From: Actinomycetota bacterium
Lineage (GTDB): Bacteria > Actinomycetota > UBA4738 > HRBIN12
Assembly: GCA_041287635.1 (NCBI GenBank)
Contig: JBGGNG010000149.1
Coordinates: forward strand, 3,424 to 67,423
Length of the DNA stretch: 64,000 bases
Reading direction: 5' to 3'
Under the pieces are notes generated by a model. It searched no databases. It saw nothing but the letters and a program-made list of their open reading frames with translations, and had not been told where the DNA came from. Within the stretch, counting starts at the first letter, position 1; each line of letters begins with the position of its first letter. The position numbers and the translations under genes were made by a program. This document shows, in pieces, positions 1 through 64,000 of this stretch.

Positions 1-130
1 GCTGGAACGCCACGGCCCGACCCCCCAGCATCGGTTGTCGTTCGCGCCGTGCGCCCAGCCCTCGCTGTTCTCGGATGCCGGCGCCGGACCCGCCGATGGT
101 GGACGGGATGGGGCTCACGCCCAGGCGTGA
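1..130 (+). CDS. rnhB: RNase HII, 3' end only (gene begins upstream of window)
   Basis: Frame 2 reads ...LERHGPTPQHRLSFAPCAQ... and stops at TGA 128-130. The HR.SFAP C-terminal signature and the position just before DUF2469 fit the usual actinobacterial order. Confidence 0.5.
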   Translation, partial: LERHGPTPQHRLSFAPCAQPSLFSDAGAGPADGGRDGAHAQA

Positions 131-141
131 GAAGCTGAACC

Positions 142-462
142 ATGATGAGCGACGACGACATCGAGCGGTTCGAAGAGGAGCGCGAGCTCGAGCTCTATCG
201 GGAGTACCGCGACGTCCTCCCGATGTTCACGTACGTGATCGAGACGGAACGCCGCTTCTACCTCGCGAACCAGGTGCGCCTCACGCCCCTCGACGAGGGT
301 TGGGTGCAGATCGATCTCACCGACGCATGGGTGTGGGACATGTTCCGGCCCGCCCGGTTCGTGGCGAGCGTCCGGGTCATGACCAGGCGCGACGTGAACG
401 TCGAGGAGCTCGCGAAGCGCGACGAGCCCACGACGATCCCCGACACCCCGACCGCACCGTAG
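142..462 (+). CDS. DUF2469 family protein
   Basis: 106-aa ORF. YREYRDVLPMFTYVIETERRFYLANQV... is recognised as the conserved actinobacterial DUF2469 protein that normally lies between rnhB and yraN. Confidence 0.75.
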   Translation: MMSDDDIERFEEERELELYREYRDVLPMFTYVIETERRFYLANQVRLTPLDEGWVQIDLTDAWVWDMFRPARFVASVRVMTRRDVNVEELAKRDEPTTIPDTPTAP

Positions 463-529
463 CCCTCGACCCTGCGGACCCATTCAGGCCCGTGGCCACC
501 GTGTCACACCCTCGGCGTAGCGTCGTCGC

Positions 530-901
530 ATGTCCGACCTGCGCTCGAGCCTCGGCGCCCGCGGCGAACGAGTCACGCTCGATCTCTACCGCCAGCGTGG
601 GTTCACGCTTGTCGCCGCCAACTGGCGATGCAGTCTCGGCGAGATCGACCTCGTCCTGCGTCGTCGCGACGTCCTCGTGTTCTGCGAGGTGAAGACGCGC
701 CGGGGGTCTCGGCGGGGCGCCGGGTTCGAGGCCGTCGACACGCGGAAGCAGCGCAAGGTGCGGGCGCTCGCCGAGGTCTTCCTCTTGACCCACGGCGTGG
801 GGCCGGTGTCGGTGCGGTTCGACGTCGCGAGCGTGGCGATCGACCCGGGCCAGATCGCCGGGGGGTCGACGCAGGTCGAGCTCTTCGAAGACGCCTTCTG
901 A
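530..901 (+). CDS. yraN: YraN/UPF0102 family endonuclease-like protein
   Basis: 123 aa. GEIDLVLRRRDVLVFCEVKTRR core and length are typical of UPF0102. Conserved position upstream of comM. Confidence 0.85.
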   Translation: MSDLRSSLGARGERVTLDLYRQRGFTLVAANWRCSLGEIDLVLRRRDVLVFCEVKTRRGSRRGAGFEAVDTRKQRKVRALAEVFLLTHGVGPVSVRFDVASVAIDPGQIAGGSTQVELFEDAF

Positions 902-957
902 GGCATCCTCGGGCGTCCGAGGACGCCCGCCAGGGTGTAGGGCACGCTCGCGGACTA

Positions 958-1017
958 GGCCGAAGGACTGGCCGAAGGACTGGCTGAAGGACTGGCTGAA
1001 GGACTGGCTGAAGGACT
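958..1017. repeat. Perfect/near-perfect 12-bp tandem repeat GGCYGAAGGACT x5
   Basis: Read directly: ggccgaaggact x2 then ggctgaaggact x3, in the 385-bp convergent intergenic region between yraN and the decarboxylase gene. Confidence 0.95.
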
Positions 1018-1286
1018 GGGTCCATGACCCATCGCCGGGCTCTTCGGCCGTAGCGCGCCCGGGGCGGGCGCCCTACCATCGCCGGACCATGAAGACGCGA
1101 CCTCAGCCCGAAGAGCTCAAGCCGCGCCGTCGACCCTGGGACAACACGGGCCTGCGCCACCGGGTGGAGGGCCGACAGATCGACGGCGTCGACGTCCTCG
1201 CGCTCCAATCATCGGTCGTCGATCGGGCGCCGGAGCCGTCCCGTCGGTGGCTGCGTCGGTCGCGCTGACCCGACCGCACACGGCTC

Positions 1287-2822
1287 CTACTCGAGGTCCA
1301 TCGCCCGACGGACGTCGGACGAGAGACGGCGCAGCGCGTCCACCATGCGATCGACGTCGGCCTCGGTCGACAGGTAGTTCACGATGCCTGCCCGTAAGAA
1401 CGTGCGGCCTCGGAGCGTCGTCACGCTCACCCACGCGTCACCGCTGATCTCCAGTGCCCGCTGGAGCCGAGCCTGGTAGTCGTCGAGCACCTCGAGCGGC
1501 CAGTCACCGTGACGTGACGGCAGGTGCCGGAAGCACACGACGCTCAGCTCCGGCTCGGCCGGTTCGGCCTCCAAGTCGGGTTCCTGCAAGCAGCGACCCG
1601 CCAGGTACGCCGCGAGGTCGTCGTTCTGCTCGATCAGCGCACCCAGCCCATCGGTGCCCATCTGCTTCCAGCTCATCCAGAGCTTCAGCCCGCGGAACCG
1701 CCGCGTGCCCTCCAGGGAGTACTGGTACCAGTTCAGAGGCTCGTCCTCGGGGCGGTTCGACGCGTAGTACTCGGGCGCCTCGTGGAACGTGCTCAGGAGA
1801 TCCTCGCGTCGGCGTACCACGAGGGCCCCGATGTCGTAGGCCTGGAAGAACCACTTGTGGGGATCGATCGTGACCGTGTCGGCTCGCTCGAGTCCCGGCA
1901 CCCGATGGGCATCTCGCCGCGAGAGCCGGGCGGCTCCGCCGTACGCGGCGTCGACGTGTAACCAGACACCCTCGCGCTCGGCCACGTCGGCGAGCCCCGG
2001 TGTGTCGTCGACCGATCCCGTGTTCGTCGAGCCCGCGACCGCCGCGATCGCGAGCGGCGTCAGTCCGGCGGCTCGATCGCGTTCGATCGCCTCAGCCACG
2101 GGTGCCGCCTGCATGCGGAACCGCTCGTCGCTCTCGACCACGACGAGCGTCTCGTCCGGGAAGCCGAGCACGCCCAGCGCCCGGGCGATCGAGAAGTGGG
2201 TCTGATCGCTCGCGTAGACCCGCACCCCGTCGAGATCGGCGCCGCGCGGAGCCCCGGCCGTGCCCCGGAGCTTCGACAGCCAGACGTCGCGCGCGACCGT
2301 CATCGCCATGACGTTGGCCATGACGCCGCCGCTCGTCAGCACCCCCCAGCCCTCCGGCCCGAAGCCGACCAGCTCCCGCAGCCAGTCGGTCACCTCTTCC
2401 TCGACGAACGTGCCGATCGGACCGGCGTGCCAGACGTCGACGCCCTGGTGGATCCATTGCGAGAGCATCTCGCCGGCGATCGAGCTCGGCAGGGGGGGAG
2501 GCGTGAAGTAGCTGAACGAGCCGGGGTGCTGAGCGTTGTAGGTGGCCGGCGCGACGCGCTCGCGGAACTCGGCGAGCACGTCGCTCCACGGGCTGGGCGA
2601 CATCGGGGCCGGCGCGGCGTGGTTCGTCGGTCCGAAGAAGTCACGCCTCGCGTCGGGGTAGGAGCGGGAGTGCATCGGTCGGCGCAGCGCCTCGCCGTAG
2701 AGCCAATCGAGGGCCTCGCGCCAGGTCTGCTCCCCGAGGGCCTCGAGGGCCGCGCGGGAGCGCGGCTCGTCGACGATGTCGATCAGCTCGGGCTCCGGGC
2801 TCCATTCGAAGCGCTCGGACAC
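1287..2822 (-). CDS. PLP-dependent group II amino-acid decarboxylase
   Basis: 511 aa. Pyridoxal-lysine motif TIDPHKWF, plus HVDAAYGG and TSGGVMANVMA, as in DOPA/Tyr/Glu decarboxylase-fold enzymes. Substrate not inferable. Confidence 0.85.
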   Translation of the reverse strand: MSERFEWSPEPELIDIVDEPRSRAALEALGEQTWREALDWLYGEALRRPMHSRSYPDARRDFFGPTNHAAPAPMSPSPWSDVLAEFRERVAPATYNAQHPGSFSYFTPPPLPSSIAGEMLSQWIHQGVDVWHAGPIGTFVEEEVTDWLRELVGFGPEGWGVLTSGGVMANVMAMTVARDVWLSKLRGTAGAPRGADLDGVRVYASDQTHFSIARALGVLGFPDETLVVVESDERFRMQAAPVAEAIERDRAAGLTPLAIAAVAGSTNTGSVDDTPGLADVAEREGVWLHVDAAYGGAARLSRRDAHRVPGLERADTVTIDPHKWFFQAYDIGALVVRRREDLLSTFHEAPEYYASNRPEDEPLNWYQYSLEGTRRFRGLKLWMSWKQMGTDGLGALIEQNDDLAAYLAGRCLQEPDLEAEPAEPELSVVCFRHLPSRHGDWPLEVLDDYQARLQRALEISGDAWVSVTTLRGRTFLRAGIVNYLSTEADVDRMVDALRRLSSDVRRAMDLE

Positions 2823-2913
2823 GATGGCGAGGCTAGCAGGGACTCCGGCGACGTGGGCCTGACGTGACGCAGGTCACCGACGCCCGAGGCGACGCGCCCT
2901 AGCGTACGATCGC

Positions 2914-4449
2914 ATGTACGGACGGGTGCTCGGGGTGACGGTGCTCGGGGTCGGGGGACACCTCGTGACCGTCGAGGCCCACGTGGGTCGAGGGCTCCCT
3001 TCCCTCACGCTCACGGGGCTGCCGGGGGCCGCCGTGCGCGACGCGTGCGACCGCATCCGTCCGGCCGTCGAGAGCCAAGGGCTCGAGTGGCCACTGCGAC
3101 GGGTGGTCGTGAATCTCGCGCCAGGCACCCTGCGCAAGGAGGGTCCGGGGCTCGACCTCCCAGTCGCGGCGGGCATCCTGGCAGCCACCGCTCAGATCCC
3201 CGCCACGGCGCTCGAGCGATACGCGTTGGCCGGTGAGCTCTCGTTGAAGGGCGAGCTGATGCCGACCCCCGGGGTCCTCTCGGTCGCGATCGCGGCGGCA
3301 CGCGCGGGGCTCGAGGGGGTGATCGTGCCTCGCGCGAACGCGCTCGAGGCCACGCAGGTCGACCGGCTTGGGGTCGTGCCGGCGGCGACGCTCACCGAGG
3401 TGGTGGGGTTCCTCAGAGGAACGTGGCAGCCGCCGGCGATCGACGAAAGGGTGCTCGAGATCAACGGATCGGCTGAGGTCGACTTCGGCGACGTTCGAGG
3501 GCAGACACAGGCGCGCCGCGCCCTCGAGGTCGCGGCGGCCGGAGGCCACAACGTGCTGATGGTCGGCTCGCCCGGGGCCGGCAAGACGATGTTGGCGCGA
3601 CGCATGACGACGATCCTGCCGAGCCTCGCCCGCGACGAATCGCTCGAGGCGACGCAGCTGCACTCGGTGGCGGGACTGCTGGCCGGGCGGGGTGTGCTGC
3701 GGTCTCGCCCGTTCCGAGCGCCCCATCATTCGATCTCGATGACGGGCTTGCTCGGAGGGGGTTCGTCGTATCTGCGACCCGGAGAGGCGTCGCTCGCTCA
3801 CCACGGTGTGTTGTTCCTCGACGAGCTCACGGAGTTCCGTCGCGACGCGATCGAGGGACTGCGACAGCCTCTGGAGGACGGCCGCGTCGTCATCACCCGG
3901 GCCGTGGGCTCGGTCGAGTTCCCCGCGAGGTTCACATTGGTCGCCGCAGCGAACCCCTGCCCGTGCGGGTTCGAGGGTGACCAGCGGCGTCAGTGCCGAT
4001 GCCGGTCCGACCGTGTCGACCAGTACCGGCAGAAGCTCTCCGGCCCGCTCCTCGACCGTATCGACCTGCGATTGCGCGTGCCACGGCTCACGAAGCACGA
4101 GCTCATGGGGAGCGACGCAGGGGAGCCCTCGGCTTCGATCCGTGACCGGGTCCAGGCCGCCCGCGACCGTCAGCGTGCGAGGTGGGCAGATCTCTCCGTG
4201 GCGTGCAATGCCCATCTGCCCGGTCCTGTCGCCCGACGCCGGGTCCGGCTCACCGCAGAGGCCGAGTCCACGCTCGGTGCTGTGGTCGACCAGCTGTGCC
4301 TCACGGGGCGTGGGTTCGACCGCGCGATCAAGGTCGCGCGCACGATCGCCGATCTCGACGCCGCCGACATCGTGCAGACGGAGCACATCGCCGAGGCCCT
4401 CTCCTACCGTGACGGTGTCGTCCAGGAGGGCCTCGCCCGTGCTGGCTGA
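2914..4449 (+). CDS. comM: Mg-chelatase-like AAA+ ATPase YifB/ComM
   Basis: 511 aa. N-terminal Lon-S5-like domain, Walker A GSPGAGKTMLA, ChlI-like core (HHGVLFLDEL). Conserved neighbour of yraN and dprA. Confidence 0.9.
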   Translation: MYGRVLGVTVLGVGGHLVTVEAHVGRGLPSLTLTGLPGAAVRDACDRIRPAVESQGLEWPLRRVVVNLAPGTLRKEGPGLDLPVAAGILAATAQIPATALERYALAGELSLKGELMPTPGVLSVAIAAARAGLEGVIVPRANALEATQVDRLGVVPAATLTEVVGFLRGTWQPPAIDERVLEINGSAEVDFGDVRGQTQARRALEVAAAGGHNVLMVGSPGAGKTMLARRMTTILPSLARDESLEATQLHSVAGLLAGRGVLRSRPFRAPHHSISMTGLLGGGSSYLRPGEASLAHHGVLFLDELTEFRRDAIEGLRQPLEDGRVVITRAVGSVEFPARFTLVAAANPCPCGFEGDQRRQCRCRSDRVDQYRQKLSGPLLDRIDLRLRVPRLTKHELMGSDAGEPSASIRDRVQAARDRQRARWADLSVACNAHLPGPVARRRVRLTAEAESTLGAVVDQLCLTGRGFDRAIKVARTIADLDAADIVQTEHIAEALSYRDGVVQEGLARAG

Positions 4450-4474
4450 TGCGCGCGGGCGGCGACGCACCGAT

Positions 4475-5605
4475 GTGCCCAGGTGGGCGCTCGACGTGCC
4501 GCCGGGGTTCCCCGACGGGTACGCCGAAGGCTCGGGGGCACGCGCCGCCCTGCTGGTGCTGTCGGCGCTTCGCGGCATCAAGCCGCACCAGCTGCACGAG
4601 CTCGCGTGGGCGGAGGGTACTGCAGAGGGGAGCCTGGCAGCGATCCGAGCGGGGGCGGCCGGCAGCGAGGCGGATCAGGAGTGGGCGCGGATTCTCGACC
4701 CCGCCGTGATCGAACGCGAAGCCGGACAGCACGGGGCACGATTCGTGACGCCGGTCGACGACGAGTACCTGCCGCAGTTCCTCGAGCTCCTGCATGACCC
4801 GCCCGTGGCGGTCTTCGTGTCCGGTCGCTCGCTCACCGATCTGCCCGATCGGGTCGCGATCGTGGGCGCGCGCAACTGCTCGCCGTCGGGCAACGAGGTC
4901 GCCATGCGCATCGCAGCGGGCCTCGGTGGGGTGGGGGCGTGCGTCGTGAGCGGGGCGGCCCGGGGTATCGACGCCGCCGCGCACCGCGGAGCCCTGCACG
5001 CGGCCGGCACCACCATCGCGGTCCTCGGTTCAGGGCACGACCTGCCCTATCCGAAAGGCAGCACCGAACTGGTCGCGCGCGTCGCCGCGTCCGGTGCCGT
5101 CGTGAGCGAGTACGCGCCAGGGGTGGTGGCGGAGCCGTTCCGGTTCCCGGCACGTAACCGGCTCGTGGCCGCACTCGGTCGTGCTCTGGTCGTCGTGGAA
5201 GGAGCCCACGGCAGCGGCTCGATGATCAGCGTCGATCACGCGCTCGACCTCGGCCGCGACATCTTCGCGGTGCCCGGGCCGGTGACGAACCCACTGGCCG
5301 AGGTGCCGCTCGCTCTGATCCGCGAGGGAGCCACCATGATCCGTGGGCCCGACGACCTGCTTGACGACCTCGGATACGCGTTCCGGCTCTCGGTCGAGCC
5401 GCCCCCGTCCCTGCTCGGCGACGAGCGGGCGGTCTACCAGGCCCTCGGAGGCTCGGGACTCGCCGACGCGATCTCGGCCGAGACCGGGTTGTCGCTTCCC
5501 ACCGTGACCACGATCCTGCTCACGCTCGAACTGAAAGGCCTCGTGCGCACGGTCGGTGGGCGCTACGAACGCACGGTCCCAGGGAGCACCAGCATCGCCC
5601 CGTGA
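4475..5605 (+). CDS. dprA: DNA-processing protein DprA
   Basis: In-frame GTG at 4475, just after the comM stop. Core motifs VSGAARGIDAAAHRGAL and FRFPARNRL. The 5' part of track ORF 3806..5605 overlaps comM out of frame. Start is approximate. Confidence 0.85.
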   Translation: MPRWALDVPPGFPDGYAEGSGARAALLVLSALRGIKPHQLHELAWAEGTAEGSLAAIRAGAAGSEADQEWARILDPAVIEREAGQHGARFVTPVDDEYLPQFLELLHDPPVAVFVSGRSLTDLPDRVAIVGARNCSPSGNEVAMRIAAGLGGVGACVVSGAARGIDAAAHRGALHAAGTTIAVLGSGHDLPYPKGSTELVARVAASGAVVSEYAPGVVAEPFRFPARNRLVAALGRALVVVEGAHGSGSMISVDHALDLGRDIFAVPGPVTNPLAEVPLALIREGATMIRGPDDLLDDLGYAFRLSVEPPPSLLGDERAVYQALGGSGLADAISAETGLSLPTVTTILLTLELKGLVRTVGGRYERTVPGSTSIAP

Positions 5606-5732
5606 GCACCGAGCACGTTCTCCCGGGAAGCCTTCACCCGGGAAGCTTGCAGGCGCACCGCGCCGTTGATAGACAAGGGCTGCCCGTGGCCTCGCCCGAG
5701 CCGACCGGGTCCCCGAGAGCCGAAAGGACCAT

Positions 5733-6686
5733 GTGCACCCCGACGACGAGCTTCCCCCGTCCGAGGCCGGCCTGATCGATGCGTTCGGATCGCACCTCGC
5801 GCTCGAACGCCACCTCTCGGCCCATACCGTCACCGCCTACCGGCGCGACCTTGCGCAACTCGCGACGTTCCTGCACCGCGGGGGAGAGTCGCTCGCCTCG
5901 GCCACCTACCCGTTGCTGCGGCGCTTCCTCGCCCAACAGCACACGCTCGGATACGCACGTGCATCCGTGGCCCGCAAGGTGGGTTCGATCCACACCTTCT
6001 ACCGGTGGGCACTCGCCTCGGGCCGGGTCACCGACGATCCGTCGCTGCTGCTCGGGCGGCCCAAGGTCGTGAACCGCTTGCCGACCGTGTTGAGGGCCGG
6101 CGAGGCAGCCGCGCTCGCGGAGGCGCCGGCGACAGCTGGCGCAGTCGCCGACGCAGACGCAGACGTTCGACCGGTCGACCGAGCCGTCGCTCTGCGCGAC
6201 GTCGCGGCACTCGAGCTGATGTACGGTTCGGGGCTGCGCGTGGGTGAAGTCGCTGCCCTCACGATCGACCGCGTCGACCTCGATGGGCGGCGGGTCACGG
6301 TCATGGGCAAGGGGGCCAAGGAGCGAGGGGTGCCGATCTCCGACTACGCGGCGGAGGCGCTCGAGGTCTACCTGCGCGAGGGAAGGCCCCTGCTCGCCAC
6401 CCAGGGCGTCCGCGGGCTCTTCTTCAACCGTCGCCAGAAGCCCTTCAGCTCCAGGGATATCCGTACGATGGTGGAACGATATGGCGGTACAGTGCTGCCG
6501 GGCCGGCGGGTGACGCCGCACACCCTGCGACACTCGTTCGCCACGCATCTTCTGGAAGGGGGAGCCGACATCCGAGCCGTGCAGGAACTCTTGGGGCACG
6601 CGAGCGTTGCGACGACGCAGCGGTACACGCACGTCTCCCGGGCTCGGTTGTTCCAGGCCTACGAGCAGAGTCACCCGAGGGCTTGA
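5733..6686 (+). CDS. xerC: Tyrosine recombinase XerC
   Basis: 317 aa. C-terminal catalytic signature HTLRHSFATHLLEGGADIRAVQELLGHASVATTQRYTH. Conserved position after dprA. Confidence 0.9.
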   Translation: MHPDDELPPSEAGLIDAFGSHLALERHLSAHTVTAYRRDLAQLATFLHRGGESLASATYPLLRRFLAQQHTLGYARASVARKVGSIHTFYRWALASGRVTDDPSLLLGRPKVVNRLPTVLRAGEAAALAEAPATAGAVADADADVRPVDRAVALRDVAALELMYGSGLRVGEVAALTIDRVDLDGRRVTVMGKGAKERGVPISDYAAEALEVYLREGRPLLATQGVRGLFFNRRQKPFSSRDIRTMVERYGGTVLPGRRVTPHTLRHSFATHLLEGGADIRAVQELLGHASVATTQRYTHVSRARLFQAYEQSHPRA

Positions 6687-6689
6687 GTC

Positions 6690-7565
6690 GTGACCCCCGC
6701 CAAGAAGACGGCCACGAAGACGCCGGCCAAGTCGGCCGCGAAAACCGTTGCGAAGTCCCGGGCCAAGGCCGTGGCGTTCGACCCCAGCGTGACGATCCCG
6801 CCGCACGTCGACGACGAGCTCGGACAGCATTGGCATCGCTTCAAGAGCACGGGTGAGGAGGAGGCACGCGAGAAGCTCATCCTTCACTACGCGCCGCTCG
6901 TGAAGTACGTGGCGAGCAGGGTCGCGACCGGTCTTCCTGCAAGCGTCGAACAGGCCGACCTCGTGAGCTATGGCATGTTCGGTTTGATCGACGCTCTCAC
7001 GAAGTTCGAGCCGGGGCGGGGCAACAAGTTCGAGACGTACGCGATCCCGCGCATCAAAGGCGCGATCATCGACGAGCTGCGCGCGATGGACTGGGTGCCG
7101 CGGTCGATCCGATTCAAGGCGCGCGAGATCGAGAAAGCCCACACCGACCTCGAGTCGATGCTGAAGCGGCAACCCACCGAGCAGGAGATGGCGGAGCGCC
7201 TGGGCATCACCCGTCGCGAGCTGCACGACGTCGTCTCACAGATCTCGTTCGTCTCCGTGCTCGCCCTCGACGAACTCGTGTCGGTCGGGGCCGACCGCGG
7301 GGAACAGGTCTCGCTGATCGACACGCTCGCCGACCGCGGCATCGACCCGACGTCGGGCGTCGAGTCGCAGGAGACCCGCGGTCTGCTGGCCGCCGCGATC
7401 AACGAGCTCTCCGAGCGAGAGAAAATCGTCGTCACGCTCTACTACTTCGAGGGGCTCACGCTCGCCGAGATCGGCCAGATCCTCGGTGTCACCGAGTCCC
7501 GGGTCTGCCAGATCCACACGAAGGCGGTCGGCGGGCTGCGGGGTCAGCTCACCGAAGTCGAGTAG
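6690..7565 (+). CDS. whiG: Sigma-28 type (WhiG/FliA family) RNA polymerase sigma factor with Lys/Ala-rich N-terminal tail
   Basis: 291 aa. Region 2 is YAIPRIKGAIIDELR and region 4.2 is LAEIGQILGVTESRVCQIHTKA. Same position as whiG in Streptomyces-type synteny. N-terminus is AKKTATKTPAKSAAKTVAKSRAKA. Confidence 0.8.
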   Translation: MTPAKKTATKTPAKSAAKTVAKSRAKAVAFDPSVTIPPHVDDELGQHWHRFKSTGEEEAREKLILHYAPLVKYVASRVATGLPASVEQADLVSYGMFGLIDALTKFEPGRGNKFETYAIPRIKGAIIDELRAMDWVPRSIRFKAREIEKAHTDLESMLKRQPTEQEMAERLGITRRELHDVVSQISFVSVLALDELVSVGADRGEQVSLIDTLADRGIDPTSGVESQETRGLLAAAINELSEREKIVVTLYYFEGLTLAEIGQILGVTESRVCQIHTKAVGGLRGQLTEVE

Positions 7566-7643
7566 CCCGCTCTCTCACCGATCCCACTCGAGCTGTGATC
7601 TGCGTCACGGTGCTCGCGCCATGAGGTGGATAGCGTCTTCGTC

Positions 7644-8150
7644 ATGCGGACCCGCCGATCGTTCCTCACGAGCTGGGTGCTCCTCACCACCGCGGTGGTC
7701 GGGCTCGCCGTCTCGCCGGCCGTCGCGGCCGGAACCTGGACCTGGCCGGTCGAGGGTCCGGTGATCCGCGGGTTCGATCCCCCCGACTCGCCGTACGGCT
7801 CTGGACACCGCGGCGTCGACATCGCGGCGCCAGCCGGGAGCGTCGCGGTCGCCCCGGCCGACGGCACGGTCGCCTTCGCGGGTCAGGTCGGGGGTCGTCT
7901 CTTCCTCACGATCGATCACGGTCGCGGCCTCGAGTCCACGTTCTCGTGGGTGGCGAGCCTCGACGTCCGTCGTGGTGACGTGGTGCGCCAGGGCCAGGCG
8001 GTGGCTCGCAGCGGCGGCGGGCACACCGGTGACCTCATCCCCAATCTGCACTTCGGGGTGAGGCTCGACGACGCGTACGTCGATCCTCTGACCTACCTCG
8101 CGTCCATCGATATCAGCGCGCTGATCAGGCTCGCGCCGCTCGCCGCCTGA
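7644..8150 (+). CDS. Secreted M23 family metallopeptidase
   Basis: Signal peptide MRTRRSFLTSWVLLTTAVVGLAVSPAVAA. M23 motifs HRGVDIAAP and NLHFGVR. GAGGTGGA lies 12 nt upstream of ATG 7644. Confidence 0.85.
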   Translation: MRTRRSFLTSWVLLTTAVVGLAVSPAVAAGTWTWPVEGPVIRGFDPPDSPYGSGHRGVDIAAPAGSVAVAPADGTVAFAGQVGGRLFLTIDHGRGLESTFSWVASLDVRRGDVVRQGQAVARSGGGHTGDLIPNLHFGVRLDDAYVDPLTYLASIDISALIRLAPLAA

Positions 8151-8196
8151 TCTCGTCGGCGTGTCCCAGCCGCCCGGCGTTTAGGATGACGCGGCC

Positions 8197-9735
8197 GTGC
8201 TGACCTCCCTCGTGTGTCTCCTGTCGTCGCGCCGTGCCCGTCGCACGGTGGCCGCCGCCGTGTGCGCGCCCGTCCTGCTCGGCGCCGGCGTCGCCGCCGG
8301 CCAGGTCGCAGGCGCTTGGACCGAGTTCCAGGGAGGGCCGTCGAAGACCGGTGTCGCGACCGACGGCCCCGACCCCGGATACCGCCGGGCGTGGAGCACC
8401 CCGTTCGACCCGGGTGGTCCCGGCGACCGCTTCGGCCTCTCGGCGCCCGTGATCGCCGAGGATGTCGCGGTGGCGGTCGGTCCCGACGCGGTGATCGGCG
8501 TCGACCTCGGCTCGGGCGAGCAGACGTTCTCGGTGGATCGCGCCGTCGGTCCCTCGGTGCCGGCAGCCGTGGCCCCGCTCGGCGACGGCGCGGCGGTCGT
8601 GTATACGGAGGGATGGGGCGAGGGGCCGCCTCCCGCACCTGGCTCCGAGGTCAGTCCGACCGCGTCGGCGAGCCCGGGGACCCCTGCCGACGCTGACGTC
8701 GAAGGCCTCGTCGAGTCCGGCCTCACCGCGTTCGATCTTGGGAGCCAGGAGCGGTTGTGGCCACCGGTGCCGCTCGATGGCGTGAGCCGAACGGGGGTCA
8801 CCGTCGACGACGGGTCGGCGTTCGTCGGCGTGAACGGCGGCACCGTGATCTCCGTCGATCTCGCCGATGGGAGCGTCGATTGGCGCCGCGAGCTCGATGC
8901 GATGCTCGTCACCCCGATCACGGTGATCGATGCGACGGTGCTGGTCGGCCTGCAGGGCGACGGCGACACCCAGCCCGTCGTCGTGGCGCTCGAGGCGAAC
9001 ACTGGCGAGGAGCGATGGCGACACGAGCCCTCGGCGCGGTCATCCGTCGTCTCAGCGATCTCAGCCGACCAGGGGACCGCCTTCGCGATCTTCGCGGGCC
9101 TGTCGGAGACATCGGTCGTCGCGCTCGACCTCGCCGACGGAACCCAGCGCTGGAGCCGTCGTGTGAACGCCACCTTCGACGTGATCGCACCCCCCGTCGT
9201 GGGGGCGGAGACGGTCTTCGTGACGGATCTGATCGGACACACCCGCGCCCTCGATGCCGGCACGGGGCAGCAACGGTGGGACTTCGCGCAGAACGTGCCC
9301 GTGTTCCGGAGCGTGCCGGTGCTCGTCGGGGCGCACCTGCTCGTGCCGACCCTCGAGGGTGAGCTCGGCGCGATCGACGCCGAGACCGGCGAGCTGGTCT
9401 GGCGTCTGCAGGCGGACGGCGCGCCGATCCGCTCGGTGGCGGCGGCGGGTGATGTGCTCGTGGCGGTGCGCGGCGCCGGTCGATCGGGGCTCGAGGGGTT
9501 CGAGCACGACCCGGACGCGGCACTCGTGCGCGAGGCTTCGCCGACGACGCTTGCTCCGGGACGCATGGTCGGCGCGATCGCGATCGCGGCGATCCCGCTC
9601 CTGGTGGTCGTGCTCCTGCTGGGGCGGATGCTCATCGCTCGCATGGGCCCGGCGTTCCCGGGCGACGACGAGCAGGTGTCCGAGGACGACGAACACGTCG
9701 TCGACCCGTGGGAAGCCGAGGACCCGACCCCGTGA
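8197..9735 (+). CDS. PQQ-like (BamB-type) beta-propeller repeat protein, N-terminal signal and C-terminal TM anchor
   Basis: At least six repeats of the D..(T/D)G...W type (SVDLADGSVDWRR, ALEANTGEERWRH, ALDLADGTQRWSR, ALDAGTGQQRWDF, AIDAETGELVWRL). Hydrophobic helix AIAIAAIPLLVVVLLLG, then an acidic tail. Confidence 0.75.
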   Translation: MLTSLVCLLSSRRARRTVAAAVCAPVLLGAGVAAGQVAGAWTEFQGGPSKTGVATDGPDPGYRRAWSTPFDPGGPGDRFGLSAPVIAEDVAVAVGPDAVIGVDLGSGEQTFSVDRAVGPSVPAAVAPLGDGAAVVYTEGWGEGPPPAPGSEVSPTASASPGTPADADVEGLVESGLTAFDLGSQERLWPPVPLDGVSRTGVTVDDGSAFVGVNGGTVISVDLADGSVDWRRELDAMLVTPITVIDATVLVGLQGDGDTQPVVVALEANTGEERWRHEPSARSSVVSAISADQGTAFAIFAGLSETSVVALDLADGTQRWSRRVNATFDVIAPPVVGAETVFVTDLIGHTRALDAGTGQQRWDFAQNVPVFRSVPVLVGAHLLVPTLEGELGAIDAETGELVWRLQADGAPIRSVAAAGDVLVAVRGAGRSGLEGFEHDPDAALVREASPTTLAPGRMVGAIAIAAIPLLVVVLLLGRMLIARMGPAFPGDDEQVSEDDEHVVDPWEAEDPTP

Positions 9736-10697
9736 CGAACAAGAACAAGCGCTCGAAGCCTCGCGACCGCGACGACGGGCACCGTTCCGCGCCGCCGGCC
9801 TCGCGCGGGGCCGAGCCAGCGCCGCGGAGAGGGCTGCTCGACTCGCTCTTCTCGCCGCGGGTCGGCTCGACCTCGATGCCCAGCATCCGCACGTCGGCCG
9901 CTCGAGGCCTCGCCGTCGTCGCGGGCACCCCGGTGCTCGCGGTCGGGGCCGTCGCGCTCGTCGTCCTCGAATGGCTCGCGGCGCTGGCACTCGGGTACGA
10001 GGGCCCGTTCGCGCTCTTCGTCAACGCCCTGGGGTTGGCGCCGGTCGGCACGAGCTTCGACGCCACGCTCTCCACGTCGCTGTTCGGCCTACAGGGAGGG
10101 TTCTTCGCGATCCTCGGGTTCGTGGCGTTCCGGGCGATGGTGCAGGCGCTCCTCGTCGCGGTGATCGTGGAGGTCCTGCGCTCGGCCCCTCTCGGTCGGT
10201 GGACTCTCATCCGGGCGCTCAGGACCCTGCCGGCGGCACTGGCGGTCAACATCGCCGGCATCGGATTGCTGACCCTGGCCAGTCTGCTGGGGCCGCTGCT
10301 CGGTCCGGCGTTCGGGCTCCTGATCCAGATGGCCGCGCTGGTGGGCGGCGTCTACGTGCTGAGCTTCGCACCGGTGATCGCGGCCGACGAGGGGCGCCGC
10401 CTCTCCGACGCGATGAGCCGGTCGGTGCGGGCGGCCCGCATGCCGGGATCGGGCAACCTGACGCTCGCCGCGATCTACGTCGTCGCCTCGATCGCGATCC
10501 TGGTCGTGCCGGGCAAGCCCGGGTCCGATCTCGGGGTGAACCCGACCGTCTCGGCGTGGGTGATGGTGCTGGTCGCCAACCTCCTCCACGTGGTGATGCA
10601 GGCTATGGTGGCCTTCCGATACCTGTCGGTTGCCGACGAAGTGCCCGACGCCGCTCCGAGACGGCAGGCGGCCCCTCGCGCGCGGTCCCGTGGCTGA
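9732..10697 (+). CDS. Polytopic membrane protein of unknown function
   Basis: GTG 9732 overlaps the upstream stop (GTGA). Basic N-terminus followed by about 6 hydrophobic segments. No recognisable motif. Confidence 0.6.
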   Translation: MTNKNKRSKPRDRDDGHRSAPPASRGAEPAPRRGLLDSLFSPRVGSTSMPSIRTSAARGLAVVAGTPVLAVGAVALVVLEWLAALALGYEGPFALFVNALGLAPVGTSFDATLSTSLFGLQGGFFAILGFVAFRAMVQALLVAVIVEVLRSAPLGRWTLIRALRTLPAALAVNIAGIGLLTLASLLGPLLGPAFGLLIQMAALVGGVYVLSFAPVIAADEGRRLSDAMSRSVRAARMPGSGNLTLAAIYVVASIAILVVPGKPGSDLGVNPTVSAWVMVLVANLLHVVMQAMVAFRYLSVADEVPDAAPRRQAAPRARSRG

Positions 10698-10869
10698 TCG
10701 CCGGGGGCAGCGGTCGACGGGGGAACGCCGCTGCTAGACTTCTCGCGCCGGCGCATCTGCGCCGAGCTCACACGTTCGGGGACCGCATCGCCGGGGTCCC
10801 GCGCCTCACGAAGGCGGGCCGGCGACGGGACGATCCGAGCGGAGGAACTGAAACCGAGAAGGAGGCCCC

Positions 10870-11892
10870 GTGCCTGTCGTGACCAGGCGGGAGCTCCTCG
10901 AAGCGGGCGTGCACTTCGGCCACCAGACCCGTCGGTGGAACCCGAAGATGCAGCGATTCCTCTACGGGGAGCGTTCCGGCATCTACATCATCGACCTCGA
11001 GAAGTCCCTCGCGGGGCTCGAGGAGACCCACGAGTTCGTGCAGGGCCTCGGCCGTCGGCGCGGCATCGTGCTGTTCATCGGGACGAAGAAGCAGGCCCAA
11101 GAAGTCGTGCAGGACCATGCGACCCGTATCGGCATGCCGTACGTGAACCACCGATGGCTCGGCGGCATGCTCACGAACTTCACGACCATCTCCAAGCGGC
11201 TGCTCCGCCTGCGCGAGCTGCACGAGATGGAGCGCACCGGTGCGCTCGACTACCTCCCCAAGAAGGAAGCGATCAGGTTGCGCCACGAGCGCGACAAGCT
11301 GACGCGCAACCTGGGGGGCATCCAAGACCTCGAGCGCCTGCCCGACGCCGTCTTCGTGATCGACACGAAGAAGGAGCACATCGCCGTCAACGAGGCCAGG
11401 AAGCTGGGCATCCCCGTGATCGCGATCGTCGACACGAACTGCGACCCCGACGAGGTCGATTACGCGATCCCGGGCAACGACGACGCGATCCGCGCCGTGA
11501 GCCTCGTGGCCCGCGTGGTCGCCGACGCTTTGGCCGAGGGCTACGGCATGGCGAAAGACGAGGACGTCGAGCGCGTCACCACCCGCTCGGCCGTCCCGGC
11601 GGCCACCGGACCGCGCTCGACGGCCGCCCCGGCGAGGGTGGAGGAGTCCGAGACACCGTCCGCCGAGGACGCCGCCGCGATCGCCGCGAGCACGGTCTTC
11701 GAGCCCGACGCGCCCGAGGCCCCTGCAACCGAGGGGGCTGCCGAGCCGATGGCCGAGGGATCGACCGAGGTCCTCGAAGACGCCTCGGCGGCCGAGACCG
11801 TCGTGGTGACCGATCCGGTCGAGGCCGTGGCATCGGCCGTCGCGGACACGCCCGAGGAGCCGGCCGCGGAGATGCCCGAGGAGCAGGCATGA
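10870..11892 (+). CDS. rpsB: 30S ribosomal protein S2 with about 100-aa acidic C-terminal extension
   Basis: [19 protein letters not shown]... is canonical S2. GAAGGAGG lies upstream. The tail is rich in E/A/P/T. Confidence 0.95.
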
Positions 11893-12530
11893 GCGACTAC
11901 TCGCCCACCGCCACCGAGGTGAAGCAGCTCCGCGACGCCACCGGCGCCGGCATGATGGACTGCAAGACGGCGCTGATCGAGTCCGGCGGCGACCTCGAGC
12001 GCGCGGTCGAGTACCTGCGCGAGAAGGGACTCGCCTCGGTCGCCAAGCGTGCCGGACGCTCTGCCAACCAGGGGCTGGTGGACGCGTACGTGCACTTCAA
12101 CAACACCGTGGGCGTGCTCGTCGAGGTCAACTGCGAGACGGACTTCGTCGCCAAGACCGAGGACTTCCAGCGGCTCGTGAAGGACATCGCGCTGCACATC
12201 GCGAGCCCCTCGGCGCCGCGGTTCCTGACCCGTGAGGAGGTGCCGCGGGCCGAGCTCGATCAGGAACGGCACATCGCCGAGGTGCAGGCCAAGGAGGCCG
12301 GCAAGCCCGAGAACGTCGTCGAGAAGATCGTCGAGGGCAAGATCAACGCGTACCTCAAGGACATCGTGCTGCTCGATCAGCCGTTCGTGAAGGACGACTC
12401 GAAGACGGTGCAGCAGTTGCTCGACGAGACATCGGCTAAAGTGGGCGAGCGCATCGCGATCCGCCGGTTCGTCCGGTTCAAGCTGGGCGAGGCCGGCGAT
12501 GACGAGGCGGCGGACGGTGACGCGTCGTAA
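11889..12530 (+). CDS. tsf: Elongation factor Ts (short, 213-aa form)
   Basis: ATG 11889 overlaps the rpsB stop (ATGA). [22 protein letters not shown]-like N-terminus. The rest of track ORF 10935..12530 is an out-of-frame shadow of rpsB. Confidence 0.9.
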
Positions 12531-12577
12531 GGTCTGGGTCGACCGCGAGCGGTAGGCCCGACGGGGGAGGGGAGCGC

Positions 12578-13306
12578 ATGGCCGACGACGGAGGCACGCC
12601 GCGAGCCCAGTACGGGCGAGTGTTGCTGAAGCTCTCCGGTGAGGCCTTCGCTCCCACAGATGCCGAGTACGGCATCAACACCGATGCCACGGCGCTGATC
12701 GCCCGGCAGCTCGCCGAGGTCGTCGACCTCGGGGTGCAGACCGCGGTCGTCGTGGGGGGCGGCAACATCTGGCGGGGCCGGCAGGCCCCGGGTATCGATC
12801 GCAACCGCGCCGATTACATGGGCATGCTGGCCACCGTGATGAATGCACTGGCCCTGCAGGATGCACTCGAGAAGATCCACGTCACGACCCGGGTGCAGAC
12901 GGCCATCTCGATGACCCAGCTCGCCGAGCCATTCATGCCGCTGCGGGCCAGGCGCCACCTCGAGAAGGGGCGTGTGGTGATCTTCGCGGCGGGCCTCGGC
13001 GTGCCGTACTTCTCCACCGATACGTGCGCCGCTCAGCGAGCGCTGGAGATCGGCGCCGACGCGTTGCTCAAGGGCACGAAGGTCGACGGCGTCTACACCG
13101 CCGACCCGGTCCTCGACGCCTCGGCGAAGCGCTTCGACGAGATCGAGTACGTCGACGTGCTGAAGGAGGGCTACCAGGTCATGGACGCCACCGCGATCTC
13201 GCTGTGCATGGAGAACAAGCTGCCGATCATCGTCTTCAATCTCCGCGAAGAGGGGAACATCCGTCGCGTGGTCAACGGCGAGCCCATCGGCACGCTCGTC
13301 CACTGA
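12578..13306 (+). CDS. pyrH: UMP kinase
   Basis: 242 aa. [10 protein letters not shown] and [10 protein letters not shown] motifs. Confidence 0.95.
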
Positions 13307-13315
13307 AGGAGTCCG

Positions 13316-13879
13316 ATGACGATCGATTCCAGCCTCAAGGACGCAGCCCACAAGATGGAGCAGGCGGTCACCCATCTCAAGGACGAACTCTCCGCGATCC
13401 GCACGGGCCGCGCGACCCCAGCGGTGCTGAACCGCGTCACGGTGGAGTACTACGGCACGCCCGTGCCCCTGAACCAGCTCGCCTCCATCAACGTGCCGGA
13501 ACCCCGCCTGCTGTCGGTGCAGCCGTTCGACAAAGGTGCGATCGGGGCGATCGAGAAGGCGATCCAGTCGAGCGACCTCGGCATCACCCCGTCGAACGAC
13601 GGGCAGGTGATCAGGTTGGCGTTCCCCCCGCTCACCGAGGAGCGGCGCAAGGAGCTCGTGAAGCAGGTCCACACGCGCGCTGAGGAGGCCCGCGTCTCAG
13701 TGCGCAACGTGCGGCGCCACGCCAAGGAAGAGATGGAGAAGCTTGAGCGTGAGGGCGGCATCTCGGAAGATGACCTCGTGCGGGGGGAGAAGGAGCTCCA
13801 GAAGCAGACGGATCGGCACGTGGCGGAGATCGACGTGATCCAGGACCACAAGGAGCAGGAGCTCATGGAGGTCTCGTGA
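13316..13879 (+). CDS. frr: Ribosome recycling factor
   Basis: 187 aa. LSAIRTGRA, PPLTEERRKELVK. Confidence 0.95.
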   Translation: MTIDSSLKDAAHKMEQAVTHLKDELSAIRTGRATPAVLNRVTVEYYGTPVPLNQLASINVPEPRLLSVQPFDKGAIGAIEKAIQSSDLGITPSNDGQVIRLAFPPLTEERRKELVKQVHTRAEEARVSVRNVRRHAKEEMEKLEREGGISEDDLVRGEKELQKQTDRHVAEIDVIQDHKEQELMEVS

Positions 13880-15609
13880 CGGGCGACAAGCGCAACGGCG
13901 ACGATCTGTTCGAGGACCTCGACAAGTTCTTCGCACCCATCAAGGACGTCGACTGGGACGAGCCGGCGTCGGCCGGCGCCCGCGAGACGCCGAGCGAGGA
14001 GCACGTATCGATCCGCGCCGATGAGCCGGAGGTCGCTGCTCCGGCCCAGGTCGAGCCTGAAGTGCCGGAGCAGCCCGAGGAACCCGACGAACCCGAGGAC
14101 GAGGACTGGTACGACACCACGGTGCTGGAGACGATCGAGGGCATCGGCGCCGACGATGAGGCCGAGGAACCGGTCGTCGCCGTGGGCGAGGTCGCCGACG
14201 ATGAGATCGGCACCGAGGTCGTGGGTGAGGTCGTCGAGCCGGCTCCGGGCCAGGCGGGTCTCTTCGGCCAAGGCCATGAGCCCGAGGACGAAGCCGACGG
14301 CGGATGGGGCGTGACCGACGACGAATCGGTCGTCGGCGAGTACGCGGAGGCGACCCTCGTGGGTGACGACGAGGAACCCGACGCAGGCATCGGCACCGAG
14401 ACCGCTCCGATCGCCACGATCGACGAGCTGATGGGCGACGTGGAGTCGCCCGACGAGGGCGCCGTCGAGCGAGCCGCGGAGTACTTCGCGCCGTCGGTTC
14501 GTGGGGAAGACGCGAGCGAGGAGCCCGAGCAGGTCGTCGTCGGCTCAGAAGGCGTGGGGTGGGACGACGGGTCCTCCGTGACGCCAGAAGTCGGCGGCAC
14601 GTTGATCGGCGAGCTCGGAGCCGACGAGGTCGAGCAGGACATCCTCTCGGACCTTGGCGGAACCGATCCCGAGCCCGAGACCGTGATGGTCGGAGCCGGG
14701 GAGGGCCTGGGTGGCCCGAGCTGGCAGGAGCCCGGCTCCGTCGAGGTCGGTGCCGACGCCGAACGCCGAGGCCCAGGCCCGGGTGAGCGAGACGTGCCGG
14801 CCGCGTTCCTCACGGGAGCCGTGCTCGCGATCGCGGCACTCGCCGCGCTGCTGATCGGTGACTGGTTGTTCGGTCTGCTCGCGGCCGCGATCGTGTTGCT
14901 GGCGCAGGGGGAGCTTTTCGGCGTGATGGTGAAGCACCGTCGCCAGCCTGCGACCGCCGTCGGATTGATCGCCGGCGCGTTGATGCTCGCCGCCGCGTAC
15001 TTCCGGGGCGAGAGCGCGGTGCTCGCGATGTTCGCGCTCGGTGTGGCGGCCACGTTCCTCTGGTTCATGTCGGGGCCCATGAGCGCGCGTAAGGACGTCA
15101 CCGTCAACATCGGGCTGACCGTGCTCAACATGGCCTGGGTGCCGCTGTTGGGCAGCTACCTGCTGGTCCTGCTCGAGGGTGAGAGCGGCACAGCGCTGGT
15201 CGTGAGCGTGATCGGCCTGACGTTCGTCTACGACACGGCCGCGTTCCTGTCGGGCTCGGTCTGGGGCGGTCAGTTCTTCCAGCGCCCACTCGCGCCGACG
15301 GTGAGTCCGAAGAAGTCGATCGAGGGCGTGATCATCGGCTCCCTCGTGACGGTGGTGGTCGCGGTCACACTGGTGACGTCGTTCGTCGATCCTTTCGAGA
15401 ACCTGCGCATCGAGGCCCTGCTGCTGGGGCTCGTCGTCGCGGCTGCCGCGACCTTCGGCGACCTCGCGGAGTCGTTGGTCAAGCGCGACATGGGCATCAA
15501 GGACATGGGAAGCATCCTGCCCGGCCACGGCGGGGTGCTCGACCGCATCGACTCTCTGCTGTTCGTCGCGCCGGCCGCCTTCTTCCTGTACCGCATCATC
15601 ATCGCCTGA
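13876..15609 (+). CDS. cdsA: Phosphatidate cytidylyltransferase CdsA with about 290-aa acidic N-terminal extension
   Basis: C-terminal signature SLVKRDMGIKDMGSILPGHGGVLDRIDS. Single open frame from GTG 13876 (GTGA overlap with frr). The acidic part has strong coding GC3 bias. Confidence 0.8.
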   Translation: MTGDKRNGDDLFEDLDKFFAPIKDVDWDEPASAGARETPSEEHVSIRADEPEVAAPAQVEPEVPEQPEEPDEPEDEDWYDTTVLETIEGIGADDEAEEPVVAVGEVADDEIGTEVVGEVVEPAPGQAGLFGQGHEPEDEADGGWGVTDDESVVGEYAEATLVGDDEEPDAGIGTETAPIATIDELMGDVESPDEGAVERAAEYFAPSVRGEDASEEPEQVVVGSEGVGWDDGSSVTPEVGGTLIGELGADEVEQDILSDLGGTDPEPETVMVGAGEGLGGPSWQEPGSVEVGADAERRGPGPGERDVPAAFLTGAVLAIAALAALLIGDWLFGLLAAAIVLLAQGELFGVMVKHRRQPATAVGLIAGALMLAAAYFRGESAVLAMFALGVAATFLWFMSGPMSARKDVTVNIGLTVLNMAWVPLLGSYLLVLLEGESGTALVVSVIGLTFVYDTAAFLSGSVWGGQFFQRPLAPTVSPKKSIEGVIIGSLVTVVVAVTLVTSFVDPFENLRIEALLLGLVVAAAATFGDLAESLVKRDMGIKDMGSILPGHGGVLDRIDSLLFVAPAAFFLYRIIIA

Positions 15610-15654
15610 GCCTCGTTCCAAGCGTTCCGCCCGGCTCGGGGTACCCTTGAGCGC

Positions 15655-16812
15655 ATGAAAGCGTTGACGATCCTCGGTTCCACGGGGTCGATCGGCACGC
15701 AGGCCCTCGACGTGGTGCGGCGCAACCCCGACCGGTTCAAGATCGTCGGGCTGTCCGCGGCGGGCGCCAACCTGGAGCTGCTCGCCGGGCAGATCCGTGA
15801 GTTCCTGCCCCCGGTGGTCGCGCTGGCGGACGACGGGGCGGCAGCCGACGTGAAGCAGAAGATCGGCGCCGTGGCCGGGGTCGAGATCGTGGAGGGCCCC
15901 GACGCCGCCGAGCGCCTCGCCGCTGAGACCGAGGCCGACATGGTGCTGAACGCGCTGGTCGGATCCGCCGGACTCGCGCCCACGCTCGCGACCCTGCAGT
16001 CGGGCAAGACCCTCGCGCTCGCGAACAAGGAGAGCCTGGTCGTGGGCGGCGAGCTCGTGACGGACCTGATCAAGGGCGAGCCCGAGCGCTTGCTGCCCGT
16101 GGACTCCGAGCACGCCGCCCTCGCGATGGCGATGCGCGGCGAACGCCGCGAGGACCTCAAGCGCGTCGTGCTCACCGGCTCGGGCGGTCCGTTCCGAGGC
16201 TGGACCCGCAACGAGCTCGCGAAAGCCAGCGTCAAGGAGGCGCTCGCCCATCCGGTGTGGACGATGGGCCCGAAGATCACGATCGACTCGGCTACGCTCA
16301 TGAACAAGGGCCTCGAGGTGATCGAGGCGCACTACCTGTTCGATCTCGAGTACTCCTCGATCCACGTGCTGATCCACCCCGAGGGACTGGTGCACGCGAT
16401 GGCCGAGTTCCGCGACGGCAGCCTGCGCGCCGAGATGGCGACGCCCGACATGCGGCTGCCGATCCAGCTCGCGCTCGCCTGGCCCGAGCGGCTCCCGACC
16501 GGCGTCGAGCCGGTGCCGCTCACCGAGCGACCGCTCACGTTCGAGCCGGTCGATCGCGAGGCGTTCCCGGCCGTCGATCTGGCGTATCGGGTCGGAGGCC
16601 TCGGGCTCACGTTCCCCGCGGTGATGAACGCCGCGAACGAGGTCGCCGTGATGGCGTTCCTCGAGGGGAAGATTCCCCTCACCCGCATCGTCGAGCTGGT
16701 GCAGACCGTGGTCGACGAGCACGAGCCCGCCTCGGTGGTCTCGATCGTGAACATCGAACGCGCCGACGCCTGGGCGCGGCAACGCGCCGCCGAGCTCGCC
16801 GAGGAGCGATAG
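15655..16812 (+). CDS. dxr: 1-deoxy-D-xylulose-5-phosphate reductoisomerase
   Basis: 385 aa. ILGSTGSIGTQALDV, LANKESLV, VDSEH. Confidence 0.95.
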   Translation: MKALTILGSTGSIGTQALDVVRRNPDRFKIVGLSAAGANLELLAGQIREFLPPVVALADDGAAADVKQKIGAVAGVEIVEGPDAAERLAAETEADMVLNALVGSAGLAPTLATLQSGKTLALANKESLVVGGELVTDLIKGEPERLLPVDSEHAALAMAMRGERREDLKRVVLTGSGGPFRGWTRNELAKASVKEALAHPVWTMGPKITIDSATLMNKGLEVIEAHYLFDLEYSSIHVLIHPEGLVHAMAEFRDGSLRAEMATPDMRLPIQLALAWPERLPTGVEPVPLTERPLTFEPVDREAFPAVDLAYRVGGLGLTFPAVMNAANEVAVMAFLEGKIPLTRIVELVQTVVDEHEPASVVSIVNIERADAWARQRAAELAEER

Positions 16813-16822
16813 CCCTTCCCCC

Positions 16823-17968
16823 ATGAACCTGCTCATCGGCGCCCTCATCTTCCTGCCCTTCCTCACGGTGATCATCGCGATCCACGAGCTGGGGCACTTC
16901 CACTTCGCGCGGCGATTCGGCATGAAGGTCACCGAGTACTTCATCGGGTTCGGCCCATGGAAGATCTGGTCCCGACGTCGAGGCGAGCTCGAGGTCGGCG
17001 TGAAGCCGATCTTCATCGGCGGCTACGTGAAGATCGCCGGCATGAACCCCTTCGAGGAGAACCCGCCCGAGGACACGCCGCGCCTCTACGGTTCGAAGCC
17101 GATCTGGCAGCGCGCGATCACGATCTTCGCTGGTCCGGGCACGCACTTCGTGGTCGCGGCCCTGATCTTCGCGGTCTGGCTGATGGTCTTCGGCGATCCA
17201 CGCACGGCGCCGCTCACGCCGCTCGTGATCGACGAGGTCGAGTTGACGATGAACGGCGACGAGTCGCCCGCCGCCGCCGCCGGGATCGAGTCGGGCGACC
17301 GCATCCTCGTGCTCGGCGGGGTCGACCGGCCCACGTCCGAGCAACTCACCGAGGTCGTCACGTCGCAGGTCGAGGATCGTCCGGGCGAGCCGCTCACGGT
17401 CGTGGTCGACCGCGACGGGGAACGCGTCACCCTCTCGGTCGTGCCCGAGCTCGACGAGGTCGAGGGCGAGACCCGTGGGCGCATGGGCGTGATCGTCGCC
17501 CCGCCCGACCCTCAGCCGGCAGGCATCGGCGCCGCGCTCGTCGGCGGTGTCAAGGAGGTCGGCTTCGCCGTGAAGGAGTCGTTCTCCCAGATCGGAAGGG
17601 TCTTCGGGCCCGAGGGCATCGGGCGCGTGTTCGGGCTGCTGTTCAACGACGAGCAACGCACCGTCAACGATGCCGCGAGCGTCGTGGGCATCAGCGAGCA
17701 GGTCGGCGCCACGTCGTCGGCGGGGGACTGGTCGACGATCCTGTACCTCTTCGGGTTCGTGACCGTGTTCGTCGGCCTGATCAACCTCGTGCCGCTCCCG
17801 CCGTTCGACGGCGGCCACCTGCTCACCCTCGCGATCGAGAAGATCCGCGGGAAGCCGGTCGACATGCGTACCCTGATCCCGATCTCGGCCGCCGTCATGG
17901 CCTTCTTCGTGATGTTCGTCGGGGCCACGATCGTGCTCGACGTGACGAAGCCGATCACGCTCCCGTAG
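16823..17968 (+). CDS. rseP: M50 site-2 protease (RseP/Rip1 type) with PDZ domain
   Basis: HELGHF zinc motif and NLVPLPPFDGGH motif. Conserved position after dxr. Confidence 0.9.
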   Translation: MNLLIGALIFLPFLTVIIAIHELGHFHFARRFGMKVTEYFIGFGPWKIWSRRRGELEVGVKPIFIGGYVKIAGMNPFEENPPEDTPRLYGSKPIWQRAITIFAGPGTHFVVAALIFAVWLMVFGDPRTAPLTPLVIDEVELTMNGDESPAAAAGIESGDRILVLGGVDRPTSEQLTEVVTSQVEDRPGEPLTVVVDRDGERVTLSVVPELDEVEGETRGRMGVIVAPPDPQPAGIGAALVGGVKEVGFAVKESFSQIGRVFGPEGIGRVFGLLFNDEQRTVNDAASVVGISEQVGATSSAGDWSTILYLFGFVTVFVGLINLVPLPPFDGGHLLTLAIEKIRGKPVDMRTLIPISAAVMAFFVMFVGATIVLDVTKPITLP

Positions 17969-18072
17969 GGGGCGTTCGACCCGCTCCCGGGATGCGTTGC
18001 GCCCGAGCGGGCGCCACGATTTCTCAACACCGCCTCTGACCGCAGCACACATGCCCCGGATACGATGCTCGC

Positions 18073-18768
18073 GTGGATCAGCAGACCGTGCTCGTCGTCG
18101 ACGACGAGGAAGCCATCGCCGAGGCCGTCCGCGCCCGCCTGGAATCCGAGGGGTATCGGGTGCTCGTCGCCCTCGACGGGCCCGACGCGATCGAGCAGCA
18201 CGCCGAGCATCACCCCGACCTCGTCGTGCTCGACCTGATGCTCCCCGGCATGGACGGGCTCGAGGTCTGCAAGCAGATCCAGCGCGAGGGCTGGACCCCC
18301 GTGCTGATGCTGACCGCCAAGACCGAGGAAGCAGACAAGGTCGCCGGGTTCGCCGTCGGGGCCGACGACTACCTCACGAAGCCGTTCAGCCTGCGGGAGC
18401 TCGCCGCGCGGGTGAAGGCGATCCTGCGGCGCATGGAGCGCATGAGCGAGCAGAAGGACACGGGGCCGATCGAGCACCACGGGCTCGTGATGGACCCGAA
18501 CAGGCGCCGGGTCACGGTCGACGGTGACGACGTCGGGCTCACCCCCCTCGAGTTCGAGATCCTCCTCACCCTCGCCCGTGACCCCGGCGTCGTCCTCAGT
18601 CGCGACCAGCTGATGGACCGTGTCTGGGGCTATCGCGACTTCGCGGGTGGCCGCGTGGTGGACTCCCACGTCGCCCGTATCCGCCGAAAGCTCGGCGAGG
18701 ACGGCAACGAACCGCGGTTCATCCGCACCGTGCACGGCGTGGGGTACGCGTTCCAGGAACGGTCGTGA
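18073..18768 (+). CDS. OmpR-family response regulator
   Basis: Receiver VLVVDDE ... DLVVLDLMLPGMDG ... TAK, and a winged-helix C-terminus (TVHGVGY). Confidence 0.9.
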   Translation: MDQQTVLVVDDEEAIAEAVRARLESEGYRVLVALDGPDAIEQHAEHHPDLVVLDLMLPGMDGLEVCKQIQREGWTPVLMLTAKTEEADKVAGFAVGADDYLTKPFSLRELAARVKAILRRMERMSEQKDTGPIEHHGLVMDPNRRRVTVDGDDVGLTPLEFEILLTLARDPGVVLSRDQLMDRVWGYRDFAGGRVVDSHVARIRRKLGEDGNEPRFIRTVHGVGYAFQERS

Positions 18769-20141
18769 GCTCCCGGCGGTTCGAGCGCCTGCCCACGATC
18801 CGGGGCAAGCTCAGCACCACGATCGTCGTCGCCGTCGCGATCGCGATCGCGATCTCGTACGCGGTGATCGGTTTCTGGCTCCGCAACTCACCACGCGACT
18901 CTGAGGCCATCGACGCGCTCACGCTTGCCCGCCGCATCGCGACCGGTGAGATCGCTGAACCACCGGCAGACACGATGGTGGTGCGGCGCAGCGCCACCGG
19001 CGAGATCACGGTCGAGGGCGTCAACCTCGGTGATCTCCCGCCCGATACCCCCGGCCGGGTGCCGCGCTGGGACGTCAAGGGCAGCAACGTCTGGGCGTCG
19101 ATCCCGACCGACGACGGCGGCAGCCTGATCGTGATGTACCCCTCGCCCACACGAGGGGGGGCGCTGGGCCGTATCTCGTCCACGCTCGGATTCCTGCAGA
19201 GCGTGTGGCGAGGGTTCTTGTTGGCGGGAGCGATCGCAGCAGTGATCGCGTTGGGACTGGCTCGGTGGTTCGCGCGTGGCATGACGCAGCCGCTTCGCGA
19301 CATGGCCGAGGCGGCGCGCCGCATGGAGACCGGCGACTACTCGACCCGCGTCCACACGAACTCGCGGGATGAGGTCGGACAGCTCGCGGTCGCCTTCAAC
19401 CGCATGAGCGCGGAGCTCGAGCTCCTTGAGACGTCGCGTCGCGACCTCGTGGCCAACGTCTCCCACGAGCTCAAGACGCCGATCACCGCGATCCGGGCGC
19501 ACCTGGAGAACCTGCTCGATGGCGTCGAGGAGCCGAACGCCGAGACGCTCGAGGTGATGCTGGCGCAGTCCGAGCGCCTCGGCCGCCTCGTGGAGCAACT
19601 GCTCGATCTCTCGAAGCTGGAGTCAGGCGAGGTGCCCCTGCGCCGCGAAGAGGTCTCGTTGGGCCCGCTGGTGACGCAGGTGATGTCGGAGATCGAGGTG
19701 GCCAGCGCCGATCGCGACGTCGACGTTCGCAGCGACCTGCCCGACGATCTTCCGCCGATCGAGGCCGATCCCGAGCGCGTGCATCAGGTGATCTTCAACC
19801 TCGTCGACAACGCCGTGAGGTTCACCCCCGAGGGCGGCGAGGTGCGCATCGAGGCGCACCGGCACAACGGATCGGTCGAGGTGAGCGTGGCCGACACCGG
19901 GATGGGCATCCCGCCCGAGGCACTGCCGCGGCTCTTCGAGCGCTTCTACCGCGTCGACCCCGCGCGAGCTCGCGAAGGCGGCGGCACCGGCATCGGGCTC
20001 GCGATCGCGCGATCCGTCGTGGAGGCACACGGCGGCACGATCCGAGCCGAGAGCCAGCCGGGCCACGGCAGCACCTTCACCTTCGATCTGCCGGTCGCTC
20101 GTCCGGCGGCGCCCGCTGGCACGAACAGGAGGGATCCGTGA
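18765..20141 (+). CDS. Sensor histidine kinase (2 TM + HAMP + HisKA + HATPase)
   Basis: GTGA overlap with the regulator. H-box SHELKTPIT, N-box DNAVRFTP, G-boxes DTGMGI and GTGIGLAI. An extracytoplasmic loop of about 130 aa lies between the two TM helices. Confidence 0.9.
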   Translation: MSSRRFERLPTIRGKLSTTIVVAVAIAIAISYAVIGFWLRNSPRDSEAIDALTLARRIATGEIAEPPADTMVVRRSATGEITVEGVNLGDLPPDTPGRVPRWDVKGSNVWASIPTDDGGSLIVMYPSPTRGGALGRISSTLGFLQSVWRGFLLAGAIAAVIALGLARWFARGMTQPLRDMAEAARRMETGDYSTRVHTNSRDEVGQLAVAFNRMSAELELLETSRRDLVANVSHELKTPITAIRAHLENLLDGVEEPNAETLEVMLAQSERLGRLVEQLLDLSKLESGEVPLRREEVSLGPLVTQVMSEIEVASADRDVDVRSDLPDDLPPIEADPERVHQVIFNLVDNAVRFTPEGGEVRIEAHRHNGSVEVSVADTGMGIPPEALPRLFERFYRVDPARAREGGGTGIGLAIARSVVEAHGGTIRAESQPGHGSTFTFDLPVARPAAPAGTNRRDP

Positions 20142-20587
20142 AGTCCGTCACCACCACCGTCACGATCTCCGCCCCCGAGCGGTACGCGTTCCTCGACCTC
20201 ACCGACGACCTGCGCCGAGCGGTCAAGGACTCCGGGGTGACCGAGGGCGCAGCGATCGTTTTCTGTGCACACACGACGTGTGCCCTGCTGATCAACGAAT
20301 GGGAGGACGGGGCGATGGCCGACTTCCGCCGCCACCTCACCGACCTCGTACCGCATGAGGGCATCTACTACCAGCACGACGACTTCGAGGTCCGCACGCA
20401 GAACATGAACCCCGACGAGCGCGAGAACGGGCATGCGCACGTGAAGGCGATGCTGCTCTCCGCGACCTCGCACGCGATCCCCGTGGTCGCCGGCGAGCCC
20501 GCCTTCGGCACGTGGCAGCGTCTGATCCTCTTCGAGATGGACGAGCCCAAGGACCGAACGATCACGTTCCAGGTGTTCGGCGGCTGA
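20138..20587 (+). CDS. YjbQ/UPF0047 family protein (secondary thiamine-phosphate synthase-like)
   Basis: 149 aa. [13 protein letters not shown] and [10 protein letters not shown] are typical of the YjbQ family. GTGA overlap with the kinase stop. Confidence 0.8.
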
Positions 20588-20628
20588 TCGCGGCCGGCGC
20601 AACGCAGGAGCCTGGGAGACTGACGGAC

Positions 20629-21741
20629 GTGGGCATCGAGCGCAGGAAGAGCCGGCAGATCGACCTCGGCGGCGTCGCGATCGGCGGCGACGCGCCCGTG
20701 TCGATCCAGTCGATGACCACGACGAAGACCGCCGACATCAACGCCACGCTGCAGCAGATCGCCTCGCTCGTCGCGGCGGGCGTCGACATCGTGCGCGTCG
20801 CGGTGCCGCACTGGGAGGACGCGGAGGCGCTCGTCGCGATCGCGGCGAAGTCCACCGTGCCGGTGGTCGCCGACATCCACTTCCAGTGGAAGTACGCGAT
20901 GGCCGCGCTGGAAGCCGGCATCCAGGGTCTACGCATCAACCCGGGGAACATCAAGTACCAAGACAAGGTGCGGCTGATCGCGCGCGAGGCCAAGGACCGA
21001 GGCGTGCCGATCCGCATCGGGGTGAACGCCGGATCGCTCGAGCCAGAGCTGCTCGCGAAGTACGGGAAGCCCACTCCCGACGCGTTGGTCGAGAGCGCGC
21101 TGAACGAGGCGCGCATCCTCGAGGACGAGGACTTCCTCGACATCAAGATCAGCGTGAAGCACTCGAACCCCCTCGTGATGATCGAGAGCTACCGGCAGCT
21201 CGCCGAGGCGTGCGACTACCCCTTGCATCTCGGCGTGACCGAGGCGGGTCCGATGCCGCTCGGCGGCGTGAAGAGCGCGGTCGGCATCGGCGCGCTGCTC
21301 GCCGAGGGCATCGGCGACACGATCCGGGTCTCGCTCACCGACGATCCGGTGGACGAGGTCAAGGTCGGGACGTCGATCCTGCGGTCGCTGGGGCTCCGCA
21401 CGCGCGGGCTGGACCTGGTCGCGTGCCCCTCGTGCGGTCGGGCCGAGGTCAACGTGCTCGAGCTGACGCAGAAGGTGAACGCCGCGATCGAGAACGAGAG
21501 GTTCACCGTGCCGATGCGCGTCGCTGTGATGGGGTGCGTCGTGAACGGACCGGGAGAGGCCCGCGAGGCCGATGTCGGTATCGCGAGCGGCAACGGCCTC
21601 GGATTCATCATCCGCCAGGGTGAGGTCGTGTCCAAGGTGCCTGAGGACGAGCTCGTCGACGCGCTGCTCGCCGAGGCGCGTTCGGTCGCCGCCGAGAAGA
21701 TCGCAGCCGGCGAGAACCCGAACGATCCTGCGTCAGGATAA
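20629..21741 (+). CDS. ispG: 4-hydroxy-3-methylbut-2-enyl diphosphate synthase
   Basis: [23 protein letters not shown]... is the canonical IspG start. In-frame GTG at 20629. C-terminal CPSCGR Fe-S motif. Confidence 0.9.
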
Positions 21742-21792
21742 GCGCGAGCTCCGGGCGCAATCCGGCCACCGTCCGCGGCCGATACACCCACC

Positions 21793-22782
21793 ATGAGGGC
21801 ATCCCGAGCGAGTGCGGCCGTCGTCGTCGCGAGCGCCGTCGTCGTCGCGATCGCCGCCGTCGTCGCGATCGTCGTGCCGTCGTCGGCGGGCCTGATCACT
21901 CGCGGGCCGGTTCCGGGGACCGCGTGCGAGGTCTTCCCTGCCGACAACGTGTGGCGACTCGAGGTCTCGGGCCTGCCGAAACATCCGAAGAGCGCGGTAT
22001 GGAAGCGCTCGAGCCACGCCAGCTCGACCGATCTGCATCCCGACTTCGGCCCGCCCGACTACGGGATCCCGTATGACGTGGTCGGTGCCGCGCACGACGA
22101 CGTGAGCGTCGACTTCCAGTACGAGGACGAGAGCGACGCCGGTCCCTACCCCTACGGTCCGGACACCACGGTCGAGGGCGGTTCGGACCGGCACGCGCTC
22201 ATGGTCGACGAGGACACCTGCACCCTCTACGAGCTCTTCAACGCTCGGTGGAGCGGTGGCGACCCGGCGGCCGGCAGCGGCGCGATCTTCGATCTCGGCT
22301 CGAACGCCCTGCGGCCGGCGGGGTGGACGAGCGCCGACGCGGCCGGGCTGCCGATCTTCCCGGGGCTCGTGCGATGGGACGAGGTGCAGGCCGGCGAGAT
22401 CGACCACGCGATCCGGTTCACGGTCGCGTGCACCACCCGGCGCTACGTGTGGCCGGCGCGGCACCAGGCCGGGGTGAGCGACCGCCGGTGTCCGCCGATG
22501 GGTGCTCGCTTCCGCTTGAAGCGTGGCTTCGACATCAGCGGGTTCGGCGAGAACGCGCAGGTCGTGCTGCTCGCGATGCAGCGCTTCGGCATGATCGTCG
22601 CCGACAACCGGAGCGACTGGTACTTCCAGGGCACGGTCGACGACGGGTGGACGAACGGCCTGCTCGATCAGCTGAAGCAGGTGCCTGGGGGCGCGTTCGT
22701 CGCCGTCGACGCGAGGGGATGCCGCGTGTCGAAAGACAGCGCGGCGTTCGCCTACGGCCCGGACTGCCCGGCCTCGAACTGA
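21793..22782 (+). CDS. Secreted conserved protein of unknown function
   Basis: Hydrophobic signal/anchor VVVASAVVVAIAAVVAIVV. Strong coding bias. Conserved-looking blocks DHAIRFTV, ARHQAG, MGARFRLK, FGMIVADN. No family name recalled. Confidence 0.6.
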   Translation: MRASRASAAVVVASAVVVAIAAVVAIVVPSSAGLITRGPVPGTACEVFPADNVWRLEVSGLPKHPKSAVWKRSSHASSTDLHPDFGPPDYGIPYDVVGAAHDDVSVDFQYEDESDAGPYPYGPDTTVEGGSDRHALMVDEDTCTLYELFNARWSGGDPAAGSGAIFDLGSNALRPAGWTSADAAGLPIFPGLVRWDEVQAGEIDHAIRFTVACTTRRYVWPARHQAGVSDRRCPPMGARFRLKRGFDISGFGENAQVVLLAMQRFGMIVADNRSDWYFQGTVDDGWTNGLLDQLKQVPGGAFVAVDARGCRVSKDSAAFAYGPDCPASN

Positions 22783-22797
22783 TCTCCGTCCTCGTCC

Positions 22798-23376
22798 TCA
22801 GCCGAGCGGCGCGGCCGGGTTGCGGCCCGACAGCGCGACCAGGCGGGTTGAGGGGTCGGCGTCCTCGGGCACCTCGACCGGCGGGGCGAGGATGCCCGCC
22901 TCGACCCATCCCGCCGCCTGCGGCGCGAACCAGGCGCACAGGTCGCGAGCGACGTCGTCGGGGATCGTGTGCTCGACCCCGATGCTCTGAGCCACGTCCC
23001 ATCCGTGGATCGAGGCGTCGAACAGCATCTGCGTCAGGTACTCGTCGGCGGTGAGCTCGCCGCCCGACGTATGCACCGGTGCGTCGAGGTTCGACGATCG
23101 CACGCCGTCGATGGCCGCCACCTTCGCGGATCCCCATGCCCCGATCGGGTCGTCGCCGAGCCGGTCACCCTCGTACCTGCTGCCGATCTCCGTGAGGGTC
23201 GCGCCCGCGACGAGGTCGGGCACCCACAGGGTCTCGTAGACGAGGTGATCCAGGAGCATCCGAAGGTCCCACTCGGTGCACGGGGTAGGGTCGCTCCACC
23301 GGCCGGATGTGATCCTTCGCACGTGTCGGTCCACCTCGTCGAGCGCCCCCAGATACCGGGCTGCCACGTCCTGCAT
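22798..23376 (-). CDS. DinB-like / maleylpyruvate-isomerase N-terminal (TIGR03086-like) protein
   Basis: PCTEWDLRMLLDHLV ... ASIHGWDVAQS is typical of the mycothiol-dependent DinB-fold family. Start ATG 23376 (alternative 23412). Confidence 0.7.
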   Translation of the reverse strand: MQDVAARYLGALDEVDRHVRRITSGRWSDPTPCTEWDLRMLLDHLVYETLWVPDLVAGATLTEIGSRYEGDRLGDDPIGAWGSAKVAAIDGVRSSNLDAPVHTSGGELTADEYLTQMLFDASIHGWDVAQSIGVEHTIPDDVARDLCAWFAPQAAGWVEAGILAPPVEVPEDADPSTRLVALSGRNPAAPLG

Positions 23377-23433
23377 CCCACTCCTCCCGTCCGGTTCCGC
23401 GGACGCTACCACCGTGCCCTCGCAGAGCGCGGC

Positions 23434-24000
23434 TCAGCCGGTGAGCGCGAGGAAGTTCCGCACGATCGTCGGACCCTCGGGTGTCAGGATGCTCTCGGGA
23501 TGGAACTGCACCCCGTACCTCGGCAGCTCGCGATGCTGGGTGCCCATCACGAGACCGTCCTCGGTCCAGGCCGTGAGGCGCAGCTCCTCGGGCAGGTGAT
23601 CGCGTTCCACGACCAGGGAGTGGTAGCGCCCGGCCTCGAAGGGGTCGTGCACGCCTCCGAAGATGCCGCTGCCGACGTGTCGCACCGACGAGGCCTTGCC
23701 GTGGACGGGCTCGGTGCGGTCGACCGAGCCGCCGTACTCGATGCCGATCGCCTGGTGCCCGAGGCACACGCCGAGCACGGGGACGGTGTCCGGCAAGACC
23801 TCGAGCAGGTCGGTGAAGCATCCCGCCGACTCGGGGCGTCCCGGGCCCGGCGAGAGGATCACCCCCGCGGGGGCACGTGCGACCAATGCCTCGGCAGACT
23901 CGGCATCGCTCTTCACGACCTCCGTCTCGTGCCCGAGGCTCTCGATCAGCTGCACGAGGTTGTAGGTGAACGAGTCGTAGTGGTCGACGACCAGGATCAT
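23434..24000 (-). CDS. trpG: Anthranilate synthase component II (glutamine amidotransferase)
   Basis: 188 aa. ILVVDHYDSFTYNLV, GVCLGHQ catalytic Cys, QFHPES. ATGA overlap with trpE. Confidence 0.85.
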   Translation of the reverse strand: MILVVDHYDSFTYNLVQLIESLGHETEVVKSDAESAEALVARAPAGVILSPGPGRPESAGCFTDLLEVLPDTVPVLGVCLGHQAIGIEYGGSVDRTEPVHGKASSVRHVGSGIFGGVHDPFEAGRYHSLVVERDHLPEELRLTAWTEDGLVMGTQHRELPRYGVQFHPESILTPEGPTIVRNFLALTG

Positions 24001-25508
24001 CGGAGCGCCTCCTCGGTCGTACCTCGAGCGGCGCGAGGCGCCACCGCGGGCAGCAGGGCCGACGCCTTGGCCTTCGTCTCGTCGAGCTCGGTCTGCGGAT
24101 CGGAATCGGCGACGACGCCGGCGCCCGACTGCAGATGCGCCTTCCCGTCCTTCACGACCGCGGTGCGGATCGTGATGCAGAAGTCGAGGTCACCCTGGAA
24201 CGTGCAGTAGCCCACGGCGCCGCCGTACGGCCCACGTGCATCGGGCTCGTGCGAGGCGATCAGTTCCATCGCGCGGCGCTTCGGCGCGCCGCTCAGGGTT
24301 CCGGCCGGGAACGTGACCGACAGGGCATCGAACGGGTGCATGTCGTCTCGCAGGTCGCCCTCCACCGTCGAGACGATGTGCATCACCTTCGTGAACCGCT
24401 CGACCTCCATGAGCTGGGTCGGGACGACGCTGCCGGCCGTGCACACCCGGCCGAGGTCGTTGCGGGCGAGGTCCACGAGCATCGCGTGCTCGGCCCGCTC
24501 CTTCGGGTCGGCGAGCAGCTCCAGTTCGAGCTCGTGGTCGCGGACCTCGGTCTCGCCCCGCGGACGAGTGCCCGCGATCGGGCGGGTCGAGACCCGGCCC
24601 TGCTCGACGCGGACCAACGGTTCCGGTGACGAACCCGCGAGCTCGATGCCCATCATCCTCACGAAGAACATGTAGGGCGCCGGGTTCGCGACCCGCAGGC
24701 GTCGATAGATCGCGGAGCCGCCGTCGGGCGCCGGGAACGTGACCCGGCGAGAGGCCACCCCCTGGAAGATGTCGCCGGCCAGGATGTGCTCCTGGAACGA
24801 GGCGACGATCTCGCGGTACCGCTCGTCGGACATGTTGGGTTCGCCGACGACGTCGGACGCGCCCTCCGGCATCGGCGCCAGCTCGGGCGGCGTCGCGTGC
24901 TGGATGCGACCCGCCAACTCGTGCACGGCCGCGACCCCCTCGTCGTAGCGACCGGCCGGCACGTGTGCGACGAGCATGAGGCGCTGCTTCCAGTGGTCGA
25001 ACACGACGGCCCGATCGACGACGAGCAGGGCGATCGGCGGCACCGGAGCCGACGATGGATCGGGGACGGGGTGGCCGTCGAGCAGCGTCGCGGCTTCGAA
25101 CGCCACGTACCCCATCAGTCCCCCGGTCAGGGCCGGAAGATCGGGCAGCCGGGGGGCTCCCAGCGACCTCGCGATCTCGATCAGCGCCTGTCGGGGCGGC
25201 CCGGCCGCCGAGGCGATCGGAAGCTCGCGGCTCACGTCGACGATCCGCAGCCCCTCGTGATCCCCCACGACTGTGGCGGCCGGGTCGCCGGCCACGAACG
25301 AGTACCGGCCCCATCGCTCGGAGCGTTCCACCGACTCGAGCAGCAGGCCCGGGCCGACGCCGGCGAGCCCCGGGAACAGCCCCACCGGGGTGGAGACATC
25401 GGAGAGCAGCTCGGCCCAGACCGGCACGAGCGGCCAGTCGGCCGCCAGGGAGTCGAACGTCGCGCGGTCGGGTTGGATCTGCAGTTCCACGGTGCGGCGC
25501 CTCCTCAT
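23997..25508 (-). CDS. trpE: Anthranilate synthase component I
   Basis: Chorismate-binding core GAPKRRAMELI, GPYGGAVGY, IRTAV. Start placed at ATG 25508, right after a terminator-like hairpin. Alternatives are 25550 and 25628. Confidence 0.8.
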   Translation of the reverse strand: MRRRRTVELQIQPDRATFDSLAADWPLVPVWAELLSDVSTPVGLFPGLAGVGPGLLLESVERSERWGRYSFVAGDPAATVVGDHEGLRIVDVSRELPIASAAGPPRQALIEIARSLGAPRLPDLPALTGGLMGYVAFEAATLLDGHPVPDPSSAPVPPIALLVVDRAVVFDHWKQRLMLVAHVPAGRYDEGVAAVHELAGRIQHATPPELAPMPEGASDVVGEPNMSDERYREIVASFQEHILAGDIFQGVASRRVTFPAPDGGSAIYRRLRVANPAPYMFFVRMMGIELAGSSPEPLVRVEQGRVSTRPIAGTRPRGETEVRDHELELELLADPKERAEHAMLVDLARNDLGRVCTAGSVVPTQLMEVERFTKVMHIVSTVEGDLRDDMHPFDALSVTFPAGTLSGAPKRRAMELIASHEPDARGPYGGAVGYCTFQGDLDFCITIRTAVVKDGKAHLQSGAGVVADSDPQTELDETKAKASALLPAVAPRAARGTTEEALR

Positions 25509-25638
25509 GAGAACGAACGACCCCGGGGGTCGCCCGGGGTTCGCGGTCATCGATGTGGAGCGGTGATCGTCAGACGAGCGCGAGCGCCGGGTCGAGAGCG
25601 TCCCGGCGCCAGGACCAACGGATCGCACGCGTCGACAT
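25509..25638 (-). promoter_or_regulatory. Candidate trp leader peptide (22 codons, W-S-W) plus attenuator hairpins
   Basis: Minus-strand ORF ATG 25638 to TGA 25570 encodes MSTRAIRWSWRRDALDPALALV. Perfect 8-bp hairpin 25609-25602/25591-25584. Second perfect 8-bp hairpin 25540-25533/25527-25520 is followed by CGUUCGUUCUC and then the trpE ATG. Confidence 0.4.
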
Positions 25639-25800
25639 GCGGCGATTGTGACCGCACGGCCACTGGTCCGTCAACGAGGTGTCGGTCGGCGGTGCTCACC
25701 AGAATCACCCGGTCGGCTGACGAGCGTCCGGGGCAACGGCGGCTATCCTGTGCCGGCAGCGGTGCCATCGCCTGGATGGCCGCGAACGTGGAGGGGCTCA

Positions 25801-27579
25801 GTGAAGAAGATGTGGGTTCGGGCCGTCGCGACCGCGACGGCGTTGGGTCTCGTCGCCGGGGCCGTCGCCCTCGCCGCGACCGGCACCACGACGGCGCCAA
25901 ACAGGCCCGTGCGTGCGCTCGGTGCGAACGGTGACGGCGACGTCGGGCTCGCGGAAGGCGAAGGCGGCGCGAAGGTCTCGCCGGTCTCGGGGAAGGTCGC
26001 AACGCCGCACCGCACGGCCTCGCTTGCGGCTCTCCCTCAACGCCCGCCGACCAGGGTGCCGTGGGTGAAGAAGGAGCTGCGGCTCGAGGGTGACGAGGAG
26101 GGCGCCGAGAGCGAGGAGGCTCGCCCCGTGCTCGGGTCGTCGACGTCCCTGGACCAGGCCGACGAGGCGCTGCAGGCCGATCGCGGGACGGAACCGATGC
26201 CCGTGCCCGACCTCGAGGTCGCCGGCCTCGGCGCAGCGGCGAACCCGTTCACGCTCGTGCCGCCTGATACGAACGGCGACGTGGGCGGCGGCTACTACCT
26301 GCAGATGGTCAACGTCGCGTTCGCGATCTACGACGCCGGCACGGGCGCCAAGGTCGACGGGCCGATCTTCATGTCGTCGCTCTTCGACCAGGGCTCCCAG
26401 AAACTCTGCGCCACGCACGACGACGGCGACCCGATCGTCGTCTACGACGAGTACGCGGACGTCTGGGTGATCTCGCAGTTCGCCCTAAACCTCAACAAGC
26501 CGAAGTTCGCGGAGTGCATCGCTGTCTCCGACACCAGCGATCCGACAGGAGCGTGGTTCGCCTACCAGTTCGACTACCCGAACGAGAACGTGCTGAACGA
26601 CTACCCCAAGTTCGGGGTGTGGCCGGCCGCCAACAACTCGGCGTACTTCGCCTCGTACAACCAGTTCCGCTGCAGCTCGAGCGTGTGCGACTTCGCCTGG
26701 CGTGGTGCCGGGGCCGTTGCGTACGAGCGTGATGCGATGATCGCCGGCGTTCCGGCCGGGCAGGTCTACGTGAACCTCTACGGGACCGACCCGAACCTCG
26801 GCGGCCAGCTGCCGACCGACGCCGACGGCCCGTCGACGCCGGGGGCCAACCAGCCGAACGTCTTCATGCAGTTCGACGCCGACGAATGGGGTTACCCCGA
26901 GGACCAGCTCGAGCTCTTCGAGTTCACGGTCGACTGGGACACGGACACGGCGACGTTCGACGGTCCGACGCTCCTGCCGACGGCGAACTTCAACCCGTGG
27001 ATCTGCGGAACCAACAAGACCTACTGCGTGCCCCAGAAGGGCACGAAGACCAAGGTCGACGCGCTGAACGATCGCCTGATGTTCCGGCTGCAGTACCGGC
27101 GGTTCGGAGCGGCCGACGAGCGCATGGTCGTCACCCACACGGTCCGGGCTTCCAAAGGCCAGGCCGGCCTGCGCTGGTACGAGCTGATGGACGACGGCAC
27201 CGGCTGGGCGATCCAGAACCAGGGCACCTACTCGCCCGACGACACGAAGAGCCGGTGGATGGGCAGCGTCGCGATGGACGAGGCGGGCAACATCGCCGCC
27301 GGGTACTCCCTGTCGAGCGGGAAGATCTTCCCGTCGATCGCGATCGCCGGCCGAACCGCGGGCGCCGCGGCGAACACGTTCGACCTCACCGAACGGAAGG
27401 TGTTCACGGGCCTAGGGTCCGAGGACGGCCGGTACGGGCGCTGGGGTGACTACTCCGACATGACGGTGGCCGAGGACGGCTGCACCTTCTACTACACGCA
27501 GCAGTACTACAAGAAGACCGGTCAGTGGAAGTGGGCGACCCGCATCGTCAGCTTCCAGCTGCCGGGGTGCGCCGTCTGA
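25801..27579 (+). CDS. Secreted protein of unknown function, possibly sialidase/BNR-like beta-propeller
   Basis: GGAGGGG RBS, then GTG 25801. Signal peptide VKKMWVRAVATATALGLVAGAVALAA. GRWGDYS-type motif near the C-terminus. Several Cys pairs. Confidence 0.6.
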   Translation: MKKMWVRAVATATALGLVAGAVALAATGTTTAPNRPVRALGANGDGDVGLAEGEGGAKVSPVSGKVATPHRTASLAALPQRPPTRVPWVKKELRLEGDEEGAESEEARPVLGSSTSLDQADEALQADRGTEPMPVPDLEVAGLGAAANPFTLVPPDTNGDVGGGYYLQMVNVAFAIYDAGTGAKVDGPIFMSSLFDQGSQKLCATHDDGDPIVVYDEYADVWVISQFALNLNKPKFAECIAVSDTSDPTGAWFAYQFDYPNENVLNDYPKFGVWPAANNSAYFASYNQFRCSSSVCDFAWRGAGAVAYERDAMIAGVPAGQVYVNLYGTDPNLGGQLPTDADGPSTPGANQPNVFMQFDADEWGYPEDQLELFEFTVDWDTDTATFDGPTLLPTANFNPWICGTNKTYCVPQKGTKTKVDALNDRLMFRLQYRRFGAADERMVVTHTVRASKGQAGLRWYELMDDGTGWAIQNQGTYSPDDTKSRWMGSVAMDEAGNIAAGYSLSSGKIFPSIAIAGRTAGAAANTFDLTERKVFTGLGSEDGRYGRWGDYSDMTVAEDGCTFYYTQQYYKKTGQWKWATRIVSFQLPGCAV

Positions 27580-27599
27580 GGCGCGGCACCGACTCGAGC

Positions 27600-27632
27600 G
27601 AGAGGGCCCTGGGCTTCGCCCGGGGCCCTCTC
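27600..27632 (+). terminator. Strong GC hairpin terminator after the secreted-protein gene
   Basis: GAGAGGGCCC-tGGGCttcGCCCg-GGGCCCTCTC. Perfect 10-bp outer stem plus inner 4-bp stem, 20 nt after the stop at 27579. No U-tract. Confidence 0.55.
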
Positions 27633-27649
27633 GCGTTCACCGGTATCCT

Positions 27650-29365
27650 GTGCGACCTATGCGCCTGTCGAAGCTCTTCGTCCCGACCCTGCGTGACGAT
27701 CCCGCCGACGCCGAGATCGCCTCGCACCGACTGCTGCTGCGAGCCGGCTTCGTGCGTCAGGTGATGGCAGGCGTCTACGTCACGCTGCCGCTCGGGCTGC
27801 GCACGATGCGCACGATCGAGACCATCGTCCGCGAAGAGATGGACGCATCGGGCGCGTGCGAGATCCGCATGCCGATCGTGCTTCCTGCGGCTCCGTGGCA
27901 GGCGACGGGTCGCTACGACCTGTACGGCGACACATTGTTCAAGTTCACCGACCGCCATGACCGGCAACTGGTGCTCGGGCCGACCGAGGAGGAAGTCGTG
28001 ACCCCCCTGGTCGCGGGGGATCTGCCCTCCTACCGTGATCTGCCCGTCAACCTCTACCAGGTGGAATGGAAGTACCGCGACGAGTTCCGCCCCCGGTTCG
28101 GGTTGCTCCGCGTTCGGGAGTTCCTGATGAAGGACGCCTACTCCTTCGATCGCGACGAGGAGGGTCTGCGGGAGAGCTACCGGGTGATGTACGAGGCGTA
28201 CGAACGCATCTTCGACCGTATCGGACTCGATCTCGCGGTCGTGGAGGCGGACCCCGGCCAGATCGGCGGCGGCGTGAACCACGAGTACATGGCGCGAGCG
28301 CAGGTCGGCGAGGACCTGTTCGTGGAGTGTGAGAACGGCGACTACCTCGCCGATACCGAGGCCGCCAGGCCGATGATGCCCGAGCCCGCCCCGCCTGGGA
28401 CGCAGCCGCTGACCGAGGTCGACACTCCCGAAACGCCGACGATCGAAACGCTCGCGACCTTCCTCGGCATCGAGGCCTCGCGCACGCTCAAGTGCGTGCT
28501 GTTCGACGTGGGTGGCCGCACGGTGGCCGTCCTAGTCCCCGGCGACCGCGAGGTCAACGTGAACAAGCTCGAGCGGCTCGTCTTCCCCGAGCAGGTCCGG
28601 CCGCTCGACGACAAGGACTTCGGGGCGCGCGGCTTCGTGAAGGGCTACGTGGTGCCGCAGGGCTTCGGCGACGCCGTCGAGGTGTTCGCCGACCACCTCG
28701 TGCGCGGTGGCAACGACTGGGTCACCGGTTCGAACACCGCGGACCGACACGTCACGGGCGCCAACATCGATCGCGACTTCCGCATCGATCGCTGGGAGGA
28801 CCTGGTCGAGTTCCGTGACGGCGACGCGTGCCCGATCGACGGCGGACGGCTGCGCCTCGGGCGGTCGATCGTGGTCGCTCACATCTACCAGCTGGGCACG
28901 AAGTACTCCGCCCCCCTCGAGGCGACGTTCCAGGACGAGGACGGCACGCAGAGGCCCTACGAGATGGGGTGCTACGGGATCGGCATCAGCCGGATCCTCG
29001 CGGCCGTCGTCGAACAGAACCACGATGACGAGGGCATCGTCTGGCCCGCGCACCTCGCCCCCTTCCAGGTCGTCGTCATCATGGCCGGCACCGATGACGA
29101 GCGGGTTCGTGGAACGGCCGAGCGGATCTACGTCGAGCTCGGCGAGCGCGGCGTCGAGGCGCTGCTCGACGATCGCGACGAACGAGCCGGCGTCAAGTTC
29201 GCCGACGCCGACCTGATCGGGTACCCGGTGCAGGTCACCGTGGGCAAGCGCGGACTGGCGGACGGCTCGGTCGACCTGAAGCTGCGGGCCTCGGGGGAGC
29301 GTTCCAGCGCAACCGTCGAGGGCGCCGTGCAGGCGGCCGTCGATCTGCTCGCGAGGGCCCCGTAG
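27650..29365 (+). CDS. proS: Prolyl-tRNA synthetase (bacterial type with editing domain)
   Basis: RLSKLFVPTLRDDPADAEIASHRLLLRAGFVRQ is the canonical ProRS N-terminus. 571 aa. Start may be the ATG 9 nt downstream. Confidence 0.95.
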   Translation: MRPMRLSKLFVPTLRDDPADAEIASHRLLLRAGFVRQVMAGVYVTLPLGLRTMRTIETIVREEMDASGACEIRMPIVLPAAPWQATGRYDLYGDTLFKFTDRHDRQLVLGPTEEEVVTPLVAGDLPSYRDLPVNLYQVEWKYRDEFRPRFGLLRVREFLMKDAYSFDRDEEGLRESYRVMYEAYERIFDRIGLDLAVVEADPGQIGGGVNHEYMARAQVGEDLFVECENGDYLADTEAARPMMPEPAPPGTQPLTEVDTPETPTIETLATFLGIEASRTLKCVLFDVGGRTVAVLVPGDREVNVNKLERLVFPEQVRPLDDKDFGARGFVKGYVVPQGFGDAVEVFADHLVRGGNDWVTGSNTADRHVTGANIDRDFRIDRWEDLVEFRDGDACPIDGGRLRLGRSIVVAHIYQLGTKYSAPLEATFQDEDGTQRPYEMGCYGIGISRILAAVVEQNHDDEGIVWPAHLAPFQVVVIMAGTDDERVRGTAERIYVELGERGVEALLDDRDERAGVKFADADLIGYPVQVTVGKRGLADGSVDLKLRASGERSSATVEGAVQAAVDLLARAP

Positions 29366-29449
29366 GGCCGTCTGCGGTGCACCCGGCCGTTCCCGCAGGT
29401 CGTGGGCTATACTCGTCGGGTACAGGAGCTTTCAGACGTGTTTGCCGGA

Positions 29450-29478
29450 GGTGGGCTCGCGCCCACCTTCTCGTTCGT
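29450..29478 (+). terminator. Intrinsic terminator/attenuator hairpin in the rimP-nusA-infB leader
   Basis: GGTGGGC-tcgc-GCCCACC followed by TTCTCGTTCGT. Lies 85 nt after the proS stop and 17 nt before the rimP GTG. Confidence 0.5.
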
Positions 29479-29494
29479 AGGGGAGGGTCGAGCG

Positions 29495-29962
29495 GTGGAA
29501 GTCGACGCGCTGCTCAGGCCCGTGATCGAGGCCGAGGGCCTCGAGCTCTACGACGTGACCCAGGGTCGTGAGGGGGGACGGAAGGTCCTCCGGGTGATCG
29601 TCGACGGTCCCAACGGCGTCGATATCGACACGTTGAGCCGGCTCTCCGAGCGCGTCTCGCGCCATCTCGACGACGAGGGGTACGAGACGGGCCCGTACGA
29701 CCTGCAGGTCTCGACGCCGGGTCTCGAACGGCCGCTGAAACGGCCCGAGCACTTCCGCGCGACGGTGGGCGAGCAGGTGAAGGTGAGAACGACGGCGCCC
29801 TTGGCCGGGTCGAGGACCCACACCGGCACGCTGTCCGCCGCCGACGACGAGGGCATCACGCTCGTCGTCGGCGACGACGAACTCCGCGTGCGGCACGCCG
29901 ACATCGCGTCGGCGCGCACGGTCGTCGACTGGAGCGCCGAACTGAAGAGGAGCAACGCATGA
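29495..29962 (+). CDS. rimP: Ribosome maturation factor RimP
   Basis: VEVDALLRPVIEAEGLELYDV... resembles the usual RimP start. GGGAGGG lies 7 nt upstream of GTG 29495. The longer track ORF (29402) would include the terminator hairpin. Confidence 0.8.
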   Translation: MEVDALLRPVIEAEGLELYDVTQGREGGRKVLRVIVDGPNGVDIDTLSRLSERVSRHLDDEGYETGPYDLQVSTPGLERPLKRPEHFRATVGEQVKVRTTAPLAGSRTHTGTLSAADDEGITLVVGDDELRVRHADIASARTVVDWSAELKRSNA

Positions 29963-31221
29963 ACGCCGAGATGATCGCCGCATTGCGGGAACTGGAACGA
30001 GAGAAGGGCGTCGCCTTCGAGACGATCCTGCAGGGACTCGAGGAGGCGATGGCCTCCGCCTACAAGACATGGTGGAAGCAGGAGAACCCCGACGCCGACG
30101 ACGACTTCGTCGGCTTCCGGGCCGAGATCGACTCCGAGAGCGGTGACCTGCGCATGTGGAAGCAGGACCTCGAGGAGATCGAGGTGCCGCCGACCGAGGA
30201 AGGCGCCGAGCCGACCCTCGAGATGAAGGTGCTCGGCGAGGAAGAGGTGGAAGTCACCGACGACTTCAAGGGCCGCATCGGCGCGCAGACCGCGAAGCAG
30301 GTGATCTTCCAGAAACTTCGCGACGCGGAGCGCGAGATGACCTACGAGGAGTTCGCGGGCCGCGAGGGCGACGTCGTTACCGGCATCGTGCAGCAGCAAG
30401 AGCGCCGGTACACGTTGCTCGACCTCGGGAAGGTCGAGGCCCTCCTGCCGCAGGCCGAGCAGGTGCCCACTGAGCCGTACCGTCACGGCGAGCGTCTCAA
30501 GGCGTACATCACCGAGGTGCGCAAGGGTACGAAGGGCCCGCAGATCGTCGTGAGCCGGTCGCATCCGGGGCTGCTGAAGGCCCTGTTCGCGATGGAGGTG
30601 CCCGAGGTCGAGGAGGGCATCGTCGTGATCAAGGCCGTCGCGCGCGAGCCCGGACACCGATCGAAGATCGGCGTCCTTTCGAACGAGCCGGGGGTCGACC
30701 CCGTGGGAGCGTGCGTCGGCCCAAAGGGCTCGCGCGTTCGCATGGTGGTCAACGAGCTTCGCGGCGAGAAGATCGACGTCGTGCCCTGGTCCGACAACTC
30801 GGCCGAGTTCGTGGCGAACGCGTTGCAGCCGGCCAAGGTGAAGGAGGTTCGCATCGACGAGAGCACGGGCACCGCCATGGTGATCGTGCCCGATTACCAG
30901 CTCTCGCTCGCGATCGGGAAGGAAGGGCAGAACGCCCGGCTCGCAGCTCGGCTCACCGGCTGGCGCATCGACATCAAGTCGGAGACCCAGGTAGCCGATG
31001 AGGCGCGCGCGGCGACGGCCGCGGCTGCCGCACCGACCGAACCGGTCACACCGACCGAACCGGTCACACCGACCGAACCGGTCACACCGACCGTTCCGGT
31101 TCCCGACGAAACGGTCTCCGAGCCTGCCGAAGCGACGGTGGAGGCCAGGCCCGAGCCCGAGCTTGTCGAGTCGGACGCCGCCTCTCCCGAGGCAGCCGAG
31201 GAGGCGCCGGTCACGGAGTGA
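29959..31221 (+). CDS. nusA: Transcription termination/antitermination factor NusA
   Basis: 420 aa. S1 and two KH domains (LSLAIGKEGQNARLAARLTGWRIDIKS). ATGA overlap with rimP. Pro/Thr/Glu repeat tail. Confidence 0.95.
   Translation: MNAEMIAALRELEREKGVAFETILQGLEEAMASAYKTWWKQENPDADDDFVGFRAEIDSESGDLRMWKQDLEEIEVPPTEEGAEPTLEMKVLGEEEVEVTDDFKGRIGAQTAKQVIFQKLRDAEREMTYEEFAGREGDVVTGIVQQQERRYTLLDLGKVEALLPQAEQVPTEPYRHGERLKAYITEVRKGTKGPQIVVSRSHPGLLKALFAMEVPEVEEGIVVIKAVAREPGHRSKIGVLSNEPGVDPVGACVGPKGSRVRMVVNELRGEKIDVVPWSDNSAEFVANALQPAKVKEVRIDESTGTAMVIVPDYQLSLAIGKEGQNARLAARLTGWRIDIKSETQVADEARAATAAAAAPTEPVTPTEPVTPTEPVTPTVPVPDETVSEPAEATVEARPEPELVESDAASPEAAEEAPVTE
31033..31104 (+). repeat. 18-bp tandem repeat CCGACCGAACCGGTCACA x3 perfect + 1 degenerate, inside the nusA 3' end
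   Basis: Read directly. Encodes PTEPVT x3, then PTVPVP. Confidence 0.95.
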
Positions 31222-31493
31222 ACGTGGTGGCGCACGAGCCGATCCGCACCTGTGTGGGGTGCCGCGAGCGGGGGCGCAAATCGACGCTGGTGCGGCTCGT
31301 CGCCTCGGCCGAGGGGCTGGAGATCGATTGTTCCGGGACGGCGCCGGGTCGTGGCGCGCACGTGCATCCCGACCCGTCGTGCGTCGCGGCCGCGGGCCAG
31401 CCCGGGGTGCTTGGCAGGGCGTTGCGCACGGGTCTGGACGGTGACGAAGTCGGTAGGGTGATGGACGAGATCGAGCGGATGGGAGCGGCGTGA
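31218..31493 (+). CDS. ylxR: YlxR/DUF448 RNA-binding protein
   Basis: RTCVGCRERGRKSTLVRL ... GRGAHVH motif. GTGA overlaps on both sides (nusA, infB). Confidence 0.85.
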   Translation: MNVVAHEPIRTCVGCRERGRKSTLVRLVASAEGLEIDCSGTAPGRGAHVHPDPSCVAAAGQPGVLGRALRTGLDGDEVGRVMDEIERMGAA

Positions 31494-33730
31494 GGGTCCA
31501 CGAACTAGCGAAGGAACTCGGGGTCACCAGCAAGGAGTTGCTGGTGACGTTGGAGCAGATGGGGGTGGCGGGGAAGTCCGCCTCGTCCAGCGTGCCCGAG
31601 GACCTGGTGCCGAGGTTGCGGGCCTCGGGTGGCAAAGCCACAGAGGCGCCGAAGCGTCGCGAGGTGCTCGAGCCGGCTCCGGCCCCACGCAAGCCCAGGG
31701 CCAGGCCGAAGAAGGAAGCCGCACCCACGAAGGAAGCACTCACGATCGGGCCGGCCGCTCCCGAGCAGGAGTCGCCGGCTGCGGCCGAGCCGACCCCGGC
31801 TGCGGCCGAGCCGACTCCGGCAACCGCCTCGACCGCTTCTCCCGTTACGACCGCGCCAACGTCAGGCGGACCCGGCCCCTCGACGCCCGCGTCCGCTCCG
31901 GCGGCGGCATCCACGACAGCTCCGCCTGGGTCGCGTCGGCCTCCCCGTGTCGCACGGACCCCCGCCGAGCCGGAGGTCCCGACGCTTCGCGTCGTCCGAG
32001 GCGCCACCCCGCAGGAGATCGCCGAGAAGCTCGGCAAGGGACCTGCTGACATCGTGAAGATCCTCTTCCTCGCAGGCGAGATGGCCACGGCCACGACGTC
32101 ATTGTCCGACGAGGGGATCGCGCTCGTGGCGAACGAGCTCGGCATGGAACCCGAGATCGTCGGGCTCGAGGACGAGATCGTGGCCGAGGAGCTGGAGGAG
32201 GAGATCGACGAGTCGCTGCTCGTGCCGAGACCCCCGGTGGTCACGGTCATGGGCCACGTCGACCACGGGAAGACGAAGCTGCTCGACTCGATCCGGGAGA
32301 CCGATGTGGTGGCCGGCGAGTTCGGCGGCATCACGCAGCACATCGGCGCCTACCAGGCGCACGTGGGCGAGCGCGACATCACGTTCATCGACACCCCCGG
32401 CCACGAGGCCTTCACCGCGATGCGTGCCCGGGGTGCGCAAGTGACCGACATCGCGGTGCTGGTGGTGGCAGCCGACGACGGGGTGATGCCGCAGACGATC
32501 GAGGCCCTCGACCACGCGAAGGCGGCCGAAGTACCGATCGTCGTCGCCGTGAACAAGGTCGACAAGGAGTCCGCCGACCCGACGCGCGTGCGTCAGCAAC
32601 TCGTCGAGCGCGGGCTCGTGCCGTCGGAGTGGGGCGGTGACACCGAGTTCGTGGATGTCTCCGCCAAGGCGAAGACGAACCTCGACACGCTGCTCGAGAC
32701 GATCCTGCTGGTCGCCGACCTCGAGGAGCTCAAGGGCGTCCCGACCGGCCGCGCGCGCGGCACCGTGATCGAGGCTCACCTCGACAAGGGTCGGGGCCCT
32801 GTGGCGACCGTGCTCGTGCAGCGTGGCAGCCTCGACATCGGCGACGCGCTGGTCTCCGGCACGACCTACTGCAAGATCCGGGCGATGCAGGATGAGAACG
32901 GCGTCACCCTCGATGTGGCGGGACCGTCGAAGCCGGTGCAGCTGCTGGGGTGGGAGGCCGTTCCCGCGTCGGGCGACGAGTTCCGCGAGGTCGCCGACGA
33001 GCGCGAGGCGCGTCACGTCGCCAGCGAGCGCGAAGCGAAGGCTCGTGCGGCCGAACTCGTGATCAGCCGGCCGCCGACCCTCTCCGATCTGCTGCGCCAA
33101 GCCGAGCGCGCCGAGATCCCTGAGCTCAACCTCGTGGTCAAGGCCGACGTGCAGGGCTCGCTGGGCGCCCTGACCGACGCGTTCCTGAAGCTGCCCCAGG
33201 ACGAGGTGCGTGTGAACATCGTGCGCAGTGCTGCGGGCGGCATCACCGAGAACGACGTCTCCCTCGCGATGGCCTCGGACGCGATCGTGATCGGGTTCAA
33301 CGTGCGCCCCGACAAGCAGGCCGTCGATCTCGCCGATCGGGAAGGCGTCGACATCCGTACCTATCGCGTGATCTACGATGCGATCGACGACATCAAGCTG
33401 GCGCTGTCCGGCCTGCTCCCACCCGAGAAGCAGGAGCACGAGCTCGGACAGGCCGAGGTGCGGCAGATCTTCCGCGTCCCCAAGCTCGGGGTCGTGGCGG
33501 GGTGCTACGTCACCCAGGGCACGATCCCGCGCGACGCGCGGGTCCGGCTCGTGCGCGACGGCATCGTGGTCTATCACGGCAGACTGGGGTCGCTGCGCCG
33601 GTTCAAGGACGACGTGAAGGAAGTCGCGTCGGGCTACGAGTGCGGCATCGGCATCGAGGGCTACCAGGACGTCAAGGAACGCGACGTGATCGAGGCCTAC
33701 GAGGTCCGCGAGGTCGCCCGCTCGATCTGA
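31490..33730 (+). CDS. infB: Translation initiation factor IF-2
   Basis: [13 protein letters not shown]-terminus. G-domain [23 protein letters not shown]. 746 aa. Confidence 0.95.
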
Positions 33731-34032
33731 TGTTCGTGGCGCTGCAACGGTTCGACCTGCGCATCCGCGAGAGCCACTCCCTGAAGCAGAAGCGTCACGT
33801 CGTGAAGGCGCTGACCGCCGCGATCCGCCAGCGCTTCAACGTGGGCGTCGCGGAGGTGGACCACCAAGACCTCTGGCAGCGCGCCACGATCGCGGTCGCC
33901 GCGGTCGGAGGCCAGGAGTATCACCTGCGGCACGTCACGAGCGAGATCGAACGGTTCGTCGAGACCTGGCCAGCGGTCGAGATGCTGCATGTCGACCTGA
34001 CCGTGCACACCCCCGACGACCGAGAGCCGTAG
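33730..34032 (+). CDS. DUF503 (YlxP-like) protein
   Basis: 100 aa. LRIRESHSLKQKRHVV motif. The ATG shares 1 nt with the infB TGA. Confidence 0.8.
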   Translation: MFVALQRFDLRIRESHSLKQKRHVVKALTAAIRQRFNVGVAEVDHQDLWQRATIAVAAVGGQEYHLRHVTSEIERFVETWPAVEMLHVDLTVHTPDDREP

Positions 34033-34041
34033 TCTGATGCC

Positions 34042-34398
34042 ATGAGCCAAGGAGCGCGCATGCAGCGGGTCGGCGAGGAGTTCCGCGAGATCCTCGCCGA
34101 GGAGATCCCGAAGTTGAAGGACCCTCGCGTGGGGTTCGTGACCGTCGTCGGCGTGAAGGTCTCACCCGACCTCCGTCACGCGTGGGTCGCGTACACGTCG
34201 ATGGGCGACGACAAGGCGAAGGCCGGCACGCGTGCAGCCCTGCGTTCGGCTCGAGCGCATCTGCGGGCCGTGATCGGGCGGCAGGTGCGCCTCAAGTACC
34301 TGCCGGAGCTCGACTTCGAGGAAGACACGACGTACGAGCAGGGGCAGCGGATCGACGAGTTGATCGCCGGTCTGCGTCGCCTGGAGGACGATCTATGA
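34042..34398 (+). CDS. rbfA: Ribosome-binding factor A
   Basis: 118 aa. RVGEEFREILAEEI...DPRVGFVTV. Confidence 0.9.
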   Translation: MSQGARMQRVGEEFREILAEEIPKLKDPRVGFVTVVGVKVSPDLRHAWVAYTSMGDDKAKAGTRAALRSARAHLRAVIGRQVRLKYLPELDFEEDTTYEQGQRIDELIAGLRRLEDDL

Positions 34399-35375
34399 CA
34401 CCCGATTTCGCGCGGGCCGCCCAGGTGCTCGCCGACGCGACCGAGGTCGCGCTCGCGTGTCACGTGAATCCCGATGCGGACGCCCTCGGGTCGATGCTGG
34501 GCCTCGCCGCCTTCCTGCGATCGCGAGGGGTCGAGACCGTCTGCTCCTACCCGAACGAGCCGCTCGAACCACCACGGTGGGCCGAGCTGTTGCCCGGGGC
34601 CGACCGGTTGGTGCCGGCGAAGGCGTTCCCGAAGGAGCCCGCGGTGATGGTCACGTGCGACTGCGCCGCGTTCGACCGGCTCGGACAGCTGGGGCACGTC
34701 GCGAACCGGGCGGGTGAGGTGATCTGGATCGACCACCATCGGTCGAACGAGGGCCTCGGCTCGATCCCTCTGAACGATCCGCAGGCCTCGTCGACCTGCG
34801 AGATGGTCTTCCGGCTGATCGAAACGATGGGTGGCGAGATGCCCGACGAGACGGCGGTCTGCCTGTACGCGGGCCTCGTCACCGACACGGGCAAGTTCCA
34901 GTACGAGGCCACCACCCCCGAGACGTTGCGCATCGCTGCCCGGCTCCGAGAACACCCCTTCGATCACGCCCGGCTTGTGCAGGCCCTCTACGAGGACAAT
35001 CCCCCCACCTACCTGACGCTCGTCGGCGTGGCGTTGGGGCGGCTCGAGCACGTCGCAGACGCCGACCTGGTCTGGACCTACCTCACCCAGGCCGACCTGC
35101 TGGACGCGGGCGTGCACCCGGCCGAGACCGACGACCTGATCGACGTGATCCGAACGGCGCGCGATGTCGACGTGGCTGCGATCGTGAAGCAACAGAAGGA
35201 CGGCCGCTTCAAGGTGAGCGTGCGTTCGCGAGGCGACCACGATCTCGCGAGGGTCGCAGCTGCCTTCGGCGGCGGCGGGCACCGGCTCGCCGCCGGGTAC
35301 ACCTCGGCCCATGGGCCGGCCGAGACCGTCGAACGCCTCGCAAAGGCCCTCCGGGGCGAGCCCGTGACCGCGTGA
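34395..35375 (+). CDS. nrnA: DHH-family oligoribonuclease/pAp phosphatase NrnA
   Basis: ATGA overlap with rbfA. CHVNPDADALGS, IDHHRSN, GGGH motifs. The upstream part of track ORF 34182 is a shadow of rbfA. Confidence 0.85.
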   Translation: MTPDFARAAQVLADATEVALACHVNPDADALGSMLGLAAFLRSRGVETVCSYPNEPLEPPRWAELLPGADRLVPAKAFPKEPAVMVTCDCAAFDRLGQLGHVANRAGEVIWIDHHRSNEGLGSIPLNDPQASSTCEMVFRLIETMGGEMPDETAVCLYAGLVTDTGKFQYEATTPETLRIAARLREHPFDHARLVQALYEDNPPTYLTLVGVALGRLEHVADADLVWTYLTQADLLDAGVHPAETDDLIDVIRTARDVDVAAIVKQQKDGRFKVSVRSRGDHDLARVAAAFGGGGHRLAAGYTSAHGPAETVERLAKALRGEPVTA

Positions 35376-36244
35376 GTACTGGCCCCGCCACGCCCGGGCG
35401 CGGACCCGAGGGGTTGGTGCTCGTCGACAAGCCGGGTGGCATCACGTCGCACGACGCCGTGGCGAAGGTTCGCCGGGCGCTCGGCACCAAGAAGGTGGGC
35501 CATGCGGGCACCCTCGACCCGATGGCGACCGGACTGCTCGTCATGGGTGTCGGCAGGGCCACACGGCTCCTGCGTTTCCTCGGGGAGCTGCCGAAGACGT
35601 ACGAGGCCACGATGCGCCTCGGCGTCGAGACCACGACCCTCGATTCCGACGGAGAGGTGGTCCGGTCGGCGCCGGTCGCGGTCGACGACGACCGACTGGC
35701 GGAGGTCGTCGGAGCGCTCGTCGGGGAGTCGATGCAGCGGCCGCCCGCGTTCTCGGCCGTCAAGGTGGGGGGTCGCAAGCTCTACGAAGCCGCCCGGAAG
35801 GGGGAGGTGCTCGAGGCGCCCCCCCGCCCGATCATGGTCGACCGCTTCGAGGTGCTCGCTCGTCGCCACGACGACGTCGACGTGGTGATCACCTGCGGCG
35901 GCGGCACGTACGTCCGGGCGCTCGCGGCCGACGTGGGGACGGCTCTCGGGTGTGGGGCTCACCTCAGGGCGCTGCGACGGACCGCGATCGGGCCGTTCGA
36001 GGTCGCCATCGCGACCGACCCGGACGACCCAGGATCACCGCTGCCGATCGAGCGTACGGTCTCCCATCTGCCTTCCGTGCGGCTCGATTCCGAGGAAGCC
36101 GTCGCCGCGGGGCACGGCCGCGTGCTCGCGCCCGCAGGGATCGACGGTCCGTACGCGATCCTCTCCCCCGACGAGCGGCTGGTCGGGGTCTTCCAGGACG
36201 AGGGTCCCCGGTCGAAGCCGCTGGTCGTGTTGGCAGCCGACTGA
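35372..36244 (+). CDS. truB: tRNA pseudouridine-55 synthase
   Basis: GHAGTLDPMATGLL catalytic motif. 290 aa. Confidence 0.9.
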   Translation: MSTGPATPGRGPEGLVLVDKPGGITSHDAVAKVRRALGTKKVGHAGTLDPMATGLLVMGVGRATRLLRFLGELPKTYEATMRLGVETTTLDSDGEVVRSAPVAVDDDRLAEVVGALVGESMQRPPAFSAVKVGGRKLYEAARKGEVLEAPPRPIMVDRFEVLARRHDDVDVVITCGGGTYVRALAADVGTALGCGAHLRALRRTAIGPFEVAIATDPDDPGSPLPIERTVSHLPSVRLDSEEAVAAGHGRVLAPAGIDGPYAILSPDERLVGVFQDEGPRSKPLVVLAAD

Positions 36245-36270
36245 GCCGAGGCCCGGCCGAGCGGGACCCC

Positions 36271-37926
36271 TCACTCCAAGCCTGCGAAGAGCGAGTCGAT
36301 CGCCATGGCGACGAGGACGAGGCCGCCGACCACGACGGAGGCCGTGAGGGCGATCCGTTGCAGATCCCAGGTCTGGATCGAGACCGGCTCGTGCGGGGGT
36401 GCGAGCCCCCGGAACCGATCCATGATCGGCCGAGGATCCTCCTTCAGCCGGCCGGAGAGCTCGGTCGGCACCGCCATGCCGACGGCGCAGGCGAAGCCCT
36501 CGGCGATCTCGTCGGGGGTGAACAGGGCGGTGGCGCGCTCGTAGACGCGGTCGGGGTCGGTCTGCAGGGCGAGGGTGAGCATCATGTTCGCGAGATCGAC
36601 CGCCTGCCGCCAGGGCGTCGGACGCACCTCGAGGCCCGAGACGTCGACCAGCTGCAGGTGCCCGCGTTGCACCAGTAGGTTCGCCGGCTTGATGTCGCGG
36701 TGGGCGACACCGATGTCCCAGAACTGGCGGATCAGCCGCAGGCCCTCGTCGATCACGACGTCGTCGATATCGGAGTCGCCGAGGTTCTTCGAGTCCTCGA
36801 AGAACTCCGTCACGAGCATGTACTCGCGGTTCGGCGTGAGCTCGACGATGCCCCACGTACGAGCGACCGTGACGTCGTTCATCGCGAGGTATCGCAATGC
36901 GTAGTCCTCGTACTCGGCCAGCCTGCGTACCGATCCGAAGGGGGTCTCGTCCTCGAGCTTGCCGTAGAGGATCGTGCGCCCCACGCGATACCAGCGGTCG
37001 GCGCGCACGTGGCTGGTCGCGTAGATCTTGCCGAAGACGCGCGATCCGTCGGCGAGCGTCATGCGCAGCGGAGACGATCCCCCCGAGCCCTCGAGACCGA
37101 ACGGTTCCACCTCGGTGACCTCGAGCCCGACCTGGTCGGCCATGGCATGCTTCACGGCCTCGGCTCGCGCCCCTCCGAGGTCGAGGTGCGCGGCATTCCC
37201 GCCACGCTGATAGCTCACGGGGAACGACTCGTCGGGAACGAACCATCGGAACAACGTCTCGGACAGCACCCAGCTGAGGAGCGCCGCGTAGGCGACGTTC
37301 GACGGGTAGTCCGCCGCGAGATACAGCCGCGAGAGCGCCACCAGGACCACCACGATCCACGCCGCGGTCATCGCCCGCTTCCTCAGCCGGCCGGCCGGGG
37401 CCAGCACGAACGGCATCGCGAACACGGTGATCGCGAAGGCGGTCATCGGCCACGACGGGAACCGGAAGTCGGTCGCGTCGATCAGGGGAGCGACGTCGCC
37501 GGGGGGGCGCTGCACATCGAGGAAGGTCAGGACCAGCCAGTCGCTGACCACGAACGTCGCGAGCGCCACGACCAGGTGGCGGAACCGCTTCGTTACGATC
37601 AACACGCCCGCCAGCACGACCCGAAGGAGCTGGACGGCACCGAACGCGGTGAGCATGGCGATCGACGTGGCGATGTCGGTGAGGACCGGGGTACGGATGT
37701 CCTCGAAGGCGCGGAGGACCGCATCGCCGAACGCGTGCGGTTGGTCGGAGTTGGCGACCCAGACCTCGATCGCGACGCCGAGCAGCACCACGCCCACCAG
37801 CGCCCACCACCAACGGGTCGACCCCGATGGGCGCGGGAGAGGTGGTGGCTCGCCCGAGGGCCGACGCTGGCGATGCACGCGACCGGCGGTCGGAGGGGCG
37901 ATCGAGGTCGTGGCGGGCGGCTCCAT
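36271..37926 (-). CDS. Membrane fusion protein: degenerate PAP2-like TM domain + WaaP/Kdo-like kinase domain + C-terminal TM helix (paralogue 1)
   Basis: PAP2-like blocks DVQRPP / FPSWP / SRLYLAADYPSN, with both catalytic His missing. Kinase blocks GLEGSGGSS, VFGKIY, AHRDIKPANLLV, LVDVSG, WRQAVDLANMM. Start at ATG 37926 aligns with the paralogue; the track start 38028 would overlap the divergent gene. Confidence 0.7.
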   Translation of the reverse strand: MEPPATTSIAPPTAGRVHRQRRPSGEPPPLPRPSGSTRWWWALVGVVLLGVAIEVWVANSDQPHAFGDAVLRAFEDIRTPVLTDIATSIAMLTAFGAVQLLRVVLAGVLIVTKRFRHLVVALATFVVSDWLVLTFLDVQRPPGDVAPLIDATDFRFPSWPMTAFAITVFAMPFVLAPAGRLRKRAMTAAWIVVVLVALSRLYLAADYPSNVAYAALLSWVLSETLFRWFVPDESFPVSYQRGGNAAHLDLGGARAEAVKHAMADQVGLEVTEVEPFGLEGSGGSSPLRMTLADGSRVFGKIYATSHVRADRWYRVGRTILYGKLEDETPFGSVRRLAEYEDYALRYLAMNDVTVARTWGIVELTPNREYMLVTEFFEDSKNLGDSDIDDVVIDEGLRLIRQFWDIGVAHRDIKPANLLVQRGHLQLVDVSGLEVRPTPWRQAVDLANMMLTLALQTDPDRVYERATALFTPDEIAEGFACAVGMAVPTELSGRLKEDPRPIMDRFRGLAPPHEPVSIQTWDLQRIALTASVVVGGLVLVAMAIDSLFAGLE

Positions 37927-38015
37927 CCGGCCGAGCCTACCGGAGCGAGGCTGGGCCAGCCGTCCGCGCACGCCATGTCGAGGTCCTTCCTCGTGGAGCA
38001 GGCTATCCTCACCCG

Positions 38016-39131
38016 ATGACCGAGCCACCTGCTGCCGTCGTGGAGGACCCGACGGCCGACCCCGCCGCGAAGAAGCACTCGCCGACCCGCCGGATCGTCT
38101 CGGGGGTCATCTCCCTCCTCATCGTCGGCGGCATCTTCGTCTTCGCGATCCCGAAGGTGGCCGACTACTCCGCGGTCTGGAAGGCGTTCGAGTCGCTCAC
38201 GGGCCTCGAGCTGCTCTCCCTGTTCGCCGCCACGGTCTTCAACCTGTTCACCTACTGGTGGGCGAACATGGCGGCGCTGCCCGGGCTGAAGCTGAGTCGG
38301 GCGGCGGTGCTCACCCAGACGACCACCTCGGTCGCGAACACGTTGCCGGGCGGCGGCGCGATCGCCGTCGGCCTCACGTACACGATCTTGAAGTCGTGGG
38401 GGTTCACGGGCACCGACGTCGCGCTGTACGTCGGCGTGACCGGCATCTGGAACATCTTCGTTAAGCTCGCGCTCCCGGTGATCTCACTCGTCTTCCTCGT
38501 GATCGCCGGCGAGAGTGGATCTGCGTACGTGGTCGCGGCCATCGTCGGCGTGATCGTGCTGGCGATCGCGGTGGGCCTGCTCTCGGCGCTCTTCGTGAGC
38601 GAGCGGTTCGCCCGCCGCATCGGTGATGGGTTCGGCCGGGTCCTCTCGTTCTTCATGAAGCTGTTCCGCAAGCCCCCGAGGACCGACACGGGAGATCGAG
38701 CCGTACAGTTCCGGGCCGACACGATCGGGCTGGTGGAGCGTCGGTGGGTGCGTCTGAGCCTCACGACGATCCTGAGCCAGGTCGCCCTCTACTTCGTGCT
38801 GCTGCTCTCCCTGCGGAACATGGGGGTGTCCGAGCAAGAGGTGAGCGCCGCCCAGGTGTTCGCGGTGTTCTCGTTCAGCCGCTTGCTCTCGGCTGTGCCG
38901 ATCACGCCGGGTGGGGTCGGGGTGATCGACCTCGGCTACATCGGTGGCCTCGCGGCCGCCGCGCCGGATGGTGAGAAGGCGGCGATCGTCGCCGCCGTAC
39001 TGATGTTCCGCGCACTGACCTACGGCATCCAGATACCGCTCGGTGCGTTCACCTACCTGATCTGGAAGGGGAAGAAGGATTGGCGGCGCGAGTCGCCGAC
39101 CGACGTCGAGTCGGAACCCTCCCCCGCCTAG
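38016..39131 (+). CDS. UPF0104 / lysyl-PG-synthase-TM (MprF flippase-like) membrane protein, stand-alone
   Basis: 371 aa, about 8 TM segments. C-terminal motif VPITPGGVGVIDLGYIGGL resembles the PGG.G..E signature of this family. Confidence 0.65.
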   Translation: MTEPPAAVVEDPTADPAAKKHSPTRRIVSGVISLLIVGGIFVFAIPKVADYSAVWKAFESLTGLELLSLFAATVFNLFTYWWANMAALPGLKLSRAAVLTQTTTSVANTLPGGGAIAVGLTYTILKSWGFTGTDVALYVGVTGIWNIFVKLALPVISLVFLVIAGESGSAYVVAAIVGVIVLAIAVGLLSALFVSERFARRIGDGFGRVLSFFMKLFRKPPRTDTGDRAVQFRADTIGLVERRWVRLSLTTILSQVALYFVLLLSLRNMGVSEQEVSAAQVFAVFSFSRLLSAVPITPGGVGVIDLGYIGGLAAAAPDGEKAAIVAAVLMFRALTYGIQIPLGAFTYLIWKGKKDWRRESPTDVESEPSPA

Positions 39132-39145
39132 GTCGCCCGTCCTGG

Positions 39146-39859
39146 TCAGGACAGTCGAGGATCGAGAGGGTCTCCGGGGGGGGCCTGAGGCCGAGCGATC
39201 ACCCCGCGAGCACTGAGCGCGTTCGTCACCTCTGTCACCAGGGCGGCCGACCCGAGCGCGATGCCGGTGCCGAGCAGCACCCCGGTCAACACGTCGGAGA
39301 ACCAGTGAGCCGACAGGTACACGCGCGAGAGCGCCATCACGTACGTGAACCCGATCGCGAGTAGCTCCCACTCCCGACGCCGTGGCCCGGGGGGGAAGAA
39401 CACGAGCACCAAGGCGACGGCCAGCGCGGCGCCGGCGACGGCATGCCCCGACGGGAAGGAGAACCCGTTCGTCTCCACGAGGGGGTTCGGGGGACGCCCG
39501 CGGTGGAAGAAGATCTTCAGCCACGTGAGCAGGGCTTCGGACGCGACCCAGACCAGCACGAAGGTGGAGAGGGCAACCCAGCGCCGGCGGAGGAGCAGCC
39601 ACCCCGCGACCAGGATCCTCAGGGGGATCGTGACGAGGCCGCCGCCGACGATGCTCAGGAACGTGAAGAGGCCTGTCAGCGTGCCGACCCGCACGTCGTC
39701 GGCCCAGCGCTCGACCGTGGCGTCGAACTCGCCGATGAACGGCACCGTGGTCAGCGGCGCCAGCTCCTCGGGATGACGACCCACGGCGACGAGCATGAAC
39801 ACGAGACACGCGAGCAGCCCCAGGGAGAACCTGAAGGCGCGCCGGTGATCGGTCAGCAT
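39146..39859 (-). CDS. PAP2 family lipid-phosphate phosphatase (motifs intact)
   Basis: KIFFHRGRP, PSGH and SRVYLSAHWFSD make the complete C1-C2-C3 acid-phosphatase signature. 237 aa, multi-TM. Confidence 0.8.
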   Translation of the reverse strand: MLTDHRRAFRFSLGLLACLVFMLVAVGRHPEELAPLTTVPFIGEFDATVERWADDVRVGTLTGLFTFLSIVGGGLVTIPLRILVAGWLLLRRRWVALSTFVLVWVASEALLTWLKIFFHRGRPPNPLVETNGFSFPSGHAVAGAALAVALVLVFFPPGPRRREWELLAIGFTYVMALSRVYLSAHWFSDVLTGVLLGTGIALGSAALVTEVTNALSARGVIARPQAPPGDPLDPRLS

Positions 39860-39869
39860 CGTGGTGAGC

Positions 39870-40436
39870 CTATCCGGCGCACGGTGGCGCTCCGGCCCCG
39901 CAGACCGTGAGGTCGAGCTCGCGGCGGACCTCGGCGACGATCGCCGCCCGGGGCAGCGTCGACACCGCGCGGTCGGCCTCGATCACGAGGGCGGGCTCCG
40001 ACCCCCCGGCGAACCGATAGCGGGAGACGATGCACCCTCCGTCGAACACGAGCATCCGCGATCCGACGAACGGATCGAGGCTCTCGGGCAACTGGAACGT
40101 GCGCATGCCGATCTCGTCCGGCGCCGGGGGAACCTCCACAGCTTGGCTGACGTCGCAGCGAGCCATCAGCTCGACCTCGACGGCATGGACCCCGGCCCGA
40201 TCGTGGTCGAGCCAGAGCGTGGTCCCGCTGTCGCGCACGAGCGACCCGGCGAACCGCCACCCGATCGGCAGCTCCGCGATGCAAGGGATCCGAGTGGCCG
40301 AGGGCACCGACTGTGCCTCCAGGACGAGGATCGAGCCATCGAGATGGGCACAGACCGGCTGTTGGGGGTTGTCCGCCGAACACGCCACGGTCACGGACAT
40401 CAGCGTGATCGAGAGCGCGATCGCGGGCCACCTCAT
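39870..40436 (-). CDS. Cys-rich lipoprotein of unknown function
   Basis: MRWPAIALSITLMSVTVAC lipobox. The ATG overlaps the upstream stop (ATGA at 40433-40436). 8 Cys in the mature part. Confidence 0.55.
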   Translation of the reverse strand: MRWPAIALSITLMSVTVACSADNPQQPVCAHLDGSILVLEAQSVPSATRIPCIAELPIGWRFAGSLVRDSGTTLWLDHDRAGVHAVEVELMARCDVSQAVEVPPAPDEIGMRTFQLPESLDPFVGSRMLVFDGGCIVSRYRFAGGSEPALVIEADRAVSTLPRAAIVAEVRRELDLTVCGAGAPPCAG

Positions 40437-42121
40437 GCAAATACCGCCCAGTTCGATGCGATCAGCCCGAGCACGATGAACGCCACGAGCACCACCCCGA
40501 TCGTGAGCAGGATGCGCCGGACGCTCCACCGCTGGATCTTCATCGGCGCACGCTCGGGAGCGAGCGCCTGGAACTCGGTCAAGAGGTCGCGGCCGTCCTC
40601 CTTCATCATCGTGCGCAGTTGGGTGGGGCTCGCCACGCCTCGCGTCGCCGAGAAGGCCTCCGCGATCTCGTCGGGGGAGAACAGGCGCAAGGCGTGCTCG
40701 TACACGCGCTGTGCGTCGGAGCGCAGGCCGAGGACCATCATCATGTTCGCGAGGTCGACGGCCTGACGCCAGGGGGAGGGGCGCACCTGCACGAAGAAGA
40801 CGTCGATCAGTTTCAGGTCTCCGTCGAGCACCATGAGGTTGGCTGGCTTGATGTCACGGTGGGCCAGGCCCTCGTCCCACATCTCGCGCACGAGCTGCAG
40901 CCCTTGATCGATCACGCGGTCGTCGATCTCCGCCTCGCCGATCTCCACGGCGCCGTCGAAGAACTCCATCACGATCATGTATTCGCGTTCGGGGGTGATC
41001 TCGACGACGCCGTAAGGGCGCGGCACGGGCAGGTCGAGATCCTCCATCAGCCTGAGGGTGTAGTCCTCGTACTCCACGAACCGGCGCACGGTCTGGAAGG
41101 GCGACTCGTCCTCGAGCTTGCCGTACAGGATCGTGCGTCCGAGCTTGTACCAGCGGTCGGCTCGCACGTGGCTCTTCGCGTACAGCTTCGCGAACAGCAC
41201 CCGCTCCGTGCCGGATCCCTCCTCGCGCACCCGCAGCCGCAACGGCGTCGAGCCGCCCGATCCTTCCAACCCCACGGGTTGTACGTCGAGGACGCGGTAT
41301 CCGAGCTGGTCGCGGACGGCGGTGGCGATGGCCTCGCCCCGTCGCCCACCGACGTCCAGATGCGCCGCCTTCCCGCGCCGATAGGTCACGGGGAAGACGT
41401 CGTTGGGCGCGAACCAGCGGAACGCCGTGAGCCCGATCGCGACGCCGAGCACGGCGCCGAAGATCGCATCGGTCGGGTGATCGATCGCCAGGTACACCCG
41501 GGCGAGGCCGACGACGACGAGCAGACCCCCGGTCGCCCATTTCGCGGCATCCCGCCAGCGCCCGTGTGGGATCAACGAAAACGTGATGCCGACCAGCGTG
41601 ACCGCGAGAGCGGCGAGTCCCCTCGAGGGCATCGAGAAGTCCTGCCACGGTCCGATCGTGACCACGTCGAGCGGCCGAGGCCGGTGGATCCCCAGCGTGA
41701 GTCCGTACGTCACGAAAGCCTCGACGATCAAGGCACCGAGGAACACCAGCAGGTGCCGCCATCGGCGGACGACGATCAAGGTCGCGATCGTTCCCCATCG
41801 CAGGAAGCGGATGATCCACCGTGAGGTGAGGAGCGCGATCGTCTCCATGACGTCGGTGAGGGGAGCGGTGCGCCACGATGCGAACCACCGGAGGACCGCC
41901 GTGTCGATCCGATGGAAGAGGCGTTCCGACGGCTCGAACAAGACGACACCGATCACCGTGGCCACGAAGTAGGCGGCCATGAACAGCCAGAACTTCCCGC
42001 TCCGCCCGAGCTCCCGCGGCAGGGGCGGCGCCTCGCCGGAGGGGCGCCGTCGGACGTCGGGGCCGAGCAGGCGGCGCCGGCGCTCGTGCGTGGTCTCGTT
42101 CGTCGGCTCGGCGGTGTCCAT
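40433..42121 (-). CDS. Membrane fusion protein: degenerate PAP2-like TM domain + WaaP/Kdo-like kinase domain + C-terminal TM helix (paralogue 2)
   Basis: 562 aa. PAP2-like GIHRPRP / MPSRG / ARVYLAIDHPTD. Kinase GLEGSGGST, LFAKLY, AHRDIKPANLMV, LIDVFF, WRQAVDLANMM. Purine-rich RBS GAGGGAAGAGAG upstream. Confidence 0.7.
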   Translation of the reverse strand: MDTAEPTNETTHERRRRLLGPDVRRRPSGEAPPLPRELGRSGKFWLFMAAYFVATVIGVVLFEPSERLFHRIDTAVLRWFASWRTAPLTDVMETIALLTSRWIIRFLRWGTIATLIVVRRWRHLLVFLGALIVEAFVTYGLTLGIHRPRPLDVVTIGPWQDFSMPSRGLAALAVTLVGITFSLIPHGRWRDAAKWATGGLLVVVGLARVYLAIDHPTDAIFGAVLGVAIGLTAFRWFAPNDVFPVTYRRGKAAHLDVGGRRGEAIATAVRDQLGYRVLDVQPVGLEGSGGSTPLRLRVREEGSGTERVLFAKLYAKSHVRADRWYKLGRTILYGKLEDESPFQTVRRFVEYEDYTLRLMEDLDLPVPRPYGVVEITPEREYMIVMEFFDGAVEIGEAEIDDRVIDQGLQLVREMWDEGLAHRDIKPANLMVLDGDLKLIDVFFVQVRPSPWRQAVDLANMMMVLGLRSDAQRVYEHALRLFSPDEIAEAFSATRGVASPTQLRTMMKEDGRDLLTEFQALAPERAPMKIQRWSVRRILLTIGVVLVAFIVLGLIASNWAVFA

Positions 42122-42152
42122 CTCGTCGCTCTCTTCCCTCGTTCGCGCGATG

Positions 42153-43067
42153 CTACTCGGCGGTGTTCCCGAGGTGGTGATCGTCCAGCCATCTGGCCGC
42201 AGCGACCGCCGGAGCGACGCCCGAGCTGACGAGGGCGTTGAGCGCTCGGAGCTCGGTCGTGGTCAGCTCGGCCGATACCGCGTCGATCGCCTCTGTCAGT
42301 CCGGGACCGAAGCGCTCGATAGCGTCACGTCGCACGAGCGGCGTCACGTTCTCCGCGGGCTGTAGTCGTCGATCGTCCCGCAGCAGCACGAGCCCATGCT
42401 GGGCGAGGCTGCCGTCGCTCGTGAAGAGCACCCCGACGTCCACCGTTCCCTGCTGGACCGCCGCTGCCGTGACCGGTCCACCCGCGTCGAGGGGCAGGAA
42501 CGACGCGAATTCCAGCCCGTAGGTCTTGGCGAAGCCCAGCAGGCAGAGTTCGCGCTCCGGGCATTCAGGGGGACCACCGATCGTCATCGCGGACGCGACG
42601 CTCCGCAGGTCGCTCACGCTGCGCAGCCCATGCTCCGTCGCGGTCCGGGTCGTGACCACGAGCCCGTTCCTGCTCTGCGCGGGAGCTGGCTCGAGCGCTT
42701 CGATACCGCGCGAGCCGAGCGAGACTCGCAGCGTCGCCAGCGACGAGTCTGGGTCAACCGAAGGCTGGCCGCCCAGGAAGGCGACGGCGCTCCCCGCGTA
42801 GTCGGGCACGACCTCGATCAATCCACGCTCGAGCGCCGGCAGCACCACCTCGCGCGTCCCGACGCGACGGGCGTGTCGAACCTCGAAGCCCTGCGAACGC
42901 AGTGCGCCGGCGTAGACCTCGGCGAGCGTCTCGCTCTCGTCGAAGTCGAACGAGGCGATCGTGATCGCGTCGTCGTCGAGCGTGTGGTCCACGGGTGCGC
43001 TCGACCCACACGCGGCGATCGACGCCGCGATCACGATCAGGAGCACGCCCAAAGCCTTCCCGCCCAT
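42153..43067 (-). CDS. OpuAC-family (glycine betaine/choline-type) substrate-binding lipoprotein, orphan
   Basis: Lipobox LIVIAASIAAC. ITIASFDFDESETLAEVYAGALRSQGFEV...GTREVVLPALERGLIEVVPDYAGS matches the osmoprotectant SBP signature. No permease or ATPase gene in the window. Confidence 0.75.
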   Translation of the reverse strand: MGGKALGVLLIVIAASIAACGSSAPVDHTLDDDAITIASFDFDESETLAEVYAGALRSQGFEVRHARRVGTREVVLPALERGLIEVVPDYAGSAVAFLGGQPSVDPDSSLATLRVSLGSRGIEALEPAPAQSRNGLVVTTRTATEHGLRSVSDLRSVASAMTIGGPPECPERELCLLGFAKTYGLEFASFLPLDAGGPVTAAAVQQGTVDVGVLFTSDGSLAQHGLVLLRDDRRLQPAENVTPLVRRDAIERFGPGLTEAIDAVSAELTTTELRALNALVSSGVAPAVAAARWLDDHHLGNTAE

Positions 43068-43153
43068 GCCGAGAACGGTACTCCAGCGACCGGCGGGGGG
43101 TCGTTGTGGCGTCGCGTGGGACGGGCGGATCGCGTCGGCTAGGCTCTCGCGCG

Positions 43154-44098
43154 ATGCGGATCGTGCACGGGTTCGATGCGTTGCCGTTGCCCGAGAAGGC
43201 TTCCGTCGTGACGGTCGGGTTCTTCGACGGCGTCCACCTCGGACACCGATCGGTGATCGATACGACCGTCTCCCGGGCACGCGATCGCGGGATCCCGTCG
43301 ATCGGGATCACGTTCGACCGTCATCCTCGAGAGATTCTCACGCCGGGCAGCGAGCCTCGCCTACTGACCACGGTGGATCGGAAAGCGGGCCTCATCGAAG
43401 CGAGCGGGCTCGACGTGCTGGTCGTGCTCGAGTTCACCCAGGCGTTCTCGCGGATCCCGGCCGAGGACTTCGTTCGGACCGTGCTCGTCCAAGGCGTCCA
43501 CGCACGTCATGCAGCGATGGGTGCGAACTTCACGTTCGGCTTCAAGGCCGAGGGCACGGTGGCGACGCTGCCCGAGATGGGCGCCCCGTACGGCCTGACC
43601 GCGGAAGGGGTGCCCTTGTTCGAGCTCGGCGGCCGGACGGTGTCGTCGTCGTCGATCCGTGACGCCCTCGCTGGGGGCGATCTGACGTGGCCGGCGAAGG
43701 CGCTCGGGCGGCGCTTCGTGCTCGACGGCGAGGTGACCTCGGGGCACGGCCGGGGGAAGGGGCTCGGCTACCCGACCGCCAACCTGCGCACGTGGCCTCG
43801 GCTGCTCCTGCCCGGACAGGGGATCTACGCGGGCGTGGCTGAACTCCATGGGCGGCGCTACAGGACCGCGATCGATGTCGGCACGAACCCCACGTTCGGC
43901 GTCGAACCCTTGCACGTGGAGGCGTTCCTGCTCGACTTCGAGGGCGACGAGCTCCAAGGCGAGCCGCTCGCGATCGAGTTCTGGGAACGCCTGCGCGACG
44001 AGATCCGCTACGACTCGATCGACGAGCTGATCGCGGCGATCGCCGACGACGTCGACCGCACGCGGGCCATCGTGCCCGACGATCAAATCGGCCGATGA
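43154..44098 (+). CDS. ribF: Bifunctional riboflavin kinase / FMN adenylyltransferase
   Basis: VVTVGFFDGVHLGHRSV, GHGRGKGLGYPTANL. 314 aa from ATG 43154. Confidence 0.9.
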   Translation: MRIVHGFDALPLPEKASVVTVGFFDGVHLGHRSVIDTTVSRARDRGIPSIGITFDRHPREILTPGSEPRLLTTVDRKAGLIEASGLDVLVVLEFTQAFSRIPAEDFVRTVLVQGVHARHAAMGANFTFGFKAEGTVATLPEMGAPYGLTAEGVPLFELGGRTVSSSSIRDALAGGDLTWPAKALGRRFVLDGEVTSGHGRGKGLGYPTANLRTWPRLLLPGQGIYAGVAELHGRRYRTAIDVGTNPTFGVEPLHVEAFLLDFEGDELQGEPLAIEFWERLRDEIRYDSIDELIAAIADDVDRTRAIVPDDQIGR

Positions 44099-44760
44099 CC
44101 GGCTTCTGCGCGGCGACCAGCCCGACCCTCCCGCAACAGTCGCCACGCGAGACGCGTCGTGAACACCAACGGGATCGTGATGCCGATCCGCTGCACGATG
44201 CCGTTCCCCGGCCGCACGACGTCGCGGGCGAAATACGACATCACGCCGCTCGACGCGATCGACGCTCCCGCGGCCGGCAGGGCCATGTCCTGCAAGCCGG
44301 GCTCGATGCGCAAGCGGGCAGCGAGCGCGAGGAGCCCCGCCGTCGCGCAGATATGGCCACCGACCGAGGCGAGATCGTGGGCGTCGTTCACCCATGACTG
44401 GCGTTCCAGGGGTTCGCCCGGCATCGGCCAGTTCGACATCCGGTCGCGTCGCATGAGACCGGCGGCGCAGATCGCGATCCCCGACGCACCGAGCAGGGCG
44501 GGTCCCGGCCCGCCGTCGCCGAGGCGGCGCTCGAGCGAGGCGGCGAAGCCGATCGTGCCGAGGCCGAGTGCCCAGAAGCCGGCGGTCATCACGCCCGGGA
44601 CCCGGGCGTCCGGCGCGGCCAGCCCGCTGATGTGCTCGTTCGCGAGCGCGTAGCCGGGCTGACGCCGGCTCGCCCCGATCCACGCGGTCGTGAACAGGAC
44701 GGGGCCGACCAGGCCACACGACTGGAGGAGGCGGTCACCGAGCGAAGGCATCGTCGCCAT
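44083..44760 (-). CDS. Hypothetical polytopic membrane protein (DUF998-like?)
   Basis: About 225 aa from ATG 44760, with 5-6 hydrophobic segments. The upstream part of the track ORF is Arg/Pro-rich and non-coding-like. The family assignment is only a guess. Confidence 0.5.
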   Translation of the reverse strand: MATMPSLGDRLLQSCGLVGPVLFTTAWIGASRRQPGYALANEHISGLAAPDARVPGVMTAGFWALGLGTIGFAASLERRLGDGGPGPALLGASGIAICAAGLMRRDRMSNWPMPGEPLERQSWVNDAHDLASVGGHICATAGLLALAARLRIEPGLQDMALPAAGASIASSGVMSYFARDVVRPGNGIVQRIGITIPLVFTTRLAWRLLREGRAGRRAEAGHRPI

Positions 44761-44819
44761 CGTAGCCACGCTCTCGGCGGCGGGCCGCTGCGCGGACGAG
44801 ATCGTGGGAGGATCCGCCC

Positions 44820-46175
44820 GTGCGGGCACGTGACATGGTGATGCGCTCGATCGCTCGGCTCGCCGCCCTGGGGTGGTTCCGCTCGGTCGAGACGGGCGGG
44901 GTCGAGCGGGTCCCGTTGCGAGGGCCGACGCTCGTGGTCGCCAACCACGACGGGGGGTTCGTCGATCCCGTCCTCCTCGCCTCGACGCTGCCGCGGTTTC
45001 CTCGATTCCTTGCGATGGCCGGTCTCTGGCGGACCCCGGCTCGGCCGTTCCTGTGGCTCGCCGGAGCGATCCCGGTGGTCCGCGCATCCGACGGCACGAC
45101 GTCGGAGAACTCCCGGGCGTTCGCCGCCTGCCACGACGTCCTGTCCAAGCAGGGCATCGTGGCGATCTTCCCTGAGGGGCGGGCGAGCGACGAGGTGCGG
45201 CTGCTGCCCGTGAAGACCGGGGCCGCCCGGATCGCTCTCGGCTCGCATGCCGCCGGCGCCGAAGGTCTTCTCATCGTGCCGGTCGGGCTGATCTACGAGG
45301 ACAAGTCGACAGCGCGTGCCCGCGTCTACGTGCGCGTCGGCGTTCCGATCGATCTCGACGCCGAGCTTCCGTCGCTCGTGTCGACCGGAGGCGCTGCCGA
45401 CGAGGACGATCGGCACACGGTCGCGGCGCTCACTGCGACGATCCGAGAACGCCTCGCCGCGGTCGCCTTGGACTTCGAGAGCGCGGCGCAGATGTCGTCG
45501 CTCGGGCTCGCCGCCACGATCGCCCTGCGACCCATCGATGCCGACCCCGGCTGGCGACCCACGTTCTCGGCTCGCGAGGATCTCACGACCCGGCTGGGCG
45601 ACGCGCCCGAGGTACAGCAGTCCGCGGTCCGCGTCGCCGCCGACGCCTATCGGGCCGGGTTGGAAGCCAACGCGATCACCGACGCCGCCGTCGCGACCGA
45701 CTCGCGACGGCACCGACGGGTGCATCTCGCGGGAGTGGCGGTCGCGGTGCTGGCCGCTGCGCCGGCCGTGGTGGGTGTGCTGGTCAACGCCGTGCCGGGC
45801 ACACTCACCTGGCTCGTAGGACGGCGATCGATGGCTCCAGTGACACGGGCGACCGTGAAGTTCCTGGTCGCGTTCGTCTGCTTCCCGCTGACCTGGCTCG
45901 TCGTCCGCTACCTCCCGCCGGTGCGCGATTCGGCGCACCCGTGGTTGATCGCGACGCTGATCGGCCCCGTCTGTGGTCTCGCGGCTGCGTGGTTCGTGGC
46001 GCGCCTGCAGCGCGCCCGACGGGCCCGCGTCAACCTGCGCCGACTCGCCGGGGCGGGTGCCTCCCTCGACGACCTCCGTGCCCGGCGTGACCGCGTCGTG
46101 GAGGCGGTTGGCGTCGTCACGGCCGAAGATCGGTTCGGTCAGGCCGGCGTGCCCGCTGGTAGGCTTGGCGACTGA
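44820..46175 (+). CDS. PlsC-family lysophospholipid acyltransferase with C-terminal membrane extension
   Basis: HX4D motif [22 protein letters not shown]. About 200 extra C-terminal residues with two TM segments. Confidence 0.75.
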
Positions 46176-46177
46176 CC

Positions 46178-46447
46178 ATGACGTTGACCAAGGAATCGAA
46201 GTCCCAGATCATCGCCGAGTACGCGCGTTCCGACGGCGATACCGGCTCGGCCGAGGTGCAGATCGCGGTGCTGACGACCCGCATCGCCGAGCTGACCGAG
46301 CATCTCAAGACCCACAAGCACGACCACGCGTCGCGCCGCGGCCTGCTGAAGATGGTCGGTCGTCGGCGTCGCCTCCTCGACTACCTCCGCAACGAGGACA
46401 TCGAGCGGTACCGCGACGTGATCGCGCGTCTGGGCCTGCGTCGCTGA
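46178..46447 (+). CDS. rpsO: 30S ribosomal protein S15
   Basis: 89 aa. [34 protein letters not shown]. Confidence 0.95.
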
Positions 46448-46685
46448 GGCTCGCGCACCCCGTCCGGCGCGCTCTCGCGGGGCCGGACGGCACGAAGGAG
46501 TGATGCGAACGACCCACCGGATCCGCCGGAGGCGGGATCCAGGTCGGTAATCAGTAGCGAGCTTCCGGACGGCTTCCCGGCTTCGGCCGGAGTGCCCGGC
46601 GGCCCACCACTGAGGATCGGCCGACCCGCCTCCTTCTCGAACCGCGCACGCACGATGCGTGCGCCACACCAAGGAGGAAGGCCAC
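46448..46685 (+). promoter_or_regulatory. Structured rpsO-pnp intergenic leader
   Basis: Hairpins CCGTCCGGC...GCCGGACGG (46461-46491), GGATCCGCC/GGCGGGATCC, and CGCACGatgCGTGCG just before the AAGGAGGAAGG RBS of pnp. Confidence 0.35.
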
Positions 46686-49058
46686 ATGGCCACCATCACC
46701 AAGTCCCACGCGTTCGGCGATCGGGACATCGCGCTCGAGACCGGCCGCATGGCCAAGCTCGCCGACGGCGCCGTCGTCGTCACCTACGGCGAGACCCAGG
46801 TGCTCGCCACCTGCGTCAGCAGCAACCCCCGCGAGGGAATCGACTTCTTCCCGCTCACGATCGATGTGGAAGAGCGCATGTACGCCGCGGGCAAGATCCC
46901 AGGCAGCTTCTTCCGCCGTGAGGGACGGCCCTCGGAGACGGCGATCCTGACCTGCCGGCTGATCGACCGCCCGCTGCGGCCCACGTTCAAGGACGGGTTC
47001 CGCGACGAGGTGCAGGTCGTCATCACCGTGCTCGGCGTCGACGGGGAGAACCCCTACGACATCCCCGCGATGAACGCCGCCTCGGTCGCCACGTGCCTTG
47101 CCGGCCTGCCGTTCGACGGCCCTGTCGCCTCGGTGCGGATGGGCCTGATCGACGGGCAGTGGGTCATCAACCCGACGTTCCAGCAGGTCGAGGAGGCGAC
47201 GTTCGACGTGGTCGTGGCCGGCCGCAAGAATGACGCCGGTGAGATCGACGTGCTGATGATCGAGGGCGAGGCGCCCGACAACACCTGGGACCTGCTCGCC
47301 GGCGGCGCGCCCGCGCCGACCGAGGAGACCGTGGCCGAGGGGCTCGAGGCCGCGAAGCGCGCGATCGACGAGCAGATCGGCTTCCAGCGTGCCTTCATCG
47401 ACGAGGCCGGCGTCAGCGAGCAGGACTGGACCCCGCGTCCGCTCTACGGCGACGACGTCTACGAGATCGTCTCGTCGTTCTCGGCCGGCCGCCTCGCCGA
47501 GGCGATCGTGCCCGACAAGGCCGAGCGCGAGGCGAAGCTCGACGCGCTGAAGGCCGAGACGAAGGAGCACGTCGCCGCGCAGCTCGGAGCCGAGGGCACG
47601 GATCGTCTTGGCGAGTTCGGCGCCGCGTGGAAGCAGGTGCAGAAGAAGGTCATGCGGGCCCGCGTGATCAAGGAGGGCATCCGACTCGACGGTCGCACGC
47701 CCACCGAGATCCGACCGTTGTCGGCCGAGGTCGGCGTGCTGAAGCGCGCGCACGGCTCGGCGCTGTTCAGCCGCGGCGACACCCAGGTGTTGAACATCAC
47801 CACGCTCGGCATGCTGCGTATGACCCAGATGATCGACACGCTCGACCTCGAGGACACCAAGCGGTACATGCACCACTACAACTTCCCGCCGTTCTCGACC
47901 GGCGAGACGGGCCGCGTGGGTTCGCCCCGCCGGCGCGAGATCGGACACGGCGCGCTCGCCGAGCGTGCCCTGATCCCGGTGGTGCCGCACGAGGACGAGT
48001 TCCCCTACGCGCTGCGCCTCGTGAGTGACGTGCTGAGCTCGAACGGCTCCACGTCGATGGCGAGCGTCTGCGGCTCGACCCTGTCGCTGATGGACGCCGG
48101 CGTGCCGATCAAGGCTCCCGTCGCGGGCATCGCGATGGGCATGATCGCCGACGACGGCGCGTTCGTGACGCTCACCGACATCCTCGGCGCCGAAGACGCG
48201 CTCGGCGACATGGACTTCAAGGTCGCCGGCACGCGTGAGTTCGTCACCGCGATCCAGCTCGACATGAAGGTCACCGGCCTGCCCGGCTCGGTGCTGGCCG
48301 ATGCGCTGAAGCAGGCTCGCGAGGCTCGCTTCCAGATCCTCGACGTGATGGAGGCCGCGATCCCGGCGCCACGCGAGGAGGTCAACGCCAAGGCGCCGCG
48401 CATCATCTCGATCCAGATCCCGGTCGACAAGATCGGCGAGGTGATCGGCCCCAAGGGCAAGCGCATCAACGAGATCATCGCGCTGACCGGCGCCGACATC
48501 GACATCCAGGACGACGGCACGGTGCTGATCGGCTCCACGCTCGGCGCAGAGGGCGCCGACGAGGCGGCCCACATGATCGACGAGATCGCGAACCCGCGTC
48601 CGGTGCTCGTGGGGGAGCAGTACGAAGGCACGGTGGTGAAGACCACGACGTTCGGCGCCTTCGTGAACCTCGTGCCTGGTCGAGACGGCCTGGTGCACAT
48701 CTCGAAGCTGGGCAAGGGCAAGCGCCTCAGCAGCGTCGAGGAAGCCGTGAAGGAAGGCGACACGCTGACCGTGCTCGTCGAGGACATCGACACTCAGGGC
48801 AAGATCAGCCTGAAGCCGGTCGGCGAGGAATGGGCGATCCCCGAGGGCCAGGCCGACGAGTCCGGCGGCGGCCGTGATCGCAACCGCGGCGGCGGCAGGG
48901 ATCGGGGAGACCGTGGCGGTCGTGACCGCGACCGTGGAGGCGACCGGGGTGACCGCGGCGACCGTCGAGGCCGGCGTTTCCGGGACGATCAGGGCGGTGG
49001 TCAAGGCGACGCTCCCGCGGCGGCCGAGGCTCCCGCGGACGCGCCCGCCGGCGAGTAG
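46686..49058 (+). CDS. pnp: Polyribonucleotide nucleotidyltransferase (PNPase) with Arg/Gly/Asp-rich C-terminal tail
   Basis: AAGGAGGAAGG RBS and ATG 46686. Two RNase PH domains, KH and S1 domains. Tail is [39 protein letters not shown]. Confidence 0.95.
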
Positions 49059-49077
49059 GCGCCCCGGTCACACTCCG

Positions 49078-51131
<2,054 letters not shown>

Positions 51132-51240
51132 GCAAGCGGCTGGCGGTCGTCGTCGCCGGCCCGACTCGCTCTCGCACTGCCGTTCGAGGACCTCGTCGGA
51201 CCATCGACCGCGTGCTTACCGATCTCGTCGACGGACTCAA

Positions 51241-51875
51241 CTAGCCCCCTACGCCCTGCACCACGAACGCGACGCCGATCCCGAGCAGCAGTACCGACAG
51301 CCCGATCCGCACCCATGCGAGCGCCCACTCGCCGAGCAGCGCCCGGCTGCCGGTGCCCATGAGCGCCGACCCGAAGTCGGTGAGCGACACGCCGAGCGTC
51401 ATCGCGACCGCGGTGAGCAGCGCGACGTCACGACCTCCATCGGCGCTGGCCTCGGCCATCACGGCCGCCGCTGTGGTGGCGAAGAAGATCCAGGCGCCTG
51501 GGTTCACGATCACGAGGAGCACGCCCCGCGCGGTGGGACCGAGGCGAGCGCCGGTCCTGCCGACGACCGGCACGCCGACCGCCTCCCGCCGGAGCGTGCG
51601 CAGCTCGTTCAGCGCGAGATACACGAGGAAGAGTCCCCCGACGATGCGGAGACCCCGCACAAGCTCGGGCGAGGCTCCATCGTCGAGAACCCGAGCGCCA
51701 GCGTCGCCAGCACGACGAACAGCATGCCGTTGGCGCCGAGCATCACCCGGAACCCCTGACCGATGCCGTGGCGAGCGGTCTCGTTGAGGATCAGCAGCTG
51801 GACCGGTCCGGGCGCTGCACCGAGGGCAGCGCCGAGCGCGAAGGCCGGCACGAGGTGCTCGCCCCACGCGCTCAC
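51241..51875 (-). pseudogene. LysE/RhtB-family exporter, apparently frameshifted near 51693
   Basis: The N-terminal half (LGAALGAAPGPVQLLIL...MLFVVLATLALG) is in one frame (track ORF 51609..51875). The C-terminal half (...LRIVGGLFLVYLALNELR...NPGAWIFF...) is in another (51241..51912). The join is at about 51690-51696. Confidence 0.55.
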
Positions 51876-52348
51876 GGACCGATCTCGCCGTCCTGGGCGA
51901 GACGAAGCTCATCGACCGTGATCGTGCCGTCGGCGTCGCGGCGCACCAAGATCCCCTCGCATTCGCGGAACGGCGCGACCTCGTCGCCGGTCAGGCCGAA
52001 CGCGGCGCGCTCCACCAGCGGGGTGTGACTGATCGCGAGGCCGGTCCCGCCCTCGGGGAGCTGGTCGAGCAGGGCCACCACTCCCGCGGCCATCCCCTCC
52101 GGGCTGCCGCCGCTCGCATCGTGCCCTCCCAGCCCCGGCACCACGGCATGGTCGGGAAGCTGCTGCATGGCGCCTCGTAGGAACCACGCCGCGGTCTCGG
52201 CCGCCCGCGCGGCCGGGGAGACGAACACCCGGTCGTAGCTGCGAGGCGTGGTGCGGCCGATCTCCTCGGCCGCGACTCGTCCCTCGGCCGAGAGGGCATC
52301 CGCGTGCGGGTCGCGGCGTGAGTGTCGACGAAGTTCGAGCTGTTCCAT
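51872..52348 (-). CDS. Histidine phosphatase (SixA/PGAM-like) family protein
   Basis: LELRRHSRRD (RH. motif), FVSPAARAAETA, AISHTPL. The stop overlaps the GTG of the LysE-like gene. Confidence 0.65.
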   Translation of the reverse strand: MEQLELRRHSRRDPHADALSAEGRVAAEEIGRTTPRSYDRVFVSPAARAAETAAWFLRGAMQQLPDHAVVPGLGGHDASGGSPEGMAAGVVALLDQLPEGGTGLAISHTPLVERAAFGLTGDEVAPFRECEGILVRRDADGTITVDELRLAQDGEIGP

Positions 52349-52389
52349 GTGGATCGAGCCTCCTGGAGGTTCGCGTATCATGCCGCGCC

Positions 52390-52863
52390 GTGACCCCCCT
52401 GCGCCGCATCTCCGTGCCGCTCCTCGCGCTCTCGCTCGCGCTCATCGGGTCGGCCTGCACCGAGGGCGACGGGGGAGCGAGCGCCGTGCCGACCGCCCCC
52501 TCGCTCAGCGGGGGGGTGGTGAGCGAGGACACGGGCGAGACGGAGTTCCTTCCCGGGCGGTTCATCTACCAGTTCAACAGCATCACGGCTCAGGCAGCGT
52601 TCGAGGGCAACGTCGCGACGATGAACATCCGTAACGGGACGGGATCGGACCTCGGTGCACCGTCCCTGTACGTGGTCGGAACGGACGACCGACGCTATGA
52701 CGGGATGGTCGAGGGTGCAGCTCCTGTCGCCGATGGCGACCAGGTGACCCTCGAGTTCACGTTCCCGGAGCCGGTGACGCCGCAGACGATCGGGCTCGTG
52801 ATCCTGTCGTTCGGCGACGACAACGTCGGGGCCATGGCTCCGGTGCCGAGACCGAACGCCTGA
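52390..52863 (+). CDS. Small lipoprotein of unknown function
   Basis: Lipobox LSLALIGSAC. Good GC3 bias. No recognisable domain. The GTG 52390 start is inferred. Confidence 0.5.
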   Translation: MTPLRRISVPLLALSLALIGSACTEGDGGASAVPTAPSLSGGVVSEDTGETEFLPGRFIYQFNSITAQAAFEGNVATMNIRNGTGSDLGAPSLYVVGTDDRRYDGMVEGAAPVADGDQVTLEFTFPEPVTPQTIGLVILSFGDDNVGAMAPVPRPNA

Positions 52864-52924
52864 ACCCGGCGGACCGTCGCGGGATAGACTCGGGCCCGAC
52901 CCCGCCCGGAAGGACGTCCCCCCG

Positions 52925-53347
52925 ATGCCCCGACCGATCCGCGTGGCGCTCGTCGTGGCGCTCGTGTTGAGCGTGCTCGGGTTCCTCGCCGAACCGGGCG
53001 TCGCCGGCAGCCGCGTCGACCCCGTCATCAGGAACCGCATGACCGGATGGGTGTCGAGGACGGGTGGGTTCCACATCTACCGACCGGGGGCCACCGCGCG
53101 CCTGCAGGTCGGCGTGTGGCCATCCTTCGCAGGAGAGACCGTGCGGGCTCGCCTCGAGTGGCGAGGTCAGGGGCGTTCGTGGCGTCTGCTCGACCGCTCG
53201 GGCGCCTCCCTGAACCGCGACAGCCGGGCGATGTTCGAGGTCCGCAGGGTCCCCGAGGGATTCAGCTTCAGGATCAGGGTCCGGATCGAGGCGACGCAGG
53301 AACACAGGGCTGAACGGTCGGGCTGGTCATATTTCCGAGCGCGCTGA
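52925..53347 (+). CDS. Small secreted protein of unknown function
   Basis: Signal peptide MPRPIRVALVVALVLSVLGFLAEPGVAG. 140 aa, Arg-rich. Confidence 0.45.
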   Translation: MPRPIRVALVVALVLSVLGFLAEPGVAGSRVDPVIRNRMTGWVSRTGGFHIYRPGATARLQVGVWPSFAGETVRARLEWRGQGRSWRLLDRSGASLNRDSRAMFEVRRVPEGFSFRIRVRIEATQEHRAERSGWSYFRAR

Positions 53348-53358
53348 CGACGCCGACT

Positions 53359-53907
53359 TCAGTCGTGACTGGGTGGCTCGCCCTCGCCGGCGGCCCGTCG
53401 AGCCAGCACGAACAGCAGGTCGCTCAGTCGGTTGAGGTAGCGGCGAACCTCGGGGTTGGTCGTGCGCCCGTATCGCGCGAGGGAGATCGTCGCGCGCTCG
53501 GCGCGACGGATCGTGCTCCTCGCGACGTCGAGAGCCGCGCTCACGGGGTCGGCTCCCGGCACGATGAAGACCTCGGGCAGCGGTCGATCGGCCACCAGTT
53601 CGTCGATGCGCGCCTCGAGACGCTCCGTCATCTCCTGCGTCACGAGGGAGACCCCCGCCGTCAGCTTGGCCCGTTGGTCCGGGTTCGTCGCGAGGTCGGC
53701 TCCGACGATGAACAGCTCCCGCTGCAGCTCGAGGATCTCGTCGGCCATCGACGGGTCGCCCGTGAGCGACCGTGCCAGACCCAGGACCGCGACCGCCTCG
53801 TCGGTGGTGCCGTAGGCCTCGGTGACCGGGTCGTCCTTCGGTACGCGGCCCCCGTAGAGCAGCCCCGTCGTGCCGTCGTCCACGGTCTTCGTGTAGATGC
53901 GCGGCAT
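53359..53907 (-). CDS. PduO-type ATP:cob(I)alamin adenosyltransferase
   Basis: MPRIYTKTVDDGTTGLLYG... N-terminus and LNRLSDLLFVLAR are typical of the MMAB/PduO family. Confidence 0.85.
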   Translation of the reverse strand: MPRIYTKTVDDGTTGLLYGGRVPKDDPVTEAYGTTDEAVAVLGLARSLTGDPSMADEILELQRELFIVGADLATNPDQRAKLTAGVSLVTQEMTERLEARIDELVADRPLPEVFIVPGADPVSAALDVARSTIRRAERATISLARYGRTTNPEVRRYLNRLSDLLFVLARRAAGEGEPPSHD

Positions 53908-53973
53908 GGCCCGCTAGCATAGGGCGCATCGCTGCCGCCCCCCAGGCGGCGCCCGGCACGAGGAGAGGCTCCG

Positions 53974-54870
53974 ATGACCGGAGAAGCGGGTAGGTTCGGC
54001 TCGGTCGTGACCGCCATGGTCACGCCGTTCCGCGACGACGACCACGCGGTCGACCTCGACGGCGCGCAGCAGCTCGCATCGTGGCTCGTCGACAACGGCT
54101 CCGACGCGATCGTCGCCGCCGGCTCCACGGGCGAGTCGCCGACCCTCAGCGCCAAAGAGAAGGCGGAGTTGTTCCGCGCCGTGGGCGAGGCGATCCGCGG
54201 GCGCGCCAAGCTGATCTGCGGGACCGGCACGTACTCGACGGCCGAGACGCTCGAGCTCACGGAGGCAGCCGAGGACGCCGGCGCCGACGGGCTGCTCGTC
54301 GTCACGCCCTACTACAACAAGCCCCCGCAGCGCGGTCTGATCGCGCACTTCGAGCGCGTGGCCGACGCGACCGAGCTGCCGATCATCGCTTACAACATCC
54401 CGGGCCGCACGGCGATCCGGATCGAGCACGACACGCTCCTCACACTCGCCGAGCGCCCCAACATCGTGGCGGTCAAGGACTCGACCGGCGACTTCCAGGC
54501 GGTCTCACGACTGATCGCCGAGGCGCCGAGTGGCTTCGAGGTCTACTCGGGGGACGACTGGGCTGCCTTCGGGTACGCCTGTCTCGGCTCCGTCGGGGTG
54601 GTGAGCGTCGCGAGCCACCTCGTCGGCCCGCAGATCCATCAGATGCTCGAGCTGGTGGGCACGGGCGACGTGCCCGCAGCCCGCAAGATCCATGAGCAGC
54701 TCTCGCCGCTGTTCAACGCGCTGTTCATCACGTCGAACCCGATCCCGGTCAAGGCCGCCCTGAACATGCTCGGCCGCCCGGCCGGGGTGCCGCGGCTGCC
54801 GCTCGTCCCGGCAACGAGCGAGGAGCAGGCCAGGATCCGCGCAGCACTGGAGGACGCCGGTCTCCTCTAG
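53974..54870 (+). CDS. dapA: 4-hydroxy-tetrahydrodipicolinate synthase
   Basis: 298 aa. VTAMVTPF, GSTGESPTLS, YNIPGRT, VAVKDS. Confidence 0.95.
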   Translation: MTGEAGRFGSVVTAMVTPFRDDDHAVDLDGAQQLASWLVDNGSDAIVAAGSTGESPTLSAKEKAELFRAVGEAIRGRAKLICGTGTYSTAETLELTEAAEDAGADGLLVVTPYYNKPPQRGLIAHFERVADATELPIIAYNIPGRTAIRIEHDTLLTLAERPNIVAVKDSTGDFQAVSRLIAEAPSGFEVYSGDDWAAFGYACLGSVGVVSVASHLVGPQIHQMLELVGTGDVPAARKIHEQLSPLFNALFITSNPIPVKAALNMLGRPAGVPRLPLVPATSEEQARIRAALEDAGLL

Positions 54871-54925
54871 CGAGAGCGACTGTCGCGTCGTCTTCCTCGG
54901 AGGGGTCGGGGAGGTCGGTCGCAAC

Positions 54926-56530
54926 ATGGCATGCGTCGAGCTCGACGGGCGCATCCTGATCATCGACGTCGGGCTCTCGTTCCCGTCGGGCGACATGCCG
55001 GGCATCGACCTGGTGCTCCCCGACTTCGACTACGTGCGGAAGCACGCCGGCCGTATCGAGGCGATCGTGCTCACGCACGGGCACGAGGACCACATCGGTG
55101 CGTTGCCGTACCTGCTGCGCGAGATCGCCGACGTGCCCGTCTACGGCACACCCTTCACGCTCGAGCTGCTGAAGGGCAAGCTCGAGGAACACCAGGTGAG
55201 CGACCGGTGCGAGCTGCGGACCGCGGCCCCCGGCGAGGGCGCGAGCATCGGGCCGTTCGTGATGCGGTTCCTGCGCGTCACGCACTCGATCCCCGACGGG
55301 ATGGCGGTCGTCATCGACACGCCGCACGGCGCGATCCTGCATACCGGCGACTTCAAGATCGACCAGACTCCCCTCGACGGACGCCCCACCGACCTGCACG
55401 GACTCGCGGAGGAAGCGAGCGGCCGAGGCGTGCACCTGCTGCTCAGCGACTCCACGAACGCCGAGGAAGCCGGTTACACCGACAGCGAGCGCGCGGTCGG
55501 TCCCGTACTGCAACGCATCGTCGAGAACGCACCGAAGATCGTGGTGGCGGCGTGCTTCTCGAGCCACATCCACCGGGTGCAGCAGATCGTGAACGCCGCT
55601 CGGGCGAACGAGCGTGTCGTCGCGTTCCTCGGACGGTCGATGCTGAACTCGGTGGCCGCCGCACGCCGCCTCGGCTACCTGCAGATCGACGACCGCGACG
55701 TGATCGACATCGCGGAGGTCGCCGCCCTCGATCCCGGACGCGTCGTCGTGATCTGCACCGGCAGCCAGGGCGAGCCGTTCTCGGCGCTCTCGCTCATGGC
55801 TCAGCGCCAGCACAAGTGGGTGAAGCTCGACGAGGGCGACACGGTCGTGCTGTCGTCGTCGCTGATCCCCGGCAACGAGCCGGCGATCCACCGCGTGGTC
55901 GACGCCGTCTACCGAACGGGCGCCGACGTCTACCACATGCCCGCGGACCCGGTGCACTCCAGCGGTCACGCCGCTGCCGAGGAGCTGCGTCTGATGCTTT
56001 CCCTCGTGCGCCCTCGCTGGTTCATCCCGATCCACGGGGAACGCCGCCACCTGCAGCATCACGCGCGCCTCGCGGAGGAGGTCGGCATCCCGCGCGACCA
56101 CATCGTGATCTGCGAGGACGGCGATCTCGTCGAGGTGGGGGAGCGGGTCGAGATCGTCGAGCGCGTCCAGGCCGGCATGACGTTCGTCGACGGCCTCGGC
56201 ATCGGCGACGTCGGGGGCGAGGTGCTGCGCGACCGTCGCAAGTTGGCGGGCGACGGTGTGGTCGTCGTCGTGGTCACGATCGATTCGCAGACGGGCGAGC
56301 TCATCGGGGGCCCCGACATCGTGAACCGTGGCTTCGTCTACGAGGAAGCGTCGCAGGACATCCTCGATGAGGCGCGCGAGCGCGTGGTCGCCGCGATCGG
56401 CGAGACCGCCGACGCGCAGGTCACTGACCCCTCGGCGCTCCAGCAGGACATCCGCCGCACCCTGGGCCGCTACTTCAACGAGGTGACGCAGCGCAAGCCG
56501 GTGATCCTGCCGGTCGTGATGGAGGTGTGA
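54926..56530 (+). CDS. rnj: Ribonuclease J (5' boundary unresolved; conserved residues continue upstream to at least 54884)
   Basis: HGHEDHIGALPYLL metallo-beta-lactamase motif and beta-CASP core. In-frame upstream codons encode RVVFLGGVGEVGRN, the conserved RNase J N-terminus, but there is no ATG/GTG/TTG/CTG between the frame-opening stop (54761-54763) and ATG 54926. Confidence 0.85.
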   Translation: MACVELDGRILIIDVGLSFPSGDMPGIDLVLPDFDYVRKHAGRIEAIVLTHGHEDHIGALPYLLREIADVPVYGTPFTLELLKGKLEEHQVSDRCELRTAAPGEGASIGPFVMRFLRVTHSIPDGMAVVIDTPHGAILHTGDFKIDQTPLDGRPTDLHGLAEEASGRGVHLLLSDSTNAEEAGYTDSERAVGPVLQRIVENAPKIVVAACFSSHIHRVQQIVNAARANERVVAFLGRSMLNSVAAARRLGYLQIDDRDVIDIAEVAALDPGRVVVICTGSQGEPFSALSLMAQRQHKWVKLDEGDTVVLSSSLIPGNEPAIHRVVDAVYRTGADVYHMPADPVHSSGHAAAEELRLMLSLVRPRWFIPIHGERRHLQHHARLAEEVGIPRDHIVICEDGDLVEVGERVEIVERVQAGMTFVDGLGIGDVGGEVLRDRRKLAGDGVVVVVVTIDSQTGELIGGPDIVNRGFVYEEASQDILDEARERVVAAIGETADAQVTDPSALQQDIRRTLGRYFNEVTQRKPVILPVVMEV

Positions 56531-56585
56531 GCGGGCCTTGGTTGTTGCTTGAAGATGTCCGGGAACCCGTCAAACTAAGGCCCTT

Positions 56586-59003
56586 ATGGCGACGAAGACT
56601 TCCCCGTCGCGGCGTTCGTCGTCGCGTGCATCCAGCCGTCCAGCAGGCAAGAAGGCGTCTTCGAAGCGCCCGGCCGCGAAGAAGCCGGCGCCGAAGAAGA
56701 AGCCCCAGCGCGCGCCCGCGACCCAGATCCTTTCGCCGTTCGCGCGCGACACCCTGGGCATCGGGCTCATGGTGCTCGCCGGCCTCGCGGTGTTGTCCAT
56801 GTGGTTCGACGCCGCCGGCCCGATGGGCGACGCGTTCTCACGTCTGTTGCACACCGGGTTCGGGCTCGCCGCCGTGCTGTTCCCGCTCGTCGGGTTGGGC
56901 TGGGGCATCGCGCTGCTCCGGGACCGCTCGCCCGAGGAGCGCATGCGCATGTTCATCGGGTTCGTGATCATGGGACTCGGGGTGCTGGGGCTCGTTTCGA
57001 TCCTGCGGGGCAACCCGGGGGTGTTCGCTCCCGCCGTCGACACGAAGGTTCGCGGCGCCGGCGTGACGCAGGGCTTCTCCGACGCCGGCGGGTTCTTCGG
57101 CACGCTCGGCGCATATCCGCTCTCGAAGGTCGTTTCGCCGGCCGGCGCCTTCCTCGTGGACCTGGGTCTCGCCGTGATCGGCACGCTGATCATGACGGGC
57201 ACGTCGTTCGCCGAGCTCGGCCGGAAGTTCGCCGCGACCCGTGCGTCGCTCGCCGAGAAGCGTGCGACCAAGGCGGTCGACGAGCAGGCGAAGGCGGAGG
57301 CAGCCATCGAGAAGCAACGTCTGAAGGACGAGCGTGCCGTCGAGAAGGCCGCGAAGCAGGCCGAGAAGGGCACCAAGGCCAAGCTCACCGAACGGCTCGG
57401 TCTCACCGAGCCGGTCGTGGTGCTGCCGGACTCCGAGGCGCTCGGGGCGCTGGACCTCCCTCCCGAGGCTTCCGAGGCCGAGGACGCACCGGTTCCTTCG
57501 AAGCCGCGCGGGCGGACGATCGCGACGGCCGACGGGCCCTACCAGCTTCCTTCGCTCGACCTACTGCGCACGGCGCCGCCGTCCACGAACGACGGTGTGC
57601 ACGAGAAGGACATCATGGAGGCGCTCGGGCACACGCTCTCCACGTTCGGCGTCGATGCGAAGGTGACCGCGGCCCACCGTGGCCCTACAGTGACGATGTA
57701 CGAGGTCGCGGTCGCCTCGGGCACGAAGGTCAACAAGGTGCTGAACCTCTCGAGCGATATCGCCTACGCGCTCGCCACACCGGATGTCCGCATCATCGCC
57801 CCGATCCCGGGCAAGTCGGCGATCGGTATCGAGGTGCCGAACCGCCACCGCGACTTCGTGATGCTCGGCGACATCCTGCGTTCGAAGGCCGCGAAGCAGG
57901 CGACCCATCCGCTCACGGTCGCCCTCGGCAAGGACATCCACGGCGAGGCGCAGATGGTGAACCTGGCGACGATGCCGCACGTGTTGATCGCGGGGGCGAC
58001 CGGTGCCGGCAAGTCGAGCCTGGTGAACAGCTTCATCACGTCGATCCTGATGCGCACGAGCCCGGACGACGTCCGGCTCGTCTTGGTCGACCCCAAACGG
58101 GTGGAGCTCAGTCACTTCGCCGACGTGCCGCACCTGCTGAGTCCGGTGATCGTGCACCCGAAGCGGGCCACCGAGGCCCTCGAGTGGATCGTGCGCGAGA
58201 TGGAGATGCGCTACGAGATGCTCGCGACAGTCGGCGTGCGCGACATCGACGGGTACGAGGAAGGCCTGCGCGAGGGCACGCTGCGGCTGCCGGTCGGGCG
58301 CGAGCACGAGTACCAGCACATGAGTTACATCGTGGTCGTGATCGACGAACTCGCCGACCTGATGATGGTGGCGCCCCGCGCGGTCGAGGACGCGATCTGC
58401 CGCATCGCCCAGATGGCCCGCGCGGTGGGCATCCATCTCGTCGTGGCGACCCAGCGCCCGAGCGTGGACGTCGTCACCGGGTTGATCAAGGCGAACATCC
58501 CGAGCCGGATCGCCCTGATGACGTCGAGCCAGGCAGACTCACGCGTGGTGCTCGACCAGAACGGCGCCGAGAAGCTCGTCGGTCACGGCGACATGCTCTT
58601 CGCTCCCGCCAACGCGTCGAAGCCAACGAGGCTGCAGGGCGCCTGGGTGACCGAGGCGGAGATCCACAGCATCTCGGAATTCATCCGGACCCAGCGCGAG
58701 GTCGTCTACGAGCAGCACATCGAGGGGCTCGGCATCCCGCCGACCGAGGCCGAGCTCTCCGCGGGCTCGAGCGGCGCGGGCGACAGCGACGACGATCTGG
58801 TCAACCAGGCCGCCGAGCTGATCGTCCGCTCCCAGCTCGGCTCGACCAGCATGCTCCAGCGCAAGCTGAAGGTGGGCTTCGCGCGAGCCGGGCGCATCAT
58901 GGACCTGCTCGAGGAGCAGGGCGTGGTCGGCCCGAGCCAGGGCTCGAAGGCCAGAGACGTGCTCGTGACCTGGGAAGAGTGGGAGGAGCGGCGCAGCGCC
59001 TGA
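56586..59003 (+). CDS. ftsK: DNA translocase FtsK
   Basis: 805 aa. Basic N-terminus, 4 TM segments, Walker A GATGAGKS, gamma domain LQRKLKVGFARAGRIMDLLE. Confidence 0.95.
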   Translation: MATKTSPSRRSSSRASSRPAGKKASSKRPAAKKPAPKKKPQRAPATQILSPFARDTLGIGLMVLAGLAVLSMWFDAAGPMGDAFSRLLHTGFGLAAVLFPLVGLGWGIALLRDRSPEERMRMFIGFVIMGLGVLGLVSILRGNPGVFAPAVDTKVRGAGVTQGFSDAGGFFGTLGAYPLSKVVSPAGAFLVDLGLAVIGTLIMTGTSFAELGRKFAATRASLAEKRATKAVDEQAKAEAAIEKQRLKDERAVEKAAKQAEKGTKAKLTERLGLTEPVVVLPDSEALGALDLPPEASEAEDAPVPSKPRGRTIATADGPYQLPSLDLLRTAPPSTNDGVHEKDIMEALGHTLSTFGVDAKVTAAHRGPTVTMYEVAVASGTKVNKVLNLSSDIAYALATPDVRIIAPIPGKSAIGIEVPNRHRDFVMLGDILRSKAAKQATHPLTVALGKDIHGEAQMVNLATMPHVLIAGATGAGKSSLVNSFITSILMRTSPDDVRLVLVDPKRVELSHFADVPHLLSPVIVHPKRATEALEWIVREMEMRYEMLATVGVRDIDGYEEGLREGTLRLPVGREHEYQHMSYIVVVIDELADLMMVAPRAVEDAICRIAQMARAVGIHLVVATQRPSVDVVTGLIKANIPSRIALMTSSQADSRVVLDQNGAEKLVGHGDMLFAPANASKPTRLQGAWVTEAEIHSISEFIRTQREVVYEQHIEGLGIPPTEAELSAGSSGAGDSDDDLVNQAAELIVRSQLGSTSMLQRKLKVGFARAGRIMDLLEEQGVVGPSQGSKARDVLVTWEEWEERRSA

Positions 59004-59010
59004 AGGCCGC

Positions 59011-59388
59011 TCAGAGGGCGCCGACGCGCCGGGCCACCTGGAAGAGGGTGTCGGCGTGCTGCTGCGGGTCGATCATGAATCTGCCGGCCATGCCCACCTG
59101 GCCCTGCCAGTAAGCGTAGATGCGCTCGGCGTTCCACCCTCGTTCGGCACCGCTGCGGAAGCTCCGGACGAGCTCGCTGCCGCTCCAGATCGCCGGGGGA
59201 GCGACGATGAAGCCACCCCGGGCCCCATCGATCGAGACCCAGTAGGCCCCGACCAGCCCCCATCGGCCATCGTCGAGCTGGCCCGAGACCAACAGGAACT
59301 TCACCGGGCCCTCCGAGAGCGTGTCGGGCGCGGTCACGGGTTCGCGGATCGCCGAGAGCGGCGAGGACTTCCAGGTCGTGTCGTTCAT
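59011..59388 (-). CDS. Hypothetical protein
   Basis: About 125 aa from ATG 59388 (alternatives 59400, 59433). Coding-like GC3. No recognisable motif. Confidence 0.4.
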   Translation of the reverse strand: MNDTTWKSSPLSAIREPVTAPDTLSEGPVKFLLVSGQLDDGRWGLVGAYWVSIDGARGGFIVAPPAIWSGSELVRSFRSGAERGWNAERIYAYWQGQVGMAGRFMIDPQQHADTLFQVARRVGAL

Positions 59389-59524
59389 GTCAGGCTCCAT
59401 CAGCACGGGTTCCCTCCCCCTCCGAGCGCACACTAATCCCCCGAACGGGGCCGATGCGCCCGGCGAAAGTCGGTGTTTTCCGGCGCGGGGGCCGTCGGAA
59501 GTCGGTAGTTCTGCGTCTCCTGGC

Positions 59525-60055
59525 CTAGGCGGGGTCGCGTACAGCAGGCGTGCCGTCGGCGAGCTTCACCCACTGTTCGTGATCACGCCAGGCTCCCCGG
59601 ATGAACAGGTACCTAGGCGAGAAGCCCTCTCGATGGAACCCCGCTCCCCGCACCAGCGCGATCGAGGCCTCATTGCCCGGCTGCACGTTCGCCTGCACGC
59701 GATGCAGACCGAGATCCTCGAACGCGTACCGCAGTAGCAGCGGCATCGCCGCGCGCATGTATCCCTGCCCGGCGAACGGCTCGAACGCGTAGTAGCCGAG
59801 GAACGCATTCCGGAACGGACCCATCACGATCTGCGACAGGTTCATCACCCCCGCGATCGAACCGTTCTCGGCGTCGCAGACCAGGAGCGAGCGGTCGGTC
59901 TCGGTACGGTTGCGTGTCAGCAGGCGCTCGAACCAGGGCGCTGGATCGCCCGGCTCCAGCCAGGGGTCGTGCAGCTCGCCCGACCCCAGGAGGCGCTCGA
60001 TGAACTCCGTCCGGTCGCCCTCGACCGGCGGGCGCAGCACGACCCGGGGGGTCAT
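59525..60055 (-). CDS. GNAT family N-acetyltransferase (RimJ/RimL-like)
   Basis: 176 aa. LGLHRVQANVQPGNEASIALVRGAGFHREG is typical of the RimJ/L clade. ATGA overlap with the ppa stop. Confidence 0.8.
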   Translation of the reverse strand: MTPRVVLRPPVEGDRTEFIERLLGSGELHDPWLEPGDPAPWFERLLTRNRTETDRSLLVCDAENGSIAGVMNLSQIVMGPFRNAFLGYYAFEPFAGQGYMRAAMPLLLRYAFEDLGLHRVQANVQPGNEASIALVRGAGFHREGFSPRYLFIRGAWRDHEQWVKLADGTPAVRDPA

Positions 60056-60540
60056 GCGTCGTGCGCGCGCGCCTTCGCCTCGGCGATCACACGCTCGGCC
60101 GATGCCCGGTCCTCGAACCCCTCGGTGCTCACCTTGTGCCCTTCGAGGTCCTTGTAGACCTGGAAGAAGTGCTCGATCTCGTTCAGCAGCGTCATCGGCA
60201 GGCCGGCGAGATCGCCGACGTGTGACCAGATCGGGTCGCGCAGCGGCACACACAGGATCTTCTCGTCCTCGCCCTTCTCGTCGGTCATCCGGAACAACCC
60301 GATCGGACGCACGTTGATGCGACATCCCGGGAACGTCGGCTCGCCCACGAACACGAGGGCATCGAGCGGATCGCCGTCACCGCCGAGGGTGCCGTCGATG
60401 AACCCGTAGTCGGCCGGATACTGCATCGAGGTGAAGAGCATGCGGTCGAGCACGATCTCGCCCGTCACGTGGTCCATCTCGTACTTGTTGCGGGAGCCCT
60501 TCGGGATCTCCACGAACACGGTGAGCGAGTCCTCGACCAT
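60052..60540 (-). CDS. ppa: Inorganic pyrophosphatase (family I)
   Basis: VFVEIPKGSRNKYE, DGDPLDALV, DEKIL motifs. 162 aa from ATG 60540. Confidence 0.9.
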   Translation of the reverse strand: MVEDSLTVFVEIPKGSRNKYEMDHVTGEIVLDRMLFTSMQYPADYGFIDGTLGGDGDPLDALVFVGEPTFPGCRINVRPIGLFRMTDEKGEDEKILCVPLRDPIWSHVGDLAGLPMTLLNEIEHFFQVYKDLEGHKVSTEGFEDRASAERVIAEAKARAHDA

Positions 60541-60578
60541 GCGGGGGAGTGTACCGGCGCTATCATCCCGGGGTTCAC

Positions 60579-61322
60579 ATGGCCGGCACATCGCTGCAAC
60601 GACCCATCGGGGTCGGCCCGGCGCTCGAGAAGGCACGACGCATCCGCGGGCTCTCGCTCGATGCTGCTTCGCGCGACACGAGGCTCCGGATCGACCAACT
60701 CACCGCCCTCGAAACCGAGGACTTCGCGGCGCTGCCCAACGACGCCTTCGTCCGGGGAGCCCTGCGCACCTACGCCCAGTACCTGGGCGTCAACCCTGAC
60801 AAGGTCCTCGGCGCGTATGCGAAGCACGCCGCCGAGCCCGAGGCCCCGGCGCCTCCCGAGGGACTCGGACGCATCGAGCGAGCGATCGCGGCCACGCGCA
60901 TCCGCGACAACCAGCGGTTCCTGCTGTTCGGGGCGGCGACGCTCGTCATCCTGCTGCTGCTCTTCGGGCTCGTCGCCCGTGACCGTGGCGCCCCGGCCCC
61001 GGCTGCGATCCCGACGACCGCTCCGCCGGCGGCGACCGCGTCGTCGACGATCGACGCCGTGCTCGTCGCGCTGCGTCCCGTCGAGGTCACGGTGACCGTC
61101 GACGGCGCCCCCGAGATCCACGACATGGAGGAGGGCGAGACCCTCTCGTTCTCCGCCGACGAGGAACTCGTGCTCGCCGTCGCCGACGGTGGCGCGGTGC
61201 AGGTGACGGTCGCCGGGAGGGACCTGGGAGCACCCGGAGAGCCCGGCACGGCATGGACCGACACGTTCACGTTCGACGTGCGCGAGTCACCCGACGCGAC
61301 GACCGGATCGCCGTCGCCGTGA
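60579..61322 (+). CDS. RodZ-like HTH/DUF4115 membrane protein
   Basis: N-terminal HTH (LEKARRIRGLSLDAASRDTRLRIDQLTALE), FVRGALRTYAQYLG, one TM segment, and a C-terminal beta-rich domain. Confidence 0.7.
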   Translation: MAGTSLQRPIGVGPALEKARRIRGLSLDAASRDTRLRIDQLTALETEDFAALPNDAFVRGALRTYAQYLGVNPDKVLGAYAKHAAEPEAPAPPEGLGRIERAIAATRIRDNQRFLLFGAATLVILLLLFGLVARDRGAPAPAAIPTTAPPAATASSTIDAVLVALRPVEVTVTVDGAPEIHDMEEGETLSFSADEELVLAVADGGAVQVTVAGRDLGAPGEPGTAWTDTFTFDVRESPDATTGSPSP

Positions 61323-62599
61323 GCCGTTCGGTGCGGGTCGAGGTCGTCGGTGTGGGCACCGAGTTGCTGCTCGGCCAGATCGTGAACACCAACGCCCGCT
61401 GGATCGGTGAGCGACTCGCGGAGGTCGGTGCCGACGTTCTGTTCCACCAGGTGGTGGGCGACAACCTCGACCGCATCGTCTCGGTGTTGGAGCTTGCCGC
61501 CTCCCGATCCGACGTCGTGATCACCACGGGCGGGCTCGGGCCCACCGAGGACGACATCACGCGCGATGCGCTCGCGCGGGTGATGGGCGTGCCGCTGGCA
61601 CGCGATCCCGAGCTCGAGCGGTGGCTGCGCGCGCGGTTCGCGGGGTTCGGCGCCGGTCCGATGCCCGAGAACAACCTGCGCCAGGCCGATGTCCCGCGAG
61701 GAGCTGGCACGATCGAGAACGACCGCGGCTCCGCCCCCGGGCTCGTCGCGGATCTGCCGGGCCGCGTTCGGGTCTATGCGCTGCCGGGCGTGCCGACGGA
61801 GATGACCGCGATGATGCGCAGCAGAGTGCTCCCCGACCTCGGCGCCACGATCGGCGCGGCGGTGGTGCGGTCCCGCACGCTGCGGTGCGTGGGCATCGGG
61901 GAATCGAAGGTCGCGGAGATGCTGGCGGACCTCTTTCCGTCGTCGACGAACCCGAGCCTGGCCTACCTCGCTTCGGCGGGCGAGGTGAAGGTGCGGCTCA
62001 CGGCCAAGGCCGACACGGTCGAGGACGCCGAATCGATGATCGCCCCGCTCGCGGCCGAGGTGCATCGTCGACTCGGCGACCTGGTCTTCACGCTCGACGA
62101 CGAGACGCTCGAGCAAGCGGTCTCGCGTCTATTGCTGGCGTCCGGCCGACGCCTCGCGTGCGCCGAGTCGCTCACCGGGGGCAGCGTCGGGGCCCGTCTG
62201 ACCGCCGCCGAAGGCGCCTCGAAGGTCTTCGTCGGGTCGGCGGTCGTGTACACACCTGAGGCGAAGCAGCGAGTGCTCGGTGTGTCGCGCGAGACGATCG
62301 AGGGACCCGGCGTCGTGAGTCGCGAGTGCGCGCTCGAGATGGCGGCCGGCGCCCGGCGCCTGTACGAGGCCGACGTGGCCGTCTCGCTCACCGGCGCCGC
62401 AGGTCCGGAACCACATGACGGCGCCGAGCCGGGGACGGTGTGGATCGGCCTCGACGCCGATGGCGTCACGCACGCTCGCGGCTATGTCGCATCGGGCGAC
62501 CGGGTACGGGTGCGTCGCTCGGCCGAGCAGGCGGGGCTCGACCTCGTGCGTCGCTTCCTCGAGGGCGGGTCGCTGCCTGACGGCGACCGCATCGTCTGA
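61319..62599 (+). CDS. cinA: CinA family protein (MoCF-like domain + nicotinamide-nucleotide amidohydrolase PncC domain)
   Basis: GTGA overlap with the upstream stop. VITTGGLGPTEDDIT and CAESLTGGSVGARLT. Confidence 0.9.
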   Translation: MSRSVRVEVVGVGTELLLGQIVNTNARWIGERLAEVGADVLFHQVVGDNLDRIVSVLELAASRSDVVITTGGLGPTEDDITRDALARVMGVPLARDPELERWLRARFAGFGAGPMPENNLRQADVPRGAGTIENDRGSAPGLVADLPGRVRVYALPGVPTEMTAMMRSRVLPDLGATIGAAVVRSRTLRCVGIGESKVAEMLADLFPSSTNPSLAYLASAGEVKVRLTAKADTVEDAESMIAPLAAEVHRRLGDLVFTLDDETLEQAVSRLLLASGRRLACAESLTGGSVGARLTAAEGASKVFVGSAVVYTPEAKQRVLGVSRETIEGPGVVSRECALEMAAGARRLYEADVAVSLTGAAGPEPHDGAEPGTVWIGLDADGVTHARGYVASGDRVRVRRSAEQAGLDLVRRFLEGGSLPDGDRIV

Positions 62600-62616
62600 G
62601 GCCGGCGACGGCGGCC

Positions 62617-63204
62617 GTGGCGACCGAGAGATCGTCGGGACGGGAGACGAAGCCGCAACGCCTCTTCGCCGCCGTCGCGATTCCGGCGGGGGCTGCCGAC
62701 GCCGTCGAGGCGGCGATCGCAGCCTGGCGCGAGGCGTTCCCGCGGGCTCGATGGGTGCCGCGGGAGAACTGGCACGTCACCCTCGTGTTCCTGGGGTCGA
62801 CGTCTCCCCGACTGGTCCCGTGGGTCCGGGAGCAGCTCGCCGTGGTCGCGGATCGGACCCCGGCGTTCGAGGCGTGCGTGCTGGGGCTCGGCGCTTTCCC
62901 TTCGACGGATCGAGCGCGGGTGCTGTGGGCCGGTCTCGACGACGATCCCGGAACGATCGGGGGACTGGCCGCCGCCGTGCAAAGCGCGTTGGCCCACGAG
63001 TTCCCCCCCGAGCCTCGACCGTTCCTCGCCCACCTGACCGTCGCCAGGAGCAACCACGCGCTCGCGTTGCCACCTGCGTTCGCCCAGACCCCCCTCGAGA
63101 GCGACCGGTTCGAGATCGACGCGCTCGAGCTGATGAGCAGCCAGGGACGGCGAACCGCGCCCCTCTACGAACGGGTCGCGACCTTCCCTCTGGGAAGGCG
63201 ATGA
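62617..63204 (+). CDS. thpR: RNA 2',3'-cyclic phosphodiesterase (2H family, ThpR/LigT)
   Basis: Two H.T motifs: HVTLVFLG and HLTVAR. 195 aa. Confidence 0.85.
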   Translation: MATERSSGRETKPQRLFAAVAIPAGAADAVEAAIAAWREAFPRARWVPRENWHVTLVFLGSTSPRLVPWVREQLAVVADRTPAFEACVLGLGAFPSTDRARVLWAGLDDDPGTIGGLAAAVQSALAHEFPPEPRPFLAHLTVARSNHALALPPAFAQTPLESDRFEIDALELMSSQGRRTAPLYERVATFPLGRR

Positions 63205-63227
63205 CGTCTCCCGTCTGATCCGGATAG

Positions 63228-63256
63228 TTGCATCCGAACAGGTGTTCGGGTAGCGT
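63228..63256 (+). promoter_or_regulatory. recA promoter candidate with embedded LexA (Cheo-type) SOS box
   Basis: TTGCAT (63228-63233), 17 nt, then TAGCGT (63251-63256). The palindrome CGAAC-AGGT-GTTCG at 63235-63248 matches GAAC-N4-GTTC. Confidence 0.65.
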
Positions 63257-63400
63257 GCCGAGAGCGCCGACCGGATCACAGAGGTGTAACTTATGTCAGA
63301 CCCGCTCGATAGCGTGCGCGTTCCAACAGGAGATGAGCTCGCACGGCACCTCCTCGCCGGTGGGCCGAGGGGCCAGAGGGCCAGGGAGAAGGAGGCCAGG

Positions 63401-64000
63401 GTGGACCGCGACAAGATGCTCGACGTCACGCTCCAGCAGATCGAGAAGCAGTTCGGCAAGGGCGCCGTCATGAAGCTCGGGGAGCACCCGGCGGGGGCGG
63501 GCGTGTCGGTGATCCCCACGGGGTCGCTCGCGCTCGACCTCGCGCTCGGCATCGGGGGGGTTCCCCGAGGCCGTGTGATGGAGGTCTTCGGACCCGAGGG
63601 CTCGGGCAAGACCACCGTCTGCCTGCACATCATCGCGGAGGCACAGGCCAACGGCGGCATCGCGGCCTTCATCGACGCCGAGCACGCGCTCGACCCGACC
63701 TACGCGCGAGAGCTGGGCGTGAACATCGACGAGCTGTTGGTCTCACAACCCGACTCGGGCGAGCAGGCCCTCGAGATCGCCGACATGCTCGTTCGTTCGG
63801 CCGCGCTCGACCTCGTGGTCATCGACTCGGTCGCGGCGCTGGTCCCTCGCGCCGAGATCGAGGGCGAGATGGGTGACACCCATGTCGGCCTGCAGGCGAG
63901 GCTCATGAGCCAGGCGATGCGCAAGCTCTCCGGATCGCGCTCGAAGTTCGACACCACGGCCATCTTCATCAACCAGCTCCGCGAGAAGATCGGCGTGATG
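63401..64000 (+). CDS. recA: Recombinase RecA, 5' part (runs off window end)
   Basis: AAGGAGG lies 6 nt before GTG 63401. [27 protein letters not shown], Walker [23 protein letters not shown]. The frame is also open from ATG 63293. Confidence 0.95.

Follow-up and report, generated by a model that had tools for sequence, protein, structure and literature searches.

Gee et al. reportedly described, in 2012, a pseudokinase domain in the Mycobacterium tuberculosis protein MviN/MurJ (Rv3910), and the GlnH-GlnX-PknG proteins of Corynebacterium and Mycobacterium form a sensory system. Each resembles in part the locus described here, which lies between truB and ribF in a 64,000-nt stretch of Actinomycetota DNA (the window) and whose core protein, fusE, joins a PAP2-type membrane domain to a kinase-like domain. 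MviN has in common with fusE a polytopic lipid-handling membrane domain, a cytoplasmic kinase fold, one further transmembrane (TM) helix and an extracytoplasmic domain, in this order, as well as the actinobacterial link of envelope lipid traffic to Ser/Thr phosphosignalling. However, the protein families differ, the truB-ribF locus has no FhaA or PknB partner, and MviN pairs an active membrane domain (a lipid II flippase) with a dead kinase, whereas fusE pairs an apparently dead PAP2 domain with an intact kinase. GlnH-GlnX-PknG similarly groups a transporter-less binding lipoprotein, a membrane protein and a Ser/Thr kinase in one operon, with the binding protein serving as the extracytoplasmic ligand sensor, but GlnX has four TM helices and no PAP2 fold, GlnH is an amino-acid binder and not of the OpuAC type, PAP2 and flippase partners are absent, and PknG is soluble, a canonical Hanks kinase that also carries TPR and rubredoxin domains (for PknG context, see PMC8546545). 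A Bacteroidota PI-kinase-like system also couples an uncharacterised kinase fold to a neighbouring PAP2 and a secreted protein, but the kinase-like protein there is soluble and of a different family from fusE, and the system lacks the fusion, the pseudo-PAP2, UPF0104 and OpuAC and has a neighbourhood confined to one genus. An earlier note on this DNA could match the locus to no characterised system; we likewise found none, nor any published function for the fusion architecture. We know of no described PAP2 protein in which a cytoplasmic kinase domain is followed by another TM helix and then an outer domain.

The six genes between truB and ribF were verified in their coordinates, spacings and domains, and are unrelated to translation, as had been claimed. 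Their arrangement in the window is as follows:

35372-36244: truB, flanking gene (TruB_N, E 9.5e-50)
36271-37926, minus strand: fusA, 551 aa, a fusE paralogue with a PAP2 domain more degenerate than in fusE
37927..38015: intergenic region of 89 nt (from the coordinates) separating the divergent fusA and flippase-like genes
38016-39131, plus strand: stand-alone MprF-flippase-like gene (UPF0104/PplT; PF03706), convergent on the operon
39146-39859, minus strand: PAP2 phosphatase gene (PF01569), final gene of the operon
39870-40436, minus strand: Cys-rich lipoprotein gene, overlapping fusE
40433-42121, minus strand: fusE, the core protein (PAP2 E 1.8e-10, RIO1 E 6.5e-6, Pkinase E 2e-5)
42153-43067, minus strand: OpuAC lipoprotein gene (PF04069), opening the minus-strand operon
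43154 (start): ribF, flanking gene (NF004160, 315 bits)

The 31-nt gap after the OpuAC gene contains GAGGGAAGAGAG upstream of the fusE ATG, an ATGA overlap joins fusE to the Cys-rich lipoprotein gene, and 10 nt separate the latter from the PAP2 gene, which converges with the flippase-like gene across a 14-nt gap. The 89-nt divergent region presumably holds promoters; a scan of it for the sigma-70 consensus gave no match, such a scan being uninformative for a high-GC actinobacterium.

The content of the truB-ribF interval varies among Actinomycetota, and these genes could in principle be chance neighbours in a variable slot with no joint function. We surveyed 52 species-level genomes in which the truB-ribF interval is complete and found the kinase fusion and the lipoprotein in every one (52/52 each), PAP2 in 51/52, the OpuAC binding protein in 49/52 and the flippase-like protein in 44/52, which is the repeated linkage of the fusion to UPF0104, PAP2 and the binding protein that had been proposed as a check. 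Some intervals carry an extra gene, e.g. PPK2. The intervals that lack the binding protein (3/52) or the flippase (8/52), like those with the extra gene, would suit a chance grouping. Against this, the order sbp-fusE-lipo-pap2-(flip) is held across the 52 genomes, in overlapping or near-abutting frames, down to 62% identity, and the four families re-associate in other orders at two unrelated loci: PAP2-flippase-OpuAC-kinase-PAP2-PAP2 beside lhr, and MalT/LuxR-OpuAC-kinase-ABC1-flippase-PAP2. The flippase-like gene is thus co-operonic with the kinase in two further locus types. Gene fusions also join three of the parts. The Cys-rich domain is fused to the kinase in about 38/150 family representatives, and one relative (P0145) joins PAP2, kinase and lipoprotein domain in a single polypeptide, with the intact PAP2 at its N-terminus ahead of the pseudo-PAP2/kinase; such Rosetta-stone fusions (kinase-lipoprotein, PAP2-kinase) tie three module parts together. 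Because of the conserved order, the re-association and the fusions, we conclude that the truB-ribF genes are a real, self-contained functional module of uncultured soil Actinomycetota, and chance grouping is effectively refuted. It makes the module a good candidate for a novel system that senses or modifies envelope lipids that its core is a membrane kinase with a dead lipid-phosphatase domain, always accompanied by a Cys-rich outer-face protein.

The fusE protein begins with a disordered N-terminal RRP(S/T)GE-PPLP motif, followed by a 6-TM PAP2 fold (about residues 44-237), a kinase-like cytoplasmic domain (about 255-520) with a membrane tether at each end, and a C-terminal TM helix (537-555). 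Its PAP2 domain shares the 6-TM fold of the PAP2 phosphatases (B. subtilis PgpB/YodM 5jki, LpxE 6ebu), with a match to 5jki at E 7e-11 in a PDB profile search. A motif census, counting at each site the representatives that aligned there, found variation at the C1 Lys, replacement of the C2 His by Pro in 31/54 and of the C3 His by Asp in 36/55, and retention of R149 (44/50), P150 (49/50) and R208 (34/55). The fused domain is therefore predicted to be a pseudo-enzyme family-wide, its catalytic Lys and both His being gone, and the retained Arg-Pro and Arg are probably phosphate-binding and located on the outer face. Vertebrate PLPPR/PRG proteins are catalytically dead PAP2 relatives, and the fused domain is like them in having lost the catalytic residues and kept the fold, which suggests by analogy that it may bind lipid phosphate without hydrolysis. 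If it is indeed a pseudo-enzyme, only the separate PAP2, whose motifs are intact, could dephosphorylate, and the lipid phosphate hydrolysis that the earlier note ascribed to PAP2 would apply to that protein alone. The topology expected there, which puts the kinase inside and the PAP2 loops outside, is supported by homology to PgpB, the positive-inside rule and the export of the C-terminal domain as a lipoprotein elsewhere. The lipoproteins and the binding protein also lie outside, and the N-terminal tail with its RRP(S/T)GE-PPLP motif is predicted to be cytoplasmic.

Within the kinase domain, K312, E337, H421-R422-D423, K425, N428 and D440 are each retained in at least 57 of about 60 representatives, and the catalytic loop has the form HRDxKxxN that is typical of Ser/Thr protein kinases. 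Only 16 residues separate D440 from D456, and both the activation segment and the Hanks substrate-binding lobe are absent. Weak Pfam matches are spread across 50 relatives (Pkinase 38, RIO1 30, APH 21, Kdo 20), and with matches over five Pfam families, none of them dominant, the fusE-type kinase represents an unclassified kinase-like family. The Pfam families anticipated in the earlier note were largely recovered (PF01569, PF03706, PF04069 and Pkinase), but fusE had no PF06293 match at E 0.01, and with the weak matches of its relatives spread as above, the proposed WaaP/Kdo-family identity was ruled out. RIO1 is the sole Pfam family for which fusE exceeds the gathering score (26.3 vs 22), relatives carry the NCBI label 'RIO1 family regulatory kinase/ATPase', and the AlphaFold2 model (pLDDT 79) matched ePK, RIO and Bud32 folds at E about 1e-6 in Foldseek, with RIOK1, Rio2 and Bud32 among the best matches. 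Together with the missing substrate lobe, these features would accommodate a RIO/Bud32-like ATPase that acts as a nucleotide-driven switch or scaffold, regulating PAP2 and the flippase by contact with no substrate phosphorylation. We consider this improbable. fusE shares with RIO, Bud32 and Kdo-WaaP a minimal protein-kinase-like fold with no activation segment and weak profile and fold similarity, but it is membrane-embedded, and what we take to be the RIO signature motifs are absent (glycine loop GSGGSTP, catalytic loop HRDIKPAN, metal loop IDVFF), as are those of the other families. Furthermore, RIO1 is matched only in part (profile positions 43-148 of 187) and in fusA not at all, and the Ser/Thr of the RRP(S/T)GE motif, kept in 41/46 relatives, suggests a phospho-acceptor.

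Among the partner proteins, the OpuAC protein (PF04069 E 1.1e-41; lipobox IAAC20) is an orphan, with no ABC permease or ATPase gene in the truB-ribF interval. Its nearest solved structures bind betaine, choline, carnitine and ergothioneine (5uve E 3e-21; 6eyg). The equivalents of the OpuCC tyrosine cage are Y90, N134, F215 and E239, the first three invariant in 68 orthologues and the last E (64) or D (4), and the pocket is conserved but non-canonical. The Cys-rich lipoprotein has its lipobox Cys19 and six further invariant Cys; Pfam, NCBIfam and PDB sequence searches gave no match, and a structural search with its AlphaFold2 model (pLDDT 88.5) found no significant neighbour. It aligns at 48% identity (E 5e-40) with residues 570-723 of a 727-aa relative, P0121, in which this region comes after the last TM helix. 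The lipoprotein is therefore the disulfide-rich extracytoplasmic domain of the kinase, here split off and coupled translationally to fusE by the ATGA overlap. The separate PAP2 (PF01569 E 8.3e-18) has the motifs KxxxxxxRP / PSGH / SRxxxxxHxxxD intact, its translation reading K-IFFHRG-RP, PSGH and SRVYLSAHWFSD, and is predicted to be a catalytically intact membrane phosphatase and an ordinary family member; it aligns with the N-terminal domain of P0145 at 44% identity (E 2e-38). The flippase-like protein matches PF03706 at E 3e-19 (profile positions 2-302 of 302; 70 bits vs a 33.4 cut-off), and a search for a synthase domain found none (NF033480, 39.8 vs 600). To our knowledge, no stand-alone UPF0104 member has demonstrated flippase activity. 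In covering the whole of PF03706, the protein resembles MprF and stand-alone UPF0104/PplT proteins such as GpgF of P. aeruginosa (PMC12713373), but it is accompanied here by PAP2 and an atypical kinase, and the locus has no aminoacyl-PG synthase or glycosyltransferase.

In a lipid kinase cycle of the kind proposed in the earlier note, the kinase, which its anchors would hold against the inner leaflet, would phosphorylate a lipid or lipid-linked sugar, UPF0104 would flip the product and the active PAP2 would dephosphorylate it outside, with the binding protein and Cys-rich domain binding the head group or gating the cycle. The linkage to active PAP2 (51/52) and UPF0104 (44/52) speaks for such a cycle, as do ABC1/UbiB neighbours and a Pkinase-UPF0104 fusion in other loci, the joining of an intact PAP2 to the kinase in P0145, the membrane tethers at both ends of the kinase, its missing activation loop, and the weak Kdo/WaaP and APH likeness in about 40% of relatives. 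There is also precedent for a cytoplasmic lipid-modifying enzyme with UPF0104 in MprF and GpgSDF (PMC12713373), and for kinase-PplT fusions in Actinobacteria in the PplT survey (bioRxiv 10.1101/2022.03.11.483950). We nevertheless rank a lipid kinase cycle second, as the main rival of the receptor reading given below. The phosphate-binding remnant of the fused PAP2 would face outward and could not present substrate to the kinase, whose active site lies across the membrane from it. Universal coupling is confined to the extracytoplasmic Cys-rich domain and does not extend to PAP2 or the flippase, the pair of kinase and lipoprotein stands alone in several contexts, the HRDxKxxN loop is the Ser/Thr protein-kinase form, and the fusions to signalling domains and pairing with histidine kinases described below are unusual for a metabolic lipid kinase.

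The kinase is regularly partnered by the orphan OpuAC lipoprotein, the active PAP2 and the MprF-type flippase-like protein, and the universal core of the module is the kinase and the Cys-rich outer domain, a pair also seen in several contexts where PAP2, flippase and binding protein are all absent from the neighbourhood. Some relatives carry REC or REC+LuxR as fusion partners and others STAND NTPase+TPR, second kinase copies lie divergent beside HisKA_3 histidine kinases in three genomes, and LuxR/MalT-type regulators adjoin kinase relatives in several loci, including both locus types outside truB-ribF. With this wiring and the pair occurring alone, a sensor kinase fits at least as well as a lipid kinase, and since the core pair occurs without PAP2, flippase and binding protein, a sensor is favoured over a fixed step in a lipid pathway. 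We therefore tentatively prefer, at somewhat under even chances, to read the locus as a receptor-type membrane kinase system of the cell envelope. The dead PAP2 pocket, the Cys-rich domain and the binding protein on the outer face would sense an outer-leaflet lipid phosphate, e.g. the (pyro)phosphate of a polyprenyl or glycerolipid, a soluble ligand, or both, and would switch the cytoplasmic kinase; the binding protein, with its conserved pocket and no transporter of its own, resembles sensory binding proteins. The kinase would autophosphorylate, with the Ser/Thr of the RRP(S/T)GE motif as a possible site, and/or phosphorylate protein targets, and the active PAP2 and flippase-like protein would control how much of the sensed lipid is present, or react to it, in an envelope homeostatic loop. 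Several observations argue against a receptor: the lack of an activation segment and Hanks substrate lobe; matches to small-molecule and sugar kinase families that are just as weak (APH 21/50, Kdo 20/50); the recurrence of lipid enzymes and transporters (PAP2, UPF0104, ABC1/UbiB) as partners; and the N-terminal motif, which AlphaFold2 left undocked from the kinase in the model (residues 1-37, pLDDT below 50). In addition, the module encodes no cognate protein substrate in the window, neither an FHA protein nor a response regulator, and in other systems stand-alone UPF0104 proteins are found alongside cytoplasmic enzymes that modify lipid head groups (PMC12713373; bioRxiv 10.1101/2022.03.11.483950).

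The two fusions align over their full length, as had been claimed (48% identity, E 2e-168), and every shared string quoted for them was found. The module had been described as one of six genes; it is real and conserved, but the conserved unit comprises 4-5 genes. Because a second fusion is found in only 12/52 complete truB-ribF intervals, fusA is a lineage-specific duplicate. It has no partner lipoprotein of its own, its PAP2 motifs read PSWP at C2 and SRLYLAADYPSN at C3, and it keeps the kinase motifs.

The two fusion genes fusE and fusA, each of which encodes a PAP2-like membrane domain, a kinase-like domain, and a terminal TM helix, lie between truB and ribF, and an ORF table combined with profile searches reproduced exactly the gene map that the earlier note had drawn for this interval:

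35372-36244, truB, flanking the module
36271-37926, minus strand, fusA, a PAP2-like/kinase fusion
38016-39131, plus strand, a UPF0104/MprF-flippase-like gene (371 aa)
39146-39859, minus strand, an intact PAP2, encoded as a separate phosphatase gene
39870-40436, minus strand, a Cys-rich lipoprotein
40433-42121, minus strand, fusE, a PAP2-like/kinase fusion
42153-43067, minus strand, an OpuAC lipoprotein
start at 43154, ribF, flanking the module on the other side

The spacings described previously are likewise present, namely a 31-nt gap with a purine-rich ribosome-binding site, an ATGA overlap, and a 10-nt gap, to which can be added a convergent gap of 14 nt and a divergent gap of 89 nt. The proposed full-length alignment of fusA and fusE was also borne out, as the two share 48% identity end to end (E 2e-168). 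GC content is uniform across the region (0.67-0.72) and thus gives no sign of recent acquisition, while the flanks of the module form the usual cluster nusA-infB-(rbfA)-DHH/DHHA1-truB ... ribF ... pnp. No Rfam families were found anywhere in the window. A promoter scan returned 0 matches with a sigma-70 consensus, which is a poor guide in a high-GC actinobacterium, and the three terminator-like matches all fall within genes (1.4 expected by chance), so neither result is informative. An anti-phage defense system was considered as well: PADLOC matched both kinases to PD-T4-6 through the catalytic loop (E ~1e-4) and none of the other four proteins, and we rejected this candidate because the matches consist of the generic kinase catalytic loop alone.

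The fusion has >8000 close homologs, all from uncultured Actinomycetota and annotated solely as "PAP2 family protein", "RIO1 family regulatory kinase/ATPase", or "Bud32". When one genome per GTDB species was scanned, relatives turned up in at least 563 genomes, and an exhaustive search of 1.84 billion cluster representatives (clusters at 50% identity) yielded 700 clusters at E ≤1e-30. The records of the relatives are labeled Actinomycetota or Actinomycetes, apart from single records of Cryptosporangiaceae (P0481), Solirubrobacterales, and Armatimonadota. For the best 80 of the at least 563 genomes, we searched the loci with the proteins of the window (tblastn) and recovered the order ribF / binding protein-fusE-lipoprotein-PAP2 / flippase-like gene / (fusA) / truB-DHH in nearly all 80, with the gene order of the module holding down to 62% identity. 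Among the 52 loci containing both truB and ribF, fusE and the lipoprotein were present in every one, the PAP2 in 51, the binding protein in 49, and the flippase-like gene in 44, while fusA occurs in 12 of the 52 and is therefore a recent duplicate. Thus, the six-gene module of the earlier note is indeed a conserved unit, but one of four to five genes. Because frozen synteny could explain a conserved order between truB and ribF, we sought independent arrangements. Beside an Lhr helicase gene, the operon of the relative P0480 reads PAP2 - UPF0104 - OpuAC - kinase (carrying the lipoprotein domain as a fusion) - PAP2 - PAP2, its genes being co-directional with overlapping reading frames. The locus of a second relative, P0513, reads MalT/LuxR - OpuAC - kinase (fused form) - ABC1/UbiB - UPF0104 - PAP2 - [Pkinase+UPF0104]. 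From these arrangements, we can conclude that the same four families re-associate in other orders and places. The earlier note had allowed that the genes might never co-occur across genomes and be chance neighbors; they were found together in 52 truB-ribF loci and in the two other locus types, and we consider a chance neighborhood with no joint function extremely improbable. Among the products of the P0513 operon, from JGI sample 3300041967, are an ABC1/UbiB atypical kinase, an 800-aa UPF0104 protein, and an 805-aa Pkinase+UPF0104 protein, and an ABC1 protein likewise immediately follows the fused kinase in one further related locus (L091).

Approximately 38 of the best 150 cluster representatives of the fusion carry a C-terminal extension past the last TM helix, and this extension is homologous to the lipoprotein of the window (48% identity to residues 570-723 of P0121, E 5e-40). 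The full-length fused forms contain neither signal peptide nor lipobox, having the TM helix of the kinase instead, and independent assemblies have yielded them in several divergent clusters, so that they represent real fusions and a frameshift artifact could be ruled out. The 924-aa relative P0145, found on two independent contigs, extends this further: it consists of an intact PAP2 (44% identity to the PAP2 of the window, E 2e-38), the RRPSGE motif, a pseudo-PAP2, the kinase, a TM helix, and the Cys-rich domain, so that three genes of the window constitute a single polypeptide elsewhere. At the other extreme, a minimal pair of kinase and overlapping lipoprotein gene is also found alone, between glmS and acpS, beside transglutaminase genes, and at other sites, with lipoprotein homology at E 8e-18 and 6e-17 in these lone pairs. 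This kinase-lipoprotein pair seems to settle repeatedly beside essential, cell-wall-related genes. The universal core is the kinase plus the Cys-rich outer domain, with PAP2, UPF0104, and OpuAC proteins as frequent accessories. Most contigs recovered by a metagenome scan for distant relatives were short, with varied neighbors, and the scan confirmed the kinase-lipoprotein fusion. A binding-protein fragment joined to the kinase in P0187 has an impossible topology and was taken as a gene-calling artifact. One locus of another subfamily (L107, 5089-15661) has the pair inside the housekeeping cluster glmS / pair / acpS - nnr - alr - tsaE - tsaB.

The N-terminal 43 residues of fusE are Arg-rich and precede six hydrophobic helices that align with B. 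subtilis PgpB (5jki, E 7e-11), after which come a kinase region of ~300 residues with basic residues on both sides and one final helix that ends the protein. Elsewhere, what follows this helix is an exported, disulfide-rich lipoprotein, which means that the C-terminus must lie outside and the kinase inside. The PgpB alignment, the basic flanks, and the exported segment therefore all support the orientation anticipated earlier, with the kinase inside the cell and the PAP2 side outside. The expected PF01569 match is present in fusE (E 1.8e-10, 41 bits vs a cut-off of 27.2), while fusA falls below the cut-off at 22.1 bits; the family profile matches PgpB (5jki) at E 7e-11 and LpxE (6ebu) at E 8e-5. 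We then aligned the fused domains against the intact PAP2 of the window to compare the three PAP2 catalytic motifs, C1 (KxxxxxxRP), C2 (PSGH), and C3 (SRxxxxxHxxxD). In fusE, T replaces the C1 Lys, a position that varies across the family; the C1 Arg-Pro is kept (Arg in 44/50 and Pro in 49/50 representatives). The "GH" of C2 reads RG in fusE and WP in fusA, with Pro standing at the His position in 31 of 54 representatives and the Pro-Ser persisting. The nucleophilic His of C3 is Asp in 36/55 and never His, and the C3 Arg is kept in 34/55. With the C1 Lys, C2 His, and C3 His all lost, the fused PAP2 domain is a pseudo-phosphatase, whose retained residues may still allow it to bind phosphate head groups on the outer leaflet. 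A 319-aa fragment, P0250, has a catalytically intact PAP2 (KGIYDRARP, PSGH, SRAYLGAHWLSD) leading straight into the kinase without a pseudo-PAP2, and may be a deletion or recombination variant or a chimera.

In the kinase domain, G284-x-x-G287-S-G-G-S291, K312, E337/E339, H421-R422-D423-x-K425-x-x-N428, and D440 are each kept in at least 57 of ~60 diverse representatives, in which D338 is likewise nearly invariant, and the kinase is accordingly predicted to be active. The PF00069 match in fusE is partial (profile positions 93-141 of 263, 24.6 bits vs 31.7), ePK profiles match the catalytic-loop region only, and just 16 residues separate D440 from an alphaF-like D456, with no activation segment and no APE motif. 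The AlphaFold2 model (pLDDT 79) has a kinase-like fold, and its distant Foldseek neighbors are ePK, RIOK1, Rio2, and Bud32 (E ~1e-6, TM ~0.45). Membership of the WaaP/Kdo family, one possibility raised earlier, did not hold: PF06293 had no match in fusE or fusA at E 0.01, and the Kdo kinase equivalog NF002475 scored 15.3 bits vs 142. Over 50 relatives, the weak Pfam matches were to Pkinase (38), RIO1 (30), APH (21), and Kdo (20, the best at E 1.1e-7). RIO kinases are recognized by a STGKEA nucleotide loop, HxDLSxxN, IDxxQ, and an N-terminal RIO helix. The RIO profile PF01163 scores 26.3 bits vs 22 in fusE, covering profile positions 43-148 of 187 only, and has no match in fusA; the loops of fusE read GSGGSTP, HRDIKPAN, and IDVFF. 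RIO kinase membership was rejected on these grounds, and we regard a RIO-like ATPase switch as improbable. Judged by its sequence, the fusE kinase is a member of an unclassified kinase-like family and not of WaaP/Kdo. The N-terminal motif RRP(S/T)GE-PPLP(R/K) is almost invariant (S or T in 41/46), lies in a segment predicted to be disordered, and is plausible as a phospho-acceptor or docking motif; a role as pseudosubstrate found no structural support, as AlphaFold2 leaves residues 1-37 disordered.

Among the partner proteins, the lipoprotein has six invariant Cys besides that of the lipobox and a confident AlphaFold2 model (pLDDT 88.5). Pfam, NCBIfam, and PDB sequence searches identified no family for it. 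The model bears a weak likeness to PsbP, RseB, and DcrB (TM ~0.3) and has no Foldseek PDB match below E 1e-3, so its fold family was left unassigned. The binding protein has the anticipated PF04069 match (143.6 bits vs 21.2), a clear OpuAC fold, and a lipobox, AASIAAC-GSS. The equivalents of the OpuCC tyrosine cage are Y90, N134, F215, and E239, of which two are aromatic, and the protein thus lacks the four-residue aromatic cage for quaternary amines. The first three positions do not vary among 68 orthologs, of which 64 have E and 4 have D at position 239, and the predicted pocket is conserved but non-canonical. The protein also scores far below the OsmF equivalog cut-off (79.6 bits vs 400), and no ABC permease or ATPase occurs in the truB-ribF interval or in the P0480 and P0513 locus types. 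The separate PAP2 (PF01569, 64.8 bits vs 27.2) retains complete catalytic motifs (KIFFHRGRP, PSGH, SRVYLSAHWFSD); its matches to the SepP, PgpB, and UppP equivalogs (24-37 bits vs cut-offs of 229-261) did not identify the enzyme. As expected, the UPF0104 protein matches PF03706 (70 bits vs 33.4, profile positions 2-302 of 302). All of its 371 aa are TM domain, with no aminoacyl-PG synthase domain (NF033480, 39.8 bits vs 600), and by its profile matches it is a stand-alone, putatively flippase-like UPF0104/PplT protein. In other systems, stand-alone UPF0104 proteins have been put forward as flippases of head-group-modified lipids (PMC12713373), and Actinobacteria are noted to contain kinase-PplT fusions (10.1101/2022.03.11.483950).

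Several relatives of the fusion are connected to signaling proteins. Some have a receiver domain at the N-terminus or an entire REC+LuxR regulator and others a STAND NTPase with TPR repeats, while LuxR/MalT-type regulators flank the alternative operons of P0480 and P0513. Three genomes have a second fusion copy that forms a divergent pair with a membrane histidine kinase of the HisKA_3 type, a HisKA_3/HATPase_c protein of ~690 aa (L048, 3163-5244; L049, 7007-9085; L050, 1495-3543). An AAA_16+LuxR regulator is also nearby in L048, as is a GAF-HisKA_3 kinase in L049.

All members of the family come from uncultured organisms, and we read their function from sequence, predicted structure, and gene context. 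We tentatively favor a receptor-type kinase that would read a ligand and/or a lipid phosphate of the outer leaflet, while the PAP2 and the flippase-like protein would be effectors or signal setters. This preference follows from the arrangement of the parts: the putative sensory elements (the inactive PAP2 pocket, the binding protein, the Cys-rich domain, and the catalytic site of the intact PAP2) lie outside and the kinase inside, the one partner that always accompanies the kinase is an outer domain, the family is wired repeatedly to two-component and STAND modules, and the catalytic loop has the Ser/Thr protein-kinase form. A serious rival, in our estimate possible though doubtful, is the lipid cycle of the earlier note, in which the kinase phosphorylates a lipid, the flippase translocates it, and the PAP2 dephosphorylates it. 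The partners in the module are lipid enzymes, the kinase has no lobe for a protein substrate, and lipid-modifying enzymes are the usual company of UPF0104 proteins, all of which would suit such a cycle; however, the phosphate-binding residues that persist in the fused PAP2 lie across the membrane from the kinase and thus cannot serve it, and the core pair occurs without lipid enzymes. Returning to a receptor-type kinase, it is conceivable, if rather unlikely, that the dead PAP2 itself acts as a transmembrane receptor, its ligand being a lipid (pyro)phosphate of the outer leaflet (a polyprenyl carrier lipid, for instance), and that together with the disulfide-rich domain and the orphan OpuAC protein it directly switches the attached cytoplasmic kinase. 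Such a pseudo-phosphatase receptor kinase would report on the envelope lipid cycle and control the PAP2 phosphatase and UPF0104 flippase.

Literature searches returned no description of a PAP2-kinase fusion or of the truB-ribF gene set, nor did a check of the bacterial Ser/Thr kinase atlas. The nearest published idea, the "PAP2-PIK-like module" of Segetibacter, was set aside as a different family with a soluble kinase. The closest characterized analogs include M. tuberculosis MviN with its pseudokinase and GlnH-GlnX-PknG, both alike in architecture. What is new in the module is the unclassified kinase family, the pseudo-PAP2 domain, and the Cys-rich domain; its general kind, a bacterial receptor kinase or an envelope lipid module, is known. 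The fusion family is large and uncharacterized, so far confined to uncultured, mostly soil Actinomycetota, and the module joins three usually separate subjects, PAP2 lipid phosphatases, MprF-type flippase domains, and Ser/Thr kinase signaling. Were the sensor reading true, a Gram-positive envelope would report its lipid-phosphate status to the cytoplasm via a pseudo-enzyme, and a pseudo-phosphatase receptor kinase would represent a new class of bacterial transmembrane signaling in hundreds of soil actinobacterial species. The lipid-kinase reading would instead imply an unknown phosphorylated envelope lipid and a substrate for stand-alone UPF0104 proteins. Under either reading, the fusions and compact operon offer a well-defined five-gene construct testable in a heterologous host.

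The housekeeping genes around the module hold further features. A DHH/DHHA1 (NrnA-like) gene between rbfA and truB (34392-35375, plus strand) overlaps the truB start with its end and keeps its position in nearly all related loci. Directly past ribF and before pnp lies a gene for a DUF998 membrane protein (44083-44757, minus strand, E 8e-19), and also between ribF and pnp is one for a PlsC-type acyltransferase with a long C-terminal membrane region (44820-46175, plus strand, PF01553 E 3e-18). In the related locus L109, a PPK2 (polyphosphate kinase 2) gene is inserted between the flippase-like gene and truB (10120-10932), and rpsO and pnp directly follow ribF; the DUF998/PlsC pair of the window is therefore a second lipid-related insertion into the same housekeeping cluster.

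What the first reader, a model, noticed from the sequence alone, without database searches (positions are those of the whole stretch)
40433..42121. Dead-phosphatase / live-kinase architecture in both paralogous fusions
Seen: the stand-alone PAP2 (39146..39859) has the full signature K(X6)RP / PSGH / SR(X5)H(X3)D, as KIFFHRGRP, PSGH, SRVYLSAHWFSD. At the aligned positions, paralogue 2 has GIHRPRP / PSRG / ARVYLAIDHPTD, and paralogue 1 (36271..37926) has DVQRPP / PSWP / SRLYLAADYPSN. Both therefore lack the C1 Lys and the C2 His, and both carry Asp where the C3 nucleophilic His should be. The kinase halves keep every residue expected for phosphotransfer. These are a Gly-rich loop (GSGGS), a Lys in (F/A)K(I/L)Y, HRDIKPAN, and a metal-binding Asp in (V/I)DV. 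No DFG...APE activation segment follows. Instead there is R-P-(T/S)-P-W-R-x-x-V-D-L-A, which from memory resembles the R.P..WR...DL block after the IDL motif of E. coli WaaP. Inference: the PAP2-like domain has been repurposed as a lipid-phosphate binding or sensing scaffold that presents substrate, or a signal, to an atypical kinase.
Basis: partly seen in the sequence, partly recalled or inferred. Interest (0 to 1): 0.7.

Follow-up and report, generated by a model that had tools for sequence, protein, structure and literature searches.

The report
Dead lipid phosphatase fused to kinase
Two neighbouring genes in this soil actinobacterium each encode a membrane protein whose lipid-phosphatase-like part has lost its catalytic residues while its kinase part has kept them; they belong to a large, unstudied family that looks like a new type of bacterial cell-surface receptor kinase.

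Summary
In both paralogues (40433-42121 and 36271-37926, minus strand) the PAP2 domain lacks the C1 Lys, the C2 His and the C3 nucleophilic His (replaced by Asp). The kinase half keeps the Gly-loop, Lys, HRDxKxxN and metal-binding Asp. This pattern holds across the family: 0 of 61 full-length representatives have either His, and about 95% keep the kinase residues.

The kinase is an orphan protein-kinase-like domain. Its N-lobe is RIO/Bud32-like, its catalytic loop is Hanks-like, and it has no activation segment. The WaaP resemblance is not specifically supported.

Topology places the dead PAP2 pocket outside the cell and the kinase inside, so "presenting substrate to the kinase" is unlikely, while "sensing" remains plausible. 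Context supports this:
- an orphan OpuAC-type binding lipoprotein lies upstream;
- a Cys-rich lipoprotein lies downstream, and in half of the relatives it is fused after the C-terminal membrane helix;
- an active PAP2 and an MprF-like flippase domain protein are often adjacent.

Some relatives carry N-terminal NarL-type response regulators or STAND-TPR modules.

Best reading: a transmembrane receptor-kinase module for envelope or lipid status. The ligand and substrate are unknown. I found no literature on the family, and databases label its members "phosphatase PAP2 family protein".

The parts
42153..43067 (-). Orphan OpuAC/OsmF-type solute-binding lipoprotein, directly upstream of paralogue 2 (31-bp gap). 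Its start is inferred at MGGKAL...IAAC (lipobox).
   Evidence: Pfam OpuAC E 2.2e-41. NCBIfam OsmF 79.6 bits, far below cut-off. PDB relatives are OpuBC/OpuCC/ProX/EgtUC. A homologue lies immediately upstream on the same strand in 40 of 70 loci and on the opposite strand in 5 more. It is the second most conserved neighbour cluster, in 46 loci. No ABC permease or ATPase is nearby.
40433..42121 (-). Paralogue 2: dead-PAP2 / live-kinase membrane protein, 562 aa.
42014..42052 (-). Conserved cytoplasmic N-terminal motif RRRPSGEAPPLPR (residues 24-36), just before TM1.
   Evidence: R25, R26, P27 and P35 are invariant; S28, G29, P32, P33 and L34 are at least 90% conserved in A1. The motif is present in both paralogues and at the junction in all fused architectures. 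It is disordered in the AF2 model.
41402..42004 (-). Catalytically dead PAP2-like six-helix membrane domain (residues 40-240). The degenerate motifs are RPRP (147-150), PSRG (165-168) and ARVYLAID (207-214).
   Evidence: Pfam PAP2 E 1.8e-10. Profile against 5jki E 1.2e-10. Motif register. Conservation. Helices from the AF2 model.
40547..41347 (-). Atypical protein-kinase-like domain (residues 259-525). It carries GSGGS 287-291, K312, E352, HRDIKPAN 421-428, D440 and WRQAVD 451-456.
   Evidence: Pfam RIO1 26.3 bits (cut-off 22) and Pkinase 24.6 bits (cut-off 31.7). Foldseek hits to ePK and RIO structures. Invariant columns. Residue census.
40454..40522 (-). C-terminal transmembrane helix (residues 534-556) that returns the chain to the outside.
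   Evidence: AF2 helix 534-556. In relatives it is followed by the fused ecto domain.
39870..40436 (-). Cys-rich extracytoplasmic lipoprotein (188 aa), translationally coupled to paralogue 2 by an ATGA overlap. It is the split-off equivalent of the C-terminal ecto domain of ~725-aa relatives.
   Evidence: 48% identity, E 2e-39, to residues 570-723 of P0241. Orthologues are 188-190 aa. C19 and six further Cys are invariant. AF2 pLDDT 88.9. No significant PDB fold match. It lies downstream of the fusion in 64 of 73 loci: 33 fused in frame and 33 separate.
39146..39859 (-). Stand-alone active-type PAP2 phosphatase (full K-x6-RP / PSGH / SR-x5-H-x3-D signature), last gene of the operon.
   Evidence: Pfam PAP2 E 8.3e-18. 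5jki E 6e-12 with all motifs aligned. A homologue is present in 28 of 64 loci. It is fused N-terminally to the dead PAP2 in P0281.
38013..39131 (+). MprF-type flippase-like membrane protein (LPG_synthase_TM only). It is divergent from paralogue 1 and convergent with the PAP2 gene. The start is inferred from orthologue lengths.
   Evidence: Pfam PF03706 E 5e-19 and TIGR00374. Present in 29 of 64 loci. In Geodermatophilaceae URHB0062 it lies on the same strand between the ecto gene and the PAP2 gene.
36271..37926 (-). Paralogue 1: second dead-PAP2 / live-kinase protein (551 aa), with a more degenerate PAP2 half and no binding-protein or ecto partner of its own.
   Evidence: A paralogue-1-type copy is found only in the closest relatives (L001, L003, L004, L009).

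Best explanation
The two genes encode receptor-like transmembrane kinases that sit at the centre of a conserved actinobacterial envelope module.

Proposed layout:
- A cytoplasmic, Arg-rich N-terminal tail carries the motif RRPSGExPPLP.
- It leads into a six-helix PAP2 fold whose outward-facing pocket has lost the Lys/His/His catalytic set. In paralogue-2-type proteins the pocket keeps three or four Arg and has a conserved Asp/Glu in place of the nucleophile.
- The chain re-enters the cytoplasm as a catalytically competent atypical kinase, with a RIO/Bud32-like N-lobe, a Hanks-type HRDIKPAN catalytic loop and no activation loop.
- It leaves again through one TM helix. In half of the relatives that helix carries a disulfide-rich ecto domain. 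Here the ecto domain is a separate, translationally coupled lipoprotein.

Proposed mechanism. The dead PAP2 pocket, the ecto lipoprotein and the orphan OpuAC-type binding lipoprotein together form the extracytoplasmic sensor. The ligand would be a lipid-phosphate-type head group and/or a small solute. Their state is transmitted through the helical bundle to the kinase. The kinase then phosphorylates cytoplasmic targets, or acts as an ATP-driven switch. Likely targets are its own N-terminal tail and regulators of the kind fused to it in relatives (a NarL-type response regulator, STAND-TPR). The output may also control the co-encoded active PAP2 and flippase-like protein.

Status of each step:
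- Shown: loss of the phosphatase residues, retention of the kinase residues, the domain order, the fusions and the neighbourhood.
- Inferred from homology and several mutually consistent constraints: the topology.
- Inferred only: the ligand, the substrates and the direction of signalling.
For: 1. Dead PAP2 and live kinase hold across the family.
2. The degenerate motif is itself conserved, so the domain is under selection and not decaying. The kinase half is the more conserved: 57% against 34% identity between the paralogues, and 68% against 42% across alignment A1.
3. Topology. The N-tail has 10 Arg/Lys. The AF2 model has six PAP2 helices, then the kinase, then a TM helix. Cytoplasmic REC-HTH or STAND-TPR modules are fused at the N-terminus in seven representative clusters. 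An ecto domain with invariant Cys pairs follows the C-terminal TM, or is a lipoprotein.
4. Gene fusions tie the operon genes together. The ecto domain is fused in 33 of 66 loci that have it. P0281 has an active PAP2, the dead PAP2, the kinase, a TM helix and the ecto domain in one chain.
5. The neighbourhood is conserved across distant Actinomycetota, including cultured Geodermatophilaceae, in different genomic surroundings. The binding protein is upstream in 45 of 70 loci, and a PAP2 and a flippase-like gene each appear in about 45% of loci.
6. The binding protein is an orphan, with no transporter genes nearby. The same holds for GlnH in the GlnH-GlnX-PknG system (PMC6069109, PMC9769921; review PMC8050422).
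7. The Lys of HRDIKPAN is the Ser/Thr protein-kinase signature (Hanks-Hunter subdomain VIb, from established knowledge). The catalytic loop aligns with TTK and other ePKs.
Against: - There is no experimental data on any member.
- The kinase lacks the activation segment, P+1 loop and APE that bind peptide substrates. Its longest similarity is to RIO/Bud32, which act largely as ATPases.
- No FHA protein, PP2C phosphatase or obvious substrate is encoded nearby.
- The active PAP2 and the flippase-like gene in the module would fit a metabolic lipid cycle equally well.
- Paralogue 1 has lost even the pocket arginines, so ligand binding in that pocket cannot be general.
- The AF2 model gives no confident position for the N-tail, and I could not inspect the pocket coordinates.
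- The binding protein is missing from about a third of loci.
Confidence: 0.45

Rival explanations
1. Metabolic lipid kinase. The kinase domain phosphorylates a membrane lipid, polyprenol or lipid-linked sugar at the inner leaflet, as the small-molecule kinases WaaP/KdkA/APH do. The flippase-like protein moves the product outward and the active PAP2 removes the phosphate. The dead PAP2 only anchors the kinase or holds the lipid tail.
For: The module contains an active PAP2 and an MprF-type flippase domain protein. The kinase has no peptide-binding activation segment and gives weak APH and Kdo hits (24 and 12 of 60 members). A PKL kinase next to a PAP2 has been proposed as a lipid module in Bacteroidota (bioRxiv 10.64898/2026.09.18.752743).
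Against: The HRDxKxxN Lys is typical of Ser/Thr protein kinases, not of APH/ChoK/Kdo-type small-molecule kinases (established knowledge). Fusions to a NarL-type response regulator and to STAND-TPR modules, an orphan binding protein and an ecto domain are hallmarks of signalling, not of a pathway enzyme. The PAP2 and flippase genes are absent from more than half of the loci, whereas the binding protein and ecto domain are more constant.
Confidence: 0.2
2. Pseudoenzyme regulator of the active PAP2 and/or flippase. The dead PAP2 pairs within the membrane with the co-encoded live PAP2, in the way pseudophosphatase-phosphatase pairs do. The kinase-like domain works as a RIO/Bud32-style ATPase switch that gates the partner's activity, without passing a signal to other proteins.
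For: P0281 places a live PAP2 directly in front of the dead one in a single polypeptide. A live PAP2 follows the ecto gene in 20 of 64 loci. The longest kinase similarity is to RIO1 and Bud32, above the RIO1 Pfam cut-off for paralogue 2. A few relatives have a dead kinase as well (P0332, HGG for HRD), which shows that scaffold functions exist in the family.
Against: A live PAP2 is missing from most loci (28 of 64 have one). About 95% of representatives keep all phosphotransfer residues. This model leaves the N-terminal regulator fusions unexplained.
Confidence: 0.2
3. The PAP2 domain is still a phosphatase or phosphotransferase that uses substitute residues, for example Asp214 as nucleophile or the shifted His215.
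For: An acidic residue at the position of the nucleophilic His is conserved: D 77 and E 28 of 106 orthologues, and D 37 of 55 non-gap representatives. Arg residues of C1 and C3 are kept in paralogue-2-type proteins. His215 directly follows Asp214 in paralogue 2.
Against: His215 is not conserved (H 41, A 30, Q 13 of 106). The acidic residue is A, N or Q in several representatives. The C2 general-acid His and the C1 Lys are absent from all members. Paralogue 1 lacks most pocket residues. As far as I know, no PAP2 enzyme works without the His-His pair (established knowledge of the PAP2 mechanism).
Confidence: 0.04

Closest known systems
Bacterial membrane PAP2 lipid-phosphate phosphatases (B. subtilis PgpB/YodM, PDB 5jki; E. 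coli PgpB; BcrC; LpxE)
   Same: Homologous six-helix fold. The family profile matches 5jki at E 1.2e-10 over about 175 residues with C1/C2/C3 in register. The RP of C1, the PS of C2 and the R of C3 are kept in paralogue 2.
   Different: The C1 Lys, C2 His and C3 His are absent from all members. The domain is fused to a kinase. The databases' label 'phosphatase PAP2 family protein' is therefore misleading.
Eukaryotic PLPPR/PRG (plasticity-related gene) proteins: catalytically inactive members of the lipid phosphate phosphatase family (from my own knowledge, not tested here)
   Same: A PAP2/LPP fold that has lost catalytic residues and is thought to act in lipid-phosphate signalling or binding rather than hydrolysis.
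   Different: Eukaryotic proteins with no kinase domain and of independent origin.
GlnH-GlnX-PknG system of Corynebacterium and Mycobacterium (PMC6069109, PMC9769921)
   Same: An orphan solute-binding lipoprotein encoded next to a membrane protein and a Ser/Thr kinase. The external ligand controls cytoplasmic phosphorylation.
   Different: There the membrane component (GlnX, a four-helix-bundle protein) and the kinase are separate proteins, the binding protein is of the amino-acid type, and PknG is a full Hanks kinase with TPR and rubredoxin domains. Here the membrane part is a dead PAP2 covalently joined to an atypical kinase.
M. tuberculosis MviN/MurJ (Rv3910): polytopic membrane domain, pseudokinase, TM helix, extracellular domain (PMC12599244)
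   Same: The same overall layout: a lipid-handling membrane domain, a cytoplasmic kinase-fold domain with a deleted activation loop, one TM helix, then an ecto domain.
   Different: In MviN the membrane domain is the active part (a lipid II flippase) and the kinase is dead. Here it is the reverse. The two are not related in sequence beyond the kinase fold.
RIO / Bud32 atypical kinases
   Same: No activation segment. The alphaC-to-metal-Asp region aligns (Pfam RIO1 26.3 bits, above cut-off 22, residues 337-441; TIGR03724 Bud32 E 3e-4 to 1e-7). There is an insertion between beta3 and alphaC.
   Different: The catalytic loop is HRDIKPAN, not HGDLSEYN or HGDLTTSN. The protein is membrane-embedded. 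There is no RIO N-terminal domain. Only 31 of 60 members match RIO1 at E<0.01.
   Same: A small PKL domain without an activation loop. There is a loose R-P-x-x-W-R...D-L likeness after the metal-binding Asp.
   Different: Pfam Kdo matches only 12 of 60 members at E<0.01, all below the cut-off. Paralogue 2 gives no Kdo hit at E<=0.1, and paralogue 1 gives E 0.05. The motif spacing differs by indels, and the HRD+2 Lys is absent from WaaP-type loops.
AfsK-AfsR and PknK (kinase plus STAND/TPR regulator) and Ser/Thr phosphorylation of response regulators in Actinobacteria (from my own knowledge)
   Same: Relatives carry STAND NTPase-TPR or NarL-type REC-HTH modules on the same polypeptide as the kinase.
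   Different: Those systems use canonical Hanks kinases and have no PAP2 domain.

Membership tests
PAP2 superfamily (PF01569) | Sequence and fold homology to the PAP2 core | tested here: met
   Pfam 41.1 bits against cut-off 27.2 for paralogue 2. Family profile against 5jki E 1.2e-10. 45 of 60 members match. Paralogue 1 alone is below cut-off at 21.8 bits, but it hits the window's own PAP2 at E 2.5e-8.
PAP2 superfamily (catalytically active members) | C1 motif K-x6-R-P | tested here: not met
   The Lys position is T in paralogue 2 and L or a gap in paralogue 1, and is never K in the 61 sequences examined. RP is retained in paralogue-2-type proteins.
PAP2 superfamily (catalytically active members) | C2 motif P-S-G-H (general-acid His) | tested here: not met
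   PSRG and PSWP. His in 0 of 61 (P 29, A 8 and others).
PAP2 superfamily (catalytically active members) | C3 motif S-R-x5-H-x3-D (nucleophilic His) | tested here: not met
   His is replaced by Asp in both paralogues. The 61 sequences have D 37, E 4, A 6, N 3, Q 2 and H 0 at this position.
Hanks-type (eukaryotic-like) Ser/Thr protein kinases (PF00069) | Gly-rich loop, beta3 Lys, alphaC Glu, HRDxKxxN | tested here: met
   GSGGS, K312, E352 and HRDIKPAN are invariant or nearly so. The catalytic loop aligns with TTK and other ePKs. The alphaC Glu assignment rests on the alignment and the model only.
Hanks-type (eukaryotic-like) Ser/Thr protein kinases (PF00069) | DFG ... activation loop ... APE segment, and a Pfam score above the gathering threshold | tested here: not met
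   IDVFF replaces DFG. Only 16 residues separate D440 from D456, and there is no APE. Pkinase scores 24.6 bits against cut-off 31.7.
RIO kinases (PF01163) | A match to the RIO domain model above cut-off | tested here: inconclusive
   Paralogue 2 scores 26.3 bits against cut-off 22, but the match covers only model positions 43-148 of 187. Paralogue 1 gives no hit, and 31 of 60 members match at E<0.01.
RIO kinases (PF01163) | RIO catalytic loop H-x-D-L-S-E-x-N and a soluble architecture with a RIO N-terminal domain | tested here: not met
   The loop is HRDIKPAN. The domain sits between a six-TM PAP2 domain and a TM helix. The RIO consensus is recalled from established knowledge.
Kdo / WaaP LPS kinases (PF06293) | A match to the Kdo/WaaP model | tested here: not met
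   Paralogue 2 gives no hit at E<=0.1. Paralogue 1 scores 13.5 bits against cut-off 21.3. 12 of 60 members match at E<0.01.
Binding-protein-coupled receptor Ser/Thr kinase systems (GlnH-GlnX-PknG type) | An orphan extracytoplasmic binding protein encoded with a membrane transducer and a kinase | tested here: met
   An OpuAC-type lipoprotein lies directly upstream in 45 of 70 loci, with no ABC permease or ATPase nearby.
Binding-protein-coupled receptor Ser/Thr kinase systems (GlnH-GlnX-PknG type) | Ligand-dependent control of kinase activity, and a defined substrate | not testable with these tools
   This needs biochemistry or genetics.

The most novel reading that the evidence does not exclude
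The family may be a previously unrecognised class of bacterial lipid-receptor kinases. In this reading an enzymatically dead PAP2 pocket on the outer membrane face keeps Arg residues for a phosphate and has gained a conserved Asp/Glu that could pair with an amine. It would read the level of a lipid head group such as polyprenyl-(pyro)phosphate, PG-phosphate or a zwitterionic/aminoacylated phospholipid. It would do so together with an orphan OpuAC-type binding lipoprotein and a new-fold Cys-rich lipoprotein. The fused kinase would then phosphorylate its own RRPSGE tail or attached regulators, tuning the co-encoded active PAP2 and MprF-like flippase. The whole would be a self-contained circuit for membrane-lipid homeostasis.
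Probability: 0.2. Interest if true: 0.8.

Novelty: new variant of a known kind. Interest (0 to 1): 0.6.

Why it matters
What activates bacterial Ser/Thr kinases is largely unknown, and very few bacterial receptors for membrane lipids have been described. This family offers a defined, widespread and testable candidate. It has at least 524 clusters at 50% identity with E<=1e-30 and thousands of members at 90% clustering. It occurs in soil Actinomycetota and Acidimicrobiia and in cultivable Geodermatophilaceae and Blastococcus.

The family combines a pseudo-phosphatase used as a transmembrane sensor with a live atypical kinase. Natural gene fusions already point to its partners: the binding protein, the ecto lipoprotein, the active PAP2 and the flippase-like protein.

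It also corrects an annotation. These proteins are labelled 'phosphatase PAP2 family protein' or 'Bud32/RIO1', yet they can hardly be phosphatases.

Tried and rejected
- Foldseek of the full-length model against PDB. It returned only generic ePK and RIO kinase hits with TM about 0.44, so it could not separate Hanks, RIO and WaaP.
- Foldseek of the ecto-domain model. The best E-value was 5e-3 and TM was at most 0.37, with only faint PsbP/Mog1/RseB-like similarity. I make no fold assignment.
- Pfam, NCBIfam and PADLOC scans of the ecto protein gave nothing. PADLOC hits to the kinase are generic catalytic-loop matches (PD-T4-6, about 18-26 bits), so I rejected an anti-phage role.
- Rfam and tRNA scans of the whole window were empty.
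- Literature searches found no description of a PAP2-kinase fusion. The nearest item is a PKL kinase merely adjacent to a PAP2 in Segetibacter, which is a different family. The Lipocone paper mentions PAP2 only in passing.
- A first single-linkage clustering of all six-frame ORFs collapsed into one cluster because of high-GC shadow ORFs. I replaced it with a GC3-GC2-filtered gene set.
- A regex hit for a C3-like motif in paralogue-1 orthologues lies in the first kinase helix (ARAEAVKHAMAD), not in the PAP2 domain.
- I considered whether His215, next to Asp214, could rescue catalysis. I rejected this because the residue is not conserved.
- I considered whether the 319-aa fragment P0390, with a live PAP2 joined directly to the kinase, is an ancestral form. 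Its TM6 is truncated at the junction and it is a single partial metagenomic protein, so it may be a deletion or an assembly chimera. This is unresolved.

Full report
**1. What is in the sequence**

The window is about 70% G+C and is 96% identical at protein level to an uncultured soil Actinomycetes MAG (L003). Between truB (35372-36244, +) and ribF lie seven genes:
- Paralogue 1, 36271-37926 (-), 551 aa. Orthologue lengths confirm the internal Met start.
- A flippase-like protein carrying only the MprF transmembrane domain, ~38013-39131 (+).
- An active-type PAP2, 39146-39859 (-).
- A 188-aa Cys-rich protein, 39870-40436 (-).
- Paralogue 2, 40433-42121 (-), 562 aa.
- An OpuAC-type binding protein, 42153-43067 (-).

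The last four minus-strand genes are packed with gaps of 31, -4 (ATGA overlap) and 10 bp. They form an operon: binding protein, fusion, ecto protein, PAP2.

**2. Check of the observation**

- The C1 Lys is T in paralogue 2 and absent in paralogue 1.
- C2 PSGH becomes PSRG and PSWP.
- The C3 His becomes Asp in both.

An independent profile search gives the same register: a 60-sequence family profile hits 5jki at E 1.2e-10, pairing 'erprp' with ERVRP, 'PSrp' with PSGH and 'arlylavda' with SRVYLGVHF. The PAP2-like halves also hit the window's own PAP2 directly (E 2.5e-8 and 3.6e-5).

The domain is PAP2-related, the substitutions do not disappear under a better register, and the kinase residues hold. 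The only slip is that the residue before the beta3 Lys of paralogue 1 is Gly.

**3. The pattern is family-wide and under selection**

Both paralogues have thousands of relatives at 90% clustering. There are 524 clusters at 50% identity with E<=1e-30.

In 106 orthologues of paralogue 2 the degenerate sites are themselves conserved:
- R147-P-R149-P in at least 102 of 106.
- P165-S166 in at least 104 of 106.
- R167 in 89 of 106.
- R208 in 102 of 106.
- An acidic residue at the former nucleophile position: D 77, E 28.

In 59 full-length 50% representatives plus both paralogues, His is never found at C2 or C3 and Lys never at C1. In the same 61 sequences K312, E352, H421, R422, D423, K425, N428 and D440 are each kept in 57 to 60. 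PSGH occurs in only 2 of 390 retrieved proteins: in an additional live PAP2 in P0281, and in the fragment P0390.

The kinase half is much more conserved than the PAP2 half: 57% against 34% identity between the paralogues, and 68% against 42% across the alignment. Paralogue 1's lineage has lost even the pocket arginines and keeps little more than FPS and the Asp.

**4. The kinase**

The AF2 model (pLDDT 78.5) shows a two-lobed kinase fold at residues 259-520. Foldseek finds ePKs and RIO kinases with equal, modest scores.

At sequence level it is an orphan:

| Pfam family | Members matched (of 60, E<0.01) | Note |
|---|---|---|
| Pkinase | 58 | nearly all below cut-off |
| RIO1 | 31 | paralogue 2 is just above cut-off but covers only half the model |
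| APH | 24 | |
| Kdo/WaaP | 12 | all below cut-off |

The best NCBIfam hits are Bud32. The catalytic loop AHRDIKPANLMV is of the Hanks Ser/Thr type, with Lys at HRD+2, and aligns with TTK and other ePKs. From memory it is nearly identical to the HRDVKPANIMI loop of M. tuberculosis PknB.

After the metal-binding Asp440 only 16 residues precede Asp456 of the next long helix. The activation loop, P+1 loop and APE are therefore missing, as in RIO, Bud32 and Kdo kinases. A family-specific, almost invariant insertion (HVRADRWYKxGRTILYGxLEDE, residues 318-339) lies between beta3 and alphaC.

It is not a specific relationship.

**5. Topology**

Several independent constraints agree.
- The N-terminal 43 residues hold 10 Arg/Lys. 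The loops predicted to be cytoplasmic (118-123, 184-194, 238-262) hold 11 more. The predicted outer loops hold six or seven, three of which are PAP2-motif arginines (read directly from the sequence, using the helices).
- Relatives carry cytoplasmic modules at the N-terminus. Two representative clusters have a complete NarL-type response regulator (REC plus LuxR HTH; NarL E 5.6e-36 for P0258). Five have a STAND NTPase with TPR repeats.
- The kinase needs cytoplasmic ATP.
- After the kinase comes a single TM helix. In many relatives this is followed by a domain with six invariant Cys. Here that domain is a separate protein with a signal sequence and an invariant lipobox-type Cys19.

With the N-terminus in and the kinase in, the PAP2 part must cross the membrane an even number of times. 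This matches the canonical six-helix PAP2 topology, whose C1-C3 motifs face outward (known for PgpB-type enzymes; from established knowledge). The dead pocket and the kinase active site therefore lie on opposite sides of the membrane. Direct hand-over of a substrate from pocket to kinase is not plausible. Transmembrane signalling is.

**6. Partners revealed by fusions and neighbourhood**

The 188-aa ORF downstream of paralogue 2 is 48% identical (E 2e-39) to the C-terminal extension of ~725-aa relatives.

| Feature | Count |
|---|---|
| Genome loci examined, from distinct species | 80 |
| Ecto domain follows the kinase | 64 of 73 loci with enough flank |
| Ecto domain fused in frame / separate gene | 33 / 33 |
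| OpuAC-type binding protein directly upstream | 45 of 70 (40 on the same strand) |
| Active PAP2 in the flank | 28 of 64 |
| Flippase-like gene in the flank | 29 of 64 |

P0281 joins an active PAP2, the dead PAP2, the kinase, a TM helix and the ecto domain in one chain.

In cultured Geodermatophilaceae URHB0062 the binding protein, fusion, ecto, flippase-like and PAP2 genes all occur together next to phaC. That is a different genomic setting from the truB-ribF site used here.

An annotation-free clustering of flank genes found no other widely shared partner. In particular there is no ABC permease or ATPase for the binding protein, and no FHA or PP2C gene.

The ecto domain models confidently (pLDDT 88.9) as a beta-sheet/helix domain without a significant PDB match.

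**7. Interpretation**

The most economical reading is a receptor-type kinase module.
- The sensor is extracytoplasmic and consists of the dead PAP2 pocket, the ecto lipoprotein and the orphan binding lipoprotein.
- The transducer is the PAP2 helical bundle.
- The output is a cytoplasmic kinase that remains catalytically competent.

The conserved N-tail RRPSGExPPLP, a basic-x-Ser motif next to TM1, is a candidate autophosphorylation or docking site. The regulators fused in front of it in relatives are candidate substrates, by analogy with AfsK-AfsR and with Ser/Thr phosphorylation of response regulators in Actinobacteria (my own knowledge).

The system resembles GlnH-GlnX-PknG in logic (PMC6069109, PMC9769921). 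It resembles MviN-pseudokinase-TM-ecto in layout (PMC12599244), but with the live and dead roles swapped.

I give this reading about 0.45. Two rivals remain open at about 0.2 each: a metabolic lipid kinase working with the PAP2 and the flippase, and an ATP-driven pseudoenzyme regulator of the live PAP2. Residual phosphatase activity is unlikely (about 0.04).

**8. Novelty**

I found no paper describing this architecture. Public annotations are generic and partly wrong: 'phosphatase PAP2 family protein', 'RIO1 family regulatory kinase/ATPase', 'Bud32'. Each component belongs to a known superfamily, and receptor Ser/Thr kinases with binding-protein partners are known. I therefore rate it a new variant of a known kind rather than categorically new.

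**9. Limits**

- All functional statements are inferences from sequence, predicted structure and comparative genomics.
- I could not access model coordinates to inspect the pocket or the position of the N-tail.
- I could not run HHpred-type profile-profile comparisons against kinase families or multimer predictions.
- Gene calls in the 80 loci are approximate (tblastn and GC3-based ORF selection).

Noticed in passing
window 39870-40529 (-): The mechanically listed 219-aa GTG ORF is really a 188-aa gene starting at the ATG at 40436, in an ATGA overlap with the stop codon of paralogue 2. It has a signal-peptide-like N-terminus with an invariant Cys19 (lipoprotein type) and six more invariant Cys. 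Its confident AF2 model has no significant PDB fold match, so it may be a new extracytoplasmic domain.
   Followed up: yes
window 42014-42052 (-) and 37831-37866 (-): A conserved cytoplasmic motif, RRPSGExPPLP(R), lies immediately before TM1 in both paralogues and at the junction of every fused architecture seen (P0258, P0281, P0294). It is a basic-x-Ser site that could be an autophosphorylation, pseudosubstrate or docking element.
   Followed up: partly
window 41354-41365 (-), residues 253-256 of paralogue 2: An invariant A-H-L-D sits inside the otherwise low-confidence linker between TM6 and the kinase. The linker is 72% identical across the family, more conserved than the PAP2 domain. Its function is unknown.
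   Followed up: no
window 41798-41800 (-), Arg108 of paralogue 2 (also R84 and R122): An invariant arginine lies inside the predicted second membrane helix of the PAP2-like domain. This is unusual for a TM segment and is not part of any PAP2 motif.
   Followed up: no
window 42153-43067 (-): The OpuAC/OsmF-like binding lipoprotein has no ABC permease or ATPase nearby, here or in the related loci. By rough alignment to 5uve, two of the four aromatic-cage positions of betaine/choline binders appear replaced (NGL for N-T-W, and AEN for V-Y-Q). Its ligand may therefore not be a classical betaine.
   Followed up: partly
P0332 (relative, 545 aa): Some family members have lost the kinase residues as well (HGGIGP for HRDIKP, and a degenerate Gly-loop). 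They would be a double pseudoenzyme, with both the PAP2 and the kinase dead.
   Followed up: partly
P0390 (relative, 319-aa fragment): This single metagenomic fragment has an intact PAP2 signature (K-x6-RP, PSGH, SR-x5-H-x3-D) joined directly to the family's kinase through a truncated TM6. It could be a recombinant between tandem live and dead PAP2 copies, or an assembly chimera.
   Followed up: partly
window 37927-38012 and 43068-43153: There are two short (~86 bp) divergent intergenic regions, one between paralogue 1 and the flippase-like gene and one between the OpuAC gene and ribF. They are likely bidirectional promoter regions. I did not analyse them.
   Followed up: no
window 31490-36244 and 42995-44098; L002, L069: In close relatives the module is inserted into the otherwise conserved nusA-infB-(DUF503)-rbfA-nrnA-truB / ribF-rpsO-pnp housekeeping cluster. 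In Geodermatophilaceae it lies next to phaC. The module therefore moves as a unit.
   Followed up: partly
window 1-64000: There is no tRNA gene and no Rfam family at gathering threshold anywhere in the 64-kb window. In particular there is no FMN riboswitch near ribF.
   Followed up: yes
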